Below are positions 1 through 64,000 of a DNA stretch of 64,000 nucleotides, in pieces (position 1 is the first letter of the stretch; the number at the start of each line of letters is the position of its first letter). The notes under the pieces were generated by a model, which saw only the letters and a list, made by a program, of their open reading frames with translations, was not told the DNA's origin and searched no databases. Source of the stretch: a virus. The stretch is from IMG/VR virus record IMGVR_UViG_3300022719_000329, positions 1 through 64,000 of that record; one strand, written 5' to 3'. The translations under genes were made by a program, and so were the position numbers.

Positions 1-44
1 CCGTAGAGTTCCGAAACATTGAACTATTCTAAAATCAGACATAC

Positions 45-392
45 CTAACCTCTTCTAACTCCTGTTCGTCCTGCCCGGGTACCTTTTCCAAAACCACTGG
101 AAACATTTCTGCTCACCGATCCTCTCCGACCGCGGTTGCCAGTAGGACTGGCGCCTCGATAAGAGGCATTGCGGGTGGAAGGCAGCGGTGCTCCCGGTTC
201 GGCTTCCCGTCTCTTCGGGTCTTTGAAATGGAAAGCACCGGACTTTCCGTCATCCGCGGGGTCAAAATCAGAACCGTCAGCGGGAAGGTACTCATTCTCG
301 TAATCGGCAACAACGCCAACCTGCTCTGCGTTTAGATGATTATCTGCCCGATCTCGATTGGTGTCTTTTGGTCGTAAGAAGTAGCCGCTCAT
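45..392 (-). CDS. hypothetical protein (acidic N-half, Arg/Gly-rich tail)
   Basis: 115-aa ORF, last member of the co-directional minus-strand array; no motif recognised. Confidence 0.35.
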   Translation of the reverse strand: MSGYFLRPKDTNRDRADNHLNAEQVGVVADYENEYLPADGSDFDPADDGKSGAFHFKDPKRREAEPGAPLPSTRNASYRGASPTGNRGRRGSVSRNVSSGFGKGTRAGRTGVRRG

Positions 393-408
393 TAGGGCTT
401 CACCTCCT

Positions 409-795
409 TTAGGATTGACTTTCTTGGTTCCCCTCGGGAACCTTTAGGTCTATGAGCCAGGTGGAAGCGGCCAATACTTTTTCACTTTCATGGGCCGCTT
501 GTTGCAATTCGTCGGCCCTTTCCTGGTCTGTATTTTCAAACACATCGGCCAATTGCCGTAATGTATTTATTTTGATTCTATGGGCCGTGACCGGAAGGCC
601 GGAAAGATTGTTCACGGTTTCCGTCCACGCAATAGCAATAGACAGATCTCGGAACCTATTCGCTGTATGCTGAATTTGTTCCATTATATGACGTACAGGT
701 CCGCCCGAATCATTCAATGCCGCCAAGCGCGATTCTAGGACGTCTAATCTATATTCTAGATGATCTCTTTCCATGATTGCTTCGGCTAATTTCAA
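409..795 (-). CDS. hypothetical helical protein, possibly DIP1984/septicolysin-like
   Basis: 128 aa; MKLAEAIMERDHLEYRLDVLESRL start, central INTLRQL and C-terminal ASTWLIDL resemble that family as I remember it; unverified. Confidence 0.35.
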   Translation of the reverse strand: MKLAEAIMERDHLEYRLDVLESRLAALNDSGGPVRHIMEQIQHTANRFRDLSIAIAWTETVNNLSGLPVTAHRIKINTLRQLADVFENTDQERADELQQAAHESEKVLAASTWLIDLKVPEGNQESQS

Positions 796-798
796 AAT

Positions 799-1080
799 CT
801 AATCCTTTCGCAGAAATGGAGGCACTGGCTTATCCTCAGTATCCGCATTTACAGTAGGCGCGGATTCTGGATAATAGAACCTTTTCATTTCTACCAACAC
901 TAAACCTTCGACAATGGACATGGCTCTTTCTGGATCTGTTGTACTGCAGACCCACTGTTTGTTGCCTTCTTCATCAAACATAAAGATATTGCTAGGGCCA
1001 TTAGTTAGTTCAATTGTGTACTTTCCCGTAGATAGAGTCGTTGGTTCCGGTCTAGTACTATTTTCTTCAGTCATCCTCAT
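799..1080 (-). CDS. hypothetical protein
   Basis: 93-aa ORF, 4-nt gap to the next gene, co-directional. Confidence 0.4.
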   Translation of the reverse strand: MRMTEENSTRPEPTTLSTGKYTIELTNGPSNIFMFDEEGNKQWVCSTTDPERAMSIVEGLVLVEMKRFYYPESAPTVNADTEDKPVPPFLRKD

Positions 1081-1378
1081 TTACCTCTTCCACAGATCTG
1101 CCTTCCATTTCCGTACCAGGACGTAATACTTCTTGGTTCAACTTGTGGTCGTCTGGTAATTGAAACTCGGGTTTCTCTTCTTGTTTGACCACGCCGTGAT
1201 GGTGACCACATTGGTAATGTTTCTCCGGGCTCCTCCCCGCATCTGGATCAATGGTCATTCGGGGTTGCCCGTTTGGCCGCCCATCTTCATCCGTGCCTAA
1301 ATCACAAGGCTGCCCTGTATCTGGATCTTTCCACTCGCAAACTAGTACCCAGACGCCGTCAATCAATTGTCTTGACAT
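1067..1378 (-). CDS. hypothetical protein
   Basis: 103-aa ORF, 14-nt overlap with the downstream gene (coupling). Confidence 0.4.
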   Translation of the reverse strand: MSRQLIDGVWVLVCEWKDPDTGQPCDLGTDEDGRPNGQPRMTIDPDAGRSPEKHYQCGHHHGVVKQEEKPEFQLPDDHKLNQEVLRPGTEMEGRSVEEVNEDD

Positions 1379-1382
1379 TTAT

Positions 1383-1964
1383 CTACTCCTCAAAATATAA
1401 AATCATTTCTGCGCCGTCGCAATGGCAATCGTTACCGTCAACCACGCAATTATACCCAGATGTCTGAATATCTTCTCTCCATCTGTCTGGATATATTCTA
1501 ATCAATTGTCCCCCGGCTTTCGTAAAGTATCTATAAGCACTATTTCCAGGGCTTTGCATCCAGATATGGGTGACGCCGGCCTCGGCGCCCTGAAGACGTG
1601 CATACTGGATAGACTCTCGCAGAAGGTTTTGCCCGATTTCTTGGCCTCGGTAATGGGAATCCAAAGTATTGCTTTTGAAATAGCAAACTTTATCTGGTTC
1701 TATATTCCATTCATCCACCGAACACCATTTATCAGGCTCCCATTTTCCAGGGGCATAAGTGAGTCGGAAGCCAATCAAATTATTTTCTTCTCTTGGACCA
1801 TCATAAGCCACAAGGCTGCAATTGACGCCCTGGCTTTTACTTTTGTCTAATATAGTGCCGAGTTCTGCTGGCGATAAATAGTTTTCACCGTGTACTTGTG
1901 CCCCTAGTAATATGATGGATTCGAAGTCGCTCTCTCCTAAAGGATAAAATTTAATCCTATTCAT
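1383..1964 (-). CDS. GNAT-family N-acetyltransferase
   Basis: 193 aa; acetyl-CoA motif A RGQEIGQNLL followed by a GNAT-like beta-alpha-beta layout. Confidence 0.7.
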   Translation of the reverse strand: MNRIKFYPLGESDFESIILLGAQVHGENYLSPAELGTILDKSKSQGVNCSLVAYDGPREENNLIGFRLTYAPGKWEPDKWCSVDEWNIEPDKVCYFKSNTLDSHYRGQEIGQNLLRESIQYARLQGAEAGVTHIWMQSPGNSAYRYFTKAGGQLIRIYPDRWREDIQTSGYNCVVDGNDCHCDGAEMILYFEE

Positions 1965-1965
1965 T

Positions 1966-2166
1966 TCAACTCCGATCTAGATGTTTCAAAACCTCAATAC
2001 AATCGTGGATTCCTTCGGCTTCTGCCTCTATTTCCAAAAGAGAATCCATAATATCCTCTTCTTGTCCCTCGCCGTTATAACCACCAGCAACAATTTCTTC
2101 CACTGATTTTTTTAGATGCCCCAATCGGCGGGCATAGGCTCTAAACAAAATCTCATTATGTACCAT
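1966..2166 (-). CDS. hypothetical protein
   Basis: ORF 1966-2253 trimmed to the internal ATG at 2166, which is preceded by AGGAGA-N8; the longer form would overlap the upstream gene by 98 nt. Confidence 0.35.
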   Translation of the reverse strand: MVHNEILFRAYARRLGHLKKSVEEIVAGGYNGEGQEEDIMDSLLEIEAEAEGIHDCIEVLKHLDRS

Positions 2167-2479
2167 TTGCGGGCTCTCCTTCGGTAATGCCGTCCTGGCC
2201 CAAATCCCTGTGTAACTTGGCATCTTCTTGCATATGTACATGAAGTTCTTCATGCACGTGGTCTAATTCTGCTTGCAATTCTAGAGCGAGGTCATGTAAT
2301 TCTTGTTTTTTCTTTCTCTGTCCCCAAGCAGTCCAGCCCACTAGAAGCATAACCGCCCACTGGATAGGGTCATGGAAGGTAACATAATAAAACCACAATT
2401 CTTGGAGGGCGGGATTGCCCAGAACTATTTCAGAGAGTAGAGGAACTTCCATGTGCTTTTTCCCATAATACTTGCGCAA
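2156..2479 (-). CDS. hypothetical protein with one hydrophobic segment
   Basis: 107-aa ORF; WAVMLLVGWTAW hydrophobic stretch; start uncertain. Confidence 0.35.
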   Translation of the reverse strand: MRKYYGKKHMEVPLLSEIVLGNPALQELWFYYVTFHDPIQWAVMLLVGWTAWGQRKKKQELHDLALELQAELDHVHEELHVHMQEDAKLHRDLGQDGITEGEPANGT

Positions 2480-2663
2480 TTCTACGGCGCGTCGGGCCCC
2501 ACGTTTCCACTCGGCCGCAACGAGGACATGCGAACTCAGTTACTTCCGGCGTGTCTAGCCGGGGCGTCAAATGGTAGCCCGCTTTAACCTCACCTTCTTC
2601 GTCCAGAGTTTCAGACATGCATTGCTCTGCGCCACAAACTATTATTTTCCAAGGCTCGTTCAT
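2430..2663 (-). CDS. small zinc-ribbon protein
   Basis: 77 aa; CGAEQC ... CPRCG cysteine pairs. Confidence 0.4.
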   Translation of the reverse strand: MNEPWKIIVCGAEQCMSETLDEEGEVKAGYHLTPRLDTPEVTEFACPRCGRVETWGPTRRRIAQVLWEKAHGSSSTL

Positions 2664-2765
2664 TAATATCTCCTAGGACACCCTGGCCGCCCTCTACGAC
2701 CAGGGGCCGATTGATCGCGTGAACCGCTCACTTCCAGAGGGCGGGGAGCGGTTATACGAACAACC

Positions 2766-3569
2766 TTATTTTACAATCTGGTATGCGTTACCACACCGAG
2801 AGCAAAATCTATCCTTCATACGGCCTCGTCTTTTACCACAACTAGAACAGAATCGCTCTTTTTTGGTTGAACTAGATTTTCTCTTTCTCGAGATTCGAGG
2901 CACGGATACCTCGGGTTTAGAAATACCTTTTAGTTTCAAAGTTAAAGTTACCGGGAACGGCTCAGTAGCGAAATCTTCCCCGTATTCAAATCTCTGTCCT
3001 GAAAGTCCTCCTTCTACTGTAGCGCCTTCCGAAGCAAAATTGGTAGGGGCAATACTGTTCGAGTTACAGGACACCGTATAAGTACTGGAGAAACCTCTGC
3101 TAGAAGATCCAGCAGTCCCTATATCGTCAAACGTAGGTATGTGGGGATTATCCACTATCGGAAGAGTAAAATCTCTTCTATATATTAGAGGTTTTACAAC
3201 CGGGGGCTTAAACCAGTCTTTTTCACGATAGAATTCCACTTTTACTCGGCCGTTTTCAGAATCAGTAGGGTCATTTACCCTTCTATCAGAAAGGGGTACA
3301 AATTTGAATTTATTACCACTCTCCAGGTCATTATCTAGAAACCTCTCCAAATCTAGAGTTTGCCCTGGATTTAGAATTATATCACCAATATTGGATACTT
3401 TTCTACCATCAATCCAAACTTGAGCCTTTGCTCTCAAGTAGTTGTGTTTGTTCTTTAACCGTACTTTGTAATCGGAATGGAACGGAAGACTCACTGTTCC
3501 ATTTATCTCACGCACCGGTCCGCCTTCGTGTAAAATGGCTAGAACAAACTGCGAATCATAAGCCATCAT
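2766..3569 (-). CDS. hypothetical protein with C-terminal double zinc ribbon
   Basis: 267 aa; C-terminal FCSSCGKRRGRMKDRFCSRCG. Confidence 0.5.
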   Translation of the reverse strand: MMAYDSQFVLAILHEGGPVREINGTVSLPFHSDYKVRLKNKHNYLRAKAQVWIDGRKVSNIGDIILNPGQTLDLERFLDNDLESGNKFKFVPLSDRRVNDPTDSENGRVKVEFYREKDWFKPPVVKPLIYRRDFTLPIVDNPHIPTFDDIGTAGSSSRGFSSTYTVSCNSNSIAPTNFASEGATVEGGLSGQRFEYGEDFATEPFPVTLTLKLKGISKPEVSVPRISRKRKSSSTKKERFCSSCGKRRGRMKDRFCSRCGNAYQIVK

Positions 3570-3640
3570 AATATCCTCCCTTAATTACCGGACCCCTACA
3601 TAAACCGGCTGTTATTTGAGTAGGGTTTTTATTACAGGGA

Positions 3641-4024
3641 CTAATAGTATTGTATTTCAATCCCATCTTGGTCAGCGCTTTGGGCAGGAGAATCTTGAGG
3701 TAAATACAAGGTGTTTCCCACCCGTACGCTTTCACCATTACGGAATCTTCTAATTAACTTTACTATTCTCTTTTTCTGTTTATCTGGGCAGGCCTTGTTC
3801 AAATCAATACCTGCTCTTACCGCAATGGATGCGGCCACTATAAGTACGTCTGCTAATTCCTCAGCCAGATCATCCCGGGTTTTTCGAGACTTTACTAGGC
3901 ACTCGGCCACTTCTCCCGTCTCTTCGGTTAGTTTGGCTAGATCATGAAGTGGGTTTTTGGTCCATCCGTCGGGCCGGATATCTAGCAAATCCCGAGCATC
4001 TTGCATCAAATCTTCCAGGTTCAT
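3641..4024 (-). CDS. mazG: MazG-like nucleoside triphosphate pyrophosphohydrolase
   Basis: 127 aa; EETGEVAE and LAEELADVL metal-binding helices; ATGA overlap with the stop of the upstream oxidoreductase gene. Confidence 0.75.
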   Translation of the reverse strand: MNLEDLMQDARDLLDIRPDGWTKNPLHDLAKLTEETGEVAECLVKSRKTRDDLAEELADVLIVAASIAVRAGIDLNKACPDKQKKRIVKLIRRFRNGESVRVGNTLYLPQDSPAQSADQDGIEIQYY

Positions 4025-5196
4025 ATAAATCTGCGACCTCCAAAAATACCAGGATCTTTACCTTGCAACATTAAGCGCGCCGTTAGTTCACCGGTTGCAA
4101 AAGTATAACCTAATCCATGCGCAGTAAATCCAACATTGTAGAAAATTCTAGGATCTTCTGGCAGAGAACCGACCATAGGATAACCATCCGCAGCAAAACC
4201 CATTACCCCCGACCATCGGTAATCTATTTTCTTTCCACGTAAAATAGGAAAATGTTTGTTAATAAATGCTTCTAATTTATCATTGATAATTGGATTTATC
4301 TCATCTGAAAAACCAATTTCTTTCTCTACGTCAGCGTTGCGGAAACCTCCGATAAGTACCCTTCCATCTTTCAATTGTCTAAAATAATCCAGAACAAAAT
4401 TACAGTAGCAGGGTTCTAAAAACTTGTCCACGGGCTCAGTAACTATAATTTGTCCTCTGGTTGGGGCTATCTTATCTTGAAACCACGGAAATAATTGGGA
4501 CGACCAAGCATTAGTACAAAGGACCACGGCGTCTGTGCGGAAAATCCGTCTATCGGCACGCACAGTAATTCTCTCACCGGATGTACCTATATCGAACACT
4601 TCGTGATTCTCTATGATGCCGTATTCGCCTGGTAAATTAGAAGACAAATACCATAGATATTTTAGAGGGTGTATTTCTCCATCGTCCCTATAAAAAGCGC
4701 CCCCACTAAAACCTTCGGCTTGAAGATAGTTACGAACTGTTCGTTCATCTCTCCACTCGACATCAACGCCCCGATTCTGTAAATCAGAAACGGATTTCTT
4801 GATGACATCGATCTCGTGTTCAGTGGCTGCTAAAGTCCAACTTCCTAATTTACGATATTCACATTTATGGCCCAATACCTCCCGCCCAAACTCTTCCAAC
4901 ATTAGGGCATGGTTATATTCTGTAAATTTCCAAATCTCCGCTGCCTTGCTCTCTCCGTAGGCCGATCCCATACGAGAGAAATGCTCTGTGGATCCGCAGG
5001 TAATAAATCCTGCATTTCGGCCAGAGGCCCCGTGCCCTATCTTACCTTTATCGATAGCAAAAACTCGTAAGGAGGGTTCAAGTTTCTTCAGCCAATATAA
5101 AGTTGACAACCCCGCCAAGCCGGCCCCTACGATTACAATATCCGCATCGTTTGCCGTGGTAATTCCCACGCTATCTTGCCAATACGAAACTGACAT
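4021..5196 (-). CDS. FAD-dependent oxidoreductase (DAO / glycine-sarcosine oxidase-like)
   Basis: 391 aa from the ATG at 5196, which lies directly after the upstream stop; dinucleotide fold IVIVGAGLAGL; GASGRNAGF. Confidence 0.8.
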   Translation of the reverse strand: MSVSYWQDSVGITTANDADIVIVGAGLAGLSTLYWLKKLEPSLRVFAIDKGKIGHGASGRNAGFITCGSTEHFSRMGSAYGESKAAEIWKFTEYNHALMLEEFGREVLGHKCEYRKLGSWTLAATEHEIDVIKKSVSDLQNRGVDVEWRDERTVRNYLQAEGFSGGAFYRDDGEIHPLKYLWYLSSNLPGEYGIIENHEVFDIGTSGERITVRADRRIFRTDAVVLCTNAWSSQLFPWFQDKIAPTRGQIIVTEPVDKFLEPCYCNFVLDYFRQLKDGRVLIGGFRNADVEKEIGFSDEINPIINDKLEAFINKHFPILRGKKIDYRWSGVMGFAADGYPMVGSLPEDPRIFYNVGFTAHGLGYTFATGELTARLMLQGKDPGIFGGRRFI

Positions 5197-5197
5197 T

Positions 5198-5446
5198 TTA
5201 GTCCTTTCGATATCTAACAGCCACCACACTGGCCCCAACAACACCGGCCGCCGTTATAACAGCACCAACGATCTCCGTATAAGGAAAGCCAGAATCATTA
5301 GAATCACGCTGATCTTCAATAACAATCCGGGTTTGTTGGCGAGGTTCAAATTCTCCTCCTCCACTATAAGCAATTCCTCCAATACATAAAACACTACACA
5401 CGGCGGAGAGACCAGCCAGTCTCTTTATTATTTTAGGCACTTCCAT
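5198..5446 (-). CDS. small membrane protein
   Basis: 82 aa; hydrophobic segments at both the N- and C-terminus. Confidence 0.4.
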   Translation of the reverse strand: MEVPKIIKRLAGLSAVCSVLCIGGIAYSGGGEFEPRQQTRIVIEDQRDSNDSGFPYTEIVGAVITAAGVVGASVVAVRYRKD

Positions 5447-5449
5447 CTC

Positions 5450-5725
5450 CTAAATGTACTGGATTTTTATTCCAAAGATAAGACTTAGCCATCTACGTAA
5501 GTCCTCCATTCGGGCTTCCCATGTTAAGTAGGCAGGTATTTTATTACCGGTTCTTTCGTAAACATCAAACATCGCATTGTCTATATCTACCAACTCTTCC
5601 CAAAGATAATCTCGTAGACCCACCACGGCTCGTTCCGGCCAATTACTCAATCTAGCAACCTCTGTTATACCCTCCAGGAAATCTCGGCGCTGTTCTAGGA
5701 TACTTACCGGATCCAAGACGACCAA
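5450..5725 (-). CDS. hypothetical protein
   Basis: 91-aa ORF, 4-nt gap to the next gene. Confidence 0.4.
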   Translation of the reverse strand: MVVLDPVSILEQRRDFLEGITEVARLSNWPERAVVGLRDYLWEELVDIDNAMFDVYERTGNKIPAYLTWEARMEDLRRWLSLIFGIKIQYI

Positions 5726-5751
5726 GCAGAGCGATACCCCCTTTTCGGATT

Positions 5752-6111
5752 TTACAGGTAATACTCACCAATCCCCTGGTTATAGGCGTCTTCCCCAATG
5801 AATTGGAAATAGAACTGTCGGTTTTTTATGGTAACAACCCCTTCAGTAAAATCTAGGACTACGTCGGCTGTTTCTCCTAACCACGGCTGGACGGGTCCGC
5901 AAATTGTAAAGGCCTGTCTATAGTTTTGAATGCCCGGGTCTTTGAAATATAAACCGACGTCATCTAGACATAATTTTCCCAGAACTTCTTGGGCTAGAGA
6001 ATTCATGCCTATGAAAACTAAATTTTTTCCTCGCAGGTCTTCGTTCCCAAAAGCCCCCCGTAGCGCCCCGCGAAGGAACTGAAAGATATCAGTTGCACTC
6101 GTTGTTTTCAT
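5752..6111 (-). CDS. hypothetical protein
   Basis: 119-aa ORF; overlaps the upstream HNH gene by 23 nt. Confidence 0.4.
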   Translation of the reverse strand: MKTTSATDIFQFLRGALRGAFGNEDLRGKNLVFIGMNSLAQEVLGKLCLDDVGLYFKDPGIQNYRQAFTICGPVQPWLGETADVVLDFTEGVVTIKNRQFYFQFIGEDAYNQGIGEYYL

Positions 6112-6739
6112 TGTCCAACTCGGTATTCCAATAAGCCAAATCCAAGAAGTTCACCCATTGTTTGTGTGGAACTAACTTCATAGAAAGATTGACTGTAGGG
6201 TGCCACTTGGGCACTTTGGGCCGCTTTTTTAATTTCCAACCCAACTGGTCCAATGTTTTACTGCCTTTCTTATAGTTACAATCGTAGCAAGAGGTGACAA
6301 TATTAGTCCAAATTGTCTTACCACCTTTGGATCTAGGCACCACGTGGTCTAGATTTAGTTGGTTCTTTTCCATCCATTTGATCTTGTTCCGGCTTGGGGG
6401 CCGGTTGCCGCAGTATTGGCAAGTATAATTGTCACGTTCAAAAATGTTCTTTCGGCTAAACCGTACCTGCCTTTTAGGGAGTTTATCGTAGAACACCAGA
6501 ACAATCACCCGTGGTATTTTAATCTTGAGACTGGTAGAGCAAATAAACTCGCTTTCTTCTGTCTGAACCATTTGCTGAGATACATCTGCCCAGTTCTCGA
6601 AATCATAGACTTGGAAATCTTCGTCGACAACCTTGGCGAAGCCTTGGTACAAAAGATTAATAGCCCTTTTTACTGAAGTCACTTGGACTGCCATCCAACT
6701 TCTATTTAATACTAGAGTATTGGAATTTAGCTTGGACAT
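6089..6739 (-). CDS. HNH endonuclease
   Basis: 216 aa; CQYCG, LNLDHVVPRSKGG, NIVTSCYDCNYKKG. Confidence 0.8.
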   Translation of the reverse strand: MSKLNSNTLVLNRSWMAVQVTSVKRAINLLYQGFAKVVDEDFQVYDFENWADVSQQMVQTEESEFICSTSLKIKIPRVIVLVFYDKLPKRQVRFSRKNIFERDNYTCQYCGNRPPSRNKIKWMEKNQLNLDHVVPRSKGGKTIWTNIVTSCYDCNYKKGSKTLDQLGWKLKKRPKVPKWHPTVNLSMKLVPHKQWVNFLDLAYWNTELDNENNECN

Positions 6740-6789
6740 GTCAGTTCCTTCTCATAGAATAATACTTAATTTGTGTCATAATATCAAAC

Positions 6790-7134
6790 CTAGCAGCCTT
6801 TAAATCCCAAAAGACCTTCTATAAAAACAGTACCAGAAGACACCAAAGAAACTGTACTAATACTATCAAAGTCCATGGTAAAAGTACTTCCCGGGCTTAT
6901 CTTAATGTTATCGCTGGGAGGTAATCCCACGGCCGTTGTAGCTACTTCACCGTCGAGGCGTAGATAAACATCTTGAGTCCCGCTCCGATTGCGCACAACA
7001 ACTCTGCGTGCGGGCGGAGAAATACCCAACGTAGTGGCGGTACTGGTAACGTTACTTTCAAAGTATTTAACGTTAGAAAAACCAGCCTCCGAGACTACTT
7101 CCGGAAGGCCCCCATTATGTCGGATATTAGACAT
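6790..7134 (-). CDS. hypothetical beta-rich protein (possible virion component)
   Basis: 114-aa ORF located downstream of the fibre gene; Ser/Thr/Val-rich. Confidence 0.4.
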   Translation of the reverse strand: MSNIRHNGGLPEVVSEAGFSNVKYFESNVTSTATTLGISPPARRVVVRNRSGTQDVYLRLDGEVATTAVGLPPSDNIKISPGSTFTMDFDSISTVSLVSSGTVFIEGLLGFKGC

Positions 7135-7161
7135 TTATTAGTTCTCTCTCTCGCTGGCCAT

Positions 7162-7413
7162 CTATTGCCTAGCTATTAAAACGTCCAACTGTTGTAATTG
7201 GTTATCCATCTCTAATATTACTGAATCTTTACGTTGCATCACTTCCTCTTTCATTTCTTCCGGTGTTTTGTTTGTTTTAAATACTGCTTGGTCAGCTAGA
7301 ACCCAATCTGTACTTTCAAACGGCTGCACGTAAAGATTCCTATTTATCCAGACTTTACCCTCCTTGAGGATAAAGTTTTTCTCTATCTTCTGTTTAGCCT
7401 TGGGACTTCCCAT
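7162..7413 (-). CDS. hypothetical protein
   Basis: 83-aa ORF between the fibre gene and 6790-7134. Confidence 0.4.
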   Translation of the reverse strand: MGSPKAKQKIEKNFILKEGKVWINRNLYVQPFESTDWVLADQAVFKTNKTPEEMKEEVMQRKDSVILEMDNQLQQLDVLIARQ

Positions 7414-7440
7414 GGTTTCTAATTTCCTTTACGATATAGG

Positions 7441-10400
7441 TTATGCATAATTGAGGGCACGCCAGGAGCTACCGTCGTAGACATTAACTGTCCCGCTCGT
7501 TGTGTTAAATAGCGCCTGGCCGGGAAGGGGGCTAGCAATCGTATCTTTCTCTGTATTGGTTTTTTGTGGAAAGAAAAATCCATCGCTCTGAAAGTCACCG
7601 CCCACTGTAAGATTATCAGAGACTCCGACACCTGTCCCCGAAACTGTTAGTTGGCTGTTTACGTCTAGCAAAGATACGGGGGAGTTTGTGCCTATTCCAA
7701 CTCTATTATTCCCGGCATCGACGAACAAGGCGTTGGCGGAAGTGCCGTTAATAATCAAGTCTGTGTCTACTTCATCAGGGTTTATTTCTAATTCGTTACC
7801 GCCGGTGCCAGCCTGAATATCCAGACCCTGGCCAGTAGTGTTTTCTAAACGCATCCGAGGCGTAACAAAGAAATTCTCGCTAAATACTTGAAAACCGATG
7901 GCGGACACGTCATAGTTAACTTTGAACCCATAGTCGCCAAAGTTAAAGAAATCGGTTACAAACCGCGTGTTCGGAGGGTTATTTACGTCGGAGGTGCCCA
8001 TGTCAAAGGCCATCGTATTGTTACTGTCCGCACTTGTAACATCGTCCATTTGGAAACTAACGGTTCCGCCCTCGCCCGCGGCGCCGCCGCCCCCTAAATC
8101 AAACGTATACGCGGTGGGAGAGCCAGTTCCTACGGCCGAGTTAAGCTCCAACACCGTTCCGGTGTTCTTTGTGCTTTGGAAAGTCCCACTGGTTACTACA
8201 TTTTGGGCGTTGAGCGTTATGACATCGTTTACATCATTCCACCCCAGTCCTAGATTTCCGGTCATATCCCGAGAACCATCTACTAATAGATACTGCTCGT
8301 GGTCATCGTCGGAGAGCCCGGAAAGATTCCCGTGGTCAGAATTGCTTGTTATCTGGGTCTGTAGGGAACCAGAGGCAGATACGAATTCTGTTTGAAACCC
8401 TTGTATGTCTATCGTGCTTGAGCCAGAGACAACTGTTATCCCGTCGCTGCCTATTAAGGCTGGTTCTACTTCGTCAATGTCGATATTGTTTATCTGGGAC
8501 TGCAGAGAACCTGAGGCCGAAACAAACTCTGTCCGGAACCCCTGAATTTCTGTAGTGGAAGAACCAGAAACAACAGTTATGCCGTTGCTGCCTGTAATGG
8601 CGTTCTCTATTTCATCCACGTCAATAGAATCTATCTGATTTTGCAAATGCCCGGAAGTCGTAGTTATGAGGGACGTATTGTCATCTACCTGAGTCTGCAA
8701 AGAGCCACTGGCCGCAACAAAAGCAGTTTCAAAGCCGACTATATCAACGGTGTTGGAGCCAGAAGTTACGGTTATCCCGTCAGACCCCGTAATGGCATCT
8801 TCTACTTCATCGACGTCGATATTATCAATTTGATTTTGTAACGAGCCGCTTGCGGATACAAATTCAGATCTAAAACCAGAAACAGTAACTGAGTTGGTGC
8901 CCGAAATAATAGTGTTCCCGCCGGCCCCCAAAATAACTCCTGGGCCCGATTCAAAATTGTCTATTTGGTCCTGTAAACTCCCAGACACTGTAGTAAGCTC
9001 TGCATCCGTGGCGAACACACCATCTAAGTTGTCCACTTGGTTTTGAAGAGAACCAGAGACGGATACGAGTTCGTCTCTAAAGCCAGAAATAGTTACGGCG
9101 TTCGCGCCGCTAATAACTGTAATCCCGCCCGCGCCCACCAGGGCTGTTTCTACGAATTCTATATCTATGCCATCTATCTGGGTTTGCAAAGAGCCAGAAG
9201 CAGAAACAAATTCTGTCTCAAACCCTGAAACAGTAATAGTATTAGATCCACTAATTACAAGAATGCCGCCTGTTCCTAGCAGCGCGTCGTTCTCTTCTTT
9301 GGAATAACGCCCATGGTGCGCGGCCGGATTCGCGGCATGTGTGTTTATATCATCATCTATTTCTTGAGAAAGACTACCGCTGGCGGATACAAATTCTGCC
9401 CGGAAGCCGGCCACGTTTATTGTGTTTGTGCCGCTGGTGATTGTAATACCATCGTCGCCTATAATAGCGTCTTCGGCCTCGTCAGGATCAATGGCGCCAA
9501 TCTGTGTTTGTAAATGTCCAGAAATAGTAACAACTTCGGCTTCCGTCACATCGGGAGCGATTAGGTTTACCGGGACTCCAGAAATTGTTAGAGAATTGGA
9601 GAATATTCCGGACGCAGTTACGATGGAATGCCCGTTGAGGTGGGTAGAAAAATTCCCCACAGTAAGGGCTTCGGTGAAAGTTCCGCTCCCCACAACCCTA
9701 AAATCTTCTTCCCCGGCAGTACCTGAAATTACAACAGGTTTGCCGGACGACGTCTGCACGACCCCCGCCCCGTTGTCATATGCCTCTTGGAGGGTTACCG
9801 AGGAATCTATATTCTCAATCTGGCCCTGCAAACTGCCCGATGCTGAAATAAACTCACCTCTAAATCCCTGTATTTCGGTAGTAGAGTTTCCTGAAACTAC
9901 CGTAATGCCGTCACTTCCGGCGATGGCAGGTTCGATTTCATCGGGATCTAAACTTACTGGCAGACCGGACACGGTCAGAGAAGAGACGAACTCTCCAGAG
10001 TTCGCGTTAAAGTCCCCAACGTTGGTTATGGGATTGCCATTAAAGTCAGTGCTTTGATCGGAGTACATAGTCGCGACCAATACCGGATTCAGGTCATCTG
10101 CGCCTGGGGGGTTAGTTCTAAATTCAATCTTGCCGGGCATGGAAGTAGTGCTAGGGGCACCGTCCACCCGGAAATTCATACGTGCACCTACGTCATAGTG
10201 ATTTCCGCTCCACCCTGTTCCAAAGATGGACAGAAGGTTTTGTCCGGAAGTAACTACCGCATGGCCGGACGTATTGCTGTTGCTTCGAGATGATACAATC
10301 GCTGGGGGCAGGCTAGTGGAGTGTCTGTGTATTTGGAATAAGGCCCGGCGCGTCCCACCAATGTCGGAAGCTTTGAGGGCGGACTCATAGAAGATACCGT

Positions 10401-10899
10401 TAACTAGTATACCGGCGCCTTCCGTTCCTGCTGGCCCGAACGTGCCGGCTGTAGTTCCGCTCACCGAACTGATTGTCACAATGTCGTCGAGTTCTACGGT
10501 TGTTGTCGCGGACCCGGAAGTTACTGTAATGTTAGAACCGCCGACAATTGCCGGCTCCACCTCATCTATGTCGATAGAATCTATCTCCGATTGTAAGTGA
10601 CCAGAAACTGTTATAAGGTCTTCGCTGCTCGCCGAGTCTTCCGGCAGGCCCCCGCTTACTGTAATATCTTTTCCTGCAGTGGTGACTGTAACCGCCCCGG
10701 CCCCGCCGATGGTAACCCCAGTACCAGAAGCGGTAGAGTTAATTACGGTCTGTTCAGCCTCTGTGCCTAAAATAGCGGCGGGATTATCAATAAAGATACG
10801 AACAGCGCGCGTATCTTCCCGCACCCCAAACGGGGTGGAGTCTGTACCGCTAACAGAGCCTTGATTGAGAATTGATCCTTCGACAGCCCTAAATACCAT
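7441..10899 (-). CDS. tail-fibre / receptor-binding-like protein with tandem repeats
   Basis: 1152 aa; about 10 copies of a ~45-aa unit F(R/E)xEFVSASGSLQxQIDxIDxDEVExAIxGSxGITVxSGSxT; then HEQYLLVDGSRDMTGNL and C-terminal NTTSGTVNVYDGSSWRAL, both typical of phage fibres. Confidence 0.75.
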   Translation of the reverse strand: MVFRAVEGSILNQGSVSGTDSTPFGVREDTRAVRIFIDNPAAILGTEAEQTVINSTASGTGVTIGGAGAVTVTTAGKDITVSGGLPEDSASSEDLITVSGHLQSEIDSIDIDEVEPAIVGGSNITVTSGSATTTVELDDIVTISSVSGTTAGTFGPAGTEGAGILVNGIFYESALKASDIGGTRRALFQIHRHSTSLPPAIVSSRSNSNTSGHAVVTSGQNLLSIFGTGWSGNHYDVGARMNFRVDGAPSTTSMPGKIEFRTNPPGADDLNPVLVATMYSDQSTDFNGNPITNVGDFNANSGEFVSSLTVSGLPVSLDPDEIEPAIAGSDGITVVSGNSTTEIQGFRGEFISASGSLQGQIENIDSSVTLQEAYDNGAGVVQTSSGKPVVISGTAGEEDFRVVGSGTFTEALTVGNFSTHLNGHSIVTASGIFSNSLTISGVPVNLIAPDVTEAEVVTISGHLQTQIGAIDPDEAEDAIIGDDGITITSGTNTINVAGFRAEFVSASGSLSQEIDDDINTHAANPAAHHGRYSKEENDALLGTGGILVISGSNTITVSGFETEFVSASGSLQTQIDGIDIEFVETALVGAGGITVISGANAVTISGFRDELVSVSGSLQNQVDNLDGVFATDAELTTVSGSLQDQIDNFESGPGVILGAGGNTIISGTNSVTVSGFRSEFVSASGSLQNQIDNIDVDEVEDAITGSDGITVTSGSNTVDIVGFETAFVAASGSLQTQVDDNTSLITTTSGHLQNQIDSIDVDEIENAITGSNGITVVSGSSTTEIQGFRTEFVSASGSLQSQINNIDIDEVEPALIGSDGITVVSGSSTIDIQGFQTEFVSASGSLQTQITSNSDHGNLSGLSDDDHEQYLLVDGSRDMTGNLGLGWNDVNDVITLNAQNVVTSGTFQSTKNTGTVLELNSAVGTGSPTAYTFDLGGGGAAGEGGTVSFQMDDVTSADSNNTMAFDMGTSDVNNPPNTRFVTDFFNFGDYGFKVNYDVSAIGFQVFSENFFVTPRMRLENTTGQGLDIQAGTGGNELEINPDEVDTDLIINGTSANALFVDAGNNRVGIGTNSPVSLLDVNSQLTVSGTGVGVSDNLTVGGDFQSDGFFFPQKTNTEKDTIASPLPGQALFNTTSGTVNVYDGSSWRALNYA
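8350..9537 (-). repeat. dense in-frame tandem repeats (~135 nt unit) inside the fibre gene
   Basis: Repeat units span aa 455-850 of the fibre protein; additional isolated copies at aa 97-135 and 318-360. Coordinates derived from residue counting. Confidence 0.65.
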
Positions 10900-11243
10900 T
10901 AGGGGACCTCTGTGGCATCAATAGAGATTACTTTGCCCGAAGAGTCCCGGGTAATATCGGTGGTCAAGGTCTGAATCAAAGCCCCAGCGACGTCAAATTG
11001 TTTCTCTATAGTTTGAATAACTTTTCCTTGCGGATCCCGAGTTATTTCTATTTGGCGGACGTTAGTGCCTTCCGCACCAGTCAATACTTTGACCTCTGTA
11101 ACTTTCTGTTCGGAATTCCTAATAACCTCAGTAAACGAATCCTCTGAAAGGCCGTGCACTAAACTATCAATGTCTTCGTGGTCCTCAGGGGTTAGGAAAG
11201 TACCAGCTAAAGGTTGCTCAACCACTAGCGAAAGTTCCGCCAT
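10899..11243 (-). CDS. hypothetical protein (fibre-associated by position)
   Basis: 114 aa; its stop overlaps the fibre start by 1 nt. Confidence 0.45.
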   Translation of the reverse strand: MAELSLVVEQPLAGTFLTPEDHEDIDSLVHGLSEDSFTEVIRNSEQKVTEVKVLTGAEGTNVRQIEITRDPQGKVIQTIEKQFDVAGALIQTLTTDITRDSSGKVISIDATEVP

Positions 11244-11312
11244 TAGCCGTCCCTCCCCGGCGATTCTCCTATACTGCTAACGTTGGCAGCCCCACCAGTC
11301 AAGATTTGGTAG

Positions 11313-11516
11313 TTACGCAGAATGAACATTGTCTTCCTCCCTCGATCTATATTGGCAATAAGACATTTTCATACTACAAGTCCTATGTACGCGGTTGCCG
11401 TCTTTATCTGGTAAAGTACAAACACCCACGGTGAGTTTCCTTCCGCAGCAACCGTTCGTTTTTATATACTCATAGTGTACACAATCATTTCTATCGAAGT
11501 TTCTAAAAACTTGCAT
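11313..11516 (-). CDS. small Cys-rich protein
   Basis: 67 aa with 7 Cys. Confidence 0.35.
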   Translation of the reverse strand: MQVFRNFDRNDCVHYEYIKTNGCCGRKLTVGVCTLPDKDGNRVHRTCSMKMSYCQYRSREEDNVHSA

Positions 11517-11691
11517 CGTCTATCTCCAGCATAAAATCCTCTGGATTCATAATCAAAGTAATGCCGTTCCAAAGTTGTACTCTAACTTGTTCCACCAATT
11601 CTCCGTCAAAGCGCCAAGTGAAATTCTCCCAGTGGCCAACTACTTGGTCTCCTAAACGGAGCATTTATACCTCCCTGTAACACAAGGATTG

Positions 11692-12306
11692 CTAGATTCG
11701 ATCTGTGATCTGTTTTAGTACGGATAAGTATTGGGCCAATCTAACTTTACGAGGCCCGGGTTCTATTTTCTCCATCAAGACATTGCCCTGAGCGTACGCC
11801 AGTAAAAGGGTGCTTTTTCTTTCCGGATCTAAAGACAACCTGTCATTGTTCCATTGCCATGCGGCATGGGCGGTAGACATGGCTACCCAATAAAAAACAG
11901 CGTCATCCAGTGACCGCCCTGAGGTGGCTTTCTGAACCTCAAAGAATTGACGAGCAATCCTTTCTGCTTCGGTGTACTCTCGAGTTGTAATGGTGGTAGA
12001 AATACGAAATTCTATCATAGATACGGACAAATAAATATCGTATCCTTGGGGCTGTTTTATATCGGCACTAATAAATTGTCGTGCTATATCTTGGGTATTG
12101 TCTATTTCGGCTAGCAGTGCTTCCGGATCACAGCCCTCTTTATCCACCACATAATTGGCGCCTTCAGAGCAATCGGAATAAAGTTCGTGGACTTTATCGT
12201 TAGATTCCACCAAATCGCCGATCATAATAGGCGTCGGAGCGAATTTAGGAGCACAAGCAGACAAAGCAAAAACAAAAGTCAGCAAAGCGGCTCGTAACAA
12301 TTTCAT
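11692..12306 (-). CDS. lipoprotein
   Basis: 204 aa; signal peptide ending in the lipobox L-S-A-C. Confidence 0.55.
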   Translation of the reverse strand: MKLLRAALLTFVFALSACAPKFAPTPIMIGDLVESNDKVHELYSDCSEGANYVVDKEGCDPEALLAEIDNTQDIARQFISADIKQPQGYDIYLSVSMIEFRISTTITTREYTEAERIARQFFEVQKATSGRSLDDAVFYWVAMSTAHAAWQWNNDRLSLDPERKSTLLLAYAQGNVLMEKIEPGPRKVRLAQYLSVLKQITDRI

Positions 12307-12316
12307 TATAAATCTC

Positions 12317-13045
12317 CTATATTACTGTATCTATTATCTCTATTACTTCTTCAAAGCCTTCGGAATTGAATAAAGCCCAGTTTCTCATAGCCGGAAATAA
12401 ATCTTTCAATGCTTTTACAGCATCCTGAACGTTTGTTTCTATTTCGGGCCTCTTGGAGACCTTCAAAATTTCCTGTTCAATTTGGTACAGATTAGCATTG
12501 AGCAATTCTCGGTTACGTATACAAACAGCCTTTACATATTCTTCGTCTACATGGGGATACTTGGTGTGTAAAAGTTCAAAACTAGTGATAAAAGAGAAAT
12601 CATTGTAAACCTTTTCTAATTCGGCGATGGCCTCTTGGTCCCAGTTATGTGCTAAAGTAAGATGTCCGTAGTGTTTATTTAGTTCTTCATCGAACTGTAC
12701 ATTTACTCTCATAACGTTGGGGTCCACGGGGGGAAACTTGATCTGGTTGTAGTCTTTCCGTAAAGCGATGTTCTTCCAGATATTAAATCCCATTTCCCCA
12801 AGCCCTAGTACGGGGGCCGCGATAGCCGCCGGGGGAACGAACGCAAGTACCGCTTTCAAAGCAGCCACGCCTCTCAAAATATTTTGATCAGAAAACATGC
12901 GTGGTTTTATAGCCAAGTACTTAGGCTCTATTTTCTGATCCTCTTTTTTCACGGCTTTTAGAACCGATAAGATTGCTCCAGCCCAATTTATCAATTGAAG
13001 TCGTCTCCAAACTGCCTTCAAAGAGGCAACTAGTTTATTCCACAT
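12317..13045 (-). CDS. hypothetical protein with hydrophobic N-region
   Basis: 242-aa ORF; 11-nt overlap with the upstream gene. Confidence 0.45.
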   Translation of the reverse strand: MWNKLVASLKAVWRRLQLINWAGAILSVLKAVKKEDQKIEPKYLAIKPRMFSDQNILRGVAALKAVLAFVPPAAIAAPVLGLGEMGFNIWKNIALRKDYNQIKFPPVDPNVMRVNVQFDEELNKHYGHLTLAHNWDQEAIAELEKVYNDFSFITSFELLHTKYPHVDEEYVKAVCIRNRELLNANLYQIEQEILKVSKRPEIETNVQDAVKALKDLFPAMRNWALFNSEGFEEVIEIIDTVI

Positions 13046-13451
13046 CCTTGTTGGATAGGCTTACACCGGCCTCTTCAGCCTCGGTGCCCTTCAATTTTAG
13101 TTCCCCGTTGGCATAATCCCGACCGGCCTTTACAGCGGCATCTCGAGCGTTGTCAATCTTTTCTACAGTAGTCTTACCGATCTGAATGTTATAACGGTTG
13201 GCAGCGATTTCAATGGCCTCATTTAACATTGATTCGGAAATTCTATCGGCTCCTACTTCGGCACCATCAAGAACAGCATCTACGATCGCCTTCTTTTTCT
13301 GGTTGCCGGACAGATCATTTCTGAAAGCCAACTCAATTACCATGGGGAGCACCGCTTCTACCATATCTTCTAGGTACTCATCGTGCTTCTTCCATAAGGC
13401 TTCAATCCAATCCCATACTTTGTTAAAGAAAGCCTTGATCTTCTCCCACAT
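13035..13451 (-). CDS. hypothetical protein with LL-H-holin-like motif
   Basis: 138 aa; SGNQKKKAIVDAVLDGAEVGADRISESMLNEAIEIA resembles the conserved segment of LL-H family holins as I recall it; no clear TM helix. Confidence 0.35.
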   Translation of the reverse strand: MWEKIKAFFNKVWDWIEALWKKHDEYLEDMVEAVLPMVIELAFRNDLSGNQKKKAIVDAVLDGAEVGADRISESMLNEAIEIAANRYNIQIGKTTVEKIDNARDAAVKAGRDYANGELKLKGTEAEEAGVSLSNKDVE

Positions 13452-13452
13452 A

Positions 13453-13725
13453 TTAGACCTCCTCGATATTTATATCACCTTGGAAATAGATATAGGCAGA
13501 AGATATTCGTTCTATTACCAAAGTGTTAGATTTATTTTCCGTGGCTTTGGAGAGTAGATAGCGGCCGTCCGGGCAAACAAAAAGATCTACTAAATCTCCC
13601 ACCGCTATGTCCCCTTCCATAGTTACTTTTGGCTTCTCTAGGGCTACCAGGCCTTCAACTTTATAACTATGCGTATTACCATTATATAGTATTTGGTGGA
13701 ATTTTTCCTCGGCCTCGCGCATCAT
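13453..13725 (-). CDS. hypothetical protein
   Basis: 90-aa ORF, 2-nt gap to the next gene. Confidence 0.4.
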   Translation of the reverse strand: MMREAEEKFHQILYNGNTHSYKVEGLVALEKPKVTMEGDIAVGDLVDLFVCPDGRYLLSKATENKSNTLVIERISSAYIYFQGDINIEEV

Positions 13726-13906
13726 GCTCTGCTTGCCTCTTTTTCTTTACGAAATTCTCGAATTGCTTATCTCTTCTTTCGATGAACTCTAGTACGTCCA
13801 TCAGTCTAGGCCCAGGCTGCCCAGTAAAGCCCACATGCAAATAACCATCGTCCGGCTGCTCCACAGCCCAGACCCTGTTGGTACGGTCTGTAATTACCAC
13901 CGGCAT
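13682..13906 (-). CDS. hypothetical protein
   Basis: 74-aa ORF; 44-nt overlap with the downstream gene, so the start/stop relation is uncertain. Confidence 0.35.
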   Translation of the reverse strand: MPVVITDRTNRVWAVEQPDDGYLHVGFTGQPGPRLMDVLEFIERRDKQFENFVKKKRQAEHDARGRGKIPPNTI

Positions 13907-13971
13907 TTAGAAACTCCTTAGAACACACTTATAGGGATCGTCCCCGAAAAACTTTTTTCGGGGAAAACCCT

Positions 13972-14823
13972 CTAATCTACATACGGCAAAACATCAGATT
14001 CTAGAACTGCTTCGTTGCCGTATTCTATCAATTTCTCGACACTATTTGAATCTATGGAGAAACTAAATCCTCCTACTTCTAAAGTAGGTATTATTATAGT
14101 TTTCTCCCATTCAGTTTCATCCAAATGCTGTAAATCGACAGCATCTAGAATATATTCAGCCACGACTCGTAGATAACTCCATAAAAAAAGTCGGCTTGAG
14201 TCTACCGTTTGCGTGGCTCTCTTGAGATCATAGTCAGTACGTGGACGTAAGACCACAACGGGGTGCTTTTTATCGGGAAATATATCCCCAGTTCTAATAT
14301 CCAAACCCCCGTCCGTAACAGGGGTTTCTCCTAGGGAAAGATAAGGAAAAATAAATGGAATAGTAGAAGACATTCTTACGGCCTTCCACACCGGGAGATC
14401 CGGATAAGATTCCCTGTCCAATAGAATTCTCTTGCGACCTACAATGGTCACCACTGATATTTTACAATCAATAACAAAATCTTTTAGAGTGGCTTCTCCG
14501 AAAAGGTCTTTATAATAAGAATCGAGTTCTTTACCACTATAAACACTGGGATTTCTTACGCTCAACAAGTTATTGATCCGGAAATCTCGAAACTTCGCAT
14601 ATGGTATACTTTGGGCTAAGTCTCGCATTTCTTCGGGGGATTTTCCCAAAGAAAACGCTGCCGCTATTATTGCCCCTCCAGAAGTTCCGGCGATTCTTTT
14701 TATATTATACCCTTTCTTCTGTAGGGCCATAAGTCCGCCTATAAAGCACGGCGCTCTAACTCCCGAAGATGTAAGTATTACATCTATGTCAGGACTCTCT
14801 TTCTTTCTCCTCAAGATTGACAT
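13972..14823 (-). CDS. patatin-like phospholipase
   Basis: 283 aa; Gly-rich oxyanion region SSGVRAPCFIGG, nucleophile elbow GTSGG, catalytic Asp in TDGGL. Confidence 0.8.
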   Translation of the reverse strand: MSILRRKKESPDIDVILTSSGVRAPCFIGGLMALQKKGYNIKRIAGTSGGAIIAAAFSLGKSPEEMRDLAQSIPYAKFRDFRINNLLSVRNPSVYSGKELDSYYKDLFGEATLKDFVIDCKISVVTIVGRKRILLDRESYPDLPVWKAVRMSSTIPFIFPYLSLGETPVTDGGLDIRTGDIFPDKKHPVVVLRPRTDYDLKRATQTVDSSRLFLWSYLRVVAEYILDAVDLQHLDETEWEKTIIIPTLEVGGFSFSIDSNSVEKLIEYGNEAVLESDVLPYVD

Positions 14824-15049
14824 TGGGCAGGTTTTTCAACTCCTCTTGATGTTGAGCAGTAATATTCATGTGCTTCAGTTGTAAACCCTGTGCTTGTACC
14901 CCGTTGTTTATCAGAGTCAACAGTTCAGGGGTTATTCTCAATTCCGCCGGAACTGTTACAATGGCTCCTTGATTTTCGTCAGTCTCTACTTTTACTGTGG
15001 ATGTAAGATTTATATCATGAGGAGCAATAGCATCTTCTAAAAACATCAA
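14789..15049 (-). CDS. hypothetical protein
   Basis: 86-aa ORF bridging the dut and patatin genes, overlapping both. Confidence 0.35.
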   Translation of the reverse strand: MMFLEDAIAPHDINLTSTVKVETDENQGAIVTVPAELRITPELLTLINNGVQAQGLQLKHMNITAQHQEELKNLPNVNLEEKERES

Positions 15050-15480
15050 TTCCTCCCTGTAGATCCTAAACCGCCGATGCCCCTATCAGTGCCTACTAAC
15101 TCCTGAACCTCCAGATAAGAGACTTCCGGGACAGAAGCGATGACGGCTTGGGCAATCCTTTCTCCGGGACTGATCCAAAATTCTTCTTCTCCCAGGTTGG
15201 TAAGTATTACTCCGACTTCGCCCCGGTAATCGCTATCTATAGTTCCTGGAGAATTCAGTACGGTAATATTTTTTTTGGCGGCCAGACCACTTCGAGGCCG
15301 AACCTGCATTTCATAGCCTGGCGGTATTTCTACTGCAAATCCCAACCAGGCGATCTGGGTTCCTCCCGGGGGAATTCCTAGAGAGGTAAGGGCGTACAGA
15401 TCGGCCCCAACGGCGCCAGAAGTTTTATATTTGGGAATTACTGCCTCTGGTCGCAATTTTTTTATTTTTATCTGAACCAC
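15046..15480 (-). CDS. dut: dUTP diphosphatase (trimeric dUTPase)
   Basis: 144 aa; GAVGADLYA, RPRSGLA, IDSDYRGEV, RIAQ, GTDRGIGGLGSTG (the five dUTPase motifs); GTG start after GGAG. Confidence 0.9.
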   Translation of the reverse strand: MVQIKIKKLRPEAVIPKYKTSGAVGADLYALTSLGIPPGGTQIAWLGFAVEIPPGYEMQVRPRSGLAAKKNITVLNSPGTIDSDYRGEVGVILTNLGEEEFWISPGERIAQAVIASVPEVSYLEVQELVGTDRGIGGLGSTGRN

Positions 15481-15490
15481 AATTACTCCG

Positions 15491-15928
15491 TTACTTTATC
15501 TCAATATCAATATTGTTCTTTTTCTGGGGCCTGGTTTTCTTTGAAGGCGCGTCTTGTATATTTACGTCTATATCAACTAGGTCTATATTTTGTAATTTAG
15601 TTACAAAACCCTTTGCTATTTCTTGTCCAGGCAGTATATTGATTTGATTTCTGCCGCTATTCTGGAAAGGAATTTGTAATTTATCTTGTTGGAGACCCAT
15701 CAGCGCATAACGTGCTGGAAATACAGATAAACCTTTATTTATGAGTTCGGGCAGCGCCATTATTTCTAGTACAAAGTTTTCGGGAACTTCTACTACTAGA
15801 CCAGTGATTATTTTCTGTATCTCTCCTGGTTGTATAATTACAGGCTTGGCCGCTTTGAAAGTAACTATCCCTTTCTTTACCGCGGGCCTCTCTGCCTCTT
15901 TATCTATTATAGAAATTCCTAATTGCAT
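15491..15928 (-). CDS. dUTPase-fold paralog lacking catalytic motifs
   Basis: 145 aa from the internal ATG at 15928; ITGLVVEVPENFVLEIMALPELINKGLSV...NSGRNQINILPGQEIAKGFV follows dUTPase strand order but has no D-x-D-Y-R-G-E or C-terminal P-loop. Confidence 0.4.
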   Translation of the reverse strand: MQLGISIIDKEAERPAVKKGIVTFKAAKPVIIQPGEIQKIITGLVVEVPENFVLEIMALPELINKGLSVFPARYALMGLQQDKLQIPFQNSGRNQINILPGQEIAKGFVTKLQNIDLVDIDVNIQDAPSKKTRPQKKNNIDIEIK

Positions 15929-15990
15929 GTAAGCCTCTTGTGGCCGTGCCGGGGGCAGCCCGGACACGGCTGTAAGTCTTTGGATTTCTC

Positions 15991-16266
15991 CTATCCACGC
16001 GTGACGCCGGGGAGTGCAGCGTTGCCCGCAGGCAGGTCGCCACTTCTTCCAAGCGAAACATGGGGAAGTCCGGTCGGTGCGCCTCGGAGATCCTGATTCT
16101 GGAAATAGCCCCGGTTCCAAGTCATACCGTGCTGGGAAGCAGGTACGCCAGCAACCATGTCAGGGTTTCGAGTAGTTTCAGGACCAAAACCATTGGCGTT
16201 CGTATCGAAGATTGGATCTAGAGAATCCAGATTTACTACAGTTCCGTCGTGTTGTAGTACACCCAT
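15991..16266 (-). CDS. hypothetical Gly/Pro-rich protein
   Basis: 91 aa; GGAGGGA SD 10 nt upstream; sits in a local GC-rich patch. Confidence 0.35.
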   Translation of the reverse strand: MGVLQHDGTVVNLDSLDPIFDTNANGFGPETTRNPDMVAGVPASQHGMTWNRGYFQNQDLRGAPTGLPHVSLGRSGDLPAGNAALPGVTRG

Positions 16267-16383
16267 TGTTCTTTATCCCTCCGTTTTCGGATTTGTTTTT
16301 TCAACCAATCTTGGGCAGCCGACAGGCGCCGGTGGGTAGGGCTCTGAAGGCCCGGAGAGGTCTCTCCGTATACCCAGGAGGGA

Positions 16384-16647
16384 TTAGCCCAAGACTGATG
16401 CTACATCTTTCAATCGAGGTAGTTCGGCCAAATTATTGGCCTCTTCACTATCCTCAACCGTCCTTACGGCGGATTCGCCGTAAGGGACAAGTATTACAGG
16501 CTTTTCACCATCCCAATGTCGGACTACCAAGTCTGAATGAAATGACACTAGCCGAGCGAGATCCTCCTTGGAGATGACCACTAAATAGTCATCATCGCCA
16601 ATTTGTGCGAGGACCTGCGTATCTATATATTGTTCCATCGGTAACAC
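16384..16647 (-). CDS. hypothetical protein
   Basis: 87-aa ORF downstream of a consensus promoter. Confidence 0.4.
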   Translation of the reverse strand: MLPMEQYIDTQVLAQIGDDDYLVVISKEDLARLVSFHSDLVVRHWDGEKPVILVPYGESAVRTVEDSEEANNLAELPRLKDVASVLG

Positions 16648-16731
16648 TCCTTCTGGCGAGGGACGGCGGTCAGTATATAACCGCCTTGGAGAGCACCCCG
16701 CTGGGTGCGTTCCTCCCTCTTTTACGTACTA

Positions 16732-16760
16732 ATAATACGTAAAGCGGGCGGTTTTGTCAA
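16732..16760 (-). promoter_or_regulatory. sigma70-type promoter TTGACA-17-TATTAT with overlapping palindrome
   Basis: Minus strand reads TTGACAaaaccgcccgctttacgTATTAT; the 8-bp inverted repeat TTTACGTA/TACGTAAA straddles the -10. Confidence 0.45.
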
Positions 16761-16770
16761 CTGCCCTGTC

Positions 16771-17028
16771 CTAATTCTCTGGCGTTTCCGAAGCGTCCAA
16801 ACGAACCACATTCTCAGCCTGGGGCTTACCTTCTGGGCTCCAGACCAAATCATAGGTAACGTCTTCATCAGGTAGCAATTTCTTAAAACCTTCCATCTGA
16901 ATCTTGGTGAAATGGACAAAAACATCTTTACTTTCACCGCTCTCATCTTTTAGTTCTTCTACCTGGGGGGAAACAATAAAACCGAATCCCTTTTTTGCAT
17001 CAAACCACTTTACAGTACCTTCAACCAT
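16771..17028 (-). CDS. cold-shock domain protein
   Basis: 85 aa from the ATG at 17028 (GGAG-N7); RNP1 KGFGFI and RNP2 VFVHF; loop insertion and C-terminal extension. Confidence 0.85.
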   Translation of the reverse strand: MVEGTVKWFDAKKGFGFIVSPQVEELKDESGESKDVFVHFTKIQMEGFKKLLPDEDVTYDLVWSPEGKPQAENVVRLDASETPEN

Positions 17029-17061
17029 TTTCAACTCCTGGTGCCGTAGCACCGTTCCTCC

Positions 17062-17826
17062 TTATTCAGTAAGTATTTCTGGACTGCCTTCAGTAACGAG
17101 CACCATGTGCTCGATATGGGTTGCTTTGGATTTATCCAAAGTTATAACGGTCCAGTGATCGGGTAAAACTCCTAGGCCTACTTTAGCCTTTAGCAGCATG
17201 GGTTCCAAACAAAAGACCATTCCGGGCTTTAGTTCGGGCCCCACATTCGGTTTCCCAAAATTAGGAACCTGGGGCGATTCATGCATTTCTTCACCAATGG
17301 CGTGCCCACAGAATTGATAAACATTATGGTACGGAGAGGCCCCTATCGATCTCTGGATACAATGGCAAACGTCTCCTAGTTTATTTCCAGGTACACATGC
17401 ATCAATACCTGCCTGCAGGGCGTCACGGCTGGCCGCTATAATATCTTCGTCTTCGGAAGACATTTGACCTACGCCGAAAAGACGAGCAGCGTCGGCAAAC
17501 CAGCCGTTGAGAGATAAACCACAATCAATAGTGATCATATCCCCCTCTTCAATGATCTCCTGCTCGCTAGGAATTCCATGTACTAAAACATGGTTTCGAG
17601 AAAAACAAATACTGGCAGGGAACGGGGAAGCCGCCATTCCCTTATTATAATTCTTGAAGGCCGGCTTAGCCCCGTGGTCTCTTATAAATTCATCTGCTAT
17701 TACGTCCAGATCCTTTCCAGACTTTCCAGGCTTTGCACAGGAAACCAGCATGTCCAAACATCTTGAAAGCAATGCTCCGGAAATTCTCATTTTTTCAACT
17801 TGCTCGGGTGTCTTTATAACAGACAT
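17062..17826 (-). CDS. map: methionine aminopeptidase type I
   Basis: 254 aa; metal ligands in GDMITIDCG..FADAA, FCGHAIGEEMHE, VFCLEP, IEHMVLVTE; TAATG overlap with the upstream stop. Confidence 0.9.
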   Translation of the reverse strand: MSVIKTPEQVEKMRISGALLSRCLDMLVSCAKPGKSGKDLDVIADEFIRDHGAKPAFKNYNKGMAASPFPASICFSRNHVLVHGIPSEQEIIEEGDMITIDCGLSLNGWFADAARLFGVGQMSSEDEDIIAASRDALQAGIDACVPGNKLGDVCHCIQRSIGASPYHNVYQFCGHAIGEEMHESPQVPNFGKPNVGPELKPGMVFCLEPMLLKAKVGLGVLPDHWTVITLDKSKATHIEHMVLVTEGSPEILTE

Positions 17827-18581
17827 TAATACTCCCCTGGTAATACCACCGTGACCTCGGTCCAACCGCTATGGCTATCTACCATAACATCTACGTTCGG
17901 ATTATCTTCTGCTAGGGACTGCAGAGCCTCTACAAGGGCCTTGTATTTGGCATTCAAAGTAAGATCTCTGTCGGCGAAAGAATCGAAAGGGTTTTTATTG
18001 ACTGCCTCTGTCGTCTCCAGCGTTTCTGGAACCTGCTTCTTGAAGTAATCATGCCAAGCCACATACCAAAGGGAAACTTCCGGAGCATATCTATCCGCTT
18101 GGGACCTATAACGGGCCGGCAGGGCTTTTATTTCCGGCAGCGCTTTATCGTGGCCGCCGTGTTTTATAACCAAGGCAGCCGGCCGGCCTCCTGAATTGTA
18201 AAAAGTAAGGCAGGCCTCTAATTGTACTTTCTTATCAGAAATATTCTTGTATTTGACATAAAATAGCCACCAAAGAAAAGCACAAACGGCTTTGATCCCG
18301 CGGTCTGGATCTTCCGCCTCTTTCTTACTAAAGTTGGCTAGATCAGACGCTTTGGATGTCATTTTGGAAACCAACTGAACTTGTTTAGCCCCAATATTAG
18401 TAAATTGGCCGAATCCATAGGCCCCAGTAGGGCTGGTGGCCCTGGCCTGTATTCTTGATTCTTGAGTTAGCAGGGCGCGTACTAAATTAGCATCGAGTTC
18501 AAAAAGAGCCGCATATTCCTCGATATATCGACGTACCGCTTCCTCTCTTTTTATTAGTTCCTCTGTGATCACTGCGCCCAT
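17826..18581 (-). CDS. lytic transglycosylase (SLT domain)
   Basis: 251 aa; catalytic Glu in LTQESR, GAYGFGQFT, YNSGG. Confidence 0.7.
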   Translation of the reverse strand: MGAVITEELIKREEAVRRYIEEYAALFELDANLVRALLTQESRIQARATSPTGAYGFGQFTNIGAKQVQLVSKMTSKASDLANFSKKEAEDPDRGIKAVCAFLWWLFYVKYKNISDKKVQLEACLTFYNSGGRPAALVIKHGGHDKALPEIKALPARYRSQADRYAPEVSLWYVAWHDYFKKQVPETLETTEAVNKNPFDSFADRDLTLNAKYKALVEALQSLAEDNPNVDVMVDSHSGWTEVTVVLPGEY

Positions 18582-19603
18582 TATATCCTCCTAGGATTAC
18601 TCTCCGCGCCGTAATTAGAGGTAACCCCTATAAACTCTGCTTTTCTTTGTAGTTCTTTTATACTTCTTGCGCCTCCATAAGTAAGACCGCTGCGCAATCC
18701 GCCCAGTAGTTCGTCTATCAATTGCTGGGCGGGGCCGCTAACCGGGGCCCAGAAATCCGTACCCTCTGCTACAGTTTTATGTTTAAGGCCCCCATAAAAC
18801 TCGTTCTGAAAATCTTCGCTGGCTTGGCCTCGATATTTTGCTTCTTGGAAGTGTTCCGACAAAGAGCCTTTAGATTCTATAGTTCTCTTTTCGGCCGCAC
18901 TTTCTTCTGTTAAGGCAAAAAGTTTTCCCACCATAACAGAGGCAGCGCCCCCGGCTAAAGCCAAGACAACATCCCGGCTTCCACGAATACCGCCGTCAGC
19001 AATAATTGGAACACGTAATTTCTTGGCCAACTTGGAACATTCATAAATGGCAGAGAATTGTGGGATTCCAAAACCTGTCACTACCCGCGTAGTGCACGCG
19101 GCCCCTGGCCCAATTCCCACTTTAACAGCGTCCGCCCCGGCATTTACCAGATCCTGGTATGCGATTGGAGTACATACATTGCCGGCTATAACCTGTAGTC
19201 CAGGGAAATGGTTCTTTATGTCCTCAATCGCGTCAAACATCATTTTAGAATGGCCGTGGGCTACGTCTATACATACACCGGCCGGGCCCCGTTCCAATAA
19301 TTTAAACAAATTATCTGTTTTTCCAATACCGGAAGAAATAAAGATTTTGTTTCCAAATTCGTCTATCCAGTCTGATTGAGTTTCAATAGAAGCAAATCTA
19401 TGGAATATGGGGTAACCGCCGTTTTCAACAATGATCTTGGCTAATTCTCGCCCCATGACGGCGTCCATGTTCGCCGGAATCAGCGGTAAATCAGAGGCCA
19501 AGTCTTTGGTGATCCACGATGAAACGCTGGGCTCGGTACGGCTAGGGACATTATTGAACTGGGGCACCAGCGCAACGTCATCGAAGGTCAAACCTAGTTG
19601 CAT
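18581..19603 (-). CDS. GMP reductase / IMPDH-family oxidoreductase (no CBS insert)
   Basis: 341 aa from the ATG at 19603 (GAGGAG SD); [10 protein letters not shown], catalytic Cys loop [20 protein letters not shown]. Confidence 0.8.
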
Positions 19604-19666
19604 TACTATTCTCCTCTGGCCTAGCAAAGATAGTTTGTCTTTGCTAGAAAATTATAAGACAAAATA

Positions 19667-19903
19667 CTAATTATCGCTAGTAATATCTATATTTATTCCG
19701 CCACCGGGGGAATCTTTTCTTTCTTTTCTTCTACCTCGAATTTCGGCAAATCTTTCTTCTTTTATTTTCTCTTCCTCGTTTTTTCTCTCCCTGAAATCTC
19801 GAAAACTTTTTTCTCGTTCTTCTTTGGTCATGCTGACTTTTCGTACAGAAACAGCATCTTTTCCCGTCGGCGTCATCACATGTGCACCTTTTTTTTCAGC
19901 CAT
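19667..19903 (-). CDS. hypothetical Lys/Glu/Arg-rich protein
   Basis: 78-aa highly charged ORF. Confidence 0.35.
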   Translation of the reverse strand: MAEKKGAHVMTPTGKDAVSVRKVSMTKEEREKSFRDFRERKNEEEKIKEERFAEIRGRRKERKDSPGGGINIDITSDN

Positions 19904-19904
19904 A

Positions 19905-20276
19905 TTATTCCCTCCCGTATCGGTCTTCTAATCTTTCTATATCCCCTTCATCAAAGTAACCGAACGCTACTTCCAAAAATCTTGCTTTCTCTAATTTACG
20001 ATTATTTCTTATCGTGTGTATAGTTTTGCGGGGGATAAAAACTACTTGTCCTCTGCGCAAAAAGGATTCTTTGTTATCAATTTTTGTGACAAGGCCCTCA
20101 TCCAAGGCTACCCAGAGCTCGTCTCGGAATCTATGCCGTTGCGTAGAGAGTTGCTCTTGTGGGCCCACTTCTATTATTTTTACCGTCGTATTTTGATTAT
20201 GAGCAAACTGGGTAAATTTACCCCAAGGCCTTTCATCAATTACGATATCATAGGGAAGATCTTGTTCCTCAATCAT
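19905..20276 (-). CDS. cupin-domain protein (phosphomannose-isomerase-type cupin)
   Basis: 123 aa; WGKF, QRHRFRDELW and IPRKTIHTIRN cupin motifs. Confidence 0.55.
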   Translation of the reverse strand: MIEEQDLPYDIVIDERPWGKFTQFAHNQNTTVKIIEVGPQEQLSTQRHRFRDELWVALDEGLVTKIDNKESFLRRGQVVFIPRKTIHTIRNNRKLEKARFLEVAFGYFDEGDIERLEDRYGRE

Positions 20277-20280
20277 AGCA

Positions 20281-21624
20281 CTACTCCATGGAGGCTGCCA
20301 ATGCTAATCCGTTGGCCACGGCATGTAGGGGGTCTTCAGCGTGACGGACTTCAGAAACCTCCACAGGCATGTCTACCGCCCCTAGGGCCTGCTCAAACTT
20401 CCCGATAAATCCACGGGGAAGAGAAGTTCCCCCTCCAACTACCAAGGGGATGGGATCTTTGAATTTAGGCAGCGAGGCCGATCTAGATAAATCATAAGCA
20501 ATCTGTTCCAACGTGTAAACTAGCAGGTTCCCATAATATACAGAAATTGCTTGATGAATTTGATTATTGGGGTCTGGATTCATCAAATCCAATTCTTCCG
20601 ATTCTTTTTCTTGTTGAACAATACCGTGGGTGTTGTCGGTGGCTATAGCCGCCTGTTGGTCAATCCAATCTCCTGATTTAGAAGTACTGAAGTTGACTAC
20701 TGGATCACCGGCCGACAGCACTGCTACGTTCATCATACCGGCGCCGCAGGAAACGGCGATGCCGGTCAAACCCTCCTCCAGCAGTTCTGAATATGCCAAA
20801 GCCTCAGCCTCGTTCATAGGCTGGGCATCAAAACCCAAACTTTTGATAAAGGATTTGATCATGTCCTGGTGGAACAATTGATCAAATTCAGCGTCTATCG
20901 GTTTACCGGGAACCGAGAAGACCAAGCGTTCGTTTTTGGCCCGAGGCTTTCCAACTAAACGGCTAATAAGTTCCTTTAGTATAGGAAAGGCTTCTTTCTC
21001 TTTGGGAGATAATACGCCCCGATTCATAGGGCGCCGGGTATTCACATGTCGTTCATTCGCCATAAGAAAGGCATCTTCTCCTAACACATAAAATACTCCG
21101 TCTTTTTCTATGTAAGGGGCCTCTCGATCATCTAAGCCTTTCTTGATGAACTTTTTATTGATAGTTGTCTTTGGTTCCAATGATAAGAAACAATCTCGGA
21201 ATTTCTTGAAATGGATCTTTCCGTCCGATCCAAATCTTCCAGACACTAGAAAAGAAGTTCCCACATCTAAACCTACACCCAATGGAATTTCTTCTTCGGT
21301 CATATTGAACTCCTTCCGCTCGAACTTTTCTTCGAGGGCTTTCTTTTTCTTGATATCCGTTGGCAGGATAACTTTCTTACCAGAAGATTCTTCGGCTTCC
21401 GGCGCTGGTTCCGGTTCTTGCGGCGGCTTTACCGGAGGTTTTTTAGGTGTATCAATATATTGTTTCTTTCCTATATTTCGCCGTGGATCATCGGGCCCGG
21501 CGGCCGCTACAGGCAAGCCGTGGAGTCGAGAGGCATCAATGACTCTTATCCCGCCTTCCTCTACAACCACGCCTTCATGAAGGAGTTTCTTTACTTCCTT
21601 TTCATCACGCCTATTCTTTGCCAT
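20281..21624 (-). CDS. actin-like ATPase (ParM/MreB superfamily) with N-terminal extension
   Basis: 447 aa; phosphate-1 GLDVGTSF, phosphate-2 AVSCGAGMMNV, adenosine VVGGGTSLP; 107-aa K/P/E-rich N-extension; internal AAGGAG-N6-ATG at 21303. Confidence 0.7.
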   Translation of the reverse strand: MAKNRRDEKEVKKLLHEGVVVEEGGIRVIDASRLHGLPVAAAGPDDPRRNIGKKQYIDTPKKPPVKPPQEPEPAPEAEESSGKKVILPTDIKKKKALEEKFERKEFNMTEEEIPLGVGLDVGTSFLVSGRFGSDGKIHFKKFRDCFLSLEPKTTINKKFIKKGLDDREAPYIEKDGVFYVLGEDAFLMANERHVNTRRPMNRGVLSPKEKEAFPILKELISRLVGKPRAKNERLVFSVPGKPIDAEFDQLFHQDMIKSFIKSLGFDAQPMNEAEALAYSELLEEGLTGIAVSCGAGMMNVAVLSAGDPVVNFSTSKSGDWIDQQAAIATDNTHGIVQQEKESEELDLMNPDPNNQIHQAISVYYGNLLVYTLEQIAYDLSRSASLPKFKDPIPLVVGGGTSLPRGFIGKFEQALGAVDMPVEVSEVRHAEDPLHAVANGLALAASME

Positions 21625-22099
21625 CTTTCTTACGCTTTAGTTCTAGCAGTTTCTCTAACTTGCTAGCCGAGTCCCCTTTGCCTTCTTTTACTTCGCCAAT
21701 GTCATCACTATGCGCAATGTCTACTTTTTCGGGATTCTGAATTATGTCGGCTAAAGAAGTGTGCTTCATAGAGGGCCGGTCTGAATCTTTTGCAGTGCCT
21801 TCGGGCGAAGCAACCACCACTTTTTGCTGTGGAATTTTATCCAAAAAATCTTGCATGACTTCTTTTAGGCCTTCTACAATTTCTTCGGTACTGGCTGTTT
21901 TCTCTTCGCGTGGCTCTTTTTTTTCATCCAATAATTGATTTAGTTCCAAAGCCAATTTTAGAGTCTCCAACTGCCTTTCGTCTGCCTCATGCAAACGGTT
22001 TTCGTCGATTAAAGACAGCAGTTCGGACATATCTTGCTGTCGTCTTTTTTGTTCTTGTTTCAGATTTGTTTTTCGGATCTGATCCGCAACACCAGGCAT
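21611..22099 (-). CDS. charged coiled-coil protein
   Basis: 162 aa from the ATG at 22099, just after the upstream stop; 14-nt overlap with the actin-like gene. Confidence 0.4.
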   Translation of the reverse strand: MPGVADQIRKTNLKQEQKRRQQDMSELLSLIDENRLHEADERQLETLKLALELNQLLDEKKEPREEKTASTEEIVEGLKEVMQDFLDKIPQQKVVVASPEGTAKDSDRPSMKHTSLADIIQNPEKVDIAHSDDIGEVKEGKGDSASKLEKLLELKRKKDGKE

Positions 22100-22103
22100 A
22101 TCT

Positions 22104-22562
22104 CTATTCGTTTCCTTCCAAAATTTCAAGTAGCCGAGTAGAGAGGTCATCCGCCTTCGTAGGTTTTTGAACCTCATCTTTGGCAACACCCCCATTCTTG
22201 AGTTTCACGACCTCTTCCTCTAATTTCTTTTTCTCGGTTTCGGCCTCTATCAACTTCTTTTTCTGTCTCTTTTCTCCATAGCCCAGATCGTAAAGTTTAC
22301 TGGCAGACAACCAAGTAGCAAACCCTACAATAAGATTCTCCACCGCCCACTTAAAAATAGATAAGAAGCCACCTTGGGTTACAATTCCGAAGGCTTCAGG
22401 GGTTATATTGTACAACTCCCATCCAAAACACAAAACTAGCGACACCCCTAATGCCAATATTTCGGGGGCACGCTTCCATCTGAATTGTTTCTTCAGTAGT
22501 TGGGTTACCGAAATTACAATCGGAACTACTGCTGCATTGCCTAGGGTGGACAGGTCTTCCAC
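22104..22562 (-). CDS. holin-like membrane protein
   Basis: 152 aa; three hydrophobic helices, SASKLYDLG, then a highly charged C-tail. Confidence 0.4.
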   Translation of the reverse strand: MEDLSTLGNAAVVPIVISVTQLLKKQFRWKRAPEILALGVSLVLCFGWELYNITPEAFGIVTQGGFLSIFKWAVENLIVGFATWLSASKLYDLGYGEKRQKKKLIEAETEKKKLEEEVVKLKNGGVAKDEVQKPTKADDLSTRLLEILEGNE

Positions 22563-22573
22563 CTGCGCACCTC

Positions 22574-23098
22574 CTATTTCTTATAGATATCCCCTAGGTA
22601 GTGTTGCGTCGCCCATTCTGTATCCTTGATGTCTTGCTCCACTTGGGAAACATTAGATACATATGCCACAACTTCTTTGGGCGACTTGAAAAGTTTGGTT
22701 GATTCCCCAATCAACCAGCCGGGGACCTGCTCTCGGGGGAAGTGGGTAATGACATAGACCGGTTTACCCTCCCGAAAACCTTCCCAGGCCTCTGCTAAAG
22801 TTCCGCCACCTTTTTGGGCAGATTCATCGTACAACAAAATGATTGCATCCGATATCTGAATTCCCCAGATATCCTTCTGGAACATTTTTCTTCTAACCGT
22901 GTCTTTGAACACGGTTAGGTCATGATCCAGTTTGGCTGTAGGCCAGTTATATGACATGGCCTCTTGATCTGACATCTCGGTGCTTACTGGGTCAAATACG
23001 GCGTGGCCTGCCTCTTCGAGTCTTTTGGTGATATTTTCTCTCCAATTCTTGCCGAGGCCTTTCTTATATTCCATGCCGCCGCTCAAATAAAATCTCAT
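22574..23098 (-). CDS. nucleoside 2-deoxyribosyltransferase-like protein
   Basis: 174 aa; FYLSGGME start and DAIILLYDE..GGGTLAEAWEGFREGKPVYVI match the NDT-like Rossmann pattern. Confidence 0.5.
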   Translation of the reverse strand: MRFYLSGGMEYKKGLGKNWRENITKRLEEAGHAVFDPVSTEMSDQEAMSYNWPTAKLDHDLTVFKDTVRRKMFQKDIWGIQISDAIILLYDESAQKGGGTLAEAWEGFREGKPVYVITHFPREQVPGWLIGESTKLFKSPKEVVAYVSNVSQVEQDIKDTEWATQHYLGDIYKK

Positions 23099-23100
23099 AA

Positions 23101-23718
23101 CTAATACTCCTCGGGCGATAAAAAACTCCGAGCGGCCTCAAATGCCTCCGCCCAATTACTCGCCCTAATAATACGTCCTTTGTGGTCTTCTAATCCATGC
23201 GGGTCTGCTGGTATATTTCTATTCCAGGGCTGATCCATGACGACCACATGAACGCCTTCTTGCACCAATGGCAATATTTGACGAACTTCATCTTCGATCA
23301 TTACCTGAATTCCTGCCATTTTGCAGAAAGCGGCTTTACTATCGACGTGAAAAATATCGTCATAAGTTGCTGTGTTTTCCTCCAACCACATACGTGTATC
23401 TTCTATGATAACTGGATGTGGGCTTCGGGCCGTAACAAAATATATCTTCAACGGGTCTACAGCATCTCGTAAATGCTGGGTTAATAAATGGTTATCATTT
23501 TCTAATTTAGGAAGTTTTCTAAACGCACGTCTTTCAACGTACAGTTTCTGGCGCATTCCCGGAGGCCGGGTGGTGGGGTCTATACCAAAGACCTCCTCAA
23601 TGCTGTAAGCGTTCTTACTAAAATTTGGCTCTAGACCGTACAGGGTTTTCAATTCCGGCGCCATGCCTTTTATATAGTCGGCCACGGTATTATCTAGATC
23701 AATCCCAATTTTCTTCAT
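23101..23718 (-). CDS. 5'(3')-deoxyribonucleotidase (HAD, NT5C-like)
   Basis: 205 aa; HAD motif I IGIDLDNTVADY; later MIEDE acidic motif. Confidence 0.65.
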   Translation of the reverse strand: MKKIGIDLDNTVADYIKGMAPELKTLYGLEPNFSKNAYSIEEVFGIDPTTRPPGMRQKLYVERRAFRKLPKLENDNHLLTQHLRDAVDPLKIYFVTARSPHPVIIEDTRMWLEENTATYDDIFHVDSKAAFCKMAGIQVMIEDEVRQILPLVQEGVHVVVMDQPWNRNIPADPHGLEDHKGRIIRASNWAEAFEAARSFLSPEEY

Positions 23719-23980
23719 CTATTTCTCCATCGGGATTTGGATTGTTCCGTAACCATTCTATCAAATCAGATCTGATAAAATTATAAATGTCTTGTCGGGT
23801 TTCTTCTTTATGATAACTAATAATCCAAAAACCGTCTCTTTCCCGATCATAGCGGCTAAAGACCATCTCATGGCCCCACATAAAAGAAAATATATCATCG
23901 GCATGCCAACGCAATGTGGCTTTGGCTAGATTCATGACTGCCCTACCGTAGTCGAACTCGCTCATTAGGCATTCGCCCAC
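23699..23980 (-). CDS. hypothetical protein
   Basis: 93-aa ORF; 20-nt overlap with the downstream gene. Confidence 0.4.
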   Translation of the reverse strand: MGECLMSEFDYGRAVMNLAKATLRWHADDIFSFMWGHEMVFSRYDRERDGFWIISYHKEETRQDIYNFIRSDLIEWLRNNPNPDGEIDEENWD

Positions 23981-24273
23981 TGCCTCGCTAGGTTTTCCTT
24001 TTCCTCCGTAGAAACTCCCTGTACAAAAGCGTTAGAAACGTTCGGAGGTAGTTTATTGTGTTTCTTTAAATAACGAAGTGTGGCAAAATCTAAAGCCGCT
24101 TCTATTTCTTTGTCCTTCCAAGTCCCGGGCCCGTCCCGATTACTTCGTTGGCGTAGTTTGATATCACGGTATCGCTGCTCGGCGGTAGCCAACATTAGCC
24201 CGAAAGATTCCAAATGCTGCATATCAGAATTTCTTTTGGTCAGATATAAGCGGGCTTTGGTTATGTCTGTCAT
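23965..24273 (-). CDS. hypothetical protein
   Basis: 102-aa ORF; 16-nt overlap with the downstream gene. Confidence 0.4.
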   Translation of the reverse strand: MTDITKARLYLTKRNSDMQHLESFGLMLATAEQRYRDIKLRQRSNRDGPGTWKDKEIEAALDFATLRYLKKHNKLPPNVSNAFVQGVSTEEKENLARQWANA

Positions 24274-24287
24274 AATTTAATTATACC

Positions 24288-25025
24288 TCATGAACAAAGT
24301 TTTATCAACATCATTTGTATAAGCATTTTTTCATCATACTGCCAAGTGCGTAGAAGATCCCCTAAACGTTTTAGATCTTTCAAGGCAGCATCTATTTCTG
24401 GCAACTCCCAGTATCTATTGGCAACCATCATTTTCTTGATTCGGAACTGGTGTTGTTTTAGTTCACGGGCCACATTCTGATAGTTTTGCCCTTGGCGCTC
24501 TTTCACCTGCTTGAGCAGAATGAAATGCCCACATAGTAGAGAATACAGGCCTAAAGGATTGAAGTTCTCCGCAAATAATTTTTCGCTTTGAAGAATTACT
24601 TTGGAAGAACTCTTACAATTGAGGGCATCGAGTAAATCAAAAGGCTTTATTTCTGGCTTGCTGAACTCTTTACTGATAAAATGCTTTTTTACCAGTTTGC
24701 CTAGTTTAGTCACCCCGTTTAGACTTTTACCTATAAGGATCAAAGCATTTGCATCGTTAGGAGATTCTAACAAAGCGCCGGCTAAAGTTTCTACTTGGGC
24801 TGCTTTATCATCTGCATTCCGGACACAGATTACTTTACCTGAATCAAAAAGCCCATTACTGTTGTACTCCGTAGTGAGTTTTCCCACTTGAATGTCATCA
24901 ATCGAAGCATCATAACGAAGCCAAGTCGCCCCTTGGAACTTGTTGGCTAGATCAGGAAGATACTTCTTCTCAATCATATCGGTATCGTCGCCGTATACGT
25001 AGTAGAAATTTCCTTTAAAGGCCAT
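24288..25025 (-). CDS. DNA polymerase III delta (HolA)-like clamp-loader subunit
   Basis: 245 aa; YYVYGDD.., LFDSGKVICVRNAD pattern; lies directly downstream of dnaX. Confidence 0.5.
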   Translation of the reverse strand: MAFKGNFYYVYGDDTDMIEKKYLPDLANKFQGATWLRYDASIDDIQVGKLTTEYNSNGLFDSGKVICVRNADDKAAQVETLAGALLESPNDANALILIGKSLNGVTKLGKLVKKHFISKEFSKPEIKPFDLLDALNCKSSSKVILQSEKLFAENFNPLGLYSLLCGHFILLKQVKERQGQNYQNVARELKQHQFRIKKMMVANRYWELPEIDAALKDLKRLGDLLRTWQYDEKMLIQMMLIKLCS

Positions 25026-25034
25026 GGAATAATC

Positions 25035-26003
25035 CTAAATGCAAAGAGATATGATGCCCATCTCAAGCACCGATTTACTATTCGGCGTTGAAGCAAAGTT
25101 ACGTTCTATTCCCAAACAAGTATCGAACAGTTTCTGTAAATGGGCCAGGTCGAAAGCCTTCTCGGCCCCTTCTGGAAGTTTGTCTCGAATAGGAGTTCTC
25201 ATACCAAAACATTCTAATGAACACCAGTAGAACCACTTCTCCAGTGTTTGTATGATTACTCTTGATTCCTCGCTTTTACGCAGTTCTGAAACCAGCGCCA
25301 AGGAAGTGGCCACATCCTCACTGTAAATCGCGGCCACAAGTTCATAATACTTATCACTCTGATCCTCAATCTGCTCTCCGGACAAAAACTTCTGTAAGAG
25401 CGACAGCCCGTCCCTAACACTACCTTCGGCTTTGAGGGCAACTTGATAAATCTGCTCTGGGGTGACTTCTAAATTTTCTTGTTCCGCAATCCACTGATAG
25501 TACTCAACAAGATTATCGACATCCACATCGTGGAATTCGTAAATCTGACAGCGAGACTTTACTGTCGGAATCAACTTATGTGGTTCCGTAGTCAGAAGAA
25601 TGAATGTAACCCCCGACGGTGGTTCCTCGAGGGTCTTCAGCAGCGCGTTGAACGAGTTTTTGGATAGCATGTGCGCCTCGTCCAAAATAACCACCCGGTG
25701 GCCTTTGGCCGAATATCGAATATTTTCGATAATTTCTCGCACATTATCAACGCCTGTGTTAGAGGCTGCGTCGACCTCTGTAACCACCATGGCCAGTTCT
25801 GCTTCGGATAAATTTTCATTCAGTACCTTGGCAATTAATCGGGCCGTGGTAGTCTTTCCGGAGCCTCGGGTACCCGCGAAAATCAGAGCATGCCCCAAGG
25901 TTCCTGTTTCCAAAGCCTTCTGTATTTGTCTAACCGTATTTTCTTGGCCTACCACTTCAGAGAATTCTCTGGGCCGATGCTTTAGGGCCAAAACTTCGCT
26001 CAT
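25035..26003 (-). CDS. dnaX: DNA polymerase III gamma/tau-like clamp-loader ATPase
   Basis: 322 aa; KHRPREFSEVVGQ, Walker A GTRGSGKTT, Walker B VVILDEAHML, SRCQ sensor. Confidence 0.85.
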   Translation of the reverse strand: MSEVLALKHRPREFSEVVGQENTVRQIQKALETGTLGHALIFAGTRGSGKTTTARLIAKVLNENLSEAELAMVVTEVDAASNTGVDNVREIIENIRYSAKGHRVVILDEAHMLSKNSFNALLKTLEEPPSGVTFILLTTEPHKLIPTVKSRCQIYEFHDVDVDNLVEYYQWIAEQENLEVTPEQIYQVALKAEGSVRDGLSLLQKFLSGEQIEDQSDKYYELVAAIYSEDVATSLALVSELRKSEESRVIIQTLEKWFYWCSLECFGMRTPIRDKLPEGAEKAFDLAHLQKLFDTCLGIERNFASTPNSKSVLEMGIISLCI

Positions 26004-26019
26004 TATAAATCTCCTAGAA

Positions 26020-26298
26020 TTACTCTATCGTGTCTACCTGAAAGAACTCACGGAACGCAGCGCTGTCTCGCAGATCTTCTGGATCTACCTTCCATTTGCT
26101 TTTCATTCGGTGATAACCTAAATGCCCTTGGCAAGTTTCGCACCAAAACCACCGAGTGTCTGGATTTAGTTTGCTATACTTGTAACCTGACTCGGCTGGT
26201 TCTAGATAAGACTGACAAACCGGGCAGACTGGTCTATTTTCGAAACCTTCCGCGTTTAGGTTTTCAGTTGCTGAAGTCTCAATTACGTCTTTGGACAT
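26020..26298 (-). CDS. zinc-finger protein
   Basis: 92 aa from the ATG at 26298; CPVC ... CETC pairs. Confidence 0.4.
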   Translation of the reverse strand: MSKDVIETSATENLNAEGFENRPVCPVCQSYLEPAESGYKYSKLNPDTRWFWCETCQGHLGYHRMKSKWKVDPEDLRDSAAFREFFQVDTIE

Positions 26299-26418
26299 AT
26301 TACAAATTTCCTTTCTTATGCTGGGCATACCAATAGACTTATACTTGTAGAGAAACAATTCGACTGTGTGTACACCGATAGAGAAGTTAGGCTTTTCGGA
26401 ATTGAATTGTAGTATATA

Positions 26419-26682
26419 TTAGCAGGGTCGTCCATCAATTAGTTTCCTCAATCGCTTCTCTTTGAAAGGCCACATATCCCGCATGACATCTATTCCGTCG
26501 GCTACCATGACAGGGGAAGGGTAATCAGAACCCAATAGTTTTAGAATCATGCGCATCTGCCCCCGCATTATGAATTTGCTAGTGTCGGAAATTCGGGAAA
26601 GGCGAGACAGATACTTTACATTATTCATGCACCTTTCAAGCCTGGCTTTCTCCTTCGGTGAAAGTTTCCGGGAATCTCGCAT
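26419..26682 (-). CDS. hypothetical protein
   Basis: 87-aa ORF; overlaps the deoC 3-prime end by 47 nt. Confidence 0.35.
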   Translation of the reverse strand: MRDSRKLSPKEKARLERCMNNVKYLSRLSRISDTSKFIMRGQMRMILKLLGSDYPSPVMVADGIDVMRDMWPFKEKRLRKLIDGRPC

Positions 26683-27361
26683 TGTATTCCTCCATGACTT
26701 TCACAGAAGCACTCATTCCAAGTCTATCAGCGCCCGCATCTATAAAAGACAAAGCATCGTCAAGGGTTTTTATCCCCCCGGCGGCTTTTATTAGCGGGCT
26801 TTGTTCGCCTCCGCGGAGATCGCTCCAGAGTTTGATGTCTTCTAACTGGGCTCCATCAGAACCAAAACCGGTAGAGGTCTTTATAAACTGGAGATTGGGC
26901 GCGAACTCTTTAATCAAGTTAAAGATCGTAACCTTTTCATCGTGGTCTAGGTAGCAAGTTTCAACAATACATTTGGATATAGTTCCATGGTGCGCACAAG
27001 TATCGCTTAAAGTAATAATTTCTTGTAAGACCGCCTTGAAATTGCGGTTTTTTAGTTCGCCATAGTTTAGTACAAAATCTACCTCGTGAATTCCACGGGA
27101 AGCAAAATACCCAACTTCTTTAACTTTCAATTCCAAAGGTTTGTTTCCCAGCGGAAAATCAACAACGGTACAAACTTTGACTCGTGGGTCGACTGTGCGT
27201 AAAACATCCAATATAGGTACTGCCATATATGGTGAAACACAAACTGACTCAAATTGGAATTTTACGGCTTCGTCCAATAAAGTCTCGAACTGATCTTGGG
27301 TTGCGAAAGGCTTTAGCAGCGTGTGATCAATATATCTATTCAGCGGCCGCGCTGGTCTCAA
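26636..27361 (-). CDS. deoC: deoxyribose-phosphate aldolase
   Basis: 241 aa; IDHTLLKP, Schiff-base lysine context FIKTSTGF, KAAGGI; TTG start. Confidence 0.85.
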   Translation of the reverse strand: MRPARPLNRYIDHTLLKPFATQDQFETLLDEAVKFQFESVCVSPYMAVPILDVLRTVDPRVKVCTVVDFPLGNKPLELKVKEVGYFASRGIHEVDFVLNYGELKNRNFKAVLQEIITLSDTCAHHGTISKCIVETCYLDHDEKVTIFNLIKEFAPNLQFIKTSTGFGSDGAQLEDIKLWSDLRGGEQSPLIKAAGGIKTLDDALSFIDAGADRLGMSASVKVMEEYNARFPETFTEGESQA

Positions 27362-27746
27362 TTTCTTTTCTCCTTTGTAATTCTTTCTTAATAGCCTGGG
27401 AGAGAATCTTTAGACCTTTGTGTAAATCTTCATCATCCCAAAACTTCAAAGCAAAAACTTGATTTCCAAATAGAACGGTTACACCCAACTCCGGGTGCTC
27501 CAGAATATCGAATGCCAAAACTTTACCATCTTCTTCTTCCACGGTAAAGCCGTGGTCACGAGTCAAAGTATATCCTTTTTCTGTTTTGACGGCTACACTC
27601 ATAACTCCCTGGTGAGAGACCCTAAGTTCGTCTTCGGAAGAATGGTTTGTTACTTCACTATCTGTCATTAGTGCTCTCCATATATCTTTAGCCAAGCCGG
27701 GAAGGCTTAGCCTTTGATCTAAATACTTTTCTCTTTTCCTTGGCAA
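27336..27746 (-). CDS. hypothetical protein
   Basis: 136-aa ORF downstream of a consensus promoter. Confidence 0.4.
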   Translation of the reverse strand: MPRKREKYLDQRLSLPGLAKDIWRALMTDSEVTNHSSEDELRVSHQGVMSVAVKTEKGYTLTRDHGFTVEEEDGKVLAFDILEHPELGVTVLFGNQVFALKFWDDEDLHKGLKILSQAIKKELQRRKEIETSAAAE

Positions 27747-27767
27747 AACATTATGTAATCCTAACTA

Positions 27768-27796
27768 ATTATAAATCAATTGATAATTATATGCAA
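27768..27796 (-). promoter_or_regulatory. sigma70-type promoter TTGCAT-17-TATAAT
   Basis: Minus strand reads TTGCATataattatcaattgattTATAAT, about 22 nt upstream of the 27746 start. Confidence 0.45.
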
Positions 27797-27803
27797 CCAT
27801 ATT

Positions 27804-28274
27804 TTAGATCTGTGGACCATCTGGATTATCCAACTGAAGATCTTCCGGGCCTAAATCTAGAAGTTCTAGGGCCAGATCTCCGTCGGTTATACTAGTTTCT
27901 TGGCGGAAAACTTTTCCTCCCTCTCTTTTTAGTACCAGATGACGCTCGCCTACAATAACGTCCTTTATAACACAAGCATTACGTTGAACATGTAATCCAT
28001 CGGTGTGGAACTCATAATCAATACGGTCGCCTTGGGCATAGCCCTTTGGTTGGCCATCTCGAACTAGAACTACGGCGCAGCCATTTTTAGTGATTGCACC
28101 TTCGCCTAGTTCTTCGTGCAACTTACTAACATCCTCCCCAAGCAAGGGGCCTACTTCCATAATTTGGGGAATATTGTGGGGGTTGGGCACAGCCGGTACA
28201 GTTTCTGCTGGGGAGGCCGCAGATAAACAGACGGCTGCTAAAATTGCCAAGGTAGTTTGCATTAGTGTTTTCAT
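27804..28274 (-). CDS. secreted protein
   Basis: 156 aa; N-terminal signal peptide MKTLMQTTLAILAAVCLSAAS. Confidence 0.5.
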   Translation of the reverse strand: MKTLMQTTLAILAAVCLSAASPAETVPAVPNPHNIPQIMEVGPLLGEDVSKLHEELGEGAITKNGCAVVLVRDGQPKGYAQGDRIDYEFHTDGLHVQRNACVIKDVIVGERHLVLKREGGKVFRQETSITDGDLALELLDLGPEDLQLDNPDGPQI

Positions 28275-28651
28275 TAGTATATATAACCTATTTCCTCTTT
28301 GATGTATTTCAATATTTCTTTTTCAAACGCGGCGTGCCTTGGCCCGTGTTTCCATTCGCGAAGATGGGCGAGTTCGTGGGCCAAAGTAACTATAATTGTT
28401 TTTGTGGACAATGGAACCCGGGGTTTGTTCAATTGATGAAGGCGAATATAGAGAAGTTTTTCGCTACAGTTCTTTTCATCGATATGCTTAGCCTTGCAAC
28501 ATTTGTCGCAAGGACGGCATTCTCCATAGTGCCGGGTTCGCATTCTCGTCTCTGGAAGTATCCTGCCATAACGAAGTCCAAAGTGCTTACAGACCTTGTC
28601 AGCAATAGCGTAAATATCCCTCCAAAGCACAATAGTGGTTCTTGACGACAT
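28274..28651 (-). CDS. SprT/WLM-like zinc metalloprotease
   Basis: 125 aa; HELAHLREWKHGPRH (HExxH plus a third His); Cys cluster. Confidence 0.55.
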   Translation of the reverse strand: MSSRTTIVLWRDIYAIADKVCKHFGLRYGRILPETRMRTRHYGECRPCDKCCKAKHIDEKNCSEKLLYIRLHQLNKPRVPLSTKTIIVTLAHELAHLREWKHGPRHAAFEKEILKYIKEEIGYIY

Positions 28652-28654
28652 CCA

Positions 28655-29170
28655 TTAGGTTCCTTTCACTATTGAGTCTTTGTACGTAACCTCCACTGGT
28701 TCTACCAGACGATCGGTCATCAAAACACCATTGAGATGATCTACTTCGTGCTGTATTACCGAGGCTAAAAGACTATTGTCATCTTGAATAGTAAATTCCT
28801 TACCATTGATACCCAGAAATCTAACCTTGATATTTCTAAAACGCGAAACTTTTATTCCCAAATCAGGCAGGCTCAAACATCCTTCGGGAGATTCATACAA
28901 GTCTTCGTCACACTCGACAATTTCAGGGTTGAACATCACTATTGGCATACGTTTACCTTGCATCCAGGCAGGGTCTACAACGCAGAGTTTTATCTTCATC
29001 CCGACTTGATTAGCGGCCAACCCGATAGCGTTCAATTGATACATGGCGGCTGTTAAATCTAAAGCCACATCCACCAATGCACCGGTCACTCTTCCAACAG
29101 GTTCTGTTTTGAAACGGAGCCTTTTATCAAACTCTTCTTTATTGCTGTTGGTATTGGTTACTAATTTCAT
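28655..29170 (-). CDS. def: peptide deformylase
   Basis: 171 aa; GLAANQVG, EGCLSLP, QHEVDHLNG. Confidence 0.9.
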   Translation of the reverse strand: MKLVTNTNSNKEEFDKRLRFKTEPVGRVTGALVDVALDLTAAMYQLNAIGLAANQVGMKIKLCVVDPAWMQGKRMPIVMFNPEIVECDEDLYESPEGCLSLPDLGIKVSRFRNIKVRFLGINGKEFTIQDDNSLLASVIQHEVDHLNGVLMTDRLVEPVEVTYKDSIVKGT

Positions 29171-29609
29171 TGATTCTTTCGACTAATTTTAGTTCCCTAG
29201 CAAAAAAGAAATTGATTTCCCTTTTAGCGTCGTGATCTGTGGCTGAACCATGTACAGCATTGTTAGTCATGTTATTGTGATTTCCAAACTCGTGCCGAAG
29301 AGTACCTTCTTCGGCTTTGGCAGGGTCTGTTGCCCCTATAAGATTTCTCCACTCTTCAACTGCATTATCTTTACATAATACCAAGGACCATACAGGACCC
29401 GAAGACATAGTTTTTACTAGTTTTGGGAAGTGTTCTTTGCCCCTGTGCTCGGAATAGAATTCTTCCGCGCCCTGGGGCTGAAATTGAACGGTTTTGGCTA
29501 AAAGAATGGAAAATCCTTCTCTCTCTGCTCGATCAATAATCCGCCCCACTTTACGTTCATAAACTGCGTGGGGCTTGATAAGTGCTAGTGTAAGATTTCC
29601 CGCCATCAA
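29139..29609 (-). CDS. ndk: nucleoside diphosphate kinase
   Basis: 156 aa; LALIKPHAV, NAVHGSAT (catalytic His). Confidence 0.9.
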   Translation of the reverse strand: MMAGNLTLALIKPHAVYERKVGRIIDRAEREGFSILLAKTVQFQPQGAEEFYSEHRGKEHFPKLVKTMSSGPVWSLVLCKDNAVEEWRNLIGATDPAKAEEGTLRHEFGNHNNMTNNAVHGSATDHDAKREINFFFARELKLVERINEISNQYQQQ

Positions 29610-29866
29610 ATACTCCTAATTCTAATTTTGATGAAACCTCCGTTATCGGCCTGTCCCGGATATATTTTACCTTCTGGATACCAGGTACGAATAACGTGTC
29701 TAACATAATTCTGTCCGAAATTATCATTGACTACCCCGGCCTTTTCCAGCACGTCTTTTACGGAAAACTCGGCATAATAATAATTACCGCGTTTTTCCCC
29801 TAACTCCGCCGTCAAAGCATCGATGGAAGTTCTTACCGGGTCTTTTCTATTACTCACGATAACCAT
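29606..29866 (-). CDS. hypothetical protein
   Basis: 86-aa ORF; 4-nt overlap with ndk. Confidence 0.4.
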   Translation of the reverse strand: MVIVSNRKDPVRTSIDALTAELGEKRGNYYYAEFSVKDVLEKAGVVNDNFGQNYVRHVIRTWYPEGKIYPGQADNGGFIKIRIRSI

Positions 29867-30383
29867 GGGACAAAGCCTCGGGCATGCTATAGTGTCGCAT
29901 TTGTCTCATAAATTCTCGAGATTCTTGGAACAGATCGCCAATCTTCTCTTCTATTTCAAGACCTTCTTGTATCAGAGTTGGGTCAGATTCCCCAAAGGCT
30001 ATTTTATTTTCTATCGTTAGAAGCCTTATCTCTAATTCAATCATTTCTATCGTTATCTGATAGTACTCGTTATAATATAATCCTAATTCTCCTATCTTCC
30101 AGGCCCGATTGTCATCCTCAGTGCTTCTACCGGCCAAATCAATCCAATCTTGGCAAAGAATGTGGTGTTTTTGGAATCTCCCTATGTCGCCTCTTCTAGG
30201 ACGAATAATATGATAAAGGAACGCATTGTCCATTTCGGTGATACAAGACAGGACTGCCAGGGAGTAAACAGCCTGACGAGATCGGTTTATTTTCTCCGAT
30301 TCTACCACGTGGCTTTCAAAGAGGCCTATCTGGGCTACCATGATAGCGGCCATCGTAACAAAGAAAAGAAACCAGCGTCGCAT
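29850..30383 (-). CDS. membrane-anchored protein
   Basis: 177 aa; N-terminal TM WFLFFVTMAAIMVAQIGL. Confidence 0.4.
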   Translation of the reverse strand: MRRWFLFFVTMAAIMVAQIGLFESHVVESEKINRSRQAVYSLAVLSCITEMDNAFLYHIIRPRRGDIGRFQKHHILCQDWIDLAGRSTEDDNRAWKIGELGLYYNEYYQITIEMIELEIRLLTIENKIAFGESDPTLIQEGLEIEEKIGDLFQESREFMRQMRHYSMPEALSHGYRE

Positions 30384-30673
30384 TAGAATTCCTCAATATC
30401 CATCAAAGGCTTCTGCGGCTGATCTTTACCTTGCACCATGTCATTTAGAGCATCCACCAACATTTGCATCTGCTTGATATTAGGTTGGACTACTGTGATA
30501 ATTTTGGATATTTCTGGGAATTGTTTCCGTAAGTTTTTGGCCGCTCCTAATTCTAATTCGGGATCTTCGTGATCGAAAGATATAAACATTTCCATATCGT
30601 CAGATATGCCAACGAACCGGCAACCGGAAATATTTTGTTCTATAAACTCTGCATATTTTTTGGGGTCAACCAT
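30383..30673 (-). CDS. hypothetical protein
   Basis: 96-aa ORF; 1-nt overlap with the next gene. Confidence 0.4.
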   Translation of the reverse strand: MVDPKKYAEFIEQNISGCRFVGISDDMEMFISFDHEDPELELGAAKNLRKQFPEISKIITVVQPNIKQMQMLVDALNDMVQGKDQPQKPLMDIEEF

Positions 30674-30943
30674 GCTAACCTCTATCCCTACGTATATTGA
30701 TCCAGCGCAGGGCCATGTAATACATCGTATCTTCTATCCACTTGAGCCCAGACCGATCTTGGTTCTGGGCACATTTTACTAATTCCAATAGCAATAATTT
30801 TTTAATGTAGTTTGCCATGGGAGGCTGTTTCTTGTTATATGAGTTCATTTTTCTCGTAGATTACCTCCACCTTATGAATCATATGTATAAGCCAAATAGC
30901 CTCAATCAATCCTCCTTCTAAATCATCTAGTGGTAAAGTGTGA

Positions 30944-31543
30944 TCATCCAATACCTTTCTCAAATGATTGAGCAGCGGTGTTCTGGAGCCCATAGACAAT
31001 CTCCTTCGCTTGGAGGATATCCTCAAAGAAATCTTTCTCAAGTTTCGGTCGATTTCTCAAGACATACGAAGGGTGGTATACAATCATTACCAAAATATCA
31101 GGATCTAGCGGGAACGCGTCTAAATGGCCTCTCTCTTTAGTTATTCTAACAGGTCTTTCTAGAATATACGATGCCGCAATCCTACCAAGCGTTACGATCA
31201 GTTTAGGCCGGATTATTTCTATCTGGCGGGTAAGATAATGTAGTTTACATATCTCGGCTTCTTCGGGAAGGGGGTCCCGGTTATTTGGCGGCCGGCACTT
31301 TACTACATTGGTAATATATACATCCGATCTATTAAGACCTACACGAGTAAGACCCTCGATAAGTAAATTTCCGGAGCGCCCCACAAAAGGTAAGCCTTGT
31401 TCATCCTCCCGTTGGCCCGGACCTTCCCCAATGAACATTATATCGGCATTAGGATTTCCAGCGCCTGGGACTGGGTTAGTTCTGCCTTCGTGTAGAGGGC
31501 AAAATGAACAATTAGCAATTTCTAATTCTAAATCCTCAAGCAT
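30944..31543 (-). CDS. uracil-DNA glycosylase, family 4
   Basis: 199 aa; CSFCPL Fe-S cysteines, GEGPGQREDEQGLPFVGRSG, VYHPSYVLR. Confidence 0.85.
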   Translation of the reverse strand: MLEDLELEIANCSFCPLHEGRTNPVPGAGNPNADIMFIGEGPGQREDEQGLPFVGRSGNLLIEGLTRVGLNRSDVYITNVVKCRPPNNRDPLPEEAEICKLHYLTRQIEIIRPKLIVTLGRIAASYILERPVRITKERGHLDAFPLDPDILVMIVYHPSYVLRNRPKLEKDFFEDILQAKEIVYGLQNTAAQSFEKGIG

Positions 31544-31551
31544 TGTAAATC

Positions 31552-31833
31552 CTAAAGATACTGCCCGTGGCTACGATCCCCGGGATCTTCAGTACCGCCG
31601 GCCGTTGGTAAAGTTCCTTCGGTTCCGCCAAGAGGAATCATAGACATATTACCGCCGAGGCCCATATCATAGAGAGGGAGATTTTGTTCCCCGTACGCGC
31701 GAGCAAATTCGTCCCGGGCCCGTTGTATTTGTTTATTTTGCTTCCAAGACAGCCACATGCCCACAGCAAAATGCAGTGCCTCAATGGTCAACAGGGCGGC
31801 TAGCATGGGACAATATATATTCCAAAAACTCAT
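31552..31833 (-). CDS. membrane protein
   Basis: 93 aa; N-terminal hydrophobic helices. Confidence 0.4.
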   Translation of the reverse strand: MSFWNIYCPMLAALLTIEALHFAVGMWLSWKQNKQIQRARDEFARAYGEQNLPLYDMGLGGNMSMIPLGGTEGTLPTAGGTEDPGDRSHGQYL

Positions 31834-31968
31834 TTGTCACTCCTATAGGTTTCAATCAAACTTGTAACCATTCTGGAAATCCAGGTGTTTCCATCTGTCG
31901 CACCTTCGTACCAAAATGATTGTCCGCACAACGCATATTCTTCTAGAGTTAACTCATTCATTGTGTAA

Positions 31969-32409
31969 CTATACAACGGGTTGTTCTTCTCGGATATCCC
32001 CGGCACTAGTTAGACCTAGGCTTTCATTGTAGGTTTCATGTCCTACCCAGCCTTCGTTGGTTAGGAAGCCCCACTCGCGTCGCTTGCGGAATCTTATGAA
32101 TAAAGTCCAGGCTGGCCCTCGATCCAACTCTACCCAGTGAAATTCCTCGGCGGTTCTAAACTTAAAACTCAAAGGCCCTCGGCGAAGAACAGTACCGTCT
32201 GGCAAATGTTCGAGGTAGCCCCGGGTAAGGGGAATCGAGATGAAGTTCCAAGGATGGTCGTGTGGTACCGAATAATCGCTTATCCAGAATTTATGTGCGT
32301 AAATACCGAAAAGAGGGCATTGAAAAATAACAAATCTGGTGAGATATAATTCTTCCGGGCCTCGATAAATATCTCGTTTAGTTAGCCAATTTCGTTTATA
32401 ACTACTCAT
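31969..32409 (-). CDS. conserved-looking hypothetical protein (HDHPW motif)
   Basis: 146 aa; VPHDHPWNFISIPL ... REWGF; I recognise the family but cannot name it. Confidence 0.45.
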   Translation of the reverse strand: MSSYKRNWLTKRDIYRGPEELYLTRFVIFQCPLFGIYAHKFWISDYSVPHDHPWNFISIPLTRGYLEHLPDGTVLRRGPLSFKFRTAEEFHWVELDRGPAWTLFIRFRKRREWGFLTNEGWVGHETYNESLGLTSAGDIREEQPVV

Positions 32410-32548
32410 TGAATAACCCGCTACTCCTTGGATAATAATAACCTAAAATGGGTAAAAAAGCAATGGTTCGCTGCTAACCATGCGATTTTGAAAAAAATTT
32501 ACGACCTACTAAAAAAGCCTCTTCCCCTTTGTTTGCCAATGCTTTCTT

Positions 32549-32899
32549 TTATTTCTGGTTCAATGGGCCCTGTTCGCGCGTTCCTGCTGTTGTAGTCGGC
32601 CTTCGCCACCCGTACTCATCCCTCCGGGGACGGGCCATCGCTTTCTTACTCGTTACCAACAACATCTCTTCTTTTCTTTTATGAGTACCATAAGCATCAT
32701 AGGTACCAGTCCTCATCTCTATATCTCGTAATCTCTCTCCCATTTCAAGAACCAGATCCACCAGTTCATACATCATCTTCTTGGTTCTATCTCCTGGTAC
32801 ATTCTTTTCTATTTCAGCCACCACCCGTTTGAGGTCGTATACTATCTCCGGTCTTTCCCATGAATCTTCTAAATGTTGATCTAGGTCTTGCTTATCCAT
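32549..32899 (-). CDS. hypothetical protein
   Basis: 116-aa ORF. Confidence 0.4.
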   Translation of the reverse strand: MDKQDLDQHLEDSWERPEIVYDLKRVVAEIEKNVPGDRTKKMMYELVDLVLEMGERLRDIEMRTGTYDAYGTHKRKEEMLLVTSKKAMARPRRDEYGWRRPTTTAGTREQGPLNQK

Positions 32900-33062
32900 T
32901 TCTCCTCTTGCCCCTTCCTAGAGTGAGTAGGAAAGATGAGAGGAAAGCAGACACTAAAGCAGAAGGGAATTGGGAAGACTCTCTATTCCCTTCTTCTATG
33001 TCTCGACTCCCCACTTTTAGATTATTTGGTGCGCGATGAAATTTTGGTACGCGTGCTAAATT

Positions 33063-33263
33063 TCAACAGGCTATGCCGGCTCCTATAACGTAATTGTCGC
33101 AGAAAACACAAACAGCCACGCCCATGCCAATCCAAGCGTAGCTGTGGTTACATCCAAGCCGACATTCTTCTAGTCTTTCTGGACAGCATTTCTCGATTGA
33201 CTCCCAGAAGGTTTTATCGCAATAATTACAGAGATATTTGTAGTGGCATTTTTCAGCCCCCAC
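33063..33263 (-). CDS. small Cys-rich protein
   Basis: 66 aa with 11 Cys. Confidence 0.35.
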   Translation of the reverse strand: MGAEKCHYKYLCNYCDKTFWESIEKCCPERLEECRLGCNHSYAWIGMGVAVCVFCDNYVIGAGIAC

Positions 33264-33302
33264 ATTTCCCCCGCCACTAAATTTTTTCAGCGGCCGCTAA
33301 TT

Positions 33303-33602
33303 TTAGTCCCGACTTCTTTCCAAGGCTTCAGAAATGGCATCATAAACCACATCAAAAAGGAGATCCATATCATCGGTTGTGAAATCGGGGGGAATTCTAG
33401 AGAGAGCCGTTTGGGTAATTTCAGCAATGGCCCAAGGCTCTAGAGAACCAGGGACATCTTCATGGGCCGCTACAATTTTCTCTTCTGTAGTAAACGGATC
33501 TGCCCATGCAGACATTTCTGTGTCCTCAACATCTAGGGATGGGTACTCATCCACGTATTGTTCGAGCACTGCTTCGGCTCGATCCAACATAGTTTGGTTC
33601 AT
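33303..33602 (-). CDS. acidic hypothetical protein
   Basis: 99 aa, strongly Asp/Glu-rich. Confidence 0.4.
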   Translation of the reverse strand: MNQTMLDRAEAVLEQYVDEYPSLDVEDTEMSAWADPFTTEEKIVAAHEDVPGSLEPWAIAEITQTALSRIPPDFTTDDMDLLFDVVYDAISEALERSRD

Positions 33603-33704
33603 CTACTTTCGTTTCCTCCGCGGGACGTGTTCCCGTAAACATCTGGTGCTGATCCTCCCCTATTAGTTTTAGAGGGTCCAGCATATATTTTAGAGGCCCC
33701 CTTT

Positions 33705-33992
33705 TTAGTAAGAAGGGGTGGGATTTCGGCGTTTCTTTTTCTTCTTGCGGGCCTCTTCGAGCATGGACTCGACTTCGCTGGCCATGTCCATAAGGGCATT
33801 GATATATTCTTCGGCTTTTTCTTCTCGGGCCAATTCACTGGTGGCTTGAATGGAACTAAAGTATTCTTCCAAATGGCTTATTCGAGAATCTAGGTCGGCG
33901 AAGACATTTTCAGAACGAGCCATAGAGATTGCTGTACGCAAATATACCATAGCATCCCGCAAGTGACGGCCCTTATTCGTCAGAAATACCAC
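33705..33992 (-). CDS. hypothetical protein
   Basis: 95-aa ORF with a basic KKKKKRRN tail. Confidence 0.4.
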   Translation of the reverse strand: MVFLTNKGRHLRDAMVYLRTAISMARSENVFADLDSRISHLEEYFSSIQATSELAREEKAEEYINALMDMASEVESMLEEARKKKKKRRNPTPSY

Positions 33993-34323
33993 GCTTCCTC
34001 CTGATTATTCGCGACTCTACACGTTCTTCTACTTCTGCATCCTCTAAAGCATGCTCAATTTCTGGTTCTATCGCAAAACGCAAAAGCGACTCGGCTTGGG
34101 CTGGTCCTAGAACCTCCCAAGGAGTCGCTTTACCTTTTTCCAGATGAATATTGATACTGGCTGTACCAGTTCCATTGATAGCATCCTGCCGATGGTCTTC
34201 TCTAGTTTCTATAAAATCTTCTTCAGTCAGATGGGTTCTGCTCATTTTGTTCCCACTCCTCAACAACTCTTTGGACGTGGTCGGGATTTTCCATAGCGTA
34301 CCGGACTTTCTGGTACTTCTCAT
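33973..34323 (-). CDS. hypothetical protein
   Basis: 116-aa ORF. Confidence 0.4.
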   Translation of the reverse strand: MRSTRKSGTLWKIPTTSKELLRSGNKMSRTHLTEEDFIETREDHRQDAINGTGTASINIHLEKGKATPWEVLGPAQAESLLRFAIEPEIEHALEDAEVEERVESRIIRRKRGISDE

Positions 34324-34612
34324 AGAAGGCCCGTTCAGTATTCATGTAAAATTGGCGGAGATTGTCCTTATCGATAATTTTCTCGGACAATAGAATATCT
34401 TCTTCGGCGCCCAAAACCCCTTTGTCCACTAATAGGTCTCGAAGGAATTTATTAGAGGCTGCCAATTCGGCGATTAAAAATAACATGGACCAAAAACTAC
34501 CTTGGGTCTGCTTCTCCCTCTCCGTCAGTTCCTGGTATCCCTGCTGGGTTTTCTCCGCCGCTCTCTTCAGATCCTCCCCCGTCATTCGGTCTTGGGGTGT
34601 TCGAGTCTCCAC
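34223..34612 (-). CDS. hypothetical protein, paralog of 34497-34994
   Basis: 129 aa; FWSMLFLIAE..LLVDKGVL..NP aligns with YSAMMYIITE..LLKVGAL..NP of the upstream gene; start uncertain. Confidence 0.4.
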   Translation of the reverse strand: METRTPQDRMTGEDLKRAAEKTQQGYQELTEREKQTQGSFWSMLFLIAELAASNKFLRDLLVDKGVLGAEEDILLSEKIIDKDNLRQFYMNTERAFYEKYQKVRYAMENPDHVQRVVEEWEQNEQNPSD

Positions 34613-34994
34613 TTGGAATTACCTCCTCTTGCGGAAATGGTGTAGATGGTTGGTACTGTTCCGGATTGGCCAGTACTTCCTTTACCCTCACAAAATAACT
34701 AGCGAACCTAGTGTAAAGATCGTTATAAACTGGATTCAATATCTCGGAGTTTCCATAGACCCCGGTAATTTTCTCCAGTTGGTTCGTATTCAAAGCCCCG
34801 ACCTTCAATAGTTCTTCTAACAACTTGCCAATCAGCGCCTGCTGTTCGGTAATAATATACATCATGGCTGAATAGTTAGCCTGCATATTCTCCCAAGATG
34901 TTAGGTTTCTTTCTTCTTGTTCGGGACTATTTTCCTCTTCATTCTGATGCATAGTATGATCCTCTAAATGAAAGCGAAACTTTCTCTCTGGCAA
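34497..34994 (-). CDS. hypothetical protein, paralog of 34223-34612
   Basis: 165-aa ORF; see the paralog alignment under 34223-34612. Confidence 0.45.
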   Translation of the reverse strand: MPERKFRFHLEDHTMHQNEEENSPEQEERNLTSWENMQANYSAMMYIITEQQALIGKLLEELLKVGALNTNQLEKITGVYGNSEILNPVYNDLYTRFASYFVRVKEVLANPEQYQPSTPFPQEEVIPSGDSNTPRPNDGGGSEESGGENPAGIPGTDGEGEADPR

Positions 34995-35013
34995 TTTATC
35001 TGCCGCAAACCTG

Positions 35014-35073
35014 GGCTAAATGCCGGCTAAATCGGCAAATGACAGAGAAATAATAAGATCAATCTGGCTAAAT
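35014..35073. repeat. three GGCTAAAT direct repeats upstream of 34994
   Basis: GGCTAAAT at 35014, 35025 and 35066, plus GGCAAAT at 35034. Confidence 0.35.
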
Positions 35074-35093
35074 TGCAACAAAATTTCCTTTGA

Positions 35094-35303
35094 TTATAAG
35101 TGAAGCCCGGACACCGCGTAAACCAATATTCCGACGACAGAAGAAAAGAAAGTAAGTCCCATCAGATACCCAATGAGAACTCTATCCCTCTTCCTATTCT
35201 CATCGATACAAGCCCATAGATAGAACACGAAGAATAAGAATATGCTGGCGATGGCCCCGCTAAAACTCATGCTGTGTACCCATTGGGCTGTTTCAGGACT
35301 CAC
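35094..35303 (-). CDS. small membrane protein
   Basis: 69 aa, two hydrophobic helices. Confidence 0.4.
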   Translation of the reverse strand: MSPETAQWVHSMSFSGAIASIFLFFVFYLWACIDENRKRDRVLIGYLMGLTFFSSVVGILVYAVSGLHL

Positions 35304-35481
35304 GTCTGGCTCTCCTGTCTTCTAGTTTGTTTTGTACCCCTGCTTTTAGAAATAAAGCCAACTGGCCCCAGAACCACAGGCAAACAGTGGCCATCACTAA
35401 TATAACAGTGCCGGCTATAAGTCCAACAGCAGCACCGAATAGTGTACTGGTCAGTGAGATAAGTAGATCTACAAATTCCAT
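35293..35481 (-). CDS. small membrane protein
   Basis: 62 aa from the ATG at 35481 (GGAGGTG-N6); two TM helices; first gene of the left arm. Confidence 0.4.
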   Translation of the reverse strand: MEFVDLLISLTSTLFGAAVGLIAGTVILVMATVCLWFWGQLALFLKAGVQNKLEDRRARRES

Positions 35482-35500
35482 CAGAGTCACCTCCAAGGAA

Positions 35501-35529
35501 ATAATAAGGTATCAGGCACCCCATGTCAA
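35501..35529 (-). promoter_or_regulatory. sigma70-type promoter TTGACA-17-TATTAT for the left arm
   Basis: Minus strand reads TTGACAtggggtgcctgataccttATTAT-type layout, immediately upstream of the SD/ATG of 35481. Confidence 0.5.
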
Positions 35530-35653
35530 TAATTATCTTCCCCTCTAGGTAATTAGTACACTGGATATAAATTGATCCTCCCCTTTAGATTTGAAAGTGG
35601 TCCCAGTGTGTAACAGGCACCCCATATGTACTCCTGTACACGAACAGTTCAGC

Positions 35654-35679
35654 GGCATTATAGGGCCACCTATAATGCC
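35654..35679. promoter_or_regulatory. perfect 11+11 bp palindrome (operator candidate)
   Basis: GGCATTATAGG gcca CCTATAATGCC, abutting the AGGAGG SD of the first plus-strand gene. Confidence 0.45.
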
Positions 35680-35691
35680 AGGAGGTACAAC

Positions 35692-35838
35692 ATGGCTCCT
35701 ATCGTTGCCGGGCTCCGTCTCGTCTGCACCCTGTGCAGGTCCGAGACGTACTCCTCTCCCCCGCTCAACACGGAGGAGATCCGAGAGGCGCACGATGTCT
35801 GCACATCGTGTGCTCGCGAGATGAATCTCACTCGCTAG
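35692..35838 (+). CDS. small zinc-ribbon protein
   Basis: 48 aa; CTLC ... CTSC; AGGAGG SD; GC content jumps at this ATG. Confidence 0.45.
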   Translation: MAPIVAGLRLVCTLCRSETYSSPPLNTEEIREAHDVCTSCAREMNLTR

Positions 35839-35860
35839 TCCCTCGCTTCGCTCGGGAGGA

Positions 35861-35871
35861 GTATTTTCTCC
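35861..35871 (+). promoter_or_regulatory. promoter-like motif class B (GTATTTTCTCC)
   Basis: AT-rich 11-mer in GC-rich DNA, 87 nt upstream of the ATG at 35948. Confidence 0.45.
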
Positions 35872-35947
35872 TCCGCTCGATTCCTCGCTCCGGGACCGCG
35901 TGCACGGTGTGCGCGGGCCCTGGGCGTCCATGTGGGAGAACCACACC

Positions 35948-36307
35948 ATGTCCGCCAACTCTCAGAACCTCTCGCTGCGCTTCGAGGACGTCCGCTTCCG
36001 TGCGCACATCCGTGAGCACGAGCAGACGACCTTCATCGGCTACGCCGACGCCACCCTGGTGGCGCCCAGCGTACTGCCCGATGGCTCGGACCTGAAGCTC
36101 CGCATCCGCGGGATCGAGGTGAAGCTCACCTCGAACGGCCCGCGGATCGACTTCAAGTCCGAGAAGGGTCGGGACGGTTCGTGGTACCCCGTGCTCTTCC
36201 CGAAGAGCGCGGAGTCGCGCACGGCCCTGACCGTGGCGCTGCTCGCGGACCCCACGGTCCGCGCGGTCGTCGACGCGCACCAGGAGCGCTTCGCCGCCCA
36301 GGCGTAG
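35948..36307 (+). CDS. SpoVG-fold nucleic-acid-binding protein, paralog 1
   Basis: 119 aa; TFIGYADATL..LKLRIRGIEVKL..FKSEKGRDGSWYPVLFPKSAESR matches the SpoVG strand/loop pattern. Confidence 0.6.
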   Translation: MSANSQNLSLRFEDVRFRAHIREHEQTTFIGYADATLVAPSVLPDGSDLKLRIRGIEVKLTSNGPRIDFKSEKGRDGSWYPVLFPKSAESRTALTVALLADPTVRAVVDAHQERFAAQA

Positions 36308-36353
36308 CGCTCGCACTCCGTGCTCCCTGGGTCCGATCCCCAGGGAGCACCAG

Positions 36354-36393
36354 GCCCTCACTCGCAGTCCGCTGCGGGTGAGGGCTTTTTTTT
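36354..36393 (+). terminator. intrinsic terminator
   Basis: 14-bp GC stem GCCCTCACTCGCAG/CTGCGGGTGAGGGC followed by T8. Confidence 0.8.
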
Positions 36394-36535
36394 CGTACGG
36401 CACCGCTGAACTCGCTGTACACCGGACCCCCATTAAACGCCAGCGATTCAGCGCCAGGGTCATGGTGGGAAACTCGTCTAGTTCGCGGTGTTCATTCGTT
36501 GCCCGCCGCCGGAAAAGTACTACTAGTAGGAACTA

Positions 36536-36548
36536 CCCGTAGTTGCTC
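36536..36548 (+). promoter_or_regulatory. promoter-like motif class A variant (CCCGTAGTTGCTC)
   Basis: Contains the exact core GTAGTTGCTC; about 200 nt upstream of 36738 and 100 nt upstream of a class B motif. Confidence 0.35.
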
Positions 36549-36639
36549 GCTTCGCTCGCAGGGAGAGAACTCCCGATTAGTACGATTTTGAACGGGGGGA
36601 ACAAATCGTGGCCTCCCGTTACTAGAGAGAACTACCCAG

Positions 36640-36650
36640 GTATTTTCTCT
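36640..36650 (+). promoter_or_regulatory. promoter-like motif class B (GTATTTTCTCT)
   Basis: 98 nt upstream of the ATG at 36738. Confidence 0.45.
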
Positions 36651-36737
36651 GATTGTTCGAGGGCCCGGGCCTGTAGAGGTCCAGACAGCCCGGAAGCCCT
36701 AATTCACACTGGACCATCACGTGAGAGGTACATGTAC

Positions 36738-37154
36738 ATGGCCGACATCAATCGGAAGATGGCCGAGATGCTCTGGAAGCAGGTCAGCCTGAACGTCGAT
36801 CGGTTCCACCCCAAGATCGTGGCTCACGAGAAGAGCACCTTCCTGGGCTACGCCGACGTGACCATCGAGCTGCCCAACCTCCCGGGCTTCAAGCTCAAGC
36901 TCCGGGGCATCGAGGCCAAGGTGCTCAAGGGCAACCCGCACCTCGACATGCCCACCGAGAAGGGCGCGGACGGCAAGTTCTACCCGCGCTACTTCCCGCT
37001 GAGCGGCGAGCTCCGGGCGGTGATGACCACCAAGCTCTTCCAGCACACCGACGTGGCCAGCGCTCTCGAGGCCGCCAAGCAGGCGGCCATCGACAGCGGC
37101 CGCACCGAGGCCCACCAGGCCGAGCCGGGCACCGACAACCCCTTCGCCGGGTAG
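36738..37154 (+). CDS. SpoVG-fold nucleic-acid-binding protein, paralog 2
   Basis: 138 aa; TFLGYADVTI..LKLRGIEAKV..MPTEKGADGKFYPRYFPLSGELR; C-terminal GTDNPFAG. Confidence 0.6.
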   Translation: MADINRKMAEMLWKQVSLNVDRFHPKIVAHEKSTFLGYADVTIELPNLPGFKLKLRGIEAKVLKGNPHLDMPTEKGADGKFYPRYFPLSGELRAVMTTKLFQHTDVASALEAAKQAAIDSGRTEAHQAEPGTDNPFAG

Positions 37155-37205
37155 CCCAGCGCCGGGTACCAGTCGGTACCACAAGAGAGCCCTCCACTCG
37201 AGGAT

Positions 37206-37244
37206 CCCCCCAACAGGGACCTCCGGGTGGGGGGCTTTTTTTTT
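37206..37244 (+). terminator. intrinsic terminator
   Basis: CCCCCCA/TGGGGGG stem followed by T9. Confidence 0.75.
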
Positions 37245-37645
37245 CGTACTAACCCGCCCGATCTAGAGATCCCACCCCCATGAGAGAACTAGGAAGTCCC
37301 TCCCTCGTTACGCTCTGGGGCCAAAGATATGGTACTGACCTTGTCCAGTTAGCTGTTCCTTGCCTGATCGATAGGTATCGATCGATAGAGATAGATAGGA
37401 GAGCCTGCTAGTCGTGGTACTAAGGAGGTGAGTACCAAGAGAGCAGGGAACCACTGGTACCTAGGTACCCAGATAGTAGAACCACTGAAACCCCAGTAAT
37501 CAGATAGTAGGACTAGAGGAGTCCCGGAACCACATGAGAGAATCGATCGAGTGAGTGCGATCGAGTACCCCAGTTGGTTCCTCCCATCCCACATCCAAGG
37601 TACCACTACAGCGAGCTGGCGAGCACTACAGCGCCCTTATAAGTA

Positions 37646-37659
37646 CTATATAGTTGCTC
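37646..37659 (+). promoter_or_regulatory. promoter-like motif class A variant (CTATATAGTTGCTC)
   Basis: Core TAGTTGCTC; 193 nt upstream of the ATG at 37839. Confidence 0.4.
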
Positions 37660-37838
37660 CCTCTCCAGGTCTATCTCCCTGTCTGCCCTACTGATTTCCT
37701 ACCAGGAGGGAAACCCTGAAAGAACTCCTCTCCTGAGCGATTCTAGAGCGTCTGATTGTGCATCTGGAGAGAGTCTCTATATGTATTACCAGACGCTACC
37801 CGACCGGTACCTAACCGGTACTAAACGAGGTGAACCAC

Positions 37839-38120
37839 ATGAGCAGCATCCTAACTCACGAAGCCATGGAGGTCCTGTCCTCTGTGGAGGATAGGCTGGA
37901 CGGCGTGGCCGAAGCCATGGGTACCTCCCCTACGGAGGTACTGGCCCTGCTCCAGCGCCACCGTACCCCCCGCTGTGCCGTGCAGGGGTGCAACGAGCCC
38001 GCCGCCTTCGAGGGGTGGGTACGCCTCCGAGACGGCTTTGGTCAGCCCCCAGGACCCCGACGCCGGGTAGTGGTGTGTGAGAACCCCGAGCACATACGCC
38101 TCCTGCGTGAGAACCAATAG
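37839..38120 (+). CDS. hypothetical protein
   Basis: 93 aa from the ATG after GAGG-N8. Confidence 0.5.
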   Translation: MSSILTHEAMEVLSSVEDRLDGVAEAMGTSPTEVLALLQRHRTPRCAVQGCNEPAAFEGWVRLRDGFGQPPGPRRRVVVCENPEHIRLLRENQ

Positions 38121-38248
38121 GGGAGAGACGCCATGTCCAAACCCATAAACGGCAACATTCCGGCCGAGGGAGCCCTGCCCTTGGCATGATGGTTGCTCGC
38201 CCCTTCCCGAGGGGGCGCTGTCCCACACCCAATAGGGAGGATTACCCC

Positions 38249-38551
38249 ATGCCCCGAATCGAAAGCCAATCAGAGCGCATGCGCCGGATCGCTCGAGAGA
38301 TCCGGCATCGCCAAGCCACCAGCCCCTTCTCAGTGCGGGTGGCTCTGCACGTCTTCTTCAAGGGGAGGCGAGGCCCGCGACGGCTGCCTCCGTTCTCCAA
38401 GCGCTATCAGGTGAATCCCCGGAAGAATCCGGAGAGCCAGTTGGTTCGCCGGGAGCTGATCGATCGGGCCTGGAACGAGGCTATCAAGGCCAACACGGCC
38501 TTCCCGGCGGAGGACCTGGTGATCACCCTGAAGGAGTACAAGGTACTCTAG
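38249..38551 (+). CDS. hypothetical basic protein
   Basis: 100 aa from the ATG after AGGGAGG. Confidence 0.5.
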   Translation: MPRIESQSERMRRIAREIRHRQATSPFSVRVALHVFFKGRRGPRRLPPFSKRYQVNPRKNPESQLVRRELIDRAWNEAIKANTAFPAEDLVITLKEYKVL

Positions 38552-38564
38552 AAAGGGCTAGGCC

Positions 38565-38750
38565 ATGTGTCAGTCACACCCGGTTTATTGCATGGACTGC
38601 GGCTCGAAATGTGGTACCAGCGAGATTTCGGGTAGTACTACCATCTGCAATCTCTGCCTGGTTCGCCGCTACGGCCCCAGTCTTTCCCCCGAACCCCCGG
38701 AGGTGGGCTCCGATGCGTTAGACCCGAAGACCCACAAAGAAGGAGAATGA
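38565..38750 (+). CDS. small zinc-ribbon protein
   Basis: 61 aa; CMDCGSKCG ... CNLC. Confidence 0.4.
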   Translation: MCQSHPVYCMDCGSKCGTSEISGSTTICNLCLVRRYGPSLSPEPPEVGSDALDPKTHKEGE

Positions 38751-38896
38751 ACTCCCGCACCAACCAAAAGAACGGCCCAGTCATTCTGGGCGAGACAGCC
38801 GGGATCCCAAACTCCGCCAGAGAGCGGTACTTGGGTGAAAACCTGTTCTCGCCCAACTTTTTCGCCAAGGGTAATACCTTGGGTGTTCTTCCCTGA
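38747..38896 (+). CDS. possible small protein (49 aa)
   Basis: ATGA overlap with the upstream stop; third codon positions mostly G/C; below the ORF-track size cutoff. Confidence 0.25.
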   Translation: MNSRTNQKNGPVILGETAGIPNSARERYLGENLFSPNFFAKGNTLGVLP

Positions 38897-39118
38897 ACTT
38901 GATCCTACCGGAAGGATGCATTCCTAGCACACAGCTGGCCTCGTGGCGGGGCTTGCCAAGGAGTATCCTGCTCTCCTCCCACAGGAGAGTCAACAATCTT
39001 TCCTTCCGGGGCCTCCAGGGCCATCCATTCGGAGATTGCAAGGATACTTACTGCCACACCTTGGATGGCCCTCCCGAAGTTTTGCTTAGGGAGGGCTGTC
39101 CTCCACTTCCAAGGGGCG
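38897..39118 (+). other. structured non-coding segment (several GC hairpins)
   Basis: Hairpins CTCTCC/GGAGAG, GGGCCATCCA/TGGATGGCCC (39018-39071) and CCTCCC/GGGAGG; no ORF. Confidence 0.25.
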
Positions 39119-39132
39119 CTAGGTAGTTGCTC
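39119..39132 (+). promoter_or_regulatory. promoter-like motif class A (CTAGGTAGTTGCTC)
   Basis: 54 nt upstream of the ATG at 39173. Confidence 0.5.
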
Positions 39133-39172
39133 CTCTTGTTGAACCAACTTCCCCACGGAGGTAAAAACCAAG

Positions 39173-39502
39173 ATGCAAGAAATCGGACCGGTGACCAAGT
39201 TCCGAGAGCTGGCTCAGATCTACCACGGTGTGACCGAGATGGAGGAGGGCCAGTTCGTACAACTGCCGAGTGGACTCTCGGCCCAAGTCAAGAAGTTCCG
39301 CTCCAAGAATCTGCGCTACATCGACTGGCGAGGCATCCGCTACGTGGAGCAGAACCCCAACTCCCGCTCGGCCTACGCCGCCAGGGCCCGCCAAGGTGCC
39401 AAGATCGTCTGGTGTATTCGGCTGCGGGACAACCAGTACCTCGGCCGCATCGAGCAGGACCAGGTGTTCATGAAGGAGCAGGCCTGGGCATCCCGGGCCT
39501 GA
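39173..39502 (+). CDS. hypothetical protein, paralog family EQNP (member 1)
   Basis: 109 aa; YVEQNPNSRSAYAARARQGAKIVWCIRLRDNQYLGRIEQDQVFMKE aligns with the 43259 protein. Confidence 0.55.
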   Translation: MQEIGPVTKFRELAQIYHGVTEMEEGQFVQLPSGLSAQVKKFRSKNLRYIDWRGIRYVEQNPNSRSAYAARARQGAKIVWCIRLRDNQYLGRIEQDQVFMKEQAWASRA

Positions 39503-39518
39503 ACCAAGAGGAGGGACT

Positions 39519-39815
39519 GTGCGTCAATTCTACACCGACGACTGGCCGGACGAAGAAGGTCAACCGCAGTTCTTCCTGATGGATAACATTCGTTGGGGGG
39601 AAACCGAGGCCTATGCATGCCAGCAGGCTAGGAGGCCCGAGGAATTGGTCAAGCTCGAACTCTCAGCCGGCGCCGTCCTCCTCATCCACCACGGTGGGAT
39701 AGAGGAGTTCCCGACCGTACCTGCAGCCCTGCGCCGCATGACCGAGATCATCGAAGAAGAAGAGCAGAAGCCTCTCTTAACCACCCACCCAGAGGAAAGG
39801 AAATCCCCATGCTGA
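39519..39815 (+). CDS. hypothetical protein
   Basis: 98 aa; GTG start after GGAGGGA. Confidence 0.45.
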   Translation: MRQFYTDDWPDEEGQPQFFLMDNIRWGETEAYACQQARRPEELVKLELSAGAVLLIHHGGIEEFPTVPAALRRMTEIIEEEEQKPLLTTHPEERKSPC

Positions 39816-39976
39816 ATTCGGAGACGAAGGAGAAGTTGCGCAAGCTGGTCTACGAGGCCGACACACGGTCGGCGAGCGCCAGGAACCGCATAGAGTCGCT
39901 GCGGCCTCTCGAGGCTCTGGAGGACATCCGCCGGGCCCAGGTGGTCCTCGCCAAGATCATCGGCATCCTGGCCTAG
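39809..39976 (+). CDS. small helical protein (55 aa)
   Basis: ATG overlaps the upstream stop (ATGCTGA); GC3-rich; below the track cutoff. Confidence 0.4.
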   Translation: MLNSETKEKLRKLVYEADTRSASARNRIESLRPLEALEDIRRAQVVLAKIIGILA

Positions 39977-40001
39977 CCAGAATCCCCACAGGAGAACTAC
40001 C

Positions 40002-40310
40002 ATGGGACTACGCTCCCTGAAGATCGTCGAGGAGGAGATCGCCAAGGTCATGCCTCGCCTTCGAGATGGCCCGATCCAGGTCGATGGCCGTACTCTCGCC
40101 AACATCCTGACCACTCTCCAAGCCCGCCTCAGCACTCGGATCGAGGCCGAGTGCATCGAGGTGGACGAAGACACCGCCGAAGCCCTTGATCGGCTGGCCG
40201 ACCCCGCCCAGGAGTGGGTGACCCACGACCAGGTCGAAGCTCACATCGGAAGACCCAACTGTGGGTGTGCCGACCATCGCGACCCGCTGCATCCCTGCCC
40301 TCACGACTAG
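40002..40310 (+). CDS. hypothetical protein
   Basis: 102 aa; AGGAGA SD. Confidence 0.45.
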   Translation: MGLRSLKIVEEEIAKVMPRLRDGPIQVDGRTLANILTTLQARLSTRIEAECIEVDEDTAEALDRLADPAQEWVTHDQVEAHIGRPNCGCADHRDPLHPCPHD

Positions 40311-40334
40311 GGGCAGTCCCGATTCCCTGAACTT

Positions 40335-40405
40335 GAACCAAGCAAGGGCTGCTTGGGTTCCGTGGGGAGAGCCCGGCCCTGGAGTGCAACCCAGGGCCGG
40401 GCTCC
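40335..40405 (+). terminator. tandem GC hairpins (U-tract-less terminator candidates)
   Basis: GAACCAAGCA/TGCTTGGGTTC, then the 14-bp stem GAGCCCGGCCCTGG/CCAGGGCCGGGCTC. Confidence 0.5.
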
Positions 40406-40555
40406 ATCCCCCGAAGTACGCAACTAGTCCCTCCCACCCATGAATCCCACCCTACCCCCAAAGAGATACCAATGCGTGACTGGGTGTTCACGGTGTTGCG
40501 CGTTCATGGTCGGACAATTCGCCCGGCTCCTTGCCGGTGCTCATGAGAGGACTAC

Positions 40556-40720
40556 ATGCAAACCGCGACCCTTCTGTGCCTGTTGCTGGCGATTATCGCC
40601 ATCACTGGGCTCTTGAGTGGCAAGCTAGATGAGACGGAGGATATCCGAATCTACTGGTCGAAGGCCGTTCGCCTTCTTCTGGGATTAGCCCTACTGTTCC
40701 ATCTGTTGAGCCTTTGGTAG
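40556..40720 (+). CDS. small membrane protein (54 aa)
   Basis: Two hydrophobic helices; below the track cutoff. Confidence 0.35.
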   Translation: MQTATLLCLLLAIIAITGLLSGKLDETEDIRIYWSKAVRLLLGLALLFHLLSLW

Positions 40721-40760
40721 GCTCTAACCCGAGGAACTAATACAACGGAGGCCAACAACC

Positions 40761-41069
40761 ATGACCGAGCATACTTGGTACAAGTGTACTCAGCCCTGCC
40801 ACAAGCCCCACTGCATGTTCTGTGAAGGTGGCCTCGGCTGGTGCACCGCCTGCGATGGTTTCGAAGGCTCGCTTCCCACCCACTGCCCGGGCCGCAAGAT
40901 CGGCGAGTCCGACCAGCAGCTAATCTACAAGAGCACTCTAGACTTCCGGGATGGCCAGTGGGTCAATCGGTCCCTGGAGAGCTGGGAACAGAGCCGTGAG
41001 TACGACCCCTCCCAGAGCGTGGAGATCGACCGTGCAGTCCTCCGCCTAAACCAGGAGATGACAACATGA
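40761..41069 (+). CDS. Cys-rich protein
   Basis: 102 aa; CTQPCHKPHCMFCEGGLGWCTACDG; GGAGG SD. Confidence 0.45.
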   Translation: MTEHTWYKCTQPCHKPHCMFCEGGLGWCTACDGFEGSLPTHCPGRKIGESDQQLIYKSTLDFRDGQWVNRSLESWEQSREYDPSQSVEIDRAVLRLNQEMTT

Positions 41070-41458
41070 GCAACGACGACAAGAAACTCGAAAGCCTCTA
41101 TCGCTCCACCGAAGTCACCAGTAGGGCTTGCGATGCCCTGCGCATGTCCTTGGAGACCATGCGCACCTCGGGATTCTTCGACGAGGCGGAGCTGGAGATC
41201 CTGGCCGCCATCGACGAAGGAGTCATAGAACTTCAAGAGCGCTTCACGGACCGCCGGCTGGACATGATCGCCCAGGTAGCCCCCGAAGCCTTGGCCGAGG
41301 CTGTCGAAGTGGCCGAGTCCATCGGCGCCGAGCCGGGCGAGGTGGAGGCCATCCAGGAGCGTGTCTACCAGCGCACTCTCCAGGCCGTTCGCGAAGACCC
41401 CCACTCTGCCGCCTTGGCCAACCAAGTGGCCAAGCGAGATGACGATCCCATCCACTAG
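41066..41458 (+). CDS. hypothetical acidic helical protein
   Basis: 130 aa; ATGA overlap with the upstream gene. Confidence 0.45.
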   Translation: MSNDDKKLESLYRSTEVTSRACDALRMSLETMRTSGFFDEAELEILAAIDEGVIELQERFTDRRLDMIAQVAPEALAEAVEVAESIGAEPGEVEAIQERVYQRTLQAVREDPHSAALANQVAKRDDDPIH

Positions 41459-41505
41459 AGGGAGCCTCGGTACTTGCCGGGGCTCCCTCTGCTACCTTGT
41501 CAGCT

Positions 41506-41519
41506 CTAGGTAGTTTCTC
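41506..41519 (+). promoter_or_regulatory. promoter-like motif class A (CTAGGTAGTTTCTC)
   Basis: 37 nt upstream of the ATG at 41543, just after the hairpin AGAGGGAGCC/GGCTCCCTCT. Confidence 0.45.
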
Positions 41520-41542
41520 CGGCTTTCGAGGAGGTAACTGGC

Positions 41543-42085
41543 ATGGCTTACATTGCCTGCATTGGGTCTCGGAGCCTGTCGGCCGAGCAAATCGAGACCT
41601 GCGAGACTCTCGGCCAGTTCATCGCCCGCTGTGGCCATGTCGTTTCTTCGGGTAACGCCGAAGGGGCAGACCAAGCCTTTCAGCGGGGCGCCGGGAAGGT
41701 GAGCGGGAAGAACGTCTCGGTACATCTGCCGTGGCCGGGGTTCAACCTGAACGTAGCCCTCACCTTCTACCAGTGCCGCATCGTCTCGGAGCTCGATTCC
41801 GACGTCTACCGGGAGTACGAGGAGATGGCTGCGAAGTACCATCCGAAGTGGAAGTTCTTGCGGCAGGGGGCCCGAAAGCTGCACACGCGAAACGTAGGCA
41901 TTCTGTTTCCTGAACCCCACACGCCGGTGAAGATGGTCATCGCCTGGCCGAGCCAGAAGCCGGGCGGCGGGGGCACTGGACAAGGCATGCGAATCGCCGA
42001 AGGTCTCGGCATTCCGCTCGTGGACATCTCGAACGCGGGCCGCACGGAGCTTTTCCATCTGTGCGAGCGCATCAGGAGCCTGTGA
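41543..42085 (+). CDS. SLOG-superfamily (DprA/Smf-like) Rossmann protein
   Basis: 180 aa; IACIGSRSL, VVSSGNAEGADQAF, GGGGTGQGMRIAEGLGIPL. Confidence 0.5.
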   Translation: MAYIACIGSRSLSAEQIETCETLGQFIARCGHVVSSGNAEGADQAFQRGAGKVSGKNVSVHLPWPGFNLNVALTFYQCRIVSELDSDVYREYEEMAAKYHPKWKFLRQGARKLHTRNVGILFPEPHTPVKMVIAWPSQKPGGGGTGQGMRIAEGLGIPLVDISNAGRTELFHLCERIRSL

Positions 42086-42255
42086 TGGTTGAGATCATTG
42101 GCTGGGCCTGTGTTGCCTGGACGGCTTTCGAAGTCCTGAGCTTGGTGCTGCGCACCACCAAGCCCCGGGCTCGTCAGCTGCGAGCCTGGGACTCCCAAGG
42201 CCGACCCGTGCGCGCGGAGGTGCTACAGTGGTTCAACTACTCGTCGCACTCCTGA
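42085..42255 (+). CDS. small membrane protein (56 aa)
   Basis: TGATG overlap with the upstream stop; N-terminal TM helix. Confidence 0.35.
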   Translation: MVEIIGWACVAWTAFEVLSLVLRTTKPRARQLRAWDSQGRPVRAEVLQWFNYSSHS

Positions 42256-42704
42256 CCTTCGCTCTGGCTGGAGGGGCCGAAGCGGAGGTCACGGCTACTG
42301 TCACCCGCCATGTTGACGGAGACACCTTCTACGTGTCCTTCCATGGCCAAGACCCCGTCAAGCTACGACTCGTTGGAGTCGACACCCCAGAAACCCGCCA
42401 TCCAACCAAACCCATCCAGTGCTACGGACCCCAAGCCTCCCACTTCATCAGCAGCTTCCTTCCAGTCGGAACCGAGGTCCGAATCCTTGCCGACTGGCCT
42501 TTCAAGGACCGCTACGATAGGCTGCTGGCCTACGTCTACACCCAGACCATCGATGGCTGGATCAACGTGAACGAGTTCTTGGTCCGGAGGGGTTTCGCCC
42601 GGGCCAGCCATCGCTTCAACTACGCACACAAGCAACGCCACTTGGAACTCGAGTCGACAGCGCAACAAGAACAAGCTGGGCTCTGGGGAGCCTGCGAGGA
42701 ATAG
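42228..42704 (+). CDS. secreted staphylococcal-nuclease (thermonuclease) homolog
   Basis: 158 aa; signal peptide; VDGDTF, LRLVGVDTPE, RYDRLLAYV, FLVRRGFA; GTG start after GGAGGT. Confidence 0.8.
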   Translation: MVQLLVALLTFALAGGAEAEVTATVTRHVDGDTFYVSFHGQDPVKLRLVGVDTPETRHPTKPIQCYGPQASHFISSFLPVGTEVRILADWPFKDRYDRLLAYVYTQTIDGWINVNEFLVRRGFARASHRFNYAHKQRHLELESTAQQEQAGLWGACEE

Positions 42705-42795
42705 ATGGGCGAGATGTTGCTGAGCGTACTCGTGATCATCTGGATCGTGGCTATCCTAATCCGGGTGGCCCAGAACTACTGAAAGGAACACTACC

Positions 42796-43188
42796 ATGCA
42801 CAACATGACCAAGAAGCTGCTCTTCCGGGCCTTCAACCAGCTTCGAGGCTTGGGCCAGCAGTTCGAGAAGATGAAGATCGTGGAGATCCGAGAGACTCTG
42901 CTCTTCTTGCGTTCCACCATTGACGAGGCCCTCCAAGCTTTACCTCCCGACGGAGCCGACGGGGCGCTCTACGCCATCGGGATCGAGCACACCGCGGGTG
43001 AGATGGGCATGACTTGGGGCCCGCACCCGAGTCTGGCTGAGGCCTTGCACCGGCTGGACCAACCCAACGCCAAGATCCTGCGCTTCATGCACACCAAGGA
43101 AACCAACGAGCCGATCTACGAGGAGGTGGCTCGCTGGAACGAGGCACAGCTCCACTGGGAGAACTTCCAAGGCGAGTGCCTATCCTAG
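42796..43188 (+). CDS. hypothetical protein
   Basis: 130-aa ORF. Confidence 0.45.
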   Translation: MHNMTKKLLFRAFNQLRGLGQQFEKMKIVEIRETLLFLRSTIDEALQALPPDGADGALYAIGIEHTAGEMGMTWGPHPSLAEALHRLDQPNAKILRFMHTKETNEPIYEEVARWNEAQLHWENFQGECLS

Positions 43189-43192
43189 AGAG

Positions 43193-43222
43193 CCTAGCCC
43201 CCGCCTCCTCGCGGGGGCTAGG
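43193..43222 (+). terminator. 12-bp GC hairpin overlapping the next promoter-like motif
   Basis: CCTAGCCCCCGC ctcctc GCGGGGGCTAGG; the 3-prime arm supplies the CTAGG of motif A. Confidence 0.5.
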
Positions 43223-43231
43223 TAGTCTCTC
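43218..43231 (+). promoter_or_regulatory. promoter-like motif class A (CTAGGTAGTCTCTC)
   Basis: 41 nt upstream of the GTG at 43259. Confidence 0.45.
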
Positions 43232-43258
43232 CATCCGTTCGAAAGGAGGTGAACCCTC

Positions 43259-43618
43259 GTGAGCGCAACCAAAACCAGTCCGGACGCGCCCCAGTGGGTG
43301 AATCTGGGCTCGGTGAGCCGCTACCCGCAGCTGACCGCCATCTACCAGGCCATCTGCGGGCGCGTGCTCTGGTTCTGGCTTCCCGAGGGGGATAGCCAGA
43401 CCCGATGCCGGATCAAGATCATGGGCTCGGACGCTAAGTTGGTGGCCGTGGACCATGATCACCGGCGCTACATCGAACAGAATCCCAAGACCCAGTCCAT
43501 CTACGCCCAGAAAGCCCGAGACGGTGTGCGCATCGTCTGGGTCATCGACACCCACACCGGCGACTTCATCGGCCGCATCGAAGATGGAGTTGTTTGGATG
43601 AAGGAGAGAAGTGCATGA
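43259..43618 (+). CDS. hypothetical protein, paralog family EQNP (member 2)
   Basis: 119 aa; YIEQNPKTQSIYAQKARDGVRIVWVIDTHTGDFIGRIEDGVVWMKE. Confidence 0.55.
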   Translation: MSATKTSPDAPQWVNLGSVSRYPQLTAIYQAICGRVLWFWLPEGDSQTRCRIKIMGSDAKLVAVDHDHRRYIEQNPKTQSIYAQKARDGVRIVWVIDTHTGDFIGRIEDGVVWMKERSA

Positions 43619-43908
43619 ACACTCAAGTGATCCACATCAAGGACGCGCCCCCGGGCTGGCGCTCCGACCCGCAGTACGTGTACATCGGGAGAGGCTCCAA
43701 GTGGGGTAATGAGTACTCCCATCTCCCGAGCTCCCGGGCCAAGTACCAGGTCAAGACCCGGGATGAAGCCTGCGACATGTTCGAACAGCATCAGCTGCCC
43801 GGTCTCATGGGAGACATCTCAGAGCTGAGGGGTAAGACCCTCGTCTGTTTCTGTCATCCCGAGCGATGCCATGGGCATACTCTGGCGAGGGCAGCTGACG
43901 GAGGCTAA
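43615..43908 (+). CDS. DUF4326-family protein
   Basis: 97 aa; VYIGRGSKWGNEYSH ... ELRGKTLVCFCHPERCHGHTLA; ATGA overlap with the upstream gene. Confidence 0.65.
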   Translation: MNTQVIHIKDAPPGWRSDPQYVYIGRGSKWGNEYSHLPSSRAKYQVKTRDEACDMFEQHQLPGLMGDISELRGKTLVCFCHPERCHGHTLARAADGG

Positions 43909-43910
43909 CC

Positions 43911-44117
43911 ATGGCCACCAAGACCGTTCAACGTGTGCTTCTCATCCGGACCCGGAATGGTGTGGTCCATCGGGGCCAGTTTGGGTATCATCTGGATATG
44001 ATGCTCAAGCTTCACATCGATCCGGACGACATCGTCGACACTGGATGGGTAGAAGACGACCAGGACAATTGGAGGGGTGGAAACTCTCGAGAGATCGAGA
44101 TCTACGCCCACGACTGA
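43911..44117 (+). CDS. hypothetical protein
   Basis: 68 aa; GGAGG SD. Confidence 0.45.
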   Translation: MATKTVQRVLLIRTRNGVVHRGQFGYHLDMMLKLHIDPDDIVDTGWVEDDQDNWRGGNSREIEIYAHD

Positions 44118-44137
44118 ACTACTGCATCTGATCAGCA

Positions 44138-44151
44138 CTAGGTAGTTGCTC
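44138..44151 (+). promoter_or_regulatory. promoter-like motif class A (CTAGGTAGTTGCTC)
   Basis: 51 nt upstream of the ATG at 44189. Confidence 0.5.
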
Positions 44152-44188
44152 ATCGTTTGCAATCCAACCACACACCGTGAGGTGAACC

Positions 44189-44800
44189 ATGCAGACCAGC
44201 TTCGAACGAGCCCAGTCCGAGGTAGGACGGATGCTCGAAGACCTCGGCGGCTCGGCCAACGCCTACGAACAGGCCAAGACTCGCAGCGCCCAGGCCGATG
44301 TGAATCCCTTCCAGAATCCGGAACCGCTCGACACCTCCGACCATCCCCACGATGACGAACCCGAGACCCTCTTCGGAGGCACTGGCGATGACAGCCGGCC
44401 AGTGGACGAAGCTCTGTGCGGGGGATCCGTCGAGGAGCCTCGGGGATTCTCACCCTTCCCCCCGATCAGCGAGCGCTACGAACTGGTGGGCAACGTGGAG
44501 GACATGGGAGAGCTCTCCGATCTCTTTGATGCCTTCGTCCACGCTTCGCTGACCAAAGAGCCGGGCGAGGTGAAGATGCAGACCGGCACCTACGAGATCC
44601 TGTGCACCGAGAACGGCTGGTGCCTGCTCGACGGCGCCAAGGGCCTGCGCTATCTGCTGGACGACGGGGAAGCCAGCAACATGGATCCGGACGTGCAGCT
44701 CGACGACACCGTCGTCTGGGTCATCCGCGCCCGTGACGATGCCGACCTCGGCTACATCCATCAGGGCTGGGTCTACCACAACCGGGAAGCCCAGGGCTAG
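44189..44800 (+). CDS. acidic protein with EQNP-family-like C-terminal hairpin
   Basis: 203 aa; C-terminal VVWVIRARDDADLGYIHQGWVY echoes IVWVIDTHTGDFIGRIEDGVVW. Confidence 0.5.
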   Translation: MQTSFERAQSEVGRMLEDLGGSANAYEQAKTRSAQADVNPFQNPEPLDTSDHPHDDEPETLFGGTGDDSRPVDEALCGGSVEEPRGFSPFPPISERYELVGNVEDMGELSDLFDAFVHASLTKEPGEVKMQTGTYEILCTENGWCLLDGAKGLRYLLDDGEASNMDPDVQLDDTVVWVIRARDDADLGYIHQGWVYHNREAQG

Positions 44801-44940
44801 CCCCTGGGCTCTCCCGAGCTCAAGAAGTACCCAGAGTTCCCCGCAAGATGCGGGGCAAGTTCCTCTAATTGGCAGCACCCACAAATCGATCGAGCGAGTT
44901 AGTTTTGCGCGGTCGTGATAGATCGCCAAGGAGTGCCATC

Positions 44941-45396
44941 ATGTCGAATCTGAACCAGGCTGATGGCTCCAACCCTTTCGACGTCTACGTGACCAGAAAG
45001 GAGGAGCCGTCGGGCTCCTCCCCGGGGGCCCGCATCAACAGGGCTCGCAAGCAAGCGGAAGCCCAGCGAGCTCGCACAGAGCTCGCCAGAACCCAACTCG
45101 AAGAGCCGGATCCCGTCGAGGATCATCACGACCACACCATCTACGAAGAGATGGTAGAGGAGTTCCCGGAAGCAATGCATGCTGTGATCGAGATGCCGAC
45201 TCCTCGTCGCCTCTGGCTGGCTCTGTGGTTCGTGATCTGGGTAACCCTATCGGGTATCGCTTGCCAGGCGAATCTGCTGGGCGGACTCATCCTCACCATG
45301 CCGCTATTCTTCCTGTGCATGTTCCTGGCTCGTGCTCCCCAGATCTACCAAGGCACGTTGGGAGATGGATTCCGCAACTCAAGCTCTGGGGTTTAG
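44941..45396 (+). CDS. membrane protein
   Basis: 151 aa from the ATG at 44941; two C-terminal TM helices. Confidence 0.45.
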   Translation: MSNLNQADGSNPFDVYVTRKEEPSGSSPGARINRARKQAEAQRARTELARTQLEEPDPVEDHHDHTIYEEMVEEFPEAMHAVIEMPTPRRLWLALWFVIWVTLSGIACQANLLGGLILTMPLFFLCMFLARAPQIYQGTLGDGFRNSSSGV

Positions 45397-45405
45397 TTCT
45401 GGAAC

Positions 45406-45428
45406 GTTAGACGGAAAGACCGTCTAAC
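45406..45428 (+). terminator. 9-bp hairpin after the stop codon
   Basis: GTTAGACGG aaaga CCGTCTAAC; no U-tract. Confidence 0.4.
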
Positions 45429-45473
45429 TGGATCTAGGCCCCAATCACCAACACAACCGGAAAGGATTCCGAA

Positions 45474-45977
45474 ATGCAGCTTCGAACCGCAACTCTGGCC
45501 ATGACGATCTTGGCCACGTCCCTGATCGCAGGCAACTGCGGACCTCCGCCGGAGCAGATGTTCCTCGAGTCCACGGCGGTGCCCATCGGAGGCAGCGCCA
45601 ACATGCCGGTCGAGTTCCGGCAGACCGCGGCTTCGTCTCTGGGGGGCCCTTTCTGCCGGGCCACGGCCTCGTTCCAGCTCAACGATCCCGACGGTCACTT
45701 CTCCATCGACCCTGGCCAGACCACGTTCCCGAACCTGCCCGACTCCTGTATCCCGGGCGCCGGCGGGCCCGGCGAGGACAACATCTTCAGCTTCGACGTG
45801 CTCTGCTTCGGAGGCGGGATTCCTGCCAATCAGACCTTCGTGCGTTTCAAGGTGGACGGGGGCGAAGGGCCGTCCGGCGCGCTCGCCCAGATCACCGGGC
45901 TCACTGCCACCATCGAACCCTGTGGCGCAGGGCCGACGTCGATTCCCATCAACAACCCGCTCCTGCAGCTGCAATAG
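45474..45977 (+). CDS. secreted protein
   Basis: 167 aa; signal peptide MQLRTATLAMTILATSLIAGNC. Confidence 0.45.
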   Translation: MQLRTATLAMTILATSLIAGNCGPPPEQMFLESTAVPIGGSANMPVEFRQTAASSLGGPFCRATASFQLNDPDGHFSIDPGQTTFPNLPDSCIPGAGGPGEDNIFSFDVLCFGGGIPANQTFVRFKVDGGEGPSGALAQITGLTATIEPCGAGPTSIPINNPLLQLQ

Positions 45978-46119
45978 CTGCGCGAGCCCGGCCAAAGGAT
46001 TACCCTCGGTAACTCGCCGGGGGTTTTCCTTTATCCGGCCCCCAAGTTCCAACCCGGAACAATCTGGCTCGGACGGTCGAGTCTATTTACTCTAACCCTT
46101 TCGAGGAGGTAAACCTGCC

Positions 46120-46710
46120 GTGCAAGAAATCTACGGAGACCTGTTCGAGAGCATTCTCGCAGACGCCATCTGCATTACTACCAACGGCGTCGTGAACCGG
46201 CAAGGCGCCAACATCATGGGTCGAGGCTGCGCTGGGGAGGCCAAGCGGCGCTGGCCCGGGATCCAGTTCATCGTTGGAACCTGCATCCAAGGCTCCGGAA
46301 ACAACGCCATCTGCCTGACTCACGAGGAGGATGGCCAGATCTTCCTTCAGGAACGCCATGGGCAGCCTAGCTACCCTCGGCACAATGTTCCCTACCACAT
46401 CATGAGCTTCCCAACCAAGCCAGACATCGGCTACGCCAACTACGACTGCTCCAACATCGTCTCCACATGGCGTGACAAGGCCAATCCAGGAGATGCCGTG
46501 CCGGGCTGGGCGGCGGAGAGCAAGCTAGACCTCATCGAGACCAGCGCTCATCGCCTAGTAGCAGAGGCTAACGCTCGAGAGTGGAAGAGCATCGTACTTC
46601 CCCGCCCCGGATGTGGCGCGGGAGAGCTCAGCTGGGGGGACGAAGTCCGTCCTCTCTTGGAACAGATCTTCGATGATCGGTTCTACATCATCACCTTTCC
46701 ACCGAGGTAA
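46120..46710 (+). CDS. macro-domain protein (Poa1p-like)
   Basis: 196 aa; GDLFESILADAICITTNGVVNRQGANIMGRGCAGEAKRRWP and LPRPGCGAGELSW match the macro-domain ADP-ribose pocket pattern; GTG start after GGAGGT. Confidence 0.65.
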   Translation: MQEIYGDLFESILADAICITTNGVVNRQGANIMGRGCAGEAKRRWPGIQFIVGTCIQGSGNNAICLTHEEDGQIFLQERHGQPSYPRHNVPYHIMSFPTKPDIGYANYDCSNIVSTWRDKANPGDAVPGWAAESKLDLIETSAHRLVAEANAREWKSIVLPRPGCGAGELSWGDEVRPLLEQIFDDRFYIITFPPR

Positions 46711-46715
46711 ATGAA

Positions 46716-46946
46716 ATGCGCCTCTGGATACGTCGTGCCTTTCGGGGTTTCCTGTGGGCGTCGGCTCTGGTCCTCATTCTGCTCTTCGAGCTGGCCATTC
46801 GTAGCCTCGACAACGAGCTCATCCATCACGAAGAGGGCCTCCACCAACATGAGCAACGCCTCAACGACATCGATGACCTGCTTCGAGGCGATCGCCTCTG
46901 GCACTGGGAGTGGATGCCCAATCCCCCCGACGGAGTCTGGACCTGA
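46716..46946 (+). CDS. small membrane protein
   Basis: 76 aa; N-terminal TM; GAGGT SD. Confidence 0.4.
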   Translation: MRLWIRRAFRGFLWASALVLILLFELAIRSLDNELIHHEEGLHQHEQRLNDIDDLLRGDRLWHWEWMPNPPDGVWT

Positions 46947-46976
46947 ACAGATTCAACCCCTGAAAGGAGAACCGCA

Positions 46977-47246
46977 GTGCCGATTCTCTTCTACCGTAAT
47001 ACTCATCAAGCCCCGGAATTTCGAGACCTGCGGGTCGAGCTCGAGAACTCTACCGCCCTGCACAACCACATCGTCCATTTCCTGACCCACCAGCAGGGCA
47101 AGACGCTACCGGAGATCTTGGCCGGTGTGGCTGAGTACAATCGACAGTTTCCGTACGACGGTACCACCACCCCCGAAGAAGCCATCCTGGATCTGGCCGA
47201 AGGTCTGCAGAACGCCTCCATTCGTATGGAAGAGGTCCCGGAATGA
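46977..47246 (+). CDS. hypothetical protein
   Basis: 89 aa; GTG start after AAAGGAGA. Confidence 0.4.
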   Translation: MPILFYRNTHQAPEFRDLRVELENSTALHNHIVHFLTHQQGKTLPEILAGVAEYNRQFPYDGTTTPEEAILDLAEGLQNASIRMEEVPE

Positions 47247-47560
47247 GCGCTACTATCAACGCCTATGAGATTCGCCGAGGCGAGTTACCGGCCATCGTCA
47301 CCGAGATCTGGGAGCTCGGGGGTACTTCCCTCCGAGATCACCTGACCGACTACGCCAAGAGCAACGAGAGCATCTTGGAGATTCACCAGCATCCCGAAGA
47401 TGCGACGACCGTTCGCTTTCGGGTCGCGGATCTTCCGTCCTTCACCAAGGAGCTGCTAGATCATGAGGACTGGTGGTGGGATCTAGGAGCGGGCATGCCA
47501 GTGCTAGCCCGCCACATGCGCGAAGACCCCCGCTACCAGTGGTGGATCCACGTCTACTAG
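47243..47560 (+). CDS. hypothetical protein
   Basis: 105 aa; ATGA overlap with the upstream gene. Confidence 0.45.
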   Translation: MSATINAYEIRRGELPAIVTEIWELGGTSLRDHLTDYAKSNESILEIHQHPEDATTVRFRVADLPSFTKELLDHEDWWWDLGAGMPVLARHMREDPRYQWWIHVY

Positions 47561-47571
47561 GAGAAGAACTC

Positions 47572-47841
47572 ATGCAGCTCGAGATCGATCCGCCCCTGGT
47601 GCTGATAAAGCACACCCCACACGACACCTACCACACCTTCGAGATCTGGTTCGTTCCGGACAAGGAAGAAGTAGAACGCCTGCTCAACGACGTGGGCTTG
47701 GCCTCGGCCCTGGAGAAGGTGTGCGAAGGCCCCTATCTCGAAGCCCGGCAACAGGTGATCGAGTTCCTCGATGACCGCTACCCGCCCTACCCCCAGATCT
47801 GGCTGGCCAAGGACCAAGACATCTTCGCACTGGTTGGCTAG
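47572..47841 (+). CDS. hypothetical protein
   Basis: 89 aa from the ATG after AGGAGA. Confidence 0.45.
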   Translation: MQLEIDPPLVLIKHTPHDTYHTFEIWFVPDKEEVERLLNDVGLASALEKVCEGPYLEARQQVIEFLDDRYPPYPQIWLAKDQDIFALVG

Positions 47842-47842
47842 C

Positions 47843-48046
47843 ATGGCCCACTGCTCTCGCTGCAACCATGTGACAGCCGGGCGAAGAAAGATCCGGCCGG
47901 ATCTATGCGGCCCCTGCCTCCTCGGTAAACCCGTGGGGTGGTGGGATGATCTCTACGAAACACTGGCCAAGCTCGGAATCCCCGAGCCAGGAAAGGACAA
48001 TGAGCGCCCAAAGCAACCGCAAGGAGAAGAAGGCCCTCAAGAGTGA
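47843..48046 (+). CDS. small zinc-ribbon protein
   Basis: 67 aa; CSRC ... CGPC. Confidence 0.4.
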   Translation: MAHCSRCNHVTAGRRKIRPDLCGPCLLGKPVGWWDDLYETLAKLGIPEPGKDNERPKQPQGEEGPQE

Positions 48047-48179
48047 TCTGGCTCGGCTCAAGGCCCGGCTGGCCCGCCTGGAGAAGAGCCCTCGGAAGGG
48101 CTCCATGGGCCACAACGCTGCTATCAACACTGTCCGCAACGCCATCGAGTACACTAAGCGCCGTTTGAGTGTGCTCTAG
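48000..48179 (+). CDS. small basic coiled-coil protein
   Basis: 59 aa; overlaps the 3-prime end of the previous ORF in another frame; only one of the two may be real over the overlap. Confidence 0.35.
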   Translation: MSAQSNRKEKKALKSDLARLKARLARLEKSPRKGSMGHNAAINTVRNAIEYTKRRLSVL

Positions 48180-48187
48180 GAAAGTCT

Positions 48188-48322
48188 ATGCCTCGACCCT
48201 GCTCGGGGCTTCTTCGCGAAGCGATCGGCGACAACGAGATCCACAAGCTCGTCGCCATCCAGGCGGACGGAACCCGCATCGAGCTGGAAGGGCCCATCGG
48301 CTTCGAAGTGTGGGTCAAGTAG
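48188..48322 (+). CDS. possible small protein (44 aa)
   Basis: GC3-rich micro-ORF; its stop lies inside the motif A copy at 48315. Confidence 0.3.
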   Translation: MPRPCSGLLREAIGDNEIHKLVAIQADGTRIELEGPIGFEVWVK

Positions 48323-48328
48323 TTGCTC
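48315..48328 (+). promoter_or_regulatory. promoter-like motif class A variant (TCAAGTAGTTGCTC)
   Basis: Exact core GTAGTTGCTC, 33 nt upstream of the helicase ATG. Confidence 0.45.
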
Positions 48329-48347
48329 TTCATCAGAGGAGGAGGCC

Positions 48348-49571
48348 ATGGAGCTGAACCAACAGCAGCGGCAAGCACGAGATCTGGTTCATGGAACCAG
48401 TGACCATGCCCTGATCTCCGGTTTCGCCGGCGCCGGGAAGACCGTGCTTCTACGTCGGCTGATCGAGGACTTGGAGGCTGACCCCAAGCGCCAAGTCTGT
48501 GTGACTGCCACTACGGGGCTGGCTGCTCAGCATGTCCAAGGTCATACCTTGGCCAAAGTTCTCGGTCTCGGCACCGCCAAGAGCCTGCATGAAATTCCGG
48601 AAGTCGACTTCCGAAAGGCTGAGATTGGGCTCCATCAGATCACAGACATGGTCGTCGACGAAATCTCGATGGCCAGCGGTGACTACCTGGAGCTCGTGGA
48701 TCACGTAATGCAGGCAGTGAGATCCAACCAGGAGCCTTTCGGAGGCGTGAGAATGGTCTTCTGTGGGGACTTCATGCAACTCCCACCCGTCCGTCGCTAC
48801 TCCGACCCTGACCCCCAATACCCGTGGGCTTTCGAGTACCCGGGTTTCCAAGACGTTCTAGCAATTTTCCTGACCCAAAGCATGCGGCAGACGGATGAAG
48901 AAGAGATCCAAACCCTCAACGAATTCCGGCAGGGAATTCTGACTTCCCGAGGGCGCCAGATCCTGAGCGAGATGAACCAGCGGAAGCTTCCGGAGGCAGT
49001 AGACCTCTTTCCCCGCAGGCGGGATGTAGAGACCATTAACCACGCCCGACTCCAGATGCACAAGGGCGAGGAGCGAGTCTACCCGACCTTCGTCCGCCCC
49101 GAAAGCAGGCGCCAAGAAATGTTGGCCCGAGTCTCTATCGGTGAAGAGGTGCGCCTCAAGCTGAGAGCTCCGGTCATCATCCTGACCAACGACCCTGACG
49201 GACACTACGTGAACGGCTCTCAAGGTAAGGTCACCGCCTTCGGCCGCCATTCGATTCGAGTCGAGCTCATCAATGGAGAAGAAGTAGAAGTCGAGAGCCG
49301 GGAATGGGAGATACGAGACCCGCAAGAAGACTTCGTGACCGGCCGAGTCCGTGGTCTCCCGGTACAGCTGGGCTGGGCGGCTACCATCCATCGCTCCCAA
49401 GGAATGACTCTCGCCTCGGTGGTGACCGATATTTCCCGTTGTTGGGAACCTGGGCAAGCATATGTAGCGCTGTCCCGAACCCGAACTCTTCAGAAGGTCG
49501 CCCTCCTCGCCCCGGTGGAGAAGATCAAGGCCGATCCGGTGGCGTTGGCCTATGTGAACAGCCTCTTCTAG
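48348..49571 (+). CDS. Pif1/RecD/Dda-type SF1B DNA helicase
   Basis: 407 aa; Walker A GFAGAGKT, Walker B VVDEISM, FCGDFMQLPPV, ATIHRSQGMT, AYVALSRTR. Confidence 0.85.
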   Translation: MELNQQQRQARDLVHGTSDHALISGFAGAGKTVLLRRLIEDLEADPKRQVCVTATTGLAAQHVQGHTLAKVLGLGTAKSLHEIPEVDFRKAEIGLHQITDMVVDEISMASGDYLELVDHVMQAVRSNQEPFGGVRMVFCGDFMQLPPVRRYSDPDPQYPWAFEYPGFQDVLAIFLTQSMRQTDEEEIQTLNEFRQGILTSRGRQILSEMNQRKLPEAVDLFPRRRDVETINHARLQMHKGEERVYPTFVRPESRRQEMLARVSIGEEVRLKLRAPVIILTNDPDGHYVNGSQGKVTAFGRHSIRVELINGEEVEVESREWEIRDPQEDFVTGRVRGLPVQLGWAATIHRSQGMTLASVVTDISRCWEPGQAYVALSRTRTLQKVALLAPVEKIKADPVALAYVNSLF

Positions 49572-49619
49572 AGAACCAGGGAAGAGGGAAATTAGACTCC
49601 GAATCGTGAGGTAGCCCAC

Positions 49620-49871
49620 ATGGAGAACCCGATAACTCGCAGCCTTCTCATGGGCCTTTTTGCCACCGCTCTTCTGTTGACGGGGCTCGGTATCTTCTGG
49701 TGGGTACTGGATCTTATTTACTCCTCTTGGGGAGTAATGTTGGCTGTAGGAACTGTCCTGTGGGCTGGCTGCGTTTGGATCCACCACCGAGTCCATGACA
49801 AATGGTTCGAGAGCCCTCGAGTCAAGATCATATTCGATACCAACTACGACGACGAAGGTGAGGAGGACTGA
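49620..49871 (+). CDS. small membrane protein
   Basis: 83 aa; two TM helices; GAGGT SD. Confidence 0.45.
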   Translation: MENPITRSLLMGLFATALLLTGLGIFWWVLDLIYSSWGVMLAVGTVLWAGCVWIHHRVHDKWFESPRVKIIFDTNYDDEGEED

Positions 49872-49872
49872 C

Positions 49873-50214
49873 ATGTCCGACGACAGAAGCGATTTCGAGG
49901 AGCTGGCAGCTACTCTCGTGGCCAATTTCGGTTGGTCCGAAGAGGAGTCCAAGAAGTTCCTCGCCGACAAAGTGGGCGTCCGAGGTGTGCAGCTCGATGC
50001 CCGCTACCTTCCACTCATACTCCCGGCACTGTCCAAGATCGGCGTGCCCTTCGGTTCCATCCAGCTGAACTTCCTGGTACCGAACAGCCGCTGGGATGAA
50101 TTCCATCAGGCCGCTCAAGAAGCCATGGCCCCCGAGGGCGGCTTCGTCCTGACCCCCGAGCAGAAGGTCCTCATGGGAGGCTCGGATTCAGGAGAGGACC
50201 CCCGGGCCCACTGA
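49873..50214 (+). CDS. hypothetical protein
   Basis: 113 aa from the ATG after AGGAGGA. Confidence 0.45.
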   Translation: MSDDRSDFEELAATLVANFGWSEEESKKFLADKVGVRGVQLDARYLPLILPALSKIGVPFGSIQLNFLVPNSRWDEFHQAAQEAMAPEGGFVLTPEQKVLMGGSDSGEDPRAH

Positions 50215-50522
50215 TGCAGCCGGCTCAGCTCGTAGTCTTCAACTATATCATCGACGAGATCGCCCGCTTGTCGGGAAAACCCGTAGATCCCAACGAGCGC
50301 TACGACCTGTGGACTTCCATGTGCTTGCACGGGACGCATCCGATCAACCTGCGTCCCAAGCAAGCCATTCTTTATCTGACCAGCCAAGCCCCGAGCCGAG
50401 TCCGGGCCATGCTCTGGAAACGTTTGGGAGAAGACCAGTGGGAAGAGCTGGTCGCCAACCTCCGCAACTTCGATCCCCAAGAGGCCGCTACCAGCGAGAT
50501 CTACACCCAACTGGAGAAGTAA
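50214..50522 (+). CDS. hypothetical protein
   Basis: 102 aa; TGATG overlap with the upstream gene. Confidence 0.45.
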   Translation: MQPAQLVVFNYIIDEIARLSGKPVDPNERYDLWTSMCLHGTHPINLRPKQAILYLTSQAPSRVRAMLWKRLGEDQWEELVANLRNFDPQEAATSEIYTQLEK

Positions 50523-51184
50523 TGATGTGGTTCTACTTGGTTGTGCTGACTGCCACGGCTTGGCTGTGGATGAGACGTTTGCACTATCACGGGGACTGCT
50601 TTTCTCTTCCCCAACCCGTCTTCTATTTCCGCCCCGCTTCTCGCCCTACTCCTCCCCGACTCACAGGTCCCGCTGGTGCTGTCGAGAGAGTGAGAGAGAA
50701 CATGATGAAACGAGCCACGGGCTACTGCGAGAACACCAACTGCGAGGACTACGCCAAGGGCGTGTTCCTCCTGAACCACGGCGACACCTTCCACTGTCCG
50801 CGGTGTCGCTACCACGGCCGAATCGAAGCCGAGAGGGGTCACTATTACGGCAGCGCCGACTACTTCACCGAGGTGCGCGTCGAGTACAACTACGACCCCA
50901 TCACCCTGCGCTACCGAGAGATCGCCATCGTCAAGGACGAGTCGCTTCCGTCGGGCTGCACTTACACCCTGCATTCACCGCTGATCAAGACGGAGAACCG
51001 GGCCCTCAAGGTGGCCGAGGCTGTCTTGGCCAGTCTGAACCGCTTCGGTCTGGAAGACGGCATTCCCAAACAACACGAGACCTTGATGAGCTTCGACAAG
51101 CCTCGGGATGAATTCCGAGCTGACTGCGAAGCCCTGGAACTCCAACTGGAGAAGTCCCCGCTCAGGCGACATCACGCCCACTAG
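50522..51184 (+). CDS. zinc-ribbon protein (possible N-terminal TM)
   Basis: 220 aa; CENTNC ... CPRC; alternative start ATG at 50702. Confidence 0.45.
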   Translation: MMWFYLVVLTATAWLWMRRLHYHGDCFSLPQPVFYFRPASRPTPPRLTGPAGAVERVRENMMKRATGYCENTNCEDYAKGVFLLNHGDTFHCPRCRYHGRIEAERGHYYGSADYFTEVRVEYNYDPITLRYREIAIVKDESLPSGCTYTLHSPLIKTENRALKVAEAVLASLNRFGLEDGIPKQHETLMSFDKPRDEFRADCEALELQLEKSPLRRHHAH

Positions 51185-51200
51185 AAGAAGGAGAACTGCG

Positions 51201-51653
51201 ATGGTTACCGTCTACGGTACCCGCAAGAAACAGGGCCACACCTACGCCGACGTGCCGCCGAAGGGCGAGCGCACGGCCGAGGAAGCTCTCAAGAGCCTCA
51301 TCAAGGCGGAGCTCAACTTCGGCGGTCTGATCAAGGAACTCTCAGAGACCCGTATCGTGGTAGAGACCAGCATCATGGGTGGCGCCTGCATCGATACCAC
51401 CTACTTCGAGGGGGAAGCCGAGGAGATGGCCCCTCTGGTCCTGATCGCCGCCACTTACGCCCGTCTCTCGGCGGAGAAGCGGAACGAGACCATCGACAAG
51501 ACCTGGGCCAAGCTCGAGGGGCTCGGGTCCGAGGTTTCGGGCTCGCCCTTCTTCGTCACGCACCTGACCCCGATGTTGATGGGGCAGTCCGTCATGCGGG
51601 ATGTACTCGCCGAACTCACTGGTCAGGTCTCTCAAGAAAGCGCCGATGGTTGA
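51201..51653 (+). CDS. hypothetical protein
   Basis: 150 aa; AGGAGA SD. Confidence 0.45.
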   Translation: MVTVYGTRKKQGHTYADVPPKGERTAEEALKSLIKAELNFGGLIKELSETRIVVETSIMGGACIDTTYFEGEAEEMAPLVLIAATYARLSAEKRNETIDKTWAKLEGLGSEVSGSPFFVTHLTPMLMGQSVMRDVLAELTGQVSQESADG

Positions 51654-51870
51654 TGAGAAAGCACGACGTGCTTTGCCAAGGAGAAGCCTGATGGGAGTAC
51701 CGGCCGCTGTTAGCCAAAGGGCTAAGGACATTCGGGATGAGATCCACGGCAACCACATCAGCCTCATCCACCAGTATCTGACCGTTGCCAATCAGGAGGC
51801 CTGGCTCGAAGAGAATGAAACTCGCCTTTGGCTGGCTGTCGGTTACTTTTATGCGGGCGCCGGAAGATGA
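51646..51870 (+). CDS. hypothetical protein
   Basis: 74 aa; 8-nt overlap with the upstream gene. Confidence 0.35.
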   Translation: MVDEKARRALPRRSLMGVPAAVSQRAKDIRDEIHGNHISLIHQYLTVANQEAWLEENETRLWLAVGYFYAGAGR

Positions 51871-51950
51871 CGCCGTAGTGATCTGGGTATCGAGCCCGAA
51901 GACTGGACTCATCTCTTGGAAGTGACCGAGAGGGAGTGAAAGGAAATCTC

Positions 51951-52376
51951 ATGAAGTTCACAATCGAGGTAGATCCGGAGAAGACTCCTGATGCCGTCGG
52001 TGAGTTCCTCCGGGATGCCTTCTTCGACCAGCATCAGGACGAGGATGGCTGGTCCATCGGATGCTATTCAGTATTCGACTGGCGGCCGGGTGTACATCCG
52101 CTTCCGGACCTTCCCGTCGAACCCGTCGAACACAACCATCCGGAAGATCAAGAACCGGCAGAGTTGTGCTGGGGCTGCTCGTCCGAAGACATGAAGTGGA
52201 CCCGGGGCGCGAAGTCCTTTGCCCTGCCTGAACTCTATACCATCGAATGCCGATGGTACTGGGATGGAGACGGCACCTTGGCTTTCTCCCTCCCGGGAAA
52301 CCGCTGGCTCGTGAACACCGACTGCAAGAAGGATCACGGCTGGACCCTACTGGCCGAGGGGGAGGAACCCGAGTAG
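51951..52376 (+). CDS. hypothetical acidic protein
   Basis: 141 aa from the ATG at 51951. Confidence 0.45.
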   Translation: MKFTIEVDPEKTPDAVGEFLRDAFFDQHQDEDGWSIGCYSVFDWRPGVHPLPDLPVEPVEHNHPEDQEPAELCWGCSSEDMKWTRGAKSFALPELYTIECRWYWDGDGTLAFSLPGNRWLVNTDCKKDHGWTLLAEGEEPE

Positions 52377-52576
52377 TGCCTCCGTTCATCGAAATCCTAG
52401 CCCTATGCCTGGCCATGCTTGTCTGGTTCGACGTGGCGTGGTCGATCGCCCAACGTGAGCTACCGAACGGCCGAGCAGTTCCGCTTATCATGGTGTGCTT
52501 GTCATCAATAGCCGCCATTGTCATCTACAACACACTCAACCACTTCTACCAGCTGCTGCAAGCGGTGGGTGGCTAG
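52376..52576 (+). CDS. micro membrane protein 1 (66 aa)
   Basis: GTG overlapping the upstream TAG (TAGTG); two TM helices. Confidence 0.4.
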   Translation: MPPFIEILALCLAMLVWFDVAWSIAQRELPNGRAVPLIMVCLSSIAAIVIYNTLNHFYQLLQAVGG

Positions 52577-52585
52577 GAGACCAAC

Positions 52586-52849
52586 ATGCCCGAAGAGTTT
52601 GCTCTAAAGGCCAGCCTCGTGGCCATCGTCTACTTCGTCTGCGGCGTAGCGACTCTGATCGCCGACTGCCTGTGCCGAGAGAGACGCCCGTTGAAGTACG
52701 ACAACCGCCCGCTCCGGTCCTACATCTTTGTCTCTCTGGCTTGGCCGCTTCTGTGGGCGGCCCTGGCCATCATGCTCATCCTCGGCGGCCTCCTGGGGGC
52801 CGCCACGTGGGCGAGTGATCGCCTTACCGACCTATTCGGAGAAGACTGA
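52586..52849 (+). CDS. micro membrane protein 2 (87 aa)
   Basis: AGGAGA SD; two or three TM helices. Confidence 0.45.
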   Translation: MPEEFALKASLVAIVYFVCGVATLIADCLCRERRPLKYDNRPLRSYIFVSLAWPLLWAALAIMLILGGLLGAATWASDRLTDLFGED

Positions 52850-52932
52850 TGGCTACTACCGTTCTACTCGTGTTCTGCAGCTTATTTCTAGGCTTCGGCC
52901 TGTCCCTCGGGGTCGCGGCGTGGTCACTGTGA
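52849..52932 (+). CDS. micro membrane peptide 3 (27 aa)
   Basis: TGATG overlap; MATTVLLVFCSLFLGFGLSLGVAAWSL is a single TM helix. Confidence 0.3.
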   Translation: MATTVLLVFCSLFLGFGLSLGVAAWSL

Positions 52933-53024
52933 AGACCATCGGCGCCGGCGCTTTCTTCAGCGGTTTCTGCTTGCTTGCGCTCATCGCAGTCCGGGCCATC
53001 TGGAACTCCCTGGAGGCCCCGTGA
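52929..53024 (+). CDS. micro membrane peptide 4 (31 aa)
   Basis: GTGA overlap; VKTIGAGAFFSGFCLLALIAVRAIW. Confidence 0.3.
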   Translation: MKTIGAGAFFSGFCLLALIAVRAIWNSLEAP

Positions 53025-53170
53025 AGCGGGCGTGGTGGCAGACTGATCGCTGGAGCCAAAGGCTAGATCACTTCATGCTCTTGGCCCGCCTTTGGGTGAT
53101 CGGACAACTAGCCGGGGGTTGCATCTACATCCTCTGGCTAGCTGATAAGTATCTCCAACACAGCAATTGA
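53021..53170 (+). CDS. micro membrane peptide 5 (49 aa)
   Basis: GTGA overlap; LLARLWVIGQLAGGCIYILWL TM helix. Confidence 0.3.
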   Translation: MKRAWWQTDRWSQRLDHFMLLARLWVIGQLAGGCIYILWLADKYLQHSN

Positions 53171-53181
53171 AAGGGACTTCC

Positions 53182-53343
53182 GTGAGCAAAGAATTGCGTT
53201 GGGCTCGTAAGCAGGGACTGGATTGCGAACAGGACCTAATGGCTGCCCAGCTTCGAGTGTCCTGCTTCGCCCAGACCCTACGGGTCGCCCAGACCGTCCT
53301 TCTGTTCGGGATCTTCCTGGTCCTCTGCATCGGCCCCGACTGA
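53182..53343 (+). CDS. micro membrane peptide 6 (53 aa)
   Basis: GTG start; C-terminal TM TVLLFGIFLVLCIG. Confidence 0.3.
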   Translation: MSKELRWARKQGLDCEQDLMAAQLRVSCFAQTLRVAQTVLLFGIFLVLCIGPD

Positions 53344-53537
53344 TGCCGGGCTGGAAGTACCACATCGAACGCCTTCCCGCGCCCATCTCGGAAAACAAGC
53401 TGGCTCTGCTGGGCCGGCAAGGCTTCGAGCTGACCGGGGTGGCCCACACCACCAAGACAACCTATCTCGAAGCGGGCCCCACTAGAACCCCGCTGACCCA
53501 GGATGTATTCATCTATTACTTCAAGCGGCCGGAATAG
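53343..53537 (+). CDS. small soluble protein, DUF4177-like (64 aa)
   Basis: TGATG overlap; GWKYHIERL...LLGRQGFELTGV resembles the DUF4177 pattern. Confidence 0.4.
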   Translation: MPGWKYHIERLPAPISENKLALLGRQGFELTGVAHTTKTTYLEAGPTRTPLTQDVFIYYFKRPE

Positions 53538-53546
53538 GAGATCAAC

Positions 53547-53756
53547 ATGCGCGTGCTTTTCCTGTGCTTCTGCTTCGCAGCGTGTTGTCTAGTTGGCTTC
53601 GGGTTCACCCAGTTCATGATCTCAGCCGGGCAGAACCTGGAGCCCACTTGGGACAGCCTGTCACTCGGGGCCATGCTCTCGGGTCTACTCTTCTTGGTCA
53701 TCCTACTGGCCGGGGGCATGCTCGACTACCTCGACGGCCCCAAAAAGAAGGGGTAA
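53547..53756 (+). CDS. micro membrane protein 8 (69 aa)
   Basis: AGGAGA SD; two TM helices. Confidence 0.45.
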   Translation: MRVLFLCFCFAACCLVGFGFTQFMISAGQNLEPTWDSLSLGAMLSGLLFLVILLAGGMLDYLDGPKKKG

Positions 53757-53763
53757 ACCTACT

Positions 53764-54216
53764 ATGGAATCCCGATACGTATATCTAAATCCTCGCCAAG
53801 TTCTGGCGATCTACCTATCCCAAGAAGGGGAATGCCTCTACTGCGAACAGAGCCTGACCCCCGAGAATCTGACGGTCGAGCATGTGATCTGTCGCTTTTG
53901 GGGTGGCCCAAGCGATGCCCTGTGGAATTTGGCCCTGGCCTGCGAATCATGCAATAGCCTCAAAGGGGCCCTCGAAGGGGGAATTGCCGAGGGCCTGGAC
54001 AAGATACGCATCAGCAAGATGGAACGTATCCAAAGAGCCATGCAACTCATGCACACAGAAGCCCGGGGTGTTCCTGTAGTCCAACGCATGCTGGTAGAAA
54101 TCAAGCGGCGCTTGAACGCCCTGCAATCCTACATCCACGAGCATCTGCCCGAAGGTGAAGCCCGTTATGGCAGCCCCCACACGCAAGGGCGTGGCCGAGC
54201 CCGGGACGGGCTATGA
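53764..54216 (+). CDS. HNH endonuclease
   Basis: 150 aa; CLYCEQ, LTVEHVICRFWGG, NLALACESCNSLKG. Confidence 0.75.
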   Translation: MESRYVYLNPRQVLAIYLSQEGECLYCEQSLTPENLTVEHVICRFWGGPSDALWNLALACESCNSLKGALEGGIAEGLDKIRISKMERIQRAMQLMHTEARGVPVVQRMLVEIKRRLNALQSYIHEHLPEGEARYGSPHTQGRGRARDGL

Positions 54217-54327
54217 ACCACAGAGAAGAGGACGTCTACTAATCGCAGGCTCTCAAGGGCTGGGTGTTCTGTTACTGACTGGGTGCGCGATGTTGCGCGT
54301 TCCTGGTCAAACACGAGGTTCCGGAAA

Positions 54328-54753
54328 ATGGAAACAAGAAAAGTCCGCCAGAATGGTACAGACAAGGAAGTCACCATCCACATCTGTACCCTCGATGAAC
54401 TCGACGCCAGCGCCATCCGGCAAGGCGACGAGATCAACGTCATCATGCTGGACCCCGACACCAAGATCGATGATCTCGACTGGGAGATGGTTGGGCTCAT
54501 GTACGGCCCGATGGAGGAAGGGGAGACCCTGACTCTAGCTCCCGACACCCTCAGCTGGCCCAAGCTGCTCACCGAGCTTCGCTGCTTCCCCAGCGCCTCT
54601 CAGGCTGCCAAGGACTGGAAGTCCCGGAAACGAGAGCTGCAGATCGAAAAGGGCTTCCAGATCTTTACCATCGGGAAAGCCCGCAAAATCACCCTGGCCG
54701 TCTGGAGGCCCTTCCGAGAGCCCCTGGAAGAGCAACCCACGGCTGCCCCATGA
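54328..54753 (+). CDS. hypothetical protein
   Basis: 141 aa from the ATG at 54328. Confidence 0.45.
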   Translation: METRKVRQNGTDKEVTIHICTLDELDASAIRQGDEINVIMLDPDTKIDDLDWEMVGLMYGPMEEGETLTLAPDTLSWPKLLTELRCFPSASQAAKDWKSRKRELQIEKGFQIFTIGKARKITLAVWRPFREPLEEQPTAAP

Positions 54754-54789
54754 AAGACAGAAGGCCGGAAGATCTAGAGGGAATAGCCC

Positions 54790-54800
54790 TCTATTTTCTC
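54790..54800 (+). promoter_or_regulatory. promoter-like motif class B variant (CTATTTTCTCC)
   Basis: 45 nt upstream of the ATG at 54835. Confidence 0.4.
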
Positions 54801-54834
54801 CTTCTCTCGAACCTTCGACTGGGAGAATCGCCCT

Positions 54835-55062
54835 ATGTTCGTCATCCGTAAGTGCTACCGTGGGCGTGAGTACGCCAAGGTACTGAACCCCGACCCGAAG
54901 ACGCTCGGCCTCATCTTGGCCGACGAGCTCCAGCGCATGCGCCTCGACCCGGACTTCACCCTGACCGTGGAGGCCCAGGCGCACCAGATCACGCCTCCGG
55001 CGCCCCCGATCCACCTTCCCCCCGTCACCCCGGTAGCCCTGCTGCCGGAATCGATCAACTAG
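54835..55062 (+). CDS. hypothetical protein
   Basis: 75 aa; GGGAGA SD. Confidence 0.45.
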   Translation: MFVIRKCYRGREYAKVLNPDPKTLGLILADELQRMRLDPDFTLTVEAQAHQITPPAPPIHLPPVTPVALLPESIN

Positions 55063-55072
55063 GAGATCCGTC

Positions 55073-55489
55073 ATGCACCGCAAGCTTCTCATCATTCTGG
55101 CCCTCGTCGGTTTCGTCGGCTGCACCAAGGCCCCCAGTCCGGAGGCCGTGGCCTGGTACGACACCCAGACCCGTGGGTGGGTCAACGCCGTGATCAACAG
55201 CTGCCAGGCCACCCACTCCAACTTCGAGACCGATCTGAGTCCGGTGGACTGCATGTTCGCCAACGACCTGTCCATGCTGGTCATGACCTTCCCCACTCGC
55301 GAGTTCTACGAGAGGGCGGCCCATGGCGTCGCCGAGTACCTCTTCACGTGGTGCAACAGCGTCCGGGCCCATACCGGCCGCCACTCCAACCTGCGCATCA
55401 TTCTCCGGCACGAGCACGACACGGGCACCACGGGTTGTGCCCAGTTCGTGGAGGGCTACCGGCCGCTCCTCGAAGACGATGGGCCGTAA
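55073..55489 (+). CDS. lipoprotein
   Basis: 138 aa; signal peptide with lipobox F-V-G-C. Confidence 0.55.
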   Translation: MHRKLLIILALVGFVGCTKAPSPEAVAWYDTQTRGWVNAVINSCQATHSNFETDLSPVDCMFANDLSMLVMTFPTREFYERAAHGVAEYLFTWCNSVRAHTGRHSNLRIILRHEHDTGTTGCAQFVEGYRPLLEDDGP

Positions 55490-55796
55490 GCCCCGGGACT
55501 GGAATGCGGTAGCCGCCCATTTTCGCAAGGGTGGGCCGATGAAGCATCGCAACGAGCCCCGAGGCGGTGCCGGACTCGACCCGGAGATCGAAGAAGGGCT
55601 CGAACAGTATCAGACCACCGAACACGAAAAGGCCGCCCAAGAGCTCTTTCGAGCTACACCAGCAGAACTGGGAGAGGCGGCCACGGAGGCGTGCAGTGCC
55701 GAAGCAGATCGATCGCAATCTGGCGGCCCAGCTGTGGGAGCATCTCGGGATCGAGGTGACCAACACTCGGGTGGCACCCCGACAGCATCGGGGTGA
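55479..55796 (+). CDS. small basic/acidic protein (extent uncertain)
   Basis: 105-aa frame starting MGRKPRDWNAVAAHFRKGGPMKHRNEPRGG; its last 100 nt overlap the start of SpoVG-like paralog 3. Confidence 0.3.
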   Translation: MGRKPRDWNAVAAHFRKGGPMKHRNEPRGGAGLDPEIEEGLEQYQTTEHEKAAQELFRATPAELGEAATEACSAEADRSQSGGPAVGASRDRGDQHSGGTPTASG

Positions 55797-56109
55797 AGTG
55801 ACCTTTGTCGGCTATGCCGATTTCCAGATCCTGGTCGCCGGCATCCCCTGCCTGCAGCTGTGCGGGAACAGCATCAAGATCATGGGCACGGGCATCCATT
55901 TCGATCCCAAGAGCGAGAAGGGCCGGGGAGACCGGGCCGGCCACTATTTCCCGCACTGGTTCCCCATGACTCCGGAGGCCCGTGCAGTTCTGGCCGAGAA
56001 GGTGAGCCGGAACCCCGACATCATCGCCATGTGCGCTAGCGCCATCACCGAGCTCGGTGGTGACCCGGCCGAGGTCCAGAACTGGGCCACAGCCATGAGC
56101 GCCCAGTAG
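55696..56109 (+). CDS. SpoVG-fold nucleic-acid-binding protein, paralog 3
   Basis: 137 aa from the GTG after GGAGG-N5; QIDRNLAAQLWEHL aligns with DINRKMAEMLWKQV of paralog 2; TFVGYADFQI..FDPKSEKGRGDRAGHYFPHWFPMTPEAR. Confidence 0.55.
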   Translation: MPKQIDRNLAAQLWEHLGIEVTNTRVAPRQHRGEVTFVGYADFQILVAGIPCLQLCGNSIKIMGTGIHFDPKSEKGRGDRAGHYFPHWFPMTPEARAVLAEKVSRNPDIIAMCASAITELGGDPAEVQNWATAMSAQ

Positions 56110-56148
56110 AACCTATCAATCGACCACCACCAACTGGAGAAAAACCCA

Positions 56149-56637
56149 ATGATGAACTTCTTCCGCGACTTCTGCCGGCACATGTTCGGCATCAACAGCC
56201 CCTACCCCATCCTGATCATCCTCGTGCTTCTCGGGATGACCCTGCTGATCCTGGCCGGCGAGGCCAGGGGTGAGCCGGAGTCCGGGGACTTCTACCAGTA
56301 CCAGGCCATCGACGGCTCGCTGGCCTTCACCGACAACCCCAAGCACATCCCCGCCGCCCACCTGAGCAAGGCCAAGGCCCGCACCTGGGCCGAGCTGCAC
56401 GACTCCACCTCGGGGCGGCGCACGGTGATCGAGATCCCGGAGTCGGTGCGCATGCCCGCCCCCGAGGCCATCGAGATCGATCAGCCGGCTCCGCGTGACT
56501 GCTCCGGACCGCTCCGCGTCACCAGCGAGCGACGCCAGTTCGGGGATCGCAACCGCGAGGTCTTCCTGTACCACGACGCCTGCGGGCGCCTGGTGAGCGA
56601 GACCTTCTTCCAACCCGACCTGTTCATCCATCGCTAG
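56149..56637 (+). CDS. membrane-anchored protein with DUF4124-like motif
   Basis: 162 aa; N-terminal TM; FYQYQAIDGSLAFTDNPKHIP. Confidence 0.5.
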   Translation: MMNFFRDFCRHMFGINSPYPILIILVLLGMTLLILAGEARGEPESGDFYQYQAIDGSLAFTDNPKHIPAAHLSKAKARTWAELHDSTSGRRTVIEIPESVRMPAPEAIEIDQPAPRDCSGPLRVTSERRQFGDRNREVFLYHDACGRLVSETFFQPDLFIHR

Positions 56638-56642
56638 GTCGA

Positions 56643-56668
56643 GCCCGGGGCTCTACGGAGCCCCGGGC
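56643..56668 (+). terminator. 11-bp GC hairpin with tetraloop
   Basis: GCCCGGGGCTC tacg GAGCCCCGGGC, directly after the stop codon; no U-tract. Confidence 0.55.
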
Positions 56669-56718
56669 CTGCCTCGCAGGGGAGAGGGTTTCTCACAGCA
56701 TGGAAGGAGGCTCGTGGG

Positions 56719-57117
56719 ATGGACGACAACCTACGCCACTTGAGCGATCATCCTCGGTTCCAAGGCCAGGATGATCCCTTCACCGATCTCGAGACCTACC
56801 CCGAAGAGCCCGACTTCGACATTCGCAAAGATGATTTCGACGACACCGAGCCAGATCCCAACGCGACCATCTGCGCTTGGTGCGTGCACAGCCGGGACAT
56901 CCGCCCGTGGTGGCGCCGCATTTGGCGCCGGCCGACTCACGAGGACTTGGCTTGCGACGCCACTCCTCGCCAACGAATGCGTGACCCCATCACCGGCCGG
57001 ATGGGCTACAACTTCTTGGGTTCCCAGACTTTCACCCTTCAGCCTCTGGAGTTGTGCAAGTATGTGAACCTAAACGGGCGTTGCCGCAAGTACCGCTTGA
57101 AGGTCACTTACGGCTAG
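56719..57117 (+). CDS. hypothetical protein (acidic N-half, Cys/Arg-rich C-half)
   Basis: 132 aa; GGAGG SD. Confidence 0.45.
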   Translation: MDDNLRHLSDHPRFQGQDDPFTDLETYPEEPDFDIRKDDFDDTEPDPNATICAWCVHSRDIRPWWRRIWRRPTHEDLACDATPRQRMRDPITGRMGYNFLGSQTFTLQPLELCKYVNLNGRCRKYRLKVTYG

Positions 57118-57450
57118 CCTTCGTAAGACCTTACCCCTAATGAGACGGGGTAGACCCCCAGGGACAAGCAGAGCCCATCGTGGGTCACAGAGGCTCGGAC
57201 CGACCGAGTAAAAAGGAAGCGGTGCTCTTACAGACCGAGAGGATAAACATGGGTTGGGCCTAGCCACAGGCTCGAAGGTAGAAGGAGAATACGGGCCAGT
57301 CCAGCGAGGCTGGAAAGACTCCTACACCTACGAATGACTACCAGTGGTGCTAGAACGTCTCCCCACCGGGTGGAGTAATATCCGGGCAATCAAAATTGGT
57401 AAAAATCAGAAAAAACTCGGGGGCGGGTCACTGGTTGGCCCGCCCCCAAC
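57118..57450. ncRNA. candidate structured non-coding RNA (strand unresolved)
   Basis: 333 nt without a credible ORF; hairpins TACCCC/GGGGTA, CTCGG/CCGAG, CCAG/CTGG; an A-rich tract, then an 11-bp GC hairpin. Confidence 0.25.
57418..57446 (-). terminator. GC hairpin whose U-tract lies on the minus strand
   Basis: GGGGGCGGG..CCCGCCCCC, preceded on the plus strand by AAAAAAC/AAAAATC runs, so the minus strand reads hairpin plus T-tract. Confidence 0.4.
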
Positions 57451-57586
57451 CCCTCCCCCAGGAAGTCCTTACTGCCTGGACGCTTCCATGGCCTCTCACG
57501 GCCTGGAGGAACTCCCACCACACCTTAATTCCACCACCCGCAGCTCCTTCTGGGAGCTCCTCCTTCGCGTTGGCGGAGAGAATCAG

Positions 57587-57597
57587 GTATTTTCTCC
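57587..57597 (+). promoter_or_regulatory. promoter-like motif class B (GTATTTTCTCC)
   Basis: 87 nt upstream of the ATG at 57674. Confidence 0.45.
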
Positions 57598-57673
57598 GTC
57601 TTCTGAAAGCAACAACCAACCGATGGTACTTCTTTCGAGAGGTACTCATCACAAGCCGAAGGAGCTCACAGTC

Positions 57674-58213
57674 ATGAGCCAGACCTATACGATCGAGCGC
57701 GATTCCCACAACCGCCTGCGGGCCGAGGTCGACGAGGACCTGGCCGTCGGCATCAAGATCCTGGCCGAGACCGACCCCCGGCGCGTGGAGCGCAACGTCC
57801 ACGGCTACGCGGTTCTGGACATCCGGACCGCGCTCGGGCCGATCCGCATCCGGGACATCCGCATCATGTGGAGCTCGACCAACGAGCGCTACTTCCTCCG
57901 CTGGCGCCAGTGGAACACCGGGAAGATGCGCGACGGTCGCAAGGAGTACCTGGACGTCGCCGGTCCCCACGACCGCGACACCCGCCGGGCCTTCGAGAGC
58001 GAGATCCTCGGCGTCTTCGCCCAGGTTCGCGAGGAGGCCGCCAAGGGCACGCTGGCTCGGGACCCCGAGACCGCCGGGAAGCTCGAGGGCCTGAAGGCCA
58101 CGCTCGAGGCGGCCGGCGAGCAGGCCGAGGCCGGCGGCGCGGGACCCGAGGAGGCGGCCGCCTCCGACGAGGCGAACGTCGTCCACGGCGACGAGGCCCA
58201 CGCGGGCGCCTAG
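57674..58213 (+). CDS. SpoVG-fold protein, paralog 4, with acidic Ala/Glu/Gly tail
   Basis: 179 aa; HGYAVLDIRTALGPIRIRDIRIMW...RDGRKEYLDVAGPHDRDTRRAFESEIL tracks SpoVG (..ASITLD..FVVHDIRVI..PDGEFRDIAHPI..TR..I). Confidence 0.55.
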   Translation: MSQTYTIERDSHNRLRAEVDEDLAVGIKILAETDPRRVERNVHGYAVLDIRTALGPIRIRDIRIMWSSTNERYFLRWRQWNTGKMRDGRKEYLDVAGPHDRDTRRAFESEILGVFAQVREEAAKGTLARDPETAGKLEGLKATLEAAGEQAEAGGAGPEEAAASDEANVVHGDEAHAGA

Positions 58214-58268
58214 CGCTCCCACTCCTAGTCGGGGGCCCCTACGGGGGTCCCCGGCTTAGGGAGGTCCC

Positions 58269-58499
58269 ATGGGCCAGCATCCCGAAATCACTCCCCTTTC
58301 CTTCCGTCTCCGTCAGGAACGTCTGATCACCGTCTTCGCTGCCCAAGAGGTGGCTGATGGCACTCGCATCATCCAGGCCGAAGAAGCCACCCGATTGCAT
58401 CGGTACGCCCAGTGCCACTTCGGGCGAAGCTTCGACCAGATGATCCGCGAATGCCAGCAGATGACTGCTGATGTGGAATCCCAAGCTGCCGAAGCCTAG
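58269..58499 (+). CDS. hypothetical protein
   Basis: 76 aa; AGGGAGG SD. Confidence 0.45.
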   Translation: MGQHPEITPLSFRLRQERLITVFAAQEVADGTRIIQAEEATRLHRYAQCHFGRSFDQMIRECQQMTADVESQAAEA

Positions 58500-58743
58500 T
58501 CTGATCGACATGGGGCAAGCTGATGCTGAGCTCGTAGGTCAGGAACTAGCCCGAGCAGGGACAGACGACGGAAGAACCAAGATACTTTTTCGCTGCACGA
58601 ACAAAGAAGAAATGGAATTCTATCATCCTCCGGCCATCAAACCACTGCCGTCCAGGGTAGTGAGGTGCTGGACCAGTCGTATTCCAAACCCTGATGGCTC
58701 ACTGAGCCGAGACTCTGTCCTCATCCACTGGGAGGAACTCTAG
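58471..58743 (+). CDS. hypothetical protein (start uncertain; alternative ATG at 58510)
   Basis: 90-aa ORF; no clear SD. Confidence 0.35.
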   Translation: MWNPKLPKPSLIDMGQADAELVGQELARAGTDDGRTKILFRCTNKEEMEFYHPPAIKPLPSRVVRCWTSRIPNPDGSLSRDSVLIHWEEL

Positions 58744-59234
58744 TGAGCAAGTGCCCCCGCAGTGATCCCCGCTGGACCGAACACTCGGCCAGCCTCCGAC
58801 AAGGCCAGCTCTTCGTGAAGCTCCCGGCCAGCCAAGCCTGCCTATTCGAAGTCTCCCTTCTCCATGCTCTTCAGAACCCCAAGGTATCCAGCGCCGCCCT
58901 CATCGACCAGCTTCGCTCTTGGGCGGAGTGGTTCGGCGGAGAAATCCGACGGGCACGCCAAGCCAACATGAACTCCGTCATCCTCGGTTTCCCCGCCGAG
59001 GACGCCGATGCCGATGCCGAGGCCTTGAGCCAGGTGGAGGAGTTCGATGTATCGGGCCGGATCTCGCATTTCCGCAAGGTGATGCAGGCCGGCCTACGCA
59101 ACGAGCCCGATGTGGACTGGATCGCCCGCGTGGGTGGCCCAGCTCGCAATTCGGGCTTCGATGGCCTCATCAGCCGGGAGCCTCCGGCCCTCGAAGACCT
59201 CCCCGATCTCGAGGAGCTCTTCACCGATCCCTAG
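58743..59234 (+). CDS. hypothetical protein
   Basis: 163 aa; GTG start after GGGAGGA, TAGTG overlap. Confidence 0.45.
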   Translation: MSKCPRSDPRWTEHSASLRQGQLFVKLPASQACLFEVSLLHALQNPKVSSAALIDQLRSWAEWFGGEIRRARQANMNSVILGFPAEDADADAEALSQVEEFDVSGRISHFRKVMQAGLRNEPDVDWIARVGGPARNSGFDGLISREPPALEDLPDLEELFTDP

Positions 59235-59288
59235 GACCAAGTGGCCCCGGGAAACACCGAAACCTTCATGACCAGAAAGGAACCCGCC

Positions 59289-59975
59289 ATGCGCAAGTTC
59301 ACCCTCGCCTTCCTGACCCTCGGGGTCATCTTCGCCTTCAGCTTCGCCACGCCCGCCTTCGCCTCCGGCAACGACAACTCCTGCCGCGGACACAGCTGCA
59401 ACGACGTCACCAACACGACCCACAACCAGGGCGGCCACGGCGGCGACGCCCACGTGATCGGCTCCGGCAACTCGCGCAACCTGAACCGCAACGTGAACCT
59501 GAGCGCCAGCGACGCGACGGCCGGGGCTGCCGCCCTGAACCGGACCAACGTCCGCAACAACGTGCGCAACACGGTGAACAACGCCAACCGCCAGGGCCAG
59601 AAGCAGGGCCAGGGCCAGTTCCAGGGCCAGGGTCAGCAGCAGGGGCAGGTCGGCATCGTGCGCGACGGTGACGTGGTGGACAACTCGAGCGTCTCGGTCG
59701 AAGGCGACGACGTGCGCTACGACTTCCCCGTCGCACCGGCGGCCCCGGTCTTCGCCGGCAACTGCGCCCAGGGGATCAGCGTCCAGACCCACCAATTCGG
59801 AGGCTCCGCTGCCAGCTCCAATCCCGTCTGCGACTACATCGCCGTGTCCGGAGCCTTCATCGCCGCCGGGGAGCGAGGAGAAGCCCTGCGGGTGATCGGG
59901 AAGGCCGAGGACGCCGCCGACTGGCGCTTCACCTTCGCCCGGATCCGCAACGTCCTGACGCTCGGCCTGCTCTAG
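59289..59975 (+). CDS. secreted Asn/Gln/Gly-rich low-complexity protein
   Basis: 228 aa; signal peptide MRKFTLAFLTLGVIFAFSFATPAFA; NVRNNVRNTVNNANRQGQKQGQGQFQGQGQQQGQ. Confidence 0.5.
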   Translation: MRKFTLAFLTLGVIFAFSFATPAFASGNDNSCRGHSCNDVTNTTHNQGGHGGDAHVIGSGNSRNLNRNVNLSASDATAGAAALNRTNVRNNVRNTVNNANRQGQKQGQGQFQGQGQQQGQVGIVRDGDVVDNSSVSVEGDDVRYDFPVAPAAPVFAGNCAQGISVQTHQFGGSAASSNPVCDYIAVSGAFIAAGERGEALRVIGKAEDAADWRFTFARIRNVLTLGLL

Positions 59976-59993
59976 CCCCTGGGCGCCAGCGTC

Positions 59994-60035
59994 GAGAGCC
60001 GGGGAAATCCCCCCTCCCCGGCTCTCCCTTCTTTT
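59994..60035 (+). terminator. intrinsic terminator
   Basis: 12-bp stem GAGAGCCGGGGA/TCCCCGGCTCTC, then CCTTCTTTT. Confidence 0.6.
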
Positions 60036-60075
60036 ATCGTAGGGTCTTCTTCTCCTAATGAGGGCCCATAAGGAA

Positions 60076-60086
60076 GTATTTTCTCC
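60076..60086 (+). promoter_or_regulatory. promoter-like motif class B (GTATTTTCTCC)
   Basis: 78 nt upstream of the ssb ATG at 60154. Confidence 0.45.
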
Positions 60087-60153
60087 TTCTCGTGAACCAA
60101 CAACCGTTACCCGGGTGGACACTCGGGCAACACCAGACCGAAAGGACAAGTCC

Positions 60154-60696
60154 ATGGACATCAACGTCTGCACCATCGTGGGGCGCCTCGCCGGCGACCC
60201 CGTGCTCAAGAGCTACAAGAAGGGCGACGGCACCGAGGGCTTCCGGTGCTTCATGCGCGTCGCGGTGACGCGCCTGATGGACCGGGGCCAGAAGGACCGC
60301 GAGAAGCGCCGGACCAACTTCGTGCCCGTCGTGGCCTGGGGCGAGGCCGCCAAGCGTCACGCCCAGTTCCTGGCCAAGGGGACGCAGGTCACGGTGACCG
60401 GCGAGCTGATCGCCGAGTCGCAGCGCCAGCAGGACGGCTCCTACCGGGAGTTCATCCACCTGCAGGCCAACGACGTGCAGTACGGCCAGCGCCCGCTCAA
60501 GAACGCCACGCCCGAGCAGGCCCAGCGCCAGCTGGACGCCGCGCAGCGCCGGATCGAGGAGATCGCCGCGGGTGCCTCCACGGGCACCCCCGCCTCCGCG
60601 CCGGCGGCCGAGGCGGCCGCGCCCGAGGGCACGCCCTTCGGTGGCGCCAGCGACGGGGACAACCCCTTCGCCGCGCCGGCGGGGGCCTCGGCCTAG
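60154..60696 (+). CDS. ssb: single-stranded DNA-binding protein
   Basis: 180 aa; OB-fold pattern NVCTIVGRLAGDPVL..FMRVAV..TNFVPVVAWGEAA..KGTQVTVTGEL; Ala/Pro/Gly linker and DNPF near the C-terminus. Confidence 0.85.
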   Translation: MDINVCTIVGRLAGDPVLKSYKKGDGTEGFRCFMRVAVTRLMDRGQKDREKRRTNFVPVVAWGEAAKRHAQFLAKGTQVTVTGELIAESQRQQDGSYREFIHLQANDVQYGQRPLKNATPEQAQRQLDAAQRRIEEIAAGASTGTPASAPAAEAAAPEGTPFGGASDGDNPFAAPAGASA

Positions 60697-60724
60697 CTCT
60701 TCGGAGCAGGCCGAACCAGAACCC

Positions 60725-60765
60725 GAAGGGGCTCTCCGGTAATCCCGGGGAGCCCCTTCTTTTTT
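60725..60765 (+). terminator. intrinsic terminator
   Basis: GAAGGGGCTCTCCGG/CCGGGGAGCCCCTTC stem followed by T6. Confidence 0.75.
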
Positions 60766-60792
60766 GTTCCAGAGAAGTGGAAGGCACTACCA

Positions 60793-61053
60793 ATGAAGAT
60801 TCAAGAGGCGATCAAAGCCTGCCAGAGCAAGGAAGGCCTGTTCGCCCGGCCTCGGAACTGGCAAGGCCAAGGTGAAGCCGTCGATCTCGGCCAGCACATG
60901 AACCAGGAGCGGGCGATGCGTGTCGCACCCATGTCCCACCGAGCTCTCCACGGCCACGAATGGCGACCGATTGCCGCCGATCTCCTGGACGCATGGGAGC
61001 TGGTAGAGCTCAGCACCCTGGTAGGTGAAGTAATCGAAGACGATCTCACCTAG
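60793..61053 (+). CDS. DUF2829 / Tad2-like protein
   Basis: 86 aa; MKIQEAIKACQSKEGLFARPRNWQGQG N-terminus and EWRPIAADLLDAWELV C-terminus fit the DUF2829 pattern. Confidence 0.5.
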   Translation: MKIQEAIKACQSKEGLFARPRNWQGQGEAVDLGQHMNQERAMRVAPMSHRALHGHEWRPIAADLLDAWELVELSTLVGEVIEDDLT

Positions 61054-61073
61054 ATTTTCTTGGTACCTTGACG

Positions 61074-61079
61074 TATAAT
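61074..61079 (+). promoter_or_regulatory. consensus -10 hexamer TATAAT upstream of pup
   Basis: TATAAT lies 47 nt upstream of the GTG at 61126; no correctly spaced -35 (TTGACG abuts it). Confidence 0.35.
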
Positions 61080-61125
61080 TCCTCTTGCGGGTTAGACTAA
61101 CTAACCTGCAAAGGAGGTGAGCCAA

Positions 61126-61317
61126 GTGAGCGAACGAGTCCAAAAGGACCGCCCGGCCGAGAAGACCGAGGAGCAGGGCGAGAAGACCGAACCCAAGGAC
61201 CTACACAATGAAGAACTCGAAGCGGCGACGGACGACCTCATCGACGCGATCGACGAGGTCCTCGAGGAAAACGCGGAGCAGTTCGTCAAATCGTATATAC
61301 AAAGAGGGGGACAATAG
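61126..61317 (+). CDS. pup: prokaryotic ubiquitin-like protein Pup
   Basis: 63 aa from the GTG after AAGGAGGT-N7; C-terminal TDDLIDAIDEVLEENAEQFVKSYIQRGGQ versus M. tuberculosis Pup TDDLLDEIDDVLEENAEDFVRAYVQKGGQ (from memory); disordered acidic N-half; ends GGQ. Confidence 0.9.
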   Translation: MSERVQKDRPAEKTEEQGEKTEPKDLHNEELEAATDDLIDAIDEVLEENAEQFVKSYIQRGGQ

Positions 61318-61351
61318 TATAACTTACACAGAATCTTCTTGACTTTCTTTG

Positions 61352-61357
61352 TATAAT
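61352..61357 (+). promoter_or_regulatory. -10 hexamer TATAAT upstream of the EndoVII gene
   Basis: TATAAT lies 47 nt upstream of the ATG at 61404; TTGACT sits only 7 nt upstream, so it is not a canonical -35. Confidence 0.3.
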
Positions 61358-61403
61358 CTCGTATCCTTCTTGTGGGAGCGCAGCTCCCCAGGAGGATATT
61401 GTT

Positions 61404-62057
61404 ATGGCTGTCAAAGATATTGTAGGAGAAAGATTTCATAGATTAGTAGTACTGTCTAGAGAACCTAACGACAAACACTATTCCGCTATGTGGCTTTGCC
61501 GTTGTGATTGCGGCGAGACCAAAGTAGTTCAGGGAAAGGCGCTGCGTAGAGGATATATAAAGTCTTGTGGCTGTCTGCGGAAAGAACAATCTGCGGAAAA
61601 CGCGAAAACGAGAAAGCGAAGACCTGTCACCGATTGGAGCCAGAGGCAAGAAAAGTACTGTCCTTGTTGTGAGAATACATTACCTGTCGAAGATTTTGGA
61701 AAAAACCGGTCTTCCTACGATGGATTTACGGGGTATTGCAAGAAGTGCCATAGGAACAAAGGGTACGAGAACAGAAAGAAAAACTGGGGGAGTTCTAGGC
61801 ACTATCATCTAACTCGAAGGTATGGCATCTCCGCAGAAGAAGCTGATGCTTTGCTGGAAAACCAAGGGAATATCTGCGCCATTTGTCAGCAGCCTGCCAA
61901 TCCCCAACTGAAAAAACCCTGGCACATAGACCATGACCACAAGACAGGAAAGGTACGGGGAATACTCTGCCATTCCTGTAATACAGCGTTGGGAAACTTC
62001 AACGATGATCCAGAAATACTGGATAGAGCGCTGGATTACGTGAAGAAAAGAAAGTGA
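61404..62057 (+). CDS. endonuclease VII-family (His-Me/HNH) nuclease, homing-type
   Basis: 217 aa; CAIC...HIDHDHKTGKVRGILCHSCNTALG; N-terminal GERFHRLVVL..CRCDCG..SCGC module; AT-richer than its surroundings. Confidence 0.8.
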   Translation: MAVKDIVGERFHRLVVLSREPNDKHYSAMWLCRCDCGETKVVQGKALRRGYIKSCGCLRKEQSAENAKTRKRRPVTDWSQRQEKYCPCCENTLPVEDFGKNRSSYDGFTGYCKKCHRNKGYENRKKNWGSSRHYHLTRRYGISAEEADALLENQGNICAICQQPANPQLKKPWHIDHDHKTGKVRGILCHSCNTALGNFNDDPEILDRALDYVKKRK

Positions 62058-62113
62058 AATGTGACGAACTCTTCTAAAGCGTCCCCGTTTGGGGCGCCGC
62101 TGAAGGGAGACCC

Positions 62114-62293
62114 ATGCCCACCCGAATGAAGTTCAAGGAGCGGCGAGCCATCCGCCGCAACGAAGCCGCCGGGCGCCAGCAAGAACGCGAACAGCGCGGG
62201 GATGCTGGGCAGCTCAAGCGTCTGGAACAGCAAGGTTTCGGTGAATGCCGAGAGGCCAAGCGCCTGCGCCAGAAGCTGGCCAAAGGCGCATGA
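62114..62293 (+). CDS. small basic protein (59 aa)
   Basis: GC3-rich; GGGAGA SD; below the track cutoff; antisense to the listed 62074-62553 ORF. Confidence 0.35.
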   Translation: MPTRMKFKERRAIRRNEAAGRQQEREQRGDAGQLKRLEQQGFGECREAKRLRQKLAKGA

Positions 62294-62541
62294 GCCTCAT
62301 CATCTCCAAGACCGACTATACCGAGGTTTACTGCGAAGATGCGAAAGTCACTAACGGTATGGTGACTGCTTATACCTATTGGGACAACGGCCGCCACTTC
62401 GTGCGAGAAGTCGTGGGGAAGTTTCCACTCAAGGACGTCGAGAGTCTGAACTGGGACAGCCATAGCCCGCTGCTCTCCACCACCGAGCCCACCAGGCGCT
62501 CGTGGGTTTCCCGCCTGCTGGGCTGCCTGGGCTGGCGATAA
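62290..62541 (+). CDS. hypothetical protein
   Basis: 83 aa; ATGA overlap with the upstream micro-ORF. Confidence 0.4.
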   Translation: MSLIISKTDYTEVYCEDAKVTNGMVTAYTYWDNGRHFVREVVGKFPLKDVESLNWDSHSPLLSTTEPTRRSWVSRLLGCLGWR

Positions 62542-62560
62542 AGTACCAGCCACCCTTCCC

Positions 62561-62589
62561 TTGACATAGCGGGGACGATAGCATATAAT
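62561..62589 (+). promoter_or_regulatory. perfect sigma70 consensus promoter TTGACA-17-TATAAT
   Basis: TTGACAtagcggggacgatagcaTATAAT, 86 nt upstream of the phosphatase ATG. Confidence 0.6.
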
Positions 62590-62590
62590 T

Positions 62591-62659
62591 CCCTTACGCT
62601 GCAGTAAGGGCGCCCTTTGCAGGGACTAGGTGCAATGCCTGGTCCCTGCTACTCTTTTT
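62591..62659 (+). promoter_or_regulatory. structured leader with terminator-like hairpin (attenuator candidate)
   Basis: CCCTTAC/GTAAGGG hairpin, AAGGGCGCCCTT palindrome allowing alternative pairing, then the 12-bp stem GCAGGGACTAGG/CCTGGTCCCTGC followed by CTCTTTTT. Confidence 0.4.
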
Positions 62660-62674
62660 CGACGAGGAGATAAC

Positions 62675-63436
62675 ATGGCTACCTACGCCATCGGTGATAT
62701 ACACGGCTGCTTGGATGAACTGAAGCACCTCATCCAGACTCTTCAAGAGAAGGCCGGATTGTCATCCGCCGACCGTCTGGTGTTTGTTGGTGATTATATA
62801 GATCGAGGACCCGATTCCAAGGGCGTAATCGATTATCTGATTCAACTCCAAGGGCGATATCCGTGTATTTTCCTGATGGGAAACCATGAAGACATGATGC
62901 TTTGGTACCTAGGTATTCGCCATGGGTCTAAGATTAGTTTAAGTGATGCTAGCCAAAGAGCGGGCGCTTGGCTTCCTAATGGGGGCCGGCAGACTCTAAC
63001 TAGTTACGGTATAGACATTATCGACTATTTCAATTCAGGCGGCGTCCACGATCAGCTGGCGTCTGATCTGGTTCCCAAATTTATCCCCAGGAATCATATA
63101 GAATTCCTACGCAACCTGTCGTATCACTATATCCAAGATTCAATTCTATTCGTTCACGCCGGGATAGGGCCTTGGGCCGTGGATTCGGAATCGGCTACTG
63201 AAGCCTTGGAGAGATCGACAGAATGGGATCTCCTCTGGGATAGAAGTTCGTACGGAAAGCCAAACGATTTCGGAACTTTGGTTTACGGGCACACCCCGTC
63301 CAAGAACGGAGTACGGTGGCTTAGCCGTGATGAAGACCAGCCTCCCTATTCTGTAGGTATTGACGTAGGTTGTGTGTTCGGATGTAATCCGCTGACAGCC
63401 GTACGTATAGAAGACTGGCAAGAGTTTACTTATTAG
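62675..63436 (+). CDS. PPP-family Ser/Thr phosphatase / ApaH-PrpE-like metallophosphoesterase
   Basis: 253 aa; GDIHGC, GDYIDRGPDS, GNHE motifs I-III; GAGGAGA SD. Confidence 0.85.
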   Translation: MATYAIGDIHGCLDELKHLIQTLQEKAGLSSADRLVFVGDYIDRGPDSKGVIDYLIQLQGRYPCIFLMGNHEDMMLWYLGIRHGSKISLSDASQRAGAWLPNGGRQTLTSYGIDIIDYFNSGGVHDQLASDLVPKFIPRNHIEFLRNLSYHYIQDSILFVHAGIGPWAVDSESATEALERSTEWDLLWDRSSYGKPNDFGTLVYGHTPSKNGVRWLSRDEDQPPYSVGIDVGCVFGCNPLTAVRIEDWQEFTY

Positions 63437-63440
63437 ATGT

Positions 63441-63516
63441 TGCCGGGTAGCACAACTGGCAGTGCGCAAGGCTCTGAACCTTGAGGTTGCGGGTTCGACT
63501 CCCGCCCCGGCATCCA
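63441..63516 (+). tRNA. tRNA-Gln (anticodon CUG), CCA encoded
   Basis: Hand-folded cloverleaf: acceptor TGCCGGG/CCCGGCA (U1-A72), D stem GCAC/GTGC with GG loop, anticodon stem CAAGG/CCTTG with loop CTCTGAA, T stem GCGGG/CCCGC with loop TTCGACT, then TCCA. Confidence 0.9.
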
Positions 63517-63570
63517 GTATGAGAAGATAAGATTACCTATAATAGATCTCTCACAGATCTGGGAGGCTAC

Positions 63571-63813
63571 ATGAGCCACACCAACCAAGAGGCGCGCCGA
63601 GAACTGGACGAGACGCTCCAGCGGCTGCGCCACAAGTACCCCGATCTCCGCCTGACCCAGTTGATCGGGAACGCAGTCCCGCCTCCGGAGGCTACCCGGC
63701 GCGGGAACGATCTGTATTACGTCACCGACGAAGATCTTCTGGGCTGGCTGCGCCAGTACGAAGCCAAGATCGACGAGCTGCGCCGGGAGCGTCAGGGGGA
63801 TCAGCATGCGTGA
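63571..63813 (+). CDS. hypothetical protein
   Basis: 80 aa; GGGAGG SD; TATAAT at 63538-63543 and the AGATCTctcacAGATCT inverted repeat lie upstream. Confidence 0.45.
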   Translation: MSHTNQEARRELDETLQRLRHKYPDLRLTQLIGNAVPPPEATRRGNDLYYVTDEDLLGWLRQYEAKIDELRRERQGDQHA

Positions 63814-64000
63814 GCCGGCCTCTTGGATCGACCCCGGCCTGGGAATCCTCGGGAATCTCTGCCGGCTACTGACCCTTCTATTTCTGCTGATAGGTGCTAT
63901 GGCCTTGGGCCCGTGGCTTTTCGAGTTGGCTTCGGGCCAACCCATGGGGATCGCCGTATTCCTTGTCTACATGATCTTCTTGTACTGCTGGGGATTCAAG
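63806..64000 (+). CDS. membrane protein, 3-prime partial at the window edge
   Basis: ATG overlaps the upstream stop (ATGCGTGA); hydrophobic helices; runs off the window. Confidence 0.4.
   Translation, partial: MREPASWIDPGLGILGNLCRLLTLLFLLIGAMALGPWLFELASGQPMGIAVFLVYMIFLYCWGFK

What the first reader, a model, noticed from the sequence alone, without database searches (positions are those of the whole stretch)
52376..53756. Chain of eight translationally coupled micro-ORFs, seven encoding tiny membrane peptides
From 52376 to 53756 I can read eight consecutive ORFs of 66, 87, 27, 31, 49, 53, 64 and 69 aa. They are linked by TAGTG, TGATG or GTGA overlaps or by gaps of 9-11 nt. Seven are essentially one or two hydrophobic helices, and one (53343) looks like the soluble DUF4177 type. 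Four are below the ORF-track cutoff. The cassette ends at an HNH nuclease gene. Such a dense block of micro membrane proteins could be a lysis-timing, superinfection-exclusion or membrane-remodelling module, or a set of toxic peptides.
Basis: seen in the sequence. Interest (0 to 1): 0.6.

Follow-up and report, generated by a model that had tools for sequence, protein, structure and literature searches.

The report
Small membrane-protein gene block, jumbo phage
A 296-kb uncultured phage carries a tight chain of eight tiny genes, seven for membrane-spanning peptides and one for a small soluble protein; they look real but lie in a variable, lineage-specific slot, their function is unknown, and this kind of block is already known in phages.

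Summary
Eight same-strand ORFs (66, 87, 27, 31, 49, 53, 64 and 69 aa) tile 52376-53756 with stop/start overlaps or 9-11-nt gaps, and an intact HNH gene follows.

They are more than chance. Codon-usage scores match real genes for seven of eight (o3 is ambiguous). Five have clear Shine-Dalgarno sites. Same-strand tiling beats 500 of 500 shuffles. Seven of eight carry hydrophobic helices, against 3-6% of other small ORFs in this arm.

- **Setting:** the window is the start of a 295,848-bp jumbo phage. The chain sits in its GC-rich, small-gene arm, probably co-transcribed with a PIF1 helicase.
- **Conservation:** the one reachable syntenic relative keeps the flanking genes but holds unrelated genes in this slot. 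o2 and o7 have no close homologue; the six others were not searched in the large protein collections. o7 has two distant homologues and is a divergent DUF4177-like beta-alpha-beta-beta protein.
- **Reading:** these are real, lineage-specific accessory genes in a hyperplastic slot. They probably act on the host membrane early in infection, and superinfection exclusion is my guess. No peptidoglycan hydrolase is adjacent, so a lysis cassette is unlikely.
- **Limit:** function is untested.

The scan has noted similar arrays in other phages, so this is a new member of a known kind.

The parts
48319..48328 (+). Copy of the arm-specific promoter-like motif GTAKTYNCTC in front of the PIF1 helicase gene. 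The next copy is at 57587.
   Evidence: 10 matches in the window against 1.5 expected, all on the + strand and all at or after 35.8 kb; no copy between 48328 and 57587. That this site drives transcription of the chain is inferred.
48348..49571 (+). PIF1-type helicase gene, first gene of the putative transcription unit. It is conserved in relatives.
   Evidence: PF05970, E 1.8e-28; homologues at 87% and at 40-57% identity; 46% identity in relative L071.
50690..51184 (+). g160, a conserved CxxC...CxxC protein that forms the left border of the variable slot.
   Evidence: 54-55% identity to the syntenic gene of relative L071; 361 metagenome loci.
51936..52376 (+). u146, an acidic ORFan protein (net charge -18). 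It probably starts at the ATG at 51951. Its TAG stop overlaps the GTG start of o1.
   Evidence: No family or homologue was found.
52376..52576 (+). o1: 66 aa, two predicted TM helices, GTG start behind GGGGAGG.
   Evidence: 0.21 bits per codon. TM helices at 1-25 and 32-54. SD duplex -11.3 kcal/mol.
52586..52849 (+). o2: 87 aa, two predicted TM helices with a basic loop. Its start region is TAGGAGACCAACATG.
   Evidence: 0.28 bits per codon; -7.3; repeat D12. It is a singleton in the 5.8-billion-cluster protein search. Atlas neighbours are unnamed clusters, mostly viral, of similar size.
52849..52932 (+). o3: 27 aa, one uncharged TM helix, TGATG overlap with o2. This is one of the two weakest ORFs (with o4).
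   Evidence: SD GGAGAAG, -6.6; only 0.03 bits per codon; not called as a gene in the public collection.
52929..53024 (+). o4: 31 aa, one TM helix, GTGA overlap with o3 and a weak SD.
   Evidence: 0.25 bits per codon, but two other frames score 0.18-0.21. (-5.4).
53021..53170 (+). o5: 49 aa, basic Trp-rich N-terminus plus one weaker TM helix, GTGA overlap with o4, SD GGAGG.
   Evidence: 0.20 bits per codon; -9.3.
53182..53343 (+). o6: 53 aa (58 aa if it starts at the TTG at 53167). Polar N-terminal 30 aa and a C-terminal TM helix.
   Evidence: 0.29 bits per codon; -5.0.
53343..53537 (+). o7: 64-aa soluble beta-alpha-beta-beta protein, a divergent DUF4177-like form. It has a TGATG overlap with o6 and no SD of its own.
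   Evidence: 0.35 bits per codon; two homologues at 47-51% identity; pLDDT 89.5. Searches support the DUF4177 likeness; below Pfam's threshold.
53547..53756 (+). o8: 69 aa, two TM helices and a basic C-terminus (GPKKKG). Its start region is TAGGAGATCAACATG.
   Evidence: 0.25 bits per codon; -7.3; D12. The public gene call has the same ends. No phage match.
53764..54216 (+). Free-standing HNH endonuclease gene with two CxxC pairs, closing the lineage-specific block.
   Evidence: a paralogue in the genome at 79.7 kb; only weak HNH hits elsewhere in relative G001, none in the slot.
54328..54753 (+). d156, a conserved gene that forms the right border of the variable slot.
   Evidence: 35-37% identity to the syntenic gene of relative L071.
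54775..54803 (+). Terminator-like hairpin plus T-run. This is the first such site downstream of the chain on the + strand.
   Evidence: The number of such sites in the region is not above the shuffle expectation, so this is weak evidence.

Best explanation
The chain is a set of genuine small genes. They are co-transcribed and translated by re-initiation or short-range coupling. Together with three upstream ORFan genes (51.2-52.4 kb) and a free-standing HNH endonuclease gene, they form a lineage-specific accessory block.

The block fills a hyperplastic slot between two conserved genes (g160 and d156). These lie in an operon headed by a PIF1 helicase, in the GC-rich, small-gene, rightward-read arm of a 296-kb jumbo phage.

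Seven products are one- or two-helix peptides that would insert into the host cytoplasmic membrane. One (o7) is a soluble DUF4177-like protein.

Because they are expressed alongside replication and takeover genes rather than lysis genes, I think they most likely act on the host envelope early or midway in infection. My preferred role is blocking entry of competing phages (superinfection exclusion) or binding and modulating host membrane proteins.

Shown:
- The ORFs, coding bias, ribosome-binding sites and hydrophobic helices.
- The uniqueness of the cluster in the genome.
- The variability of the slot.
- Conservation of o7.

Inferred:
- Transcription unit and timing.
- Membrane insertion.
- Any function.

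My confidence that at least six of the eight are real genes is about 0.8. My confidence in the specific exclusion or modulation role is only about 0.2.
For: - Coding signal: the named frame scores best of six for every ORF, at real-gene level for seven of eight. The combined P is 1.3e-5.
- Ribosome-binding sites: SD duplexes of -6.6 kcal/mol or stronger precede o1, o2, o3, o5 and o8. Only 14.6% of random positions reach -6.
- Start regions: o2 and o8 share a near-identical stop-SD-start junction, TAGGAGAYCAACATG (D12). The d75/d138 junction has the same TAGGAGATC stop-SD core but a longer spacer (TAGGAGATCCGTCATG).
- Tiling: same-strand tiling exceeds 500 of 500 shuffles.
- Hydrophobicity: 7 of 8 ORFs have TM segments, against 3-6% background. 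This is the only such cluster in the genome.
- o7 conservation: two homologues with 21 invariant columns and a confident fold.
- Slot variability: relative G001 keeps pif1, g160, d156, d180, d162 and d132 in order. Between g160 and d156 it has three unrelated soluble genes (HD_4-like, a 63-aa ORF, DSPc-like).
- ORFan status: o2 and o7 are singletons in the word-indexed search of 5.8 billion clusters. o2, o8 and u146 have no match in GenBank phages.
- Transcription unit: the arm-specific promoter-like motif sits before pif1 and recurs only at 57587.
- Arm character: median gene length is 104 aa and 91% of genes are on the + strand.
- Other envelope proteins in the unit: an 83-aa 2-TM protein, a lipoprotein-like d138 and a signal-anchored d162 lie in the same unit.
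Against: - No frame conservation could be shown for the seven membrane peptides. The only reachable syntenic relative lacks them all.
- o2 has no homologue anywhere.
- o3 has near-zero codon score and o4 has a weak SD, so one or both may be untranslated.
- There are no expression data.
- No family hit supports any function.
- The promoter motif is itself only inferred, and the terminator scan is not above chance.
- ORFan status fits young or non-functional ORFs as well as fast-evolving accessory genes.
Confidence: 0.55

Rival explanations
1. Lysis module. The peptides are holins, antiholins or spanin-like timers, and o8 is a class II holin.
For: o8 has two TM helices, short basic termini and a charged C-terminus (GPKKKG), as class II holins do (the comparison rests on my own knowledge of S21-type holins). 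Holins are too diverse for a missing family hit to exclude them.
Against: None of the ten neighbouring genes scanned matches a peptidoglycan hydrolase. Phage_lysozyme, Amidase_2 and Peptidase_M15_4 are absent from the genome. The two SLT-domain genes lie 14 kb downstream and 34 kb upstream. The chain appears to share a unit with a helicase gene in the small-gene arm. No holin family hit in Pfam or PHROGs.
Confidence: 0.1
2. Host-shutoff or toxic peptides. They are small hydrophobic peptides that depolarise or jam the host membrane, like type I toxins or phage Kil-type peptides, and have no exclusion role.
For: Short 1-2-TM peptides are often toxic when expressed. The nearest Atlas cluster with a family name for o2 is GhoT/OrtT at 0.85, a score the tool itself rates as often chance. 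A DUF4177 protein was reported to have bacteriocin-like activity (PMC11322243).
Against: No hit to toxin or defence models in Pfam, NCBIfam or PADLOC. Seven different, non-paralogous peptides are more than simple depolarisation would need. No antisense RNA or antitoxin signature was sought or seen, and Rfam found nothing.
Confidence: 0.12
3. Non-functional or decaying sequence. The chain is either the frameshifted remains of one or two multi-pass membrane-protein genes, or young de novo ORFs in a fast-turnover slot that are translated little or not at all.
For: The seven membrane peptides have no detectable homologues in what was searched, and only o2 went through the large protein collection. 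Each successive frame shifts by -1 (from the coordinates). o3 and o4 are very short with weak signals. GTGA overlaps are cheap in GC-rich DNA.
Against: Every junction has a start codon placed exactly at or just after the preceding stop. Five starts have a good SD, and two have the same elaborate junction motif. Codon bias is at real-gene level. The embedded o7 is conserved and folds confidently. No piece hits a multi-pass family.
Confidence: 0.12
4. Chance ORFs in an untranslated spacer or regulatory region.
For: Four ORFs are under 60 aa, and GC-rich DNA has few stop codons.
Against: Tiling exceeds 500 of 500 shuffles. The frame-specific codon score has combined P 1.3e-5. TM enrichment has P about 1e-8. 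SD sites are present. o7 has homologues. No Rfam match.
Confidence: 0.03

Closest known systems
Hyperplastic regions (HPRs) of T4-like phages: clusters of small variable ORFan genes set between blocks of conserved core genes (PMC4122927, PMC2839356)
   Same: Small, mostly ORFan genes on one strand fill a slot between conserved genes, and the slot's content differs completely between related phages. A free-standing homing-type endonuclease gene is adjacent. The link to early-type genes also matches.
   Different: This phage is an unrelated uncultured jumbo phage with a two-composition genome. No flanking promoter-stem-loop (PeSL-like) repeats were found around the block. The concentration of membrane peptides is not a defining feature of HPRs.
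Arrays of translationally coupled micro-genes for single-helix membrane peptides in E. coli and other phages, noted earlier by this scan (e1-254232, e1-250410, e1-324758, e1-3752618)
   Same: Chains of 5-13 tightly coupled genes of 20-50 codons. Most encode one hydrophobic helix. Their content varies between related phages and their function is untested.
   Different: Most of those arrays sit next to lysis or packaging genes of temperate coliphages and have conserved relatives. This one sits in a replication and takeover operon of a jumbo phage. It mixes 1-TM and 2-TM peptides with a soluble DUF4177-like protein, and no homologue of its membrane peptides was found. I did not re-test those earlier findings.
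Inner-membrane superinfection-exclusion proteins: T4 Imm and Sp (my own knowledge) and P22 SieA (PMC10883804)
   Same: They are phage-encoded inner-membrane proteins outside the lysis cassette. T4 Imm and Sp are small (my own knowledge). Their topology classes (1-2 TM) are similar to those here.
   Different: No sequence similarity. Known systems use one or two proteins, not seven. The phenotype is untested here.
DUF4177 (PF13783), for example the 66-aa PEG 446 of Clostridium tyrobutyricum (PMC11322243)
   Same: o7 is about 65 aa with beta-alpha-beta-beta order. It has W-x-Y near the N-terminus, a G-x-x-G-[WF]-E-L-x-G motif and a F-K-R motif at the end. Support: hhalign probability 82% and E 1e-5, and Atlas feature and structure neighbours.
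   Different: o7 and both its homologues give no Pfam match even at E 1. The o7 family has a conserved P-I-S-E-N motif and a longer beta2-beta3 hairpin. The function of DUF4177 is itself unknown.
Class II holins (S21 type)
   Same: o8 has the same size, two TM helices and a charged C-terminus.
   Different: No adjacent endolysin, no family match, and the genomic context is not late genes.

Membership tests
DUF4177 (Pfam PF13783), for o7 | Match to the Pfam model at or above its gathering score (25 bits) | tested here: not met
   o7 gives no match even at E 1. A genome-wide six-frame search with PF13783 at E 10 also finds nothing. The homologues P0124 and P0125 do not match either.
DUF4177 (Pfam PF13783), for o7 | Detectable profile similarity to a bona fide member | tested here: met
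   hhalign of the o7 family alignment (A3) against PEG 446, whose sequence is printed in PMC11322243. Probability 82%, E 1e-5, 45 columns, 31% identity. This is a single pairwise comparison, so the support is moderate.
DUF4177 (Pfam PF13783), for o7 | Protein of about 60-70 aa with a beta-alpha-beta-beta fold | tested here: met
   The AF2 model has pLDDT 89.5 with E4-11, H17-25, E29-44 and E47-63. Atlas gives TM 0.79 to a cluster that is 65% DUF4177, and feature scores of 0.88-0.89. DUF4177 phage proteins are among the top BFVD rows, but only at E 3e-3 or weaker.
Class II holin, for o8 | Two TM helices with a charged C-terminal tail | tested here: inconclusive
   Kyte-Doolittle predicts helices at 1-25 and 36-63, with a tail DYLDGPKKKG. 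The topology is inferred, and no dedicated predictor was available.
Class II holin, for o8 | Location in a lysis cassette next to an endolysin gene | tested here: not met
   Neighbouring genes have no hydrolase domain. The only muralytic domains found (SLT) lie at 17.8-18.6 kb and 67.9 kb.
T4-type hyperplastic region (accessory ORFan cluster) | Slot between conserved genes whose content differs between related phages | tested here: met
   G001 keeps pif1, g160, d156, d180, d162 and d132. It has none of g139, g102, g181, g89, u146, o1-o8 or this HNH gene.
T4-type hyperplastic region (accessory ORFan cluster) | Genes small and mostly without homologues | tested here: met
   o7 alone has two distant homologues.
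T4-type hyperplastic region (accessory ORFan cluster) | Flanking mobile promoter-stem-loop cassettes (PeSLs) | tested here: not met
   No meaningful direct or inverted repeats flank the block. No copy of the arm's promoter-like motif lies inside 48329-57586.
Superinfection-exclusion membrane proteins (Imm, Sp, SieA type) | Homology to a known exclusion protein | tested here: not met
   No hits in Pfam, PHROGs, NCBIfam or PADLOC.
Superinfection-exclusion membrane proteins (Imm, Sp, SieA type) | Blocks DNA entry of a second phage when expressed | not testable with these tools
   This needs the host, which is unknown, and infection assays.

The most novel reading that the evidence does not exclude
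The block, from roughly 51.2 kb to the HNH gene, is a self-spreading cassette. The HNH homing endonuclease cuts related co-infecting genomes that lack it, and repair copies the cassette in. The seven membrane peptides, with the DUF4177-like protein as a soluble partner, assemble into one hetero-oligomeric membrane complex that excludes or disadvantages competitor phages. Selfish spread and competitive benefit would then be genetically linked.
Probability: 0.07. Interest if true: 0.6.

Novelty: new member of a known kind. Interest (0 to 1): 0.3.

Why it matters
Small phage membrane proteins are under-annotated. Here, o3 is absent from the public protein collection. Their functions are largely unknown, although the few studied ones control superinfection, lysis timing and host physiology.

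This case adds a dense example from an uncultured jumbo phage. It shows that the block sits in a fast-turnover slot of an otherwise conserved operon, and that it includes a divergent branch of the uncharacterised DUF4177 fold.

It opens no new question by itself. It would be a reasonable test set (eight small constructs) if the phage's host is identified.

Tried and rejected
Searches that found no relatives of the chain:
1. Close relatives through the search for related loci with u146, o2 and PIF1 in IMG/VR: none.
2. An exact scan of IMG/VR for the 14-nt promoter motif gave only single chance matches. This was a wasted scan.
3. The search for homologous proteins with o7 and o2 returned only the queries themselves.
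4. With PIF1 the same tool found relatives at 87% and 40-57% identity.
5. A g160 alignment against JGI metagenomes gave 361 loci at 63-66% identity, but none shares the neighbourhood. That family is widespread and was not a useful anchor.
6. The o7 family alignment against IMG/VR and GTDB genomes found nothing.
7. The PIF1 alignment against GTDB genomes gave only hits at 34% identity or less in full-length matches, in unrelated MAGs.
8. The d156 alignment against IMG/VR found only the one lineage already known.
9. tblastn of o2, o8 and u146 against 50,697 GenBank phages, and blastn of 6 kb of the region: no match.

Other checks:
10. No paralogy among the eight ORFs or elsewhere in the genome.
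11. My crude longest-ORF count of small TM genes downstream of g160 in other loci failed its own positive control, because shadow ORFs masked the chain. I discarded it.
12. The idea that the chain is a lysis cassette was rejected on context.
13. Chance ORFs were rejected on statistics.

Full report
**What is there.**

| ORF | Coordinates | Start | Length |
|---|---|---|---|
| o1 | 52376-52576 | GTG | 66 aa |
| o2 | 52586-52849 | ATG | 87 aa |
| o3 | 52849-52932 | ATG | 27 aa |
| o4 | 52929-53024 | GTG | 31 aa |
| o5 | 53021-53170 | GTG | 49 aa |
| o6 | 53182-53343 | GTG (or TTG at 53167) | 53 aa |
| o7 | 53343-53537 | ATG | 64 aa |
| o8 | 53547-53756 | ATG | 69 aa |

The junctions, in order from the upstream gene u146:
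- TAGTG overlap (u146/o1)
- 9-nt gap (o1/o2)
- TGATG overlap (o2/o3)
- GTGA overlap (o3/o4)
- GTGA overlap (o4/o5)
- 11-nt gap, or a TTGA overlap if o6 starts at 53167 (o5/o6)
- TGATG overlap (o6/o7)
- 9-nt gap (o7/o8)

A 150-aa HNH endonuclease gene with both CxxC pairs follows at 53764 (Pfam HNH_5 E 1e-7; several PHROG HNH families). Kyte-Doolittle windows give 2, 2, 1, 1, 1 (weak), 1, 0 and 2 hydrophobic helices for o1-o8. That is seven membrane peptides and one soluble protein.

**Is it more than chance?** Five independent tests say yes.
- **Base composition.** In every named frame GC3 is 0.66-0.84 and GC2 is 0.37-0.53.
- **Codon model.** I trained a model on long genes of the same compositional arm. 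The named frame scores best of six for each ORF, at 0.20-0.35 bits per codon, in the middle of the range for fragments of real genes. The exception is o3 at 0.03. The Fisher-combined P against wrong-frame ORFs of similar length is 1.3e-5.
- **Ribosome-binding sites.** Anti-SD duplex energies are -11.3, -7.3, -6.6, -5.4, -9.3, -5.0, -1.7 and -7.3 kcal/mol for o1-o8. Only 14.6% of random positions reach -6. o7, which has no SD, starts in a TGATG overlap.
- **Shared junction.** o2 and o8 share an almost identical stop-SD-start junction, TAGGAGAYCAACATG. The next lipoprotein-like gene starts behind the same TAGGAGATC stop-SD core with a longer spacer.
- **Tiling and hydrophobicity.** Same-strand tiling is 99.7%, against 76 +/- 8% in dinucleotide shuffles (0 of 500 reach it). 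TM-like segments occur in 3% of uncalled and 6% of called small ORFs in this arm, so 7 of 8 has P near 1e-8. In a crude whole-genome gene call (440 genes, 18 small TM genes) this is the only cluster.

No Rfam family matches the region. o3 (poor codon score) and o4 (weak SD, and two competing frames score almost as well) are the least secure.

**Setting.** The window is the first 64 kb of a 295,848-bp IMG/VR virus record with a 127-bp terminal repeat. Its GC content is bimodal: about 44-46% in one part and 50-64% from 36 to 150 kb.

The chain lies in the GC-rich arm. There, 91% of genes are on the + strand and the median gene is about 104 aa.

An arm-specific promoter-like motif was noted earlier (e1-3296038). 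I re-counted it at 10 matches against 1.5 expected. It precedes a PIF1-type helicase gene at 48348 (PF05970, E 1.8e-28). It does not recur until 57587, even allowing three mismatches to the long form. The first terminator-like hairpin on the + strand after the chain is at 54775 (weak evidence).

I therefore infer, but have not shown, that the chain is co-transcribed with the helicase gene.

The same stretch holds three other probable envelope proteins:
- An 83-aa 2-TM protein at 49620.
- A lipoprotein-like 138-aa protein at 55073.
- A signal-anchored 162-aa protein at 56149.

**Relatives.** No close relative of this region was found in IMG/VR or GenBank phages.

PIF1 has homologues at 87% and 40-57% identity in public assemblies.

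The nearest reachable relative is a complete 297,725-bp IMG/VR phage (G001; PIF1 46% identical). I fetched it whole.
- It keeps pif1, g160, d156, d180, d162 and d132 in the same order.
- It has no homologue of g139, g102, g181, g89, u146 or any of o1-o8 anywhere in its genome.
- Between g160 and d156 it has 1.2 kb with an HD_4-like 82-aa gene, a 63-aa gene and a DSPc-like 147-aa gene. Here the same interval is 3.1 kb with twelve genes.

Another phage with a g160 homologue (L230) has, downstream of it, an IF-1 homologue and scattered unrelated small genes, some hydrophobic.

The chain therefore occupies a hyperplastic slot. o2 and o7 are singletons in the word-indexed 5.8-billion-cluster search. 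So even the 87% relative probably lacks them, or its contigs end first.

**o7.** The exhaustive HMMER search of 1.84 billion representatives found two true homologues. P0124 is 99 aa, 47% identical, E 3.5e-5. P0125 is 64 aa, 51% identical, E 4.2e-5. The three longer hits are repeat-driven and unrelated.

The three-sequence alignment has 21 invariant columns, including W-K-Y, P-I-S-E-N, E-L-x-G and Y-Y-F-K-x-P. AlphaFold on it gives pLDDT 89.5 and a beta-alpha-beta-beta fold.

Evidence on the DUF4177 likeness is mixed.
- **Against:** Pfam's DUF4177 model does not match any of the three, nor the genome in six frames.
- **For:** ESM-Atlas places o7 beside DUF4177-containing clusters (features 0.88-0.89, structure TM 0.79).
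- **For:** DUF4177 phage proteins are among the top, though weak, BFVD matches.
- **For:** hhalign against the DUF4177 protein PEG 446, printed in PMC11322243, gives probability 82% and E 1e-5.

I read o7 as a divergent relative of DUF4177. DUF4177 has no established function; one report claims bacteriocin-like activity for PEG 446.

**Function.** None of the membrane peptides matches Pfam, PHROGs, NCBIfam or PADLOC. They are not paralogues of one another. The Atlas neighbours of o2 are unnamed, mostly viral clusters of similar size.

Context argues against a lysis cassette. No neighbouring gene has a muralytic domain. Phage_lysozyme, Amidase_2 and Peptidase_M15_4 are absent from the genome. 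The two SLT-domain genes lie 14 kb and 34 kb away. o8 does have a class II holin-like outline, so I keep that rival at about 0.1.

The chain shares its arm and probable transcript with helicase, SSB and SpoVG-like genes, and other envelope proteins sit beside it. I therefore favour early or middle-expressed accessory membrane proteins. Candidate roles are superinfection exclusion or modulation of host membrane proteins, by analogy with T4 Imm and Sp and with P22 SieA (PMC10883804). This is an inference from context, with about 0.2 confidence for the specific role.

The rivals are toxic or host-shutoff peptides, decaying or de novo ORFs, and chance. Each is listed with its evidence in the rival explanations.

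**Comparison and novelty.** The closest described architecture is the hyperplastic region of T4-like phages: small ORFan genes grouped between conserved core blocks (PMC4122927, PMC2839356). The PeSL-type flanking repeats of those regions were not found here.

This scan has already recorded many coupled arrays of micro membrane-peptide genes in other phages (e1-254232, e1-250410, e1-324758, e1-3752618). So the kind is known and its function is generally untested.

What is particular here:
- The host genome is a two-composition jumbo phage.
- The chain's context is replication and takeover genes, not lysis or packaging.
- A DUF4177-like soluble protein is embedded in the chain.
- No homologue was found for the membrane peptides, although only o2 was searched in the large collections.

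I class it as a new member of a known kind, with modest interest (0.3).

Noticed in passing
window 1-64000; whole genome G000: The 295,848-bp phage genome has two compositions. GC is about 44-46% in 150-296 kb plus 1-36 kb, where genes are mostly on the - strand with a median of 167 aa. GC is 50-64% in 36-150 kb, where 91% of genes are on the + strand with a median of 104 aa. The relative G001 shows a milder version (0.42-0.52). The scan has already followed this up (e1-3296040).
   Followed up: partly
window 50690-51184: g160 is a protein of about 160 aa with CxxC...CxxC motifs and no Pfam family. It has 361 relatives in JGI metagenome contigs at 63-66% identity from very diverse habitats. 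That is closer than the copy in the syntenic phage relative (55%). None of those contigs shares the neighbouring genes. It is a very conserved, widespread, unnamed family.
   Followed up: partly
window 55073-55489: A 138-aa protein starts with a lipoprotein-like signal (MHRKLLIILALVGFVGC). It sits behind the same TAGGAGATC stop-SD core as o2 and o8, with a longer spacer. It may be a phage lipoprotein in the same operon. It has no family hit and no homologue in the relative G001.
   Followed up: partly
window 49620-49871: An 83-aa ORF with two TM helices and an acidic tail lies directly after the PIF1 helicase gene. It overlaps the longer alternative start of the next ORF (49795). It has a good codon score and no family hit.
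   Followed up: partly
window 51936-52376: u146 is strongly acidic (net charge -18), Trp- and Cys-containing, and an ORFan. Its stop overlaps the start of o1. Acidic early phage proteins are sometimes DNA mimics or anti-defence proteins. This was not tested.
   Followed up: no
genome G000 79265-79921 (outside the window): A second HNH-type ORF is 42% identical to the HNH at 53764 over 57 aa. So the phage carries at least two related free-standing HNH genes in the GC-rich arm.
   Followed up: no
L230 8516-8737: A 267-kb IMG/VR phage that carries a g160 homologue encodes a 73-aa homologue of translation initiation factor IF-1 (PF01176, E 1.5e-16) directly downstream of it.
   Followed up: partly
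window 17826-18581 (-) and genome 67.9 kb (+): Two SLT (lytic transglycosylase) domain proteins are the only peptidoglycan-hydrolase domains found among the four families searched. One lies in each compositional arm.
   Followed up: no

What the first reader, a model, noticed from the sequence alone, without database searches (positions are those of the whole stretch)
61074..61317. Stand-alone Pup (prokaryotic ubiquitin-like protein) gene in a virus-like gene neighbourhood
The 63-aa ORF has a disordered acidic N-half. Its C-terminal half, TDDLIDAIDEVLEENAEQFVKSYIQRGGQ, matches about 21 of 31 positions of the Mpa/PafA-binding helix and GGQ terminus of mycobacterial Pup as I recall it. It has its own TATAAT and a strong AAGGAGGT SD. 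No dop, pafA, mpa/arc or prcAB gene is in the window. Its neighbours are phage-type genes: Tad2-like, EndoVII, lambda-type phosphatase, tRNA and SSB. The GGQ (not GGE) end implies dependence on a host Dop deamidase. I hypothesise viral manipulation of host pupylation, either tagging host or defence proteins for proteasomal loss, or acting as a decoy that saturates PafA/Mpa to protect viral proteins. I do not know of a described virus-encoded Pup.
Basis: partly seen in the sequence, partly recalled or inferred. Interest (0 to 1): 0.92.

Follow-up and report, generated by a model that had tools for sequence, protein, structure and literature searches.

The report
Phage-encoded Pup protein-degradation tag
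A large bacteriophage carries its own copy of Pup, the small bacterial "ubiquitin-like" tag that marks proteins for destruction, but none of the enzymes that attach or read the tag. Dozens of unrelated phages do the same, so viruses seem to tap into their hosts' protein-tagging system, and I found no paper describing this.

Summary
Window 61126-61317 (+) encodes a 63-aa protein that passes both curated Pup models (Pfam PF05639, 63.2 bits against a cutoff of 27; TIGR03687, 54 against 41.45). It aligns without gaps to M. tuberculosis Pup in solved Mpa, PafA and Dop complexes and ends in GGQ.

The contig is a tailed phage. It carries a terminase, clamp loader, Dda helicase, SSB, ThyA and DHFR. 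Identical proteins also sit on a 296-kb JGI contig, so it is probably a jumbo phage. The 90.6 kb I could read holds no dop, pafA, mpa or prcAB.

It is not unique. Streptomyces phage Dagobah has an annotated Pup. Forty-two IMG/VR contigs (about 16 lineages by flanking genes) and further Logan, JGI and ENA phage contigs also carry stand-alone Pups, and none has Dop or PafA nearby, against 76 of 80 cellular loci. Two diverged relatives of this phage keep Pup at the same place (SSB, Tad2-like, Pup). dN/dS within viral lineages is 0.06-0.34.

Most likely the gene encodes a working tag that host Dop and PafA attach to proteins. A decoy role is the main rival. I found no paper describing phage Pup. 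Function and host remain untested.

The parts
61126..61317 (+). Pup coding sequence: 63 aa, GTG start, TAG stop at 61315-61317. Product: MSERVQKDRPAEKTEEQGEKTEPKDLHNEELEAATDDLIDAIDEVLEENAEQFVKSYIQRGGQ
   Evidence: ORF list and sequence. Pfam PF05639 63.2 bits and TIGR03687 54 bits, both above their curated cutoffs. The Logan contig carries the same gene call.
61126..61227 (+). N-terminal half (residues 1-34). It is acidic and low-complexity with the family-typical start M-x-E-R/Q-x-Q-K. In cellular Pup this is the part threaded into the Mpa pore (established knowledge).
   Evidence: 11 acidic and 6 basic residues. N-terminal motif shared with cellular Pups. Contains the 'KDLxNEEL' motif. 'NEEL' occurs in 7 of 33 phage Pups against 1 of 79 cellular ones.
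61228..61314 (+). C-terminal half (residues 35-63): the helix-forming segment that binds Mpa, PafA and Dop, plus the GGQ terminus.
   Evidence: Residues 27-63 align without gaps to M. tuberculosis Pup 28-64 in PDB 3M91, 3M9D, 7PX9 and 4BJR. Identity is 21 of 29. Family-invariant I42, D43, V45, L46, E47, N49, A50, F53, V54, Q59, G61 and G62 are all present.
61111..61117 (+). Shine-Dalgarno sequence AAGGAGG, 8 nt upstream of the GTG start.
   Evidence: Read directly from the sequence.
61081..61117 (+). Leader hairpin. Its 5' arm (CCUCU...) pairs with the Shine-Dalgarno sequence. It may control translation or stabilise the mRNA.
   Evidence: RNA fold dG -20.9 kcal/mol, z = -4.07, 0 of 200 shuffles as stable. 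The next gene (EndoVII) has a leader of the same design, dG -23.7, z = -3.67.
61074..61079 (+). -10-like TATAAT box, 46 nt upstream of the start codon. There is no canonical -35.
   Evidence: Sequence. It is one of only five + strand TATAAT boxes in 35.5-64 kb. Four of them sit 27-85 nt upstream of start codons in 61-63.6 kb. The sigma-70 scan did not call it.
60793..61053 (+). 86-aa Tad2-like (DUF2829-type) gene, the conserved upstream partner of Pup in this phage lineage.
   Evidence: PF11195 full-length but sub-threshold hits in the window protein and in both orthologues (E 0.006, 0.0057, 0.0015). In relatives L151 and L154 its stop overlaps the Pup start by 4 nt.
60151..60696 (+). SSB gene, the synteny anchor (SSB, Tad2-like, Pup) shared with related phages. 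A terminator-like hairpin follows at 60725-60759.
   Evidence: PF00436 57.5 bits and phrog_44. 66% identical orthologue in L151. Terminator-like site.
61404..62057 (+). EndoVII-family nuclease gene immediately downstream. It is probably a mobile endonuclease insertion and not part of the Pup unit.
   Evidence: PF02945 94.6 bits. 45% GC in a neighbourhood of 57-73% GC. Absent from the syntenic position in L151 and L154.

Best explanation
The gene encodes a bona fide, conjugation-competent Pup carried by a large (probably jumbo) tailed phage that has no Pup enzymes of its own in the 90.6 kb examined.

Proposed mechanism:
1. During infection the phage makes Pup-GGQ.
2. The host's Dop deamidates the terminal Gln to Glu.
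3. The host's PafA ligates it to lysines of target proteins.
4. The tag's helix docks on the Mpa/ARC coiled coil, and its conserved disordered N-terminus is threaded into the pore for unfolding and proteasomal degradation.

The phage thereby tops up or takes over the supply of a tag that is consumed during use. This raises Pup-dependent turnover of host proteins, either for amino-acid recycling or to remove host factors, possibly defence proteins.

Shown here: family membership, viral context, absence of cognate enzymes, recurrence in many phages, syntenic conservation and purifying selection.

Inferred: that it is expressed, that it is a Dop/PafA substrate, which proteins get tagged, and what the phage gains.
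For: **Family membership.** Above curated cutoffs. All 35 phage-context Pups tested hit PF05639.

**Interaction residues.** Gapless alignment to Pup chains solved in complex with Mpa, Mpa-proteasome, Dop and PafA. All invariant helix residues are retained.

**Exact C-terminus.** 29 of 30 unique viral Pups in the first survey end in GG[QE] followed directly by the stop codon, as do the later ones. Q and E interchange within one phage lineage (L050 against L052).

**N-terminus.** The motif is conserved as in cellular Pups. This argues that Mpa threading still matters.

**Selection.** dN/dS is 0.06-0.34 between related viral copies that also share flanking phage genes.

**Synteny.** Retained at the same position in diverged relatives L151 (Pup 61% identical; neighbours 28-73%) and L154. 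Two other phage lineages also keep it at a fixed place: the SU10-adaptor lineage (L149, L150, L155) and the tubulin-encoding lineage (L152, L153, L156).

**No phage partner.** No gene family other than Pup, apart from generic HNH and portal genes, is shared across the 19 Pup-bearing groups compared, so host enzymes are needed.

**Contrast with cells.** Dop/PafA/Mpa lie within 6 kb in 76 of 80 cellular pup loci. They were found in 0 of the 49 IMG/VR viral loci, in none of the phage-context contigs fetched later, and nowhere in the window's contig as far as read.
Against: - There is no experimental or expression evidence of any kind.
- The host is unknown, so I could not show that it has Dop, PafA or Mpa.
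- Only 90.6 kb of a genome that is probably at least 296 kb was readable. A phage-encoded ligase elsewhere cannot be excluded.
- Without a phage-specific ligase or adaptor, it is unclear how extra Pup would change which proteins are tagged.
- The same conserved features (helix plus GG[QE]) would also be needed by a decoy that occupies the PafA or Dop active sites.
- GGE is not enriched over GGQ in viral copies (17:12, against 43:36 in cellular ones). There is therefore no sign of selection to bypass Dop.
Confidence: 0.55

Rival explanations
1. Decoy or competitive inhibitor. Abundant free phage Pup occupies the Mpa coiled coils and/or the Dop and PafA active sites. Host pupylation or Pup-dependent degradation is then blocked and phage proteins escape tagging and destruction.
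For: The Mpa/PafA/Dop-binding helix is fully conserved. A published analysis proposes that mycobacteriophage proteins are depleted in lysine to avoid pupylation, which would mean host pupylation is a pressure on phages (PMC10665810). The gene sits next to, and in relatives is translationally coupled with, a Tad2-like gene, a family known as an anti-defence 'sponge'. The penultimate K is replaced by R in 25% of viral Pups against 4% of cellular ones. The cellular sample is biased.
Against: A pure Mpa decoy would not need the exact GG[QE] terminus or the conserved N-terminal threading segment, yet both are kept. A ligatable Pup would be conjugated anyway. The phage's own proteins show no lysine avoidance beyond what G+C content explains (K/(K+R) 0.51 and 0.28 in the 44% and 60% GC arms).
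Confidence: 0.25
2. Self-contained viral tagging. The phage ligates and processes its Pup with its own enzymes, namely the GGACT / COOH-NH2 ligase / Peptidase_C26 (GATase) module 12.5-17 kb downstream on the same contig. These are all gamma-glutamyl or carboxylate-amine chemistry. By my own knowledge, not tested here, the ligase belongs to the same broad carboxylate-amine ligase superfamily as PafA and Dop.
For: Pfam: GGACT 78.5 bits, COOH-NH2_lig 51.5 bits, Peptidase_C26 78.1 bits, at L148 13920-18072. The chemistry would fit: Gln deamidation, ligation through a Glu gamma-carboxylate, and cleavage of gamma-glutamyl-lysine.
Against: A PafA/Dop profile shows no detectable similarity to the phage ligase (hhalign probability 0.6%). 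None of the other Pup-bearing phage loci shows this module within 6-10 kb of Pup. A similar gene set (amidoligase, COOH-NH2 ligase, glutamine amidotransferase) is annotated in a Pseudomonas podovirus, and these terms recur in papers on E. coli and marine-bacterium phages. To my knowledge those hosts lack Pup. The module is 12.5 kb or more from Pup with many unrelated genes between.
Confidence: 0.05
3. Non-functional passenger: a recently captured host gene fragment with no role in the phage.
For: Phage genomes pick up host genes. In this window Pup sits in a cassette-like region with a mobile endonuclease next to it.
Against: The ORF is intact with a Shine-Dalgarno sequence. Orthologues are retained at the same place in diverged relatives. 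dN/dS is 0.06-0.34 in viral lineages. The closest relatives of this Pup are other phage Pups (66% L145, 61% L151) and not any cellular Pup among GTDB species representatives (at most 60%).
Confidence: 0.05
4. Artefact: a host chromosomal fragment, a mis-binned sequence or a chimeric assembly, so that Pup is not really viral.
For: The window is compositionally bimodal (44% against 60% GC) with a sharp switch at about 35.5 kb. One 'phage' database hit (MT835496) did turn out to be a bacterial arc-dop-pup-pafA locus.
Against: Both compositional arms carry phage genes. Identical proteins from both arms (Dda helicase, EndoVII, COOH-NH2 ligase, and a terminase in the same 90% cluster) occur on one independent JGI contig of 295,848 bp. 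The canonical dop/prcBA/pafA context is absent. The same SSB, Tad2-like, Pup arrangement is present in two independent assemblies from other samples.
Confidence: 0.02

Closest known systems
Cellular Pup (prokaryotic ubiquitin-like protein; Pfam PF05639, TIGR03687) of Actinomycetota, Myxococcota-type MAGs and other lineages
   Same: Size (63 aa), acidic low-complexity N-half, the M-x-E-R/Q-x-Q-K start, the conserved helix segment D-x-I-D-E-V-L-E-E-N-A-E-x-F-V, and the terminal GGQ. Gapless alignment to M. tuberculosis Pup in solved complexes.
   Different: It is encoded by a phage and not in the dop-pup-prcBA-pafA locus, which 76 of 80 cellular loci have. Identity to any cellular Pup sampled is at most 60%. 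It has A41, Q52 and R60 where cellular Pups have E (96%), E/D and K (96%). It carries a 'KDLxNEEL' motif that is common in phage copies and rare in cellular ones.
Streptomyces phage Dagobah gene HUN42_00036 (QMP84414.1), annotated 'ubiquitin-like protein Pup' (GenBank MT711977)
   Same: A stand-alone Pup in a cultured tailed phage with no dop or pafA in the 12 kb read around it. It lies among small genes next to the endolysin and primase/polymerase genes. It shares the NEEL motif.
   Different: 78 aa with an inserted helical segment. It ends in GGE, so it is ready for PafA without Dop. It is about 40% identical to the window protein over residues 3-63. The phage is unrelated, 47 kb long and infects an actinobacterium. 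The genome paper does not mention the gene.
Stand-alone Pups of uncultivated phages (IMG/VR loci L004-L053; Logan/JGI/ENA loci L145-L156)
   Same: The same phenomenon: small complete Pup ORFs among terminase, portal, capsid, endolysin and replication genes, with no Dop, PafA, Mpa or Prc. L151 and L154 are true syntenic relatives of this phage.
   Different: Most belong to unrelated phage lineages. Pup sits in different modules: the structural operon after the SU10-type adaptor, near the terminase, or near lysis genes.
Ubiquitin genes of eukaryotic viruses (for example baculovirus v-ubi); own knowledge, not tested here
   Same: A virus carries a copy of the host's small protein modifier but relies on host conjugation enzymes.
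   Different: Ubiquitin has a beta-grasp fold and E1/E2/E3 chemistry. Pup is intrinsically disordered and is ligated by a glutamine-synthetase-like enzyme. The two are not homologous.
Phage 'auxiliary' copies of rapidly turned-over host proteins (for example cyanophage psbA); own knowledge, analogy only
   Same: The phage replaces a host component that is consumed during use and would run out once host gene expression is shut off.
   Different: Different pathway. No evidence yet that Pup supply limits anything during infection.

Membership tests
Pup protein family (PF05639 / TIGR03687) | Significant match to the curated family models, above their cutoffs | tested here: met
   PF05639 63.2 bits (cutoff 27), E=4.4e-17. 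TIGR03687 54 bits (cutoff 41.45).
Pup protein family (PF05639 / TIGR03687) | Small protein (about 60-80 aa) ending exactly in Gly-Gly-Gln or Gly-Gly-Glu | tested here: met
   63 aa...IQRGGQ followed by the stop codon.
Pup protein family (PF05639 / TIGR03687) | Conserved C-terminal helix-forming segment that contacts Mpa, PafA and Dop | tested here: met
   Gapless alignment of residues 27-63 to M. tuberculosis Pup in 3M91, 3M9D, 7PX9, 7OXY and 4BJR. All family-invariant positions are present.
Pup protein family (PF05639 / TIGR03687) | Intrinsically disordered N-terminal half | tested here: inconclusive
   Composition is acidic and low-complexity, and the N-terminal motif matches cellular Pups. 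No disorder predictor or experiment was run.
Pup protein family (PF05639 / TIGR03687) | Deamidated by Dop, ligated to lysines by PafA, and bound by Mpa/ARC | not testable with these tools
   Needs biochemistry or complex modelling.
Pup-proteasome system (complete locus: mpa/arc, dop, pup, prcB, prcA, pafA) | pup is linked to dop and pafA (and to mpa and prcBA where present) | tested here: not met
   tblastn with Dop, PafA, Mpa, PrcA and PrcB queries finds these genes in 76 of 80 cellular loci. It finds nothing in the window, L003, L134 or L148, which together cover 90.6 kb of the contig. The phage carries the tag only. The rest of a genome of roughly 296 kb is unread.
Tailed phage (Caudoviricetes) genome | Hallmark genes on the same contig | tested here: met
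   Terminase large subunit at L134:16682-18517 (phrog_2, E=5.9e-29). Clamp loader, Dda-like helicase, SSB, EndoVII, HNH and NinI phosphatase. ThyA, DHFR, dNMP kinase and MazG. UDG and SLT. No portal or capsid gene lies in the part I read.
Tad2-like / DUF2829 (PF11195), for the upstream partner gene | Match to the family model above the gathering score | tested here: inconclusive
   17.5, 17.6 and 19.4 bits against a cutoff of 25. The hits are full-length (1-73 of 73) in three orthologues that are only about 41% identical. A single-sequence AlphaFold model was unusable (pLDDT 53).
PafA/Dop-type Pup ligase (PF03136), for the phage COOH-NH2 ligase at L148:15608-16504 | Detectable sequence or profile similarity to PafA/Dop | tested here: not met
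   It hits PF14395 (phiEco32-like COOH-NH2 ligase type 2). hhalign against a PafA/Dop profile gives probability 0.6%. tblastn is negative.

The most novel reading that the evidence does not exclude
Phage Pups form a virus-maintained clade of degradation tags used for host takeover or counter-defence. In this lineage Pup is expressed together with a Tad2-like anti-Thoeris sponge, and the phage floods the cell with Pup so that host PafA marks host proteins, including immune proteins, for Mpa-proteasome destruction. In the most radical version, the jumbo phage's own COOH-NH2 ligase / GATase / GGACT module conjugates and recycles the tag, which would make a self-contained viral pupylation system.
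Probability: 0.15. Interest if true: 0.92.

Novelty: new variant of a known kind. Interest (0 to 1): 0.77.

Why it matters
By established knowledge, pupylation is the only known bacterial protein-tagging system that feeds a proteasome. It has been studied as a cellular stress and virulence pathway of Actinobacteria.

A conserved, selected Pup gene in many unrelated phages would be the prokaryotic counterpart of virus-encoded ubiquitin. It would put pupylation into the phage-host conflict alongside the recently described ubiquitin-like defence systems.

It would also extend the pathway's relevance beyond Actinobacteria, because this subfamily resembles Myxococcota-type Pups.

The idea can be tested directly. 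Streptomyces phage Dagobah is in culture and carries such a gene. To my knowledge, pupylation mutants of Streptomyces coelicolor have been made.

Tried and rejected
1. **MT835496.** tblastn against GenBank phages found only two records. One, 'Bacteriophage sp.' MT835496, is a bacterial arc-dop-pup-pafA locus and not a phage. The M. tuberculosis Pup query found nothing, probably because of low-complexity masking.
2. **PHROGs.** PHROGs v4 has no family matching Pup.
3. **Relatives in IMG/VR.** A search with the SSB found none. The EndoVII query gave only domain-level hits with no Pup nearby.
4. **Host from terminase.** The closest cultured relatives are Bacillus phages at about 29% identity, which is uninformative.
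5. **GGE enrichment.** I tested whether viral Pups favour GGE, which would bypass Dop. They do not (17:12 against 43:36).
6. **Lysine avoidance.** Lysine content of this phage's proteins simply follows G+C.
7. **Conserved partner gene.** None is shared across the Pup-bearing groups.
8. **PafA/Dop against the phage COOH-NH2 ligase.** No similarity.
9. **Tad2-like structure.** The single-sequence AlphaFold model had pLDDT 53 and was unusable, so no fold search was run.
10. **The 295,848-bp JGI contig.** It carries identical proteins but could not be retrieved.
11. **Rfam.** Only the tRNA is found in 60-64 kb.
12. **Genome loci without Dop/PafA.** L084 (Myxococcota MAG) is ordinary bacterial DNA and not a prophage. 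L070 and L095 are short contigs.
13. **N/Q-rich secreted protein.** The look-alike next to Pup in L145 is not significantly similar once composition is corrected.
Full report
**1. The observation**

Window 61126-61317 on the + strand is an intact 63-codon ORF. It starts at GTG and stops at TAG, and AAGGAGG lies 8 nt upstream. The frame is also open from a GTG at 61117 that lies inside the ribosome-binding site. The 61126 start gives the N-terminus typical of the family (M-S-E-R-V-Q-K) and matches the gene call on the source contig.

The protein scores 63.2 bits against Pfam Pup (PF05639, cutoff 27, E=4.4e-17). It scores 54 bits against NCBIfam TIGR03687 'ubiquitin-like protein Pup' (cutoff 41.45).

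Residues 27-63 align without a gap to M. tuberculosis Pup residues 28-64. That Pup chain is present in solved complexes with Mpa (3M91, 3M9D), with Mpa-proteasome (7PX9) and with PafA (4BJR). Further Pup peptide entries (7OXY, 7OY3) also match. Identity is 21 of 29 over TDD...GGQ and 23 of 37 over the whole aligned stretch. The N-half has 11 acidic and 6 basic residues.

A TATAAT box lies 46 nt upstream of the start, but there is no -35 at canonical spacing and the sigma-70 scan did not call it.

**2. The surroundings are viral and lack the Pup enzymes**

The window comes from a 117,527-bp Logan contig (SRR23862439_33861). Genes confirmed in the window are:
- SSB and an EndoVII-family nuclease
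- clamp-loader subunits
- a Dda-like helicase, HNH nucleases and two phosphatases, one of them NinI/lambda-type
- tRNA-Gln

The flanks that I could fetch add:
- a terminase large subunit (phrog_2, E=5.9e-29)
- ThyA, DHFR, a dNMP kinase, MazG and a NusG-like protein
- UDG, an SLT lytic transglycosylase and a second SSB

Identical copies of four of its proteins, and a terminase in the same 90% cluster, sit on a JGI/IMG contig of 295,848 bp. The phage is therefore probably a jumbo phage. I could not retrieve that contig.

I ran tblastn with Dop, PafA and Mpa, and with PrcA/PrcB taken from five cellular loci. These queries recover the genes next to pup in 76 of 80 cellular loci from distant phyla. 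They find nothing in the 90.6 kb of this contig that I read.

**3. It is not a one-off**

Among 50,697 GenBank phage records, Streptomyces phage Dagobah carries a 78-aa gene annotated 'ubiquitin-like protein Pup'. It ends in GGE and lies between the endolysin and primase/polymerase genes. Its genome paper does not mention it. The other hit, MT835496, is really a bacterial arc-dop-pup-pafA locus.

A pattern scan of IMG/VR with a Pup alignment found 42 viral contigs with complete Pup ORFs of 57-78 aa once the correct start is taken. None has Dop, PafA, Mpa or Prc within 6-10 kb. Their neighbours include terminase, portal, major head protein, endolysin and primase.

By shared flanking genes, these contigs plus this phage, Dagobah and a short Logan contig fall into 19 unrelated groups. 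Apart from generic HNH and portal genes, Pup is the only family common to them.

A JGI metagenome scan and a profile search of the 5.8-billion-protein collection added more contigs:
- L145 and L146: Pup 66% identical, with dCMP deaminase and lysozyme
- L149, L150 and L155: Pup inside the structural operon, just after an SU10-type head-tail adaptor
- L152, L153 and L156: Pup in a phage with a tubulin gene, ribosomal protein S21 and a sigma factor
- L151 and L154: see section 4

All six long contigs that I looked up from the top of the profile search were phage-like and lacked the Pup enzymes. All 35 phage-context Pups tested hit PF05639.

**4. Conservation and selection**

L151 (35 kb, a different sample) and L154 (32.6 kb, a third sample) are collinear relatives of the window's high-G+C arm. 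In L151 at least 20 ORFs match the window or its flanks at 25-79% identity, and L154 is collinear across 53-62 kb. Both keep the order SSB, Tad2-like gene of about 85 aa, Pup.

Pup is 61% identical in L151. In both relatives the small upstream gene overlaps the Pup start by 4 nt, so the two genes form an operon there. The EndoVII gene that follows Pup in the window is absent from both relatives. It has 45% G+C in a neighbourhood of 57-73%, so it is probably a mobile endonuclease insertion.

Within viral lineages that also share flanking genes, dN/dS of Pup is 0.06-0.34.

Of the 30 unique viral Pups in the first survey, 29 end in GG[QE] directly before the stop, and one is degenerate. Q and E interchange within one lineage. 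Positions D43, L46, A50, F53, Q59, G61 and G62 are invariant in 28 viral copies. The N-terminal M-x-E-x-x-Q motif is kept.

The window protein's closest relatives are phage Pups (66% L145, 61% L151). No cellular Pup among those recovered from 185,579 GTDB species representatives exceeds 60%. Two motifs are enriched in phage copies: 'NEEL' (7 of 33 against 1 of 79 cellular) and 'AKD[LIM]' (6 of 33 against 0 of 79). This hints that part of the viral diversity is a phage-borne clade exchanged among phages. The sequences are short and the cellular sample is biased, so this is only a lead.

**5. Host**

The host is unknown. The best cellular matches overall are Acidimicrobiia MAGs at 50-55% identity. 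The '...QRGG[QE]' ending of this subfamily occurs in 9 of the 79 cellular Pups sampled, all from Myxococcota or 'Deltaproteobacteria' MAGs. Subfamily members resemble that type more than the actinobacterial type.

The OmpA-domain genes in L151 and L154 and the SLT gene on this contig would fit a diderm host. That is inference only. The terminase gives no clue.

**6. How it most likely works**

From established pupylation biochemistry (not tested here):
- Pup-GGQ must be deamidated by Dop.
- PafA then ligates it through the terminal Glu to substrate lysines.
- Its helix docks on the Mpa coiled coil.
- Its disordered N-terminus is pulled into the pore.

The phage protein keeps every sequence feature that these steps need. 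It is under purifying selection and has no phage-encoded partner that recurs with it. The most economical reading is a working tag fed into the host pathway, raising or sustaining Pup-dependent turnover during infection (confidence 0.55).

The main rival is a decoy that saturates Mpa, PafA or Dop (0.25). That reading is favoured by the neighbouring Tad2-like 'sponge' gene and by a published suggestion that mycobacteriophages avoid lysines to escape pupylation (PMC10665810). It does not explain the conservation of the N-terminal segment. This phage's own lysine content shows no special avoidance.

A third reading is that the phage's own module handles Pup. This is the GGACT / COOH-NH2 ligase / Peptidase_C26 module at L148 13920-18072, outside the window. 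The chemistry is attractive, but the idea is unsupported:
- There is no similarity to PafA/Dop.
- The module does not co-occur with Pup in other Pup phages.
- A similar gene set is annotated in a Pseudomonas podovirus, and the same terms recur in papers on E. coli and marine-bacterium phages. To my knowledge those hosts have no Pup.

The passenger-gene and artefact readings are contradicted by synteny, selection and independent assemblies.

**7. Novelty**

Nine full-text searches relevant to phage Pup and reading of the Dagobah paper and a 2021 pupylation review found no description of a virus-encoded Pup. Automatic annotations do exist in GenBank for Dagobah and in JGI. The library excludes most subscription journals, so an earlier mention cannot be ruled out.

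I rate this a new variant of a known kind. It is a known protein family in an undescribed viral, enzyme-less and evolutionarily maintained setting.

**8. Limits**

- No expression or biochemical data.
- Host unknown.
- Only about 31% of a probable 296-kb genome was read.
- Pattern-based surveys undercount.
- Pup is short, so phylogenetic statements are weak.
- Viral status of IMG/VR contigs was verified with hallmark genes for a sample only.

Noticed in passing
window 1-64000 (switch at about 35,500-35,700); L134 and L003 for the continuation: The contig is compositionally bimodal. The left arm (at least 45 kb, genes on the - strand, including terminase, ThyA, DHFR and clamp loader) is 40-51% G+C, mostly 42-48%. 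The right arm (at least 33 kb, genes on the + strand) is 57-67% G+C. The switch is sharp and falls at a divergent promoter-like region with back-to-back TATAAT boxes at 35662 and 35671. Proteins from both arms occur on one independent 296-kb JGI contig, so a chimera is unlikely.
   Followed up: partly
window 61074-63575: Four + strand TATAAT boxes lie 27-85 nt upstream of consecutive genes: Pup 61074, EndoVII 61352, phosphatase 62584 (a perfect TTGACA-17-TATAAT) and an 80-aa ORF 63538. The Pup and EndoVII leaders have the same design, with the -10 box 46 nt before the start and a strong hairpin whose 5' arm pairs with the Shine-Dalgarno sequence (dG -20.9 and -23.7 kcal/mol, z about -4). This could be translational control or 5' mRNA stabilisers.
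   Followed up: partly
L148:13920-18072 (same contig, 12.5-17 kb beyond Pup, outside the window): A module of GGACT (gamma-glutamyl cyclotransferase-like), a phiEco32-type COOH-NH2 ligase and a Peptidase_C26/GATase, interleaved with four proteins that have no Pfam match (83, 301, 289 and 263 aa). All are gamma-glutamyl or amide-bond chemistry. No detectable link to PafA/Dop.
   Followed up: partly
window 60793-61053; L151:9432-9689; L154:7756-8004: The small gene upstream of Pup gives a full-length but sub-threshold match to the Thoeris anti-defence Tad2-like domain in all three orthologues. In two relatives it is translationally coupled to Pup by a 4-nt overlap. This may be an anti-defence operon.
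   Followed up: partly
window 61404-62057: The EndoVII-family nuclease gene has 45% G+C and its own -10 box and leader hairpin. It is missing at the syntenic site of relatives L151 and L154. It looks like a mobile (homing-type) endonuclease inserted next to Pup.
   Followed up: yes
window 59241-59975; L145:1156-1989: A secreted-looking protein rich in N and Q (signal-peptide-like start, then N-rich and Q-rich tracts) is conserved in relatives L151 and L154. A collinear look-alike lies directly after Pup in the otherwise unrelated phage contig L145. The similarity is not significant after composition correction.
   Followed up: partly
L152:17394-18503 and 12543-12752; L152:4469-5710 (-); L156:2341-3570 (-): Another Pup-bearing phage lineage encodes a tubulin (PhuZ-like) gene, ribosomal protein S21, a sigma factor and a conserved AAA ATPase of about 410 aa, 4 kb upstream of Pup. 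The ATPase shows only generic AAA similarity to Mpa and lacks the Mpa N-terminal domains.
   Followed up: partly
L002 (GenBank MT835496.1, 37627-49716): A record labelled 'UNVERIFIED: Bacteriophage sp.' from human faeces contains a canonical bacterial arc(mpa)-dop-pup-pafA locus at this position. At least this part of the 159-kb scaffold is bacterial.
   Followed up: yes
L149:7430-9151; L155:7066-8195; L012: In an SU10-adaptor (kuravirus-like) phage lineage, Pup sits inside the virion structural operon, butted against its neighbours (shared or adjacent stop and start bases). It follows the head-tail adaptor and precedes a protein of 731-853 aa. This implies late expression, unlike the replication-gene context in this window.
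   Followed up: no
L084 (Myxococcota MAG contig CBDDEE010000010.1): A cellular pup gene that is not next to dop or pafA, in ordinary bacterial DNA. It is one of three such exceptions among the 80 genome loci; the fourth locus without Dop/PafA/Mpa's count was not identified.
   Followed up: partly
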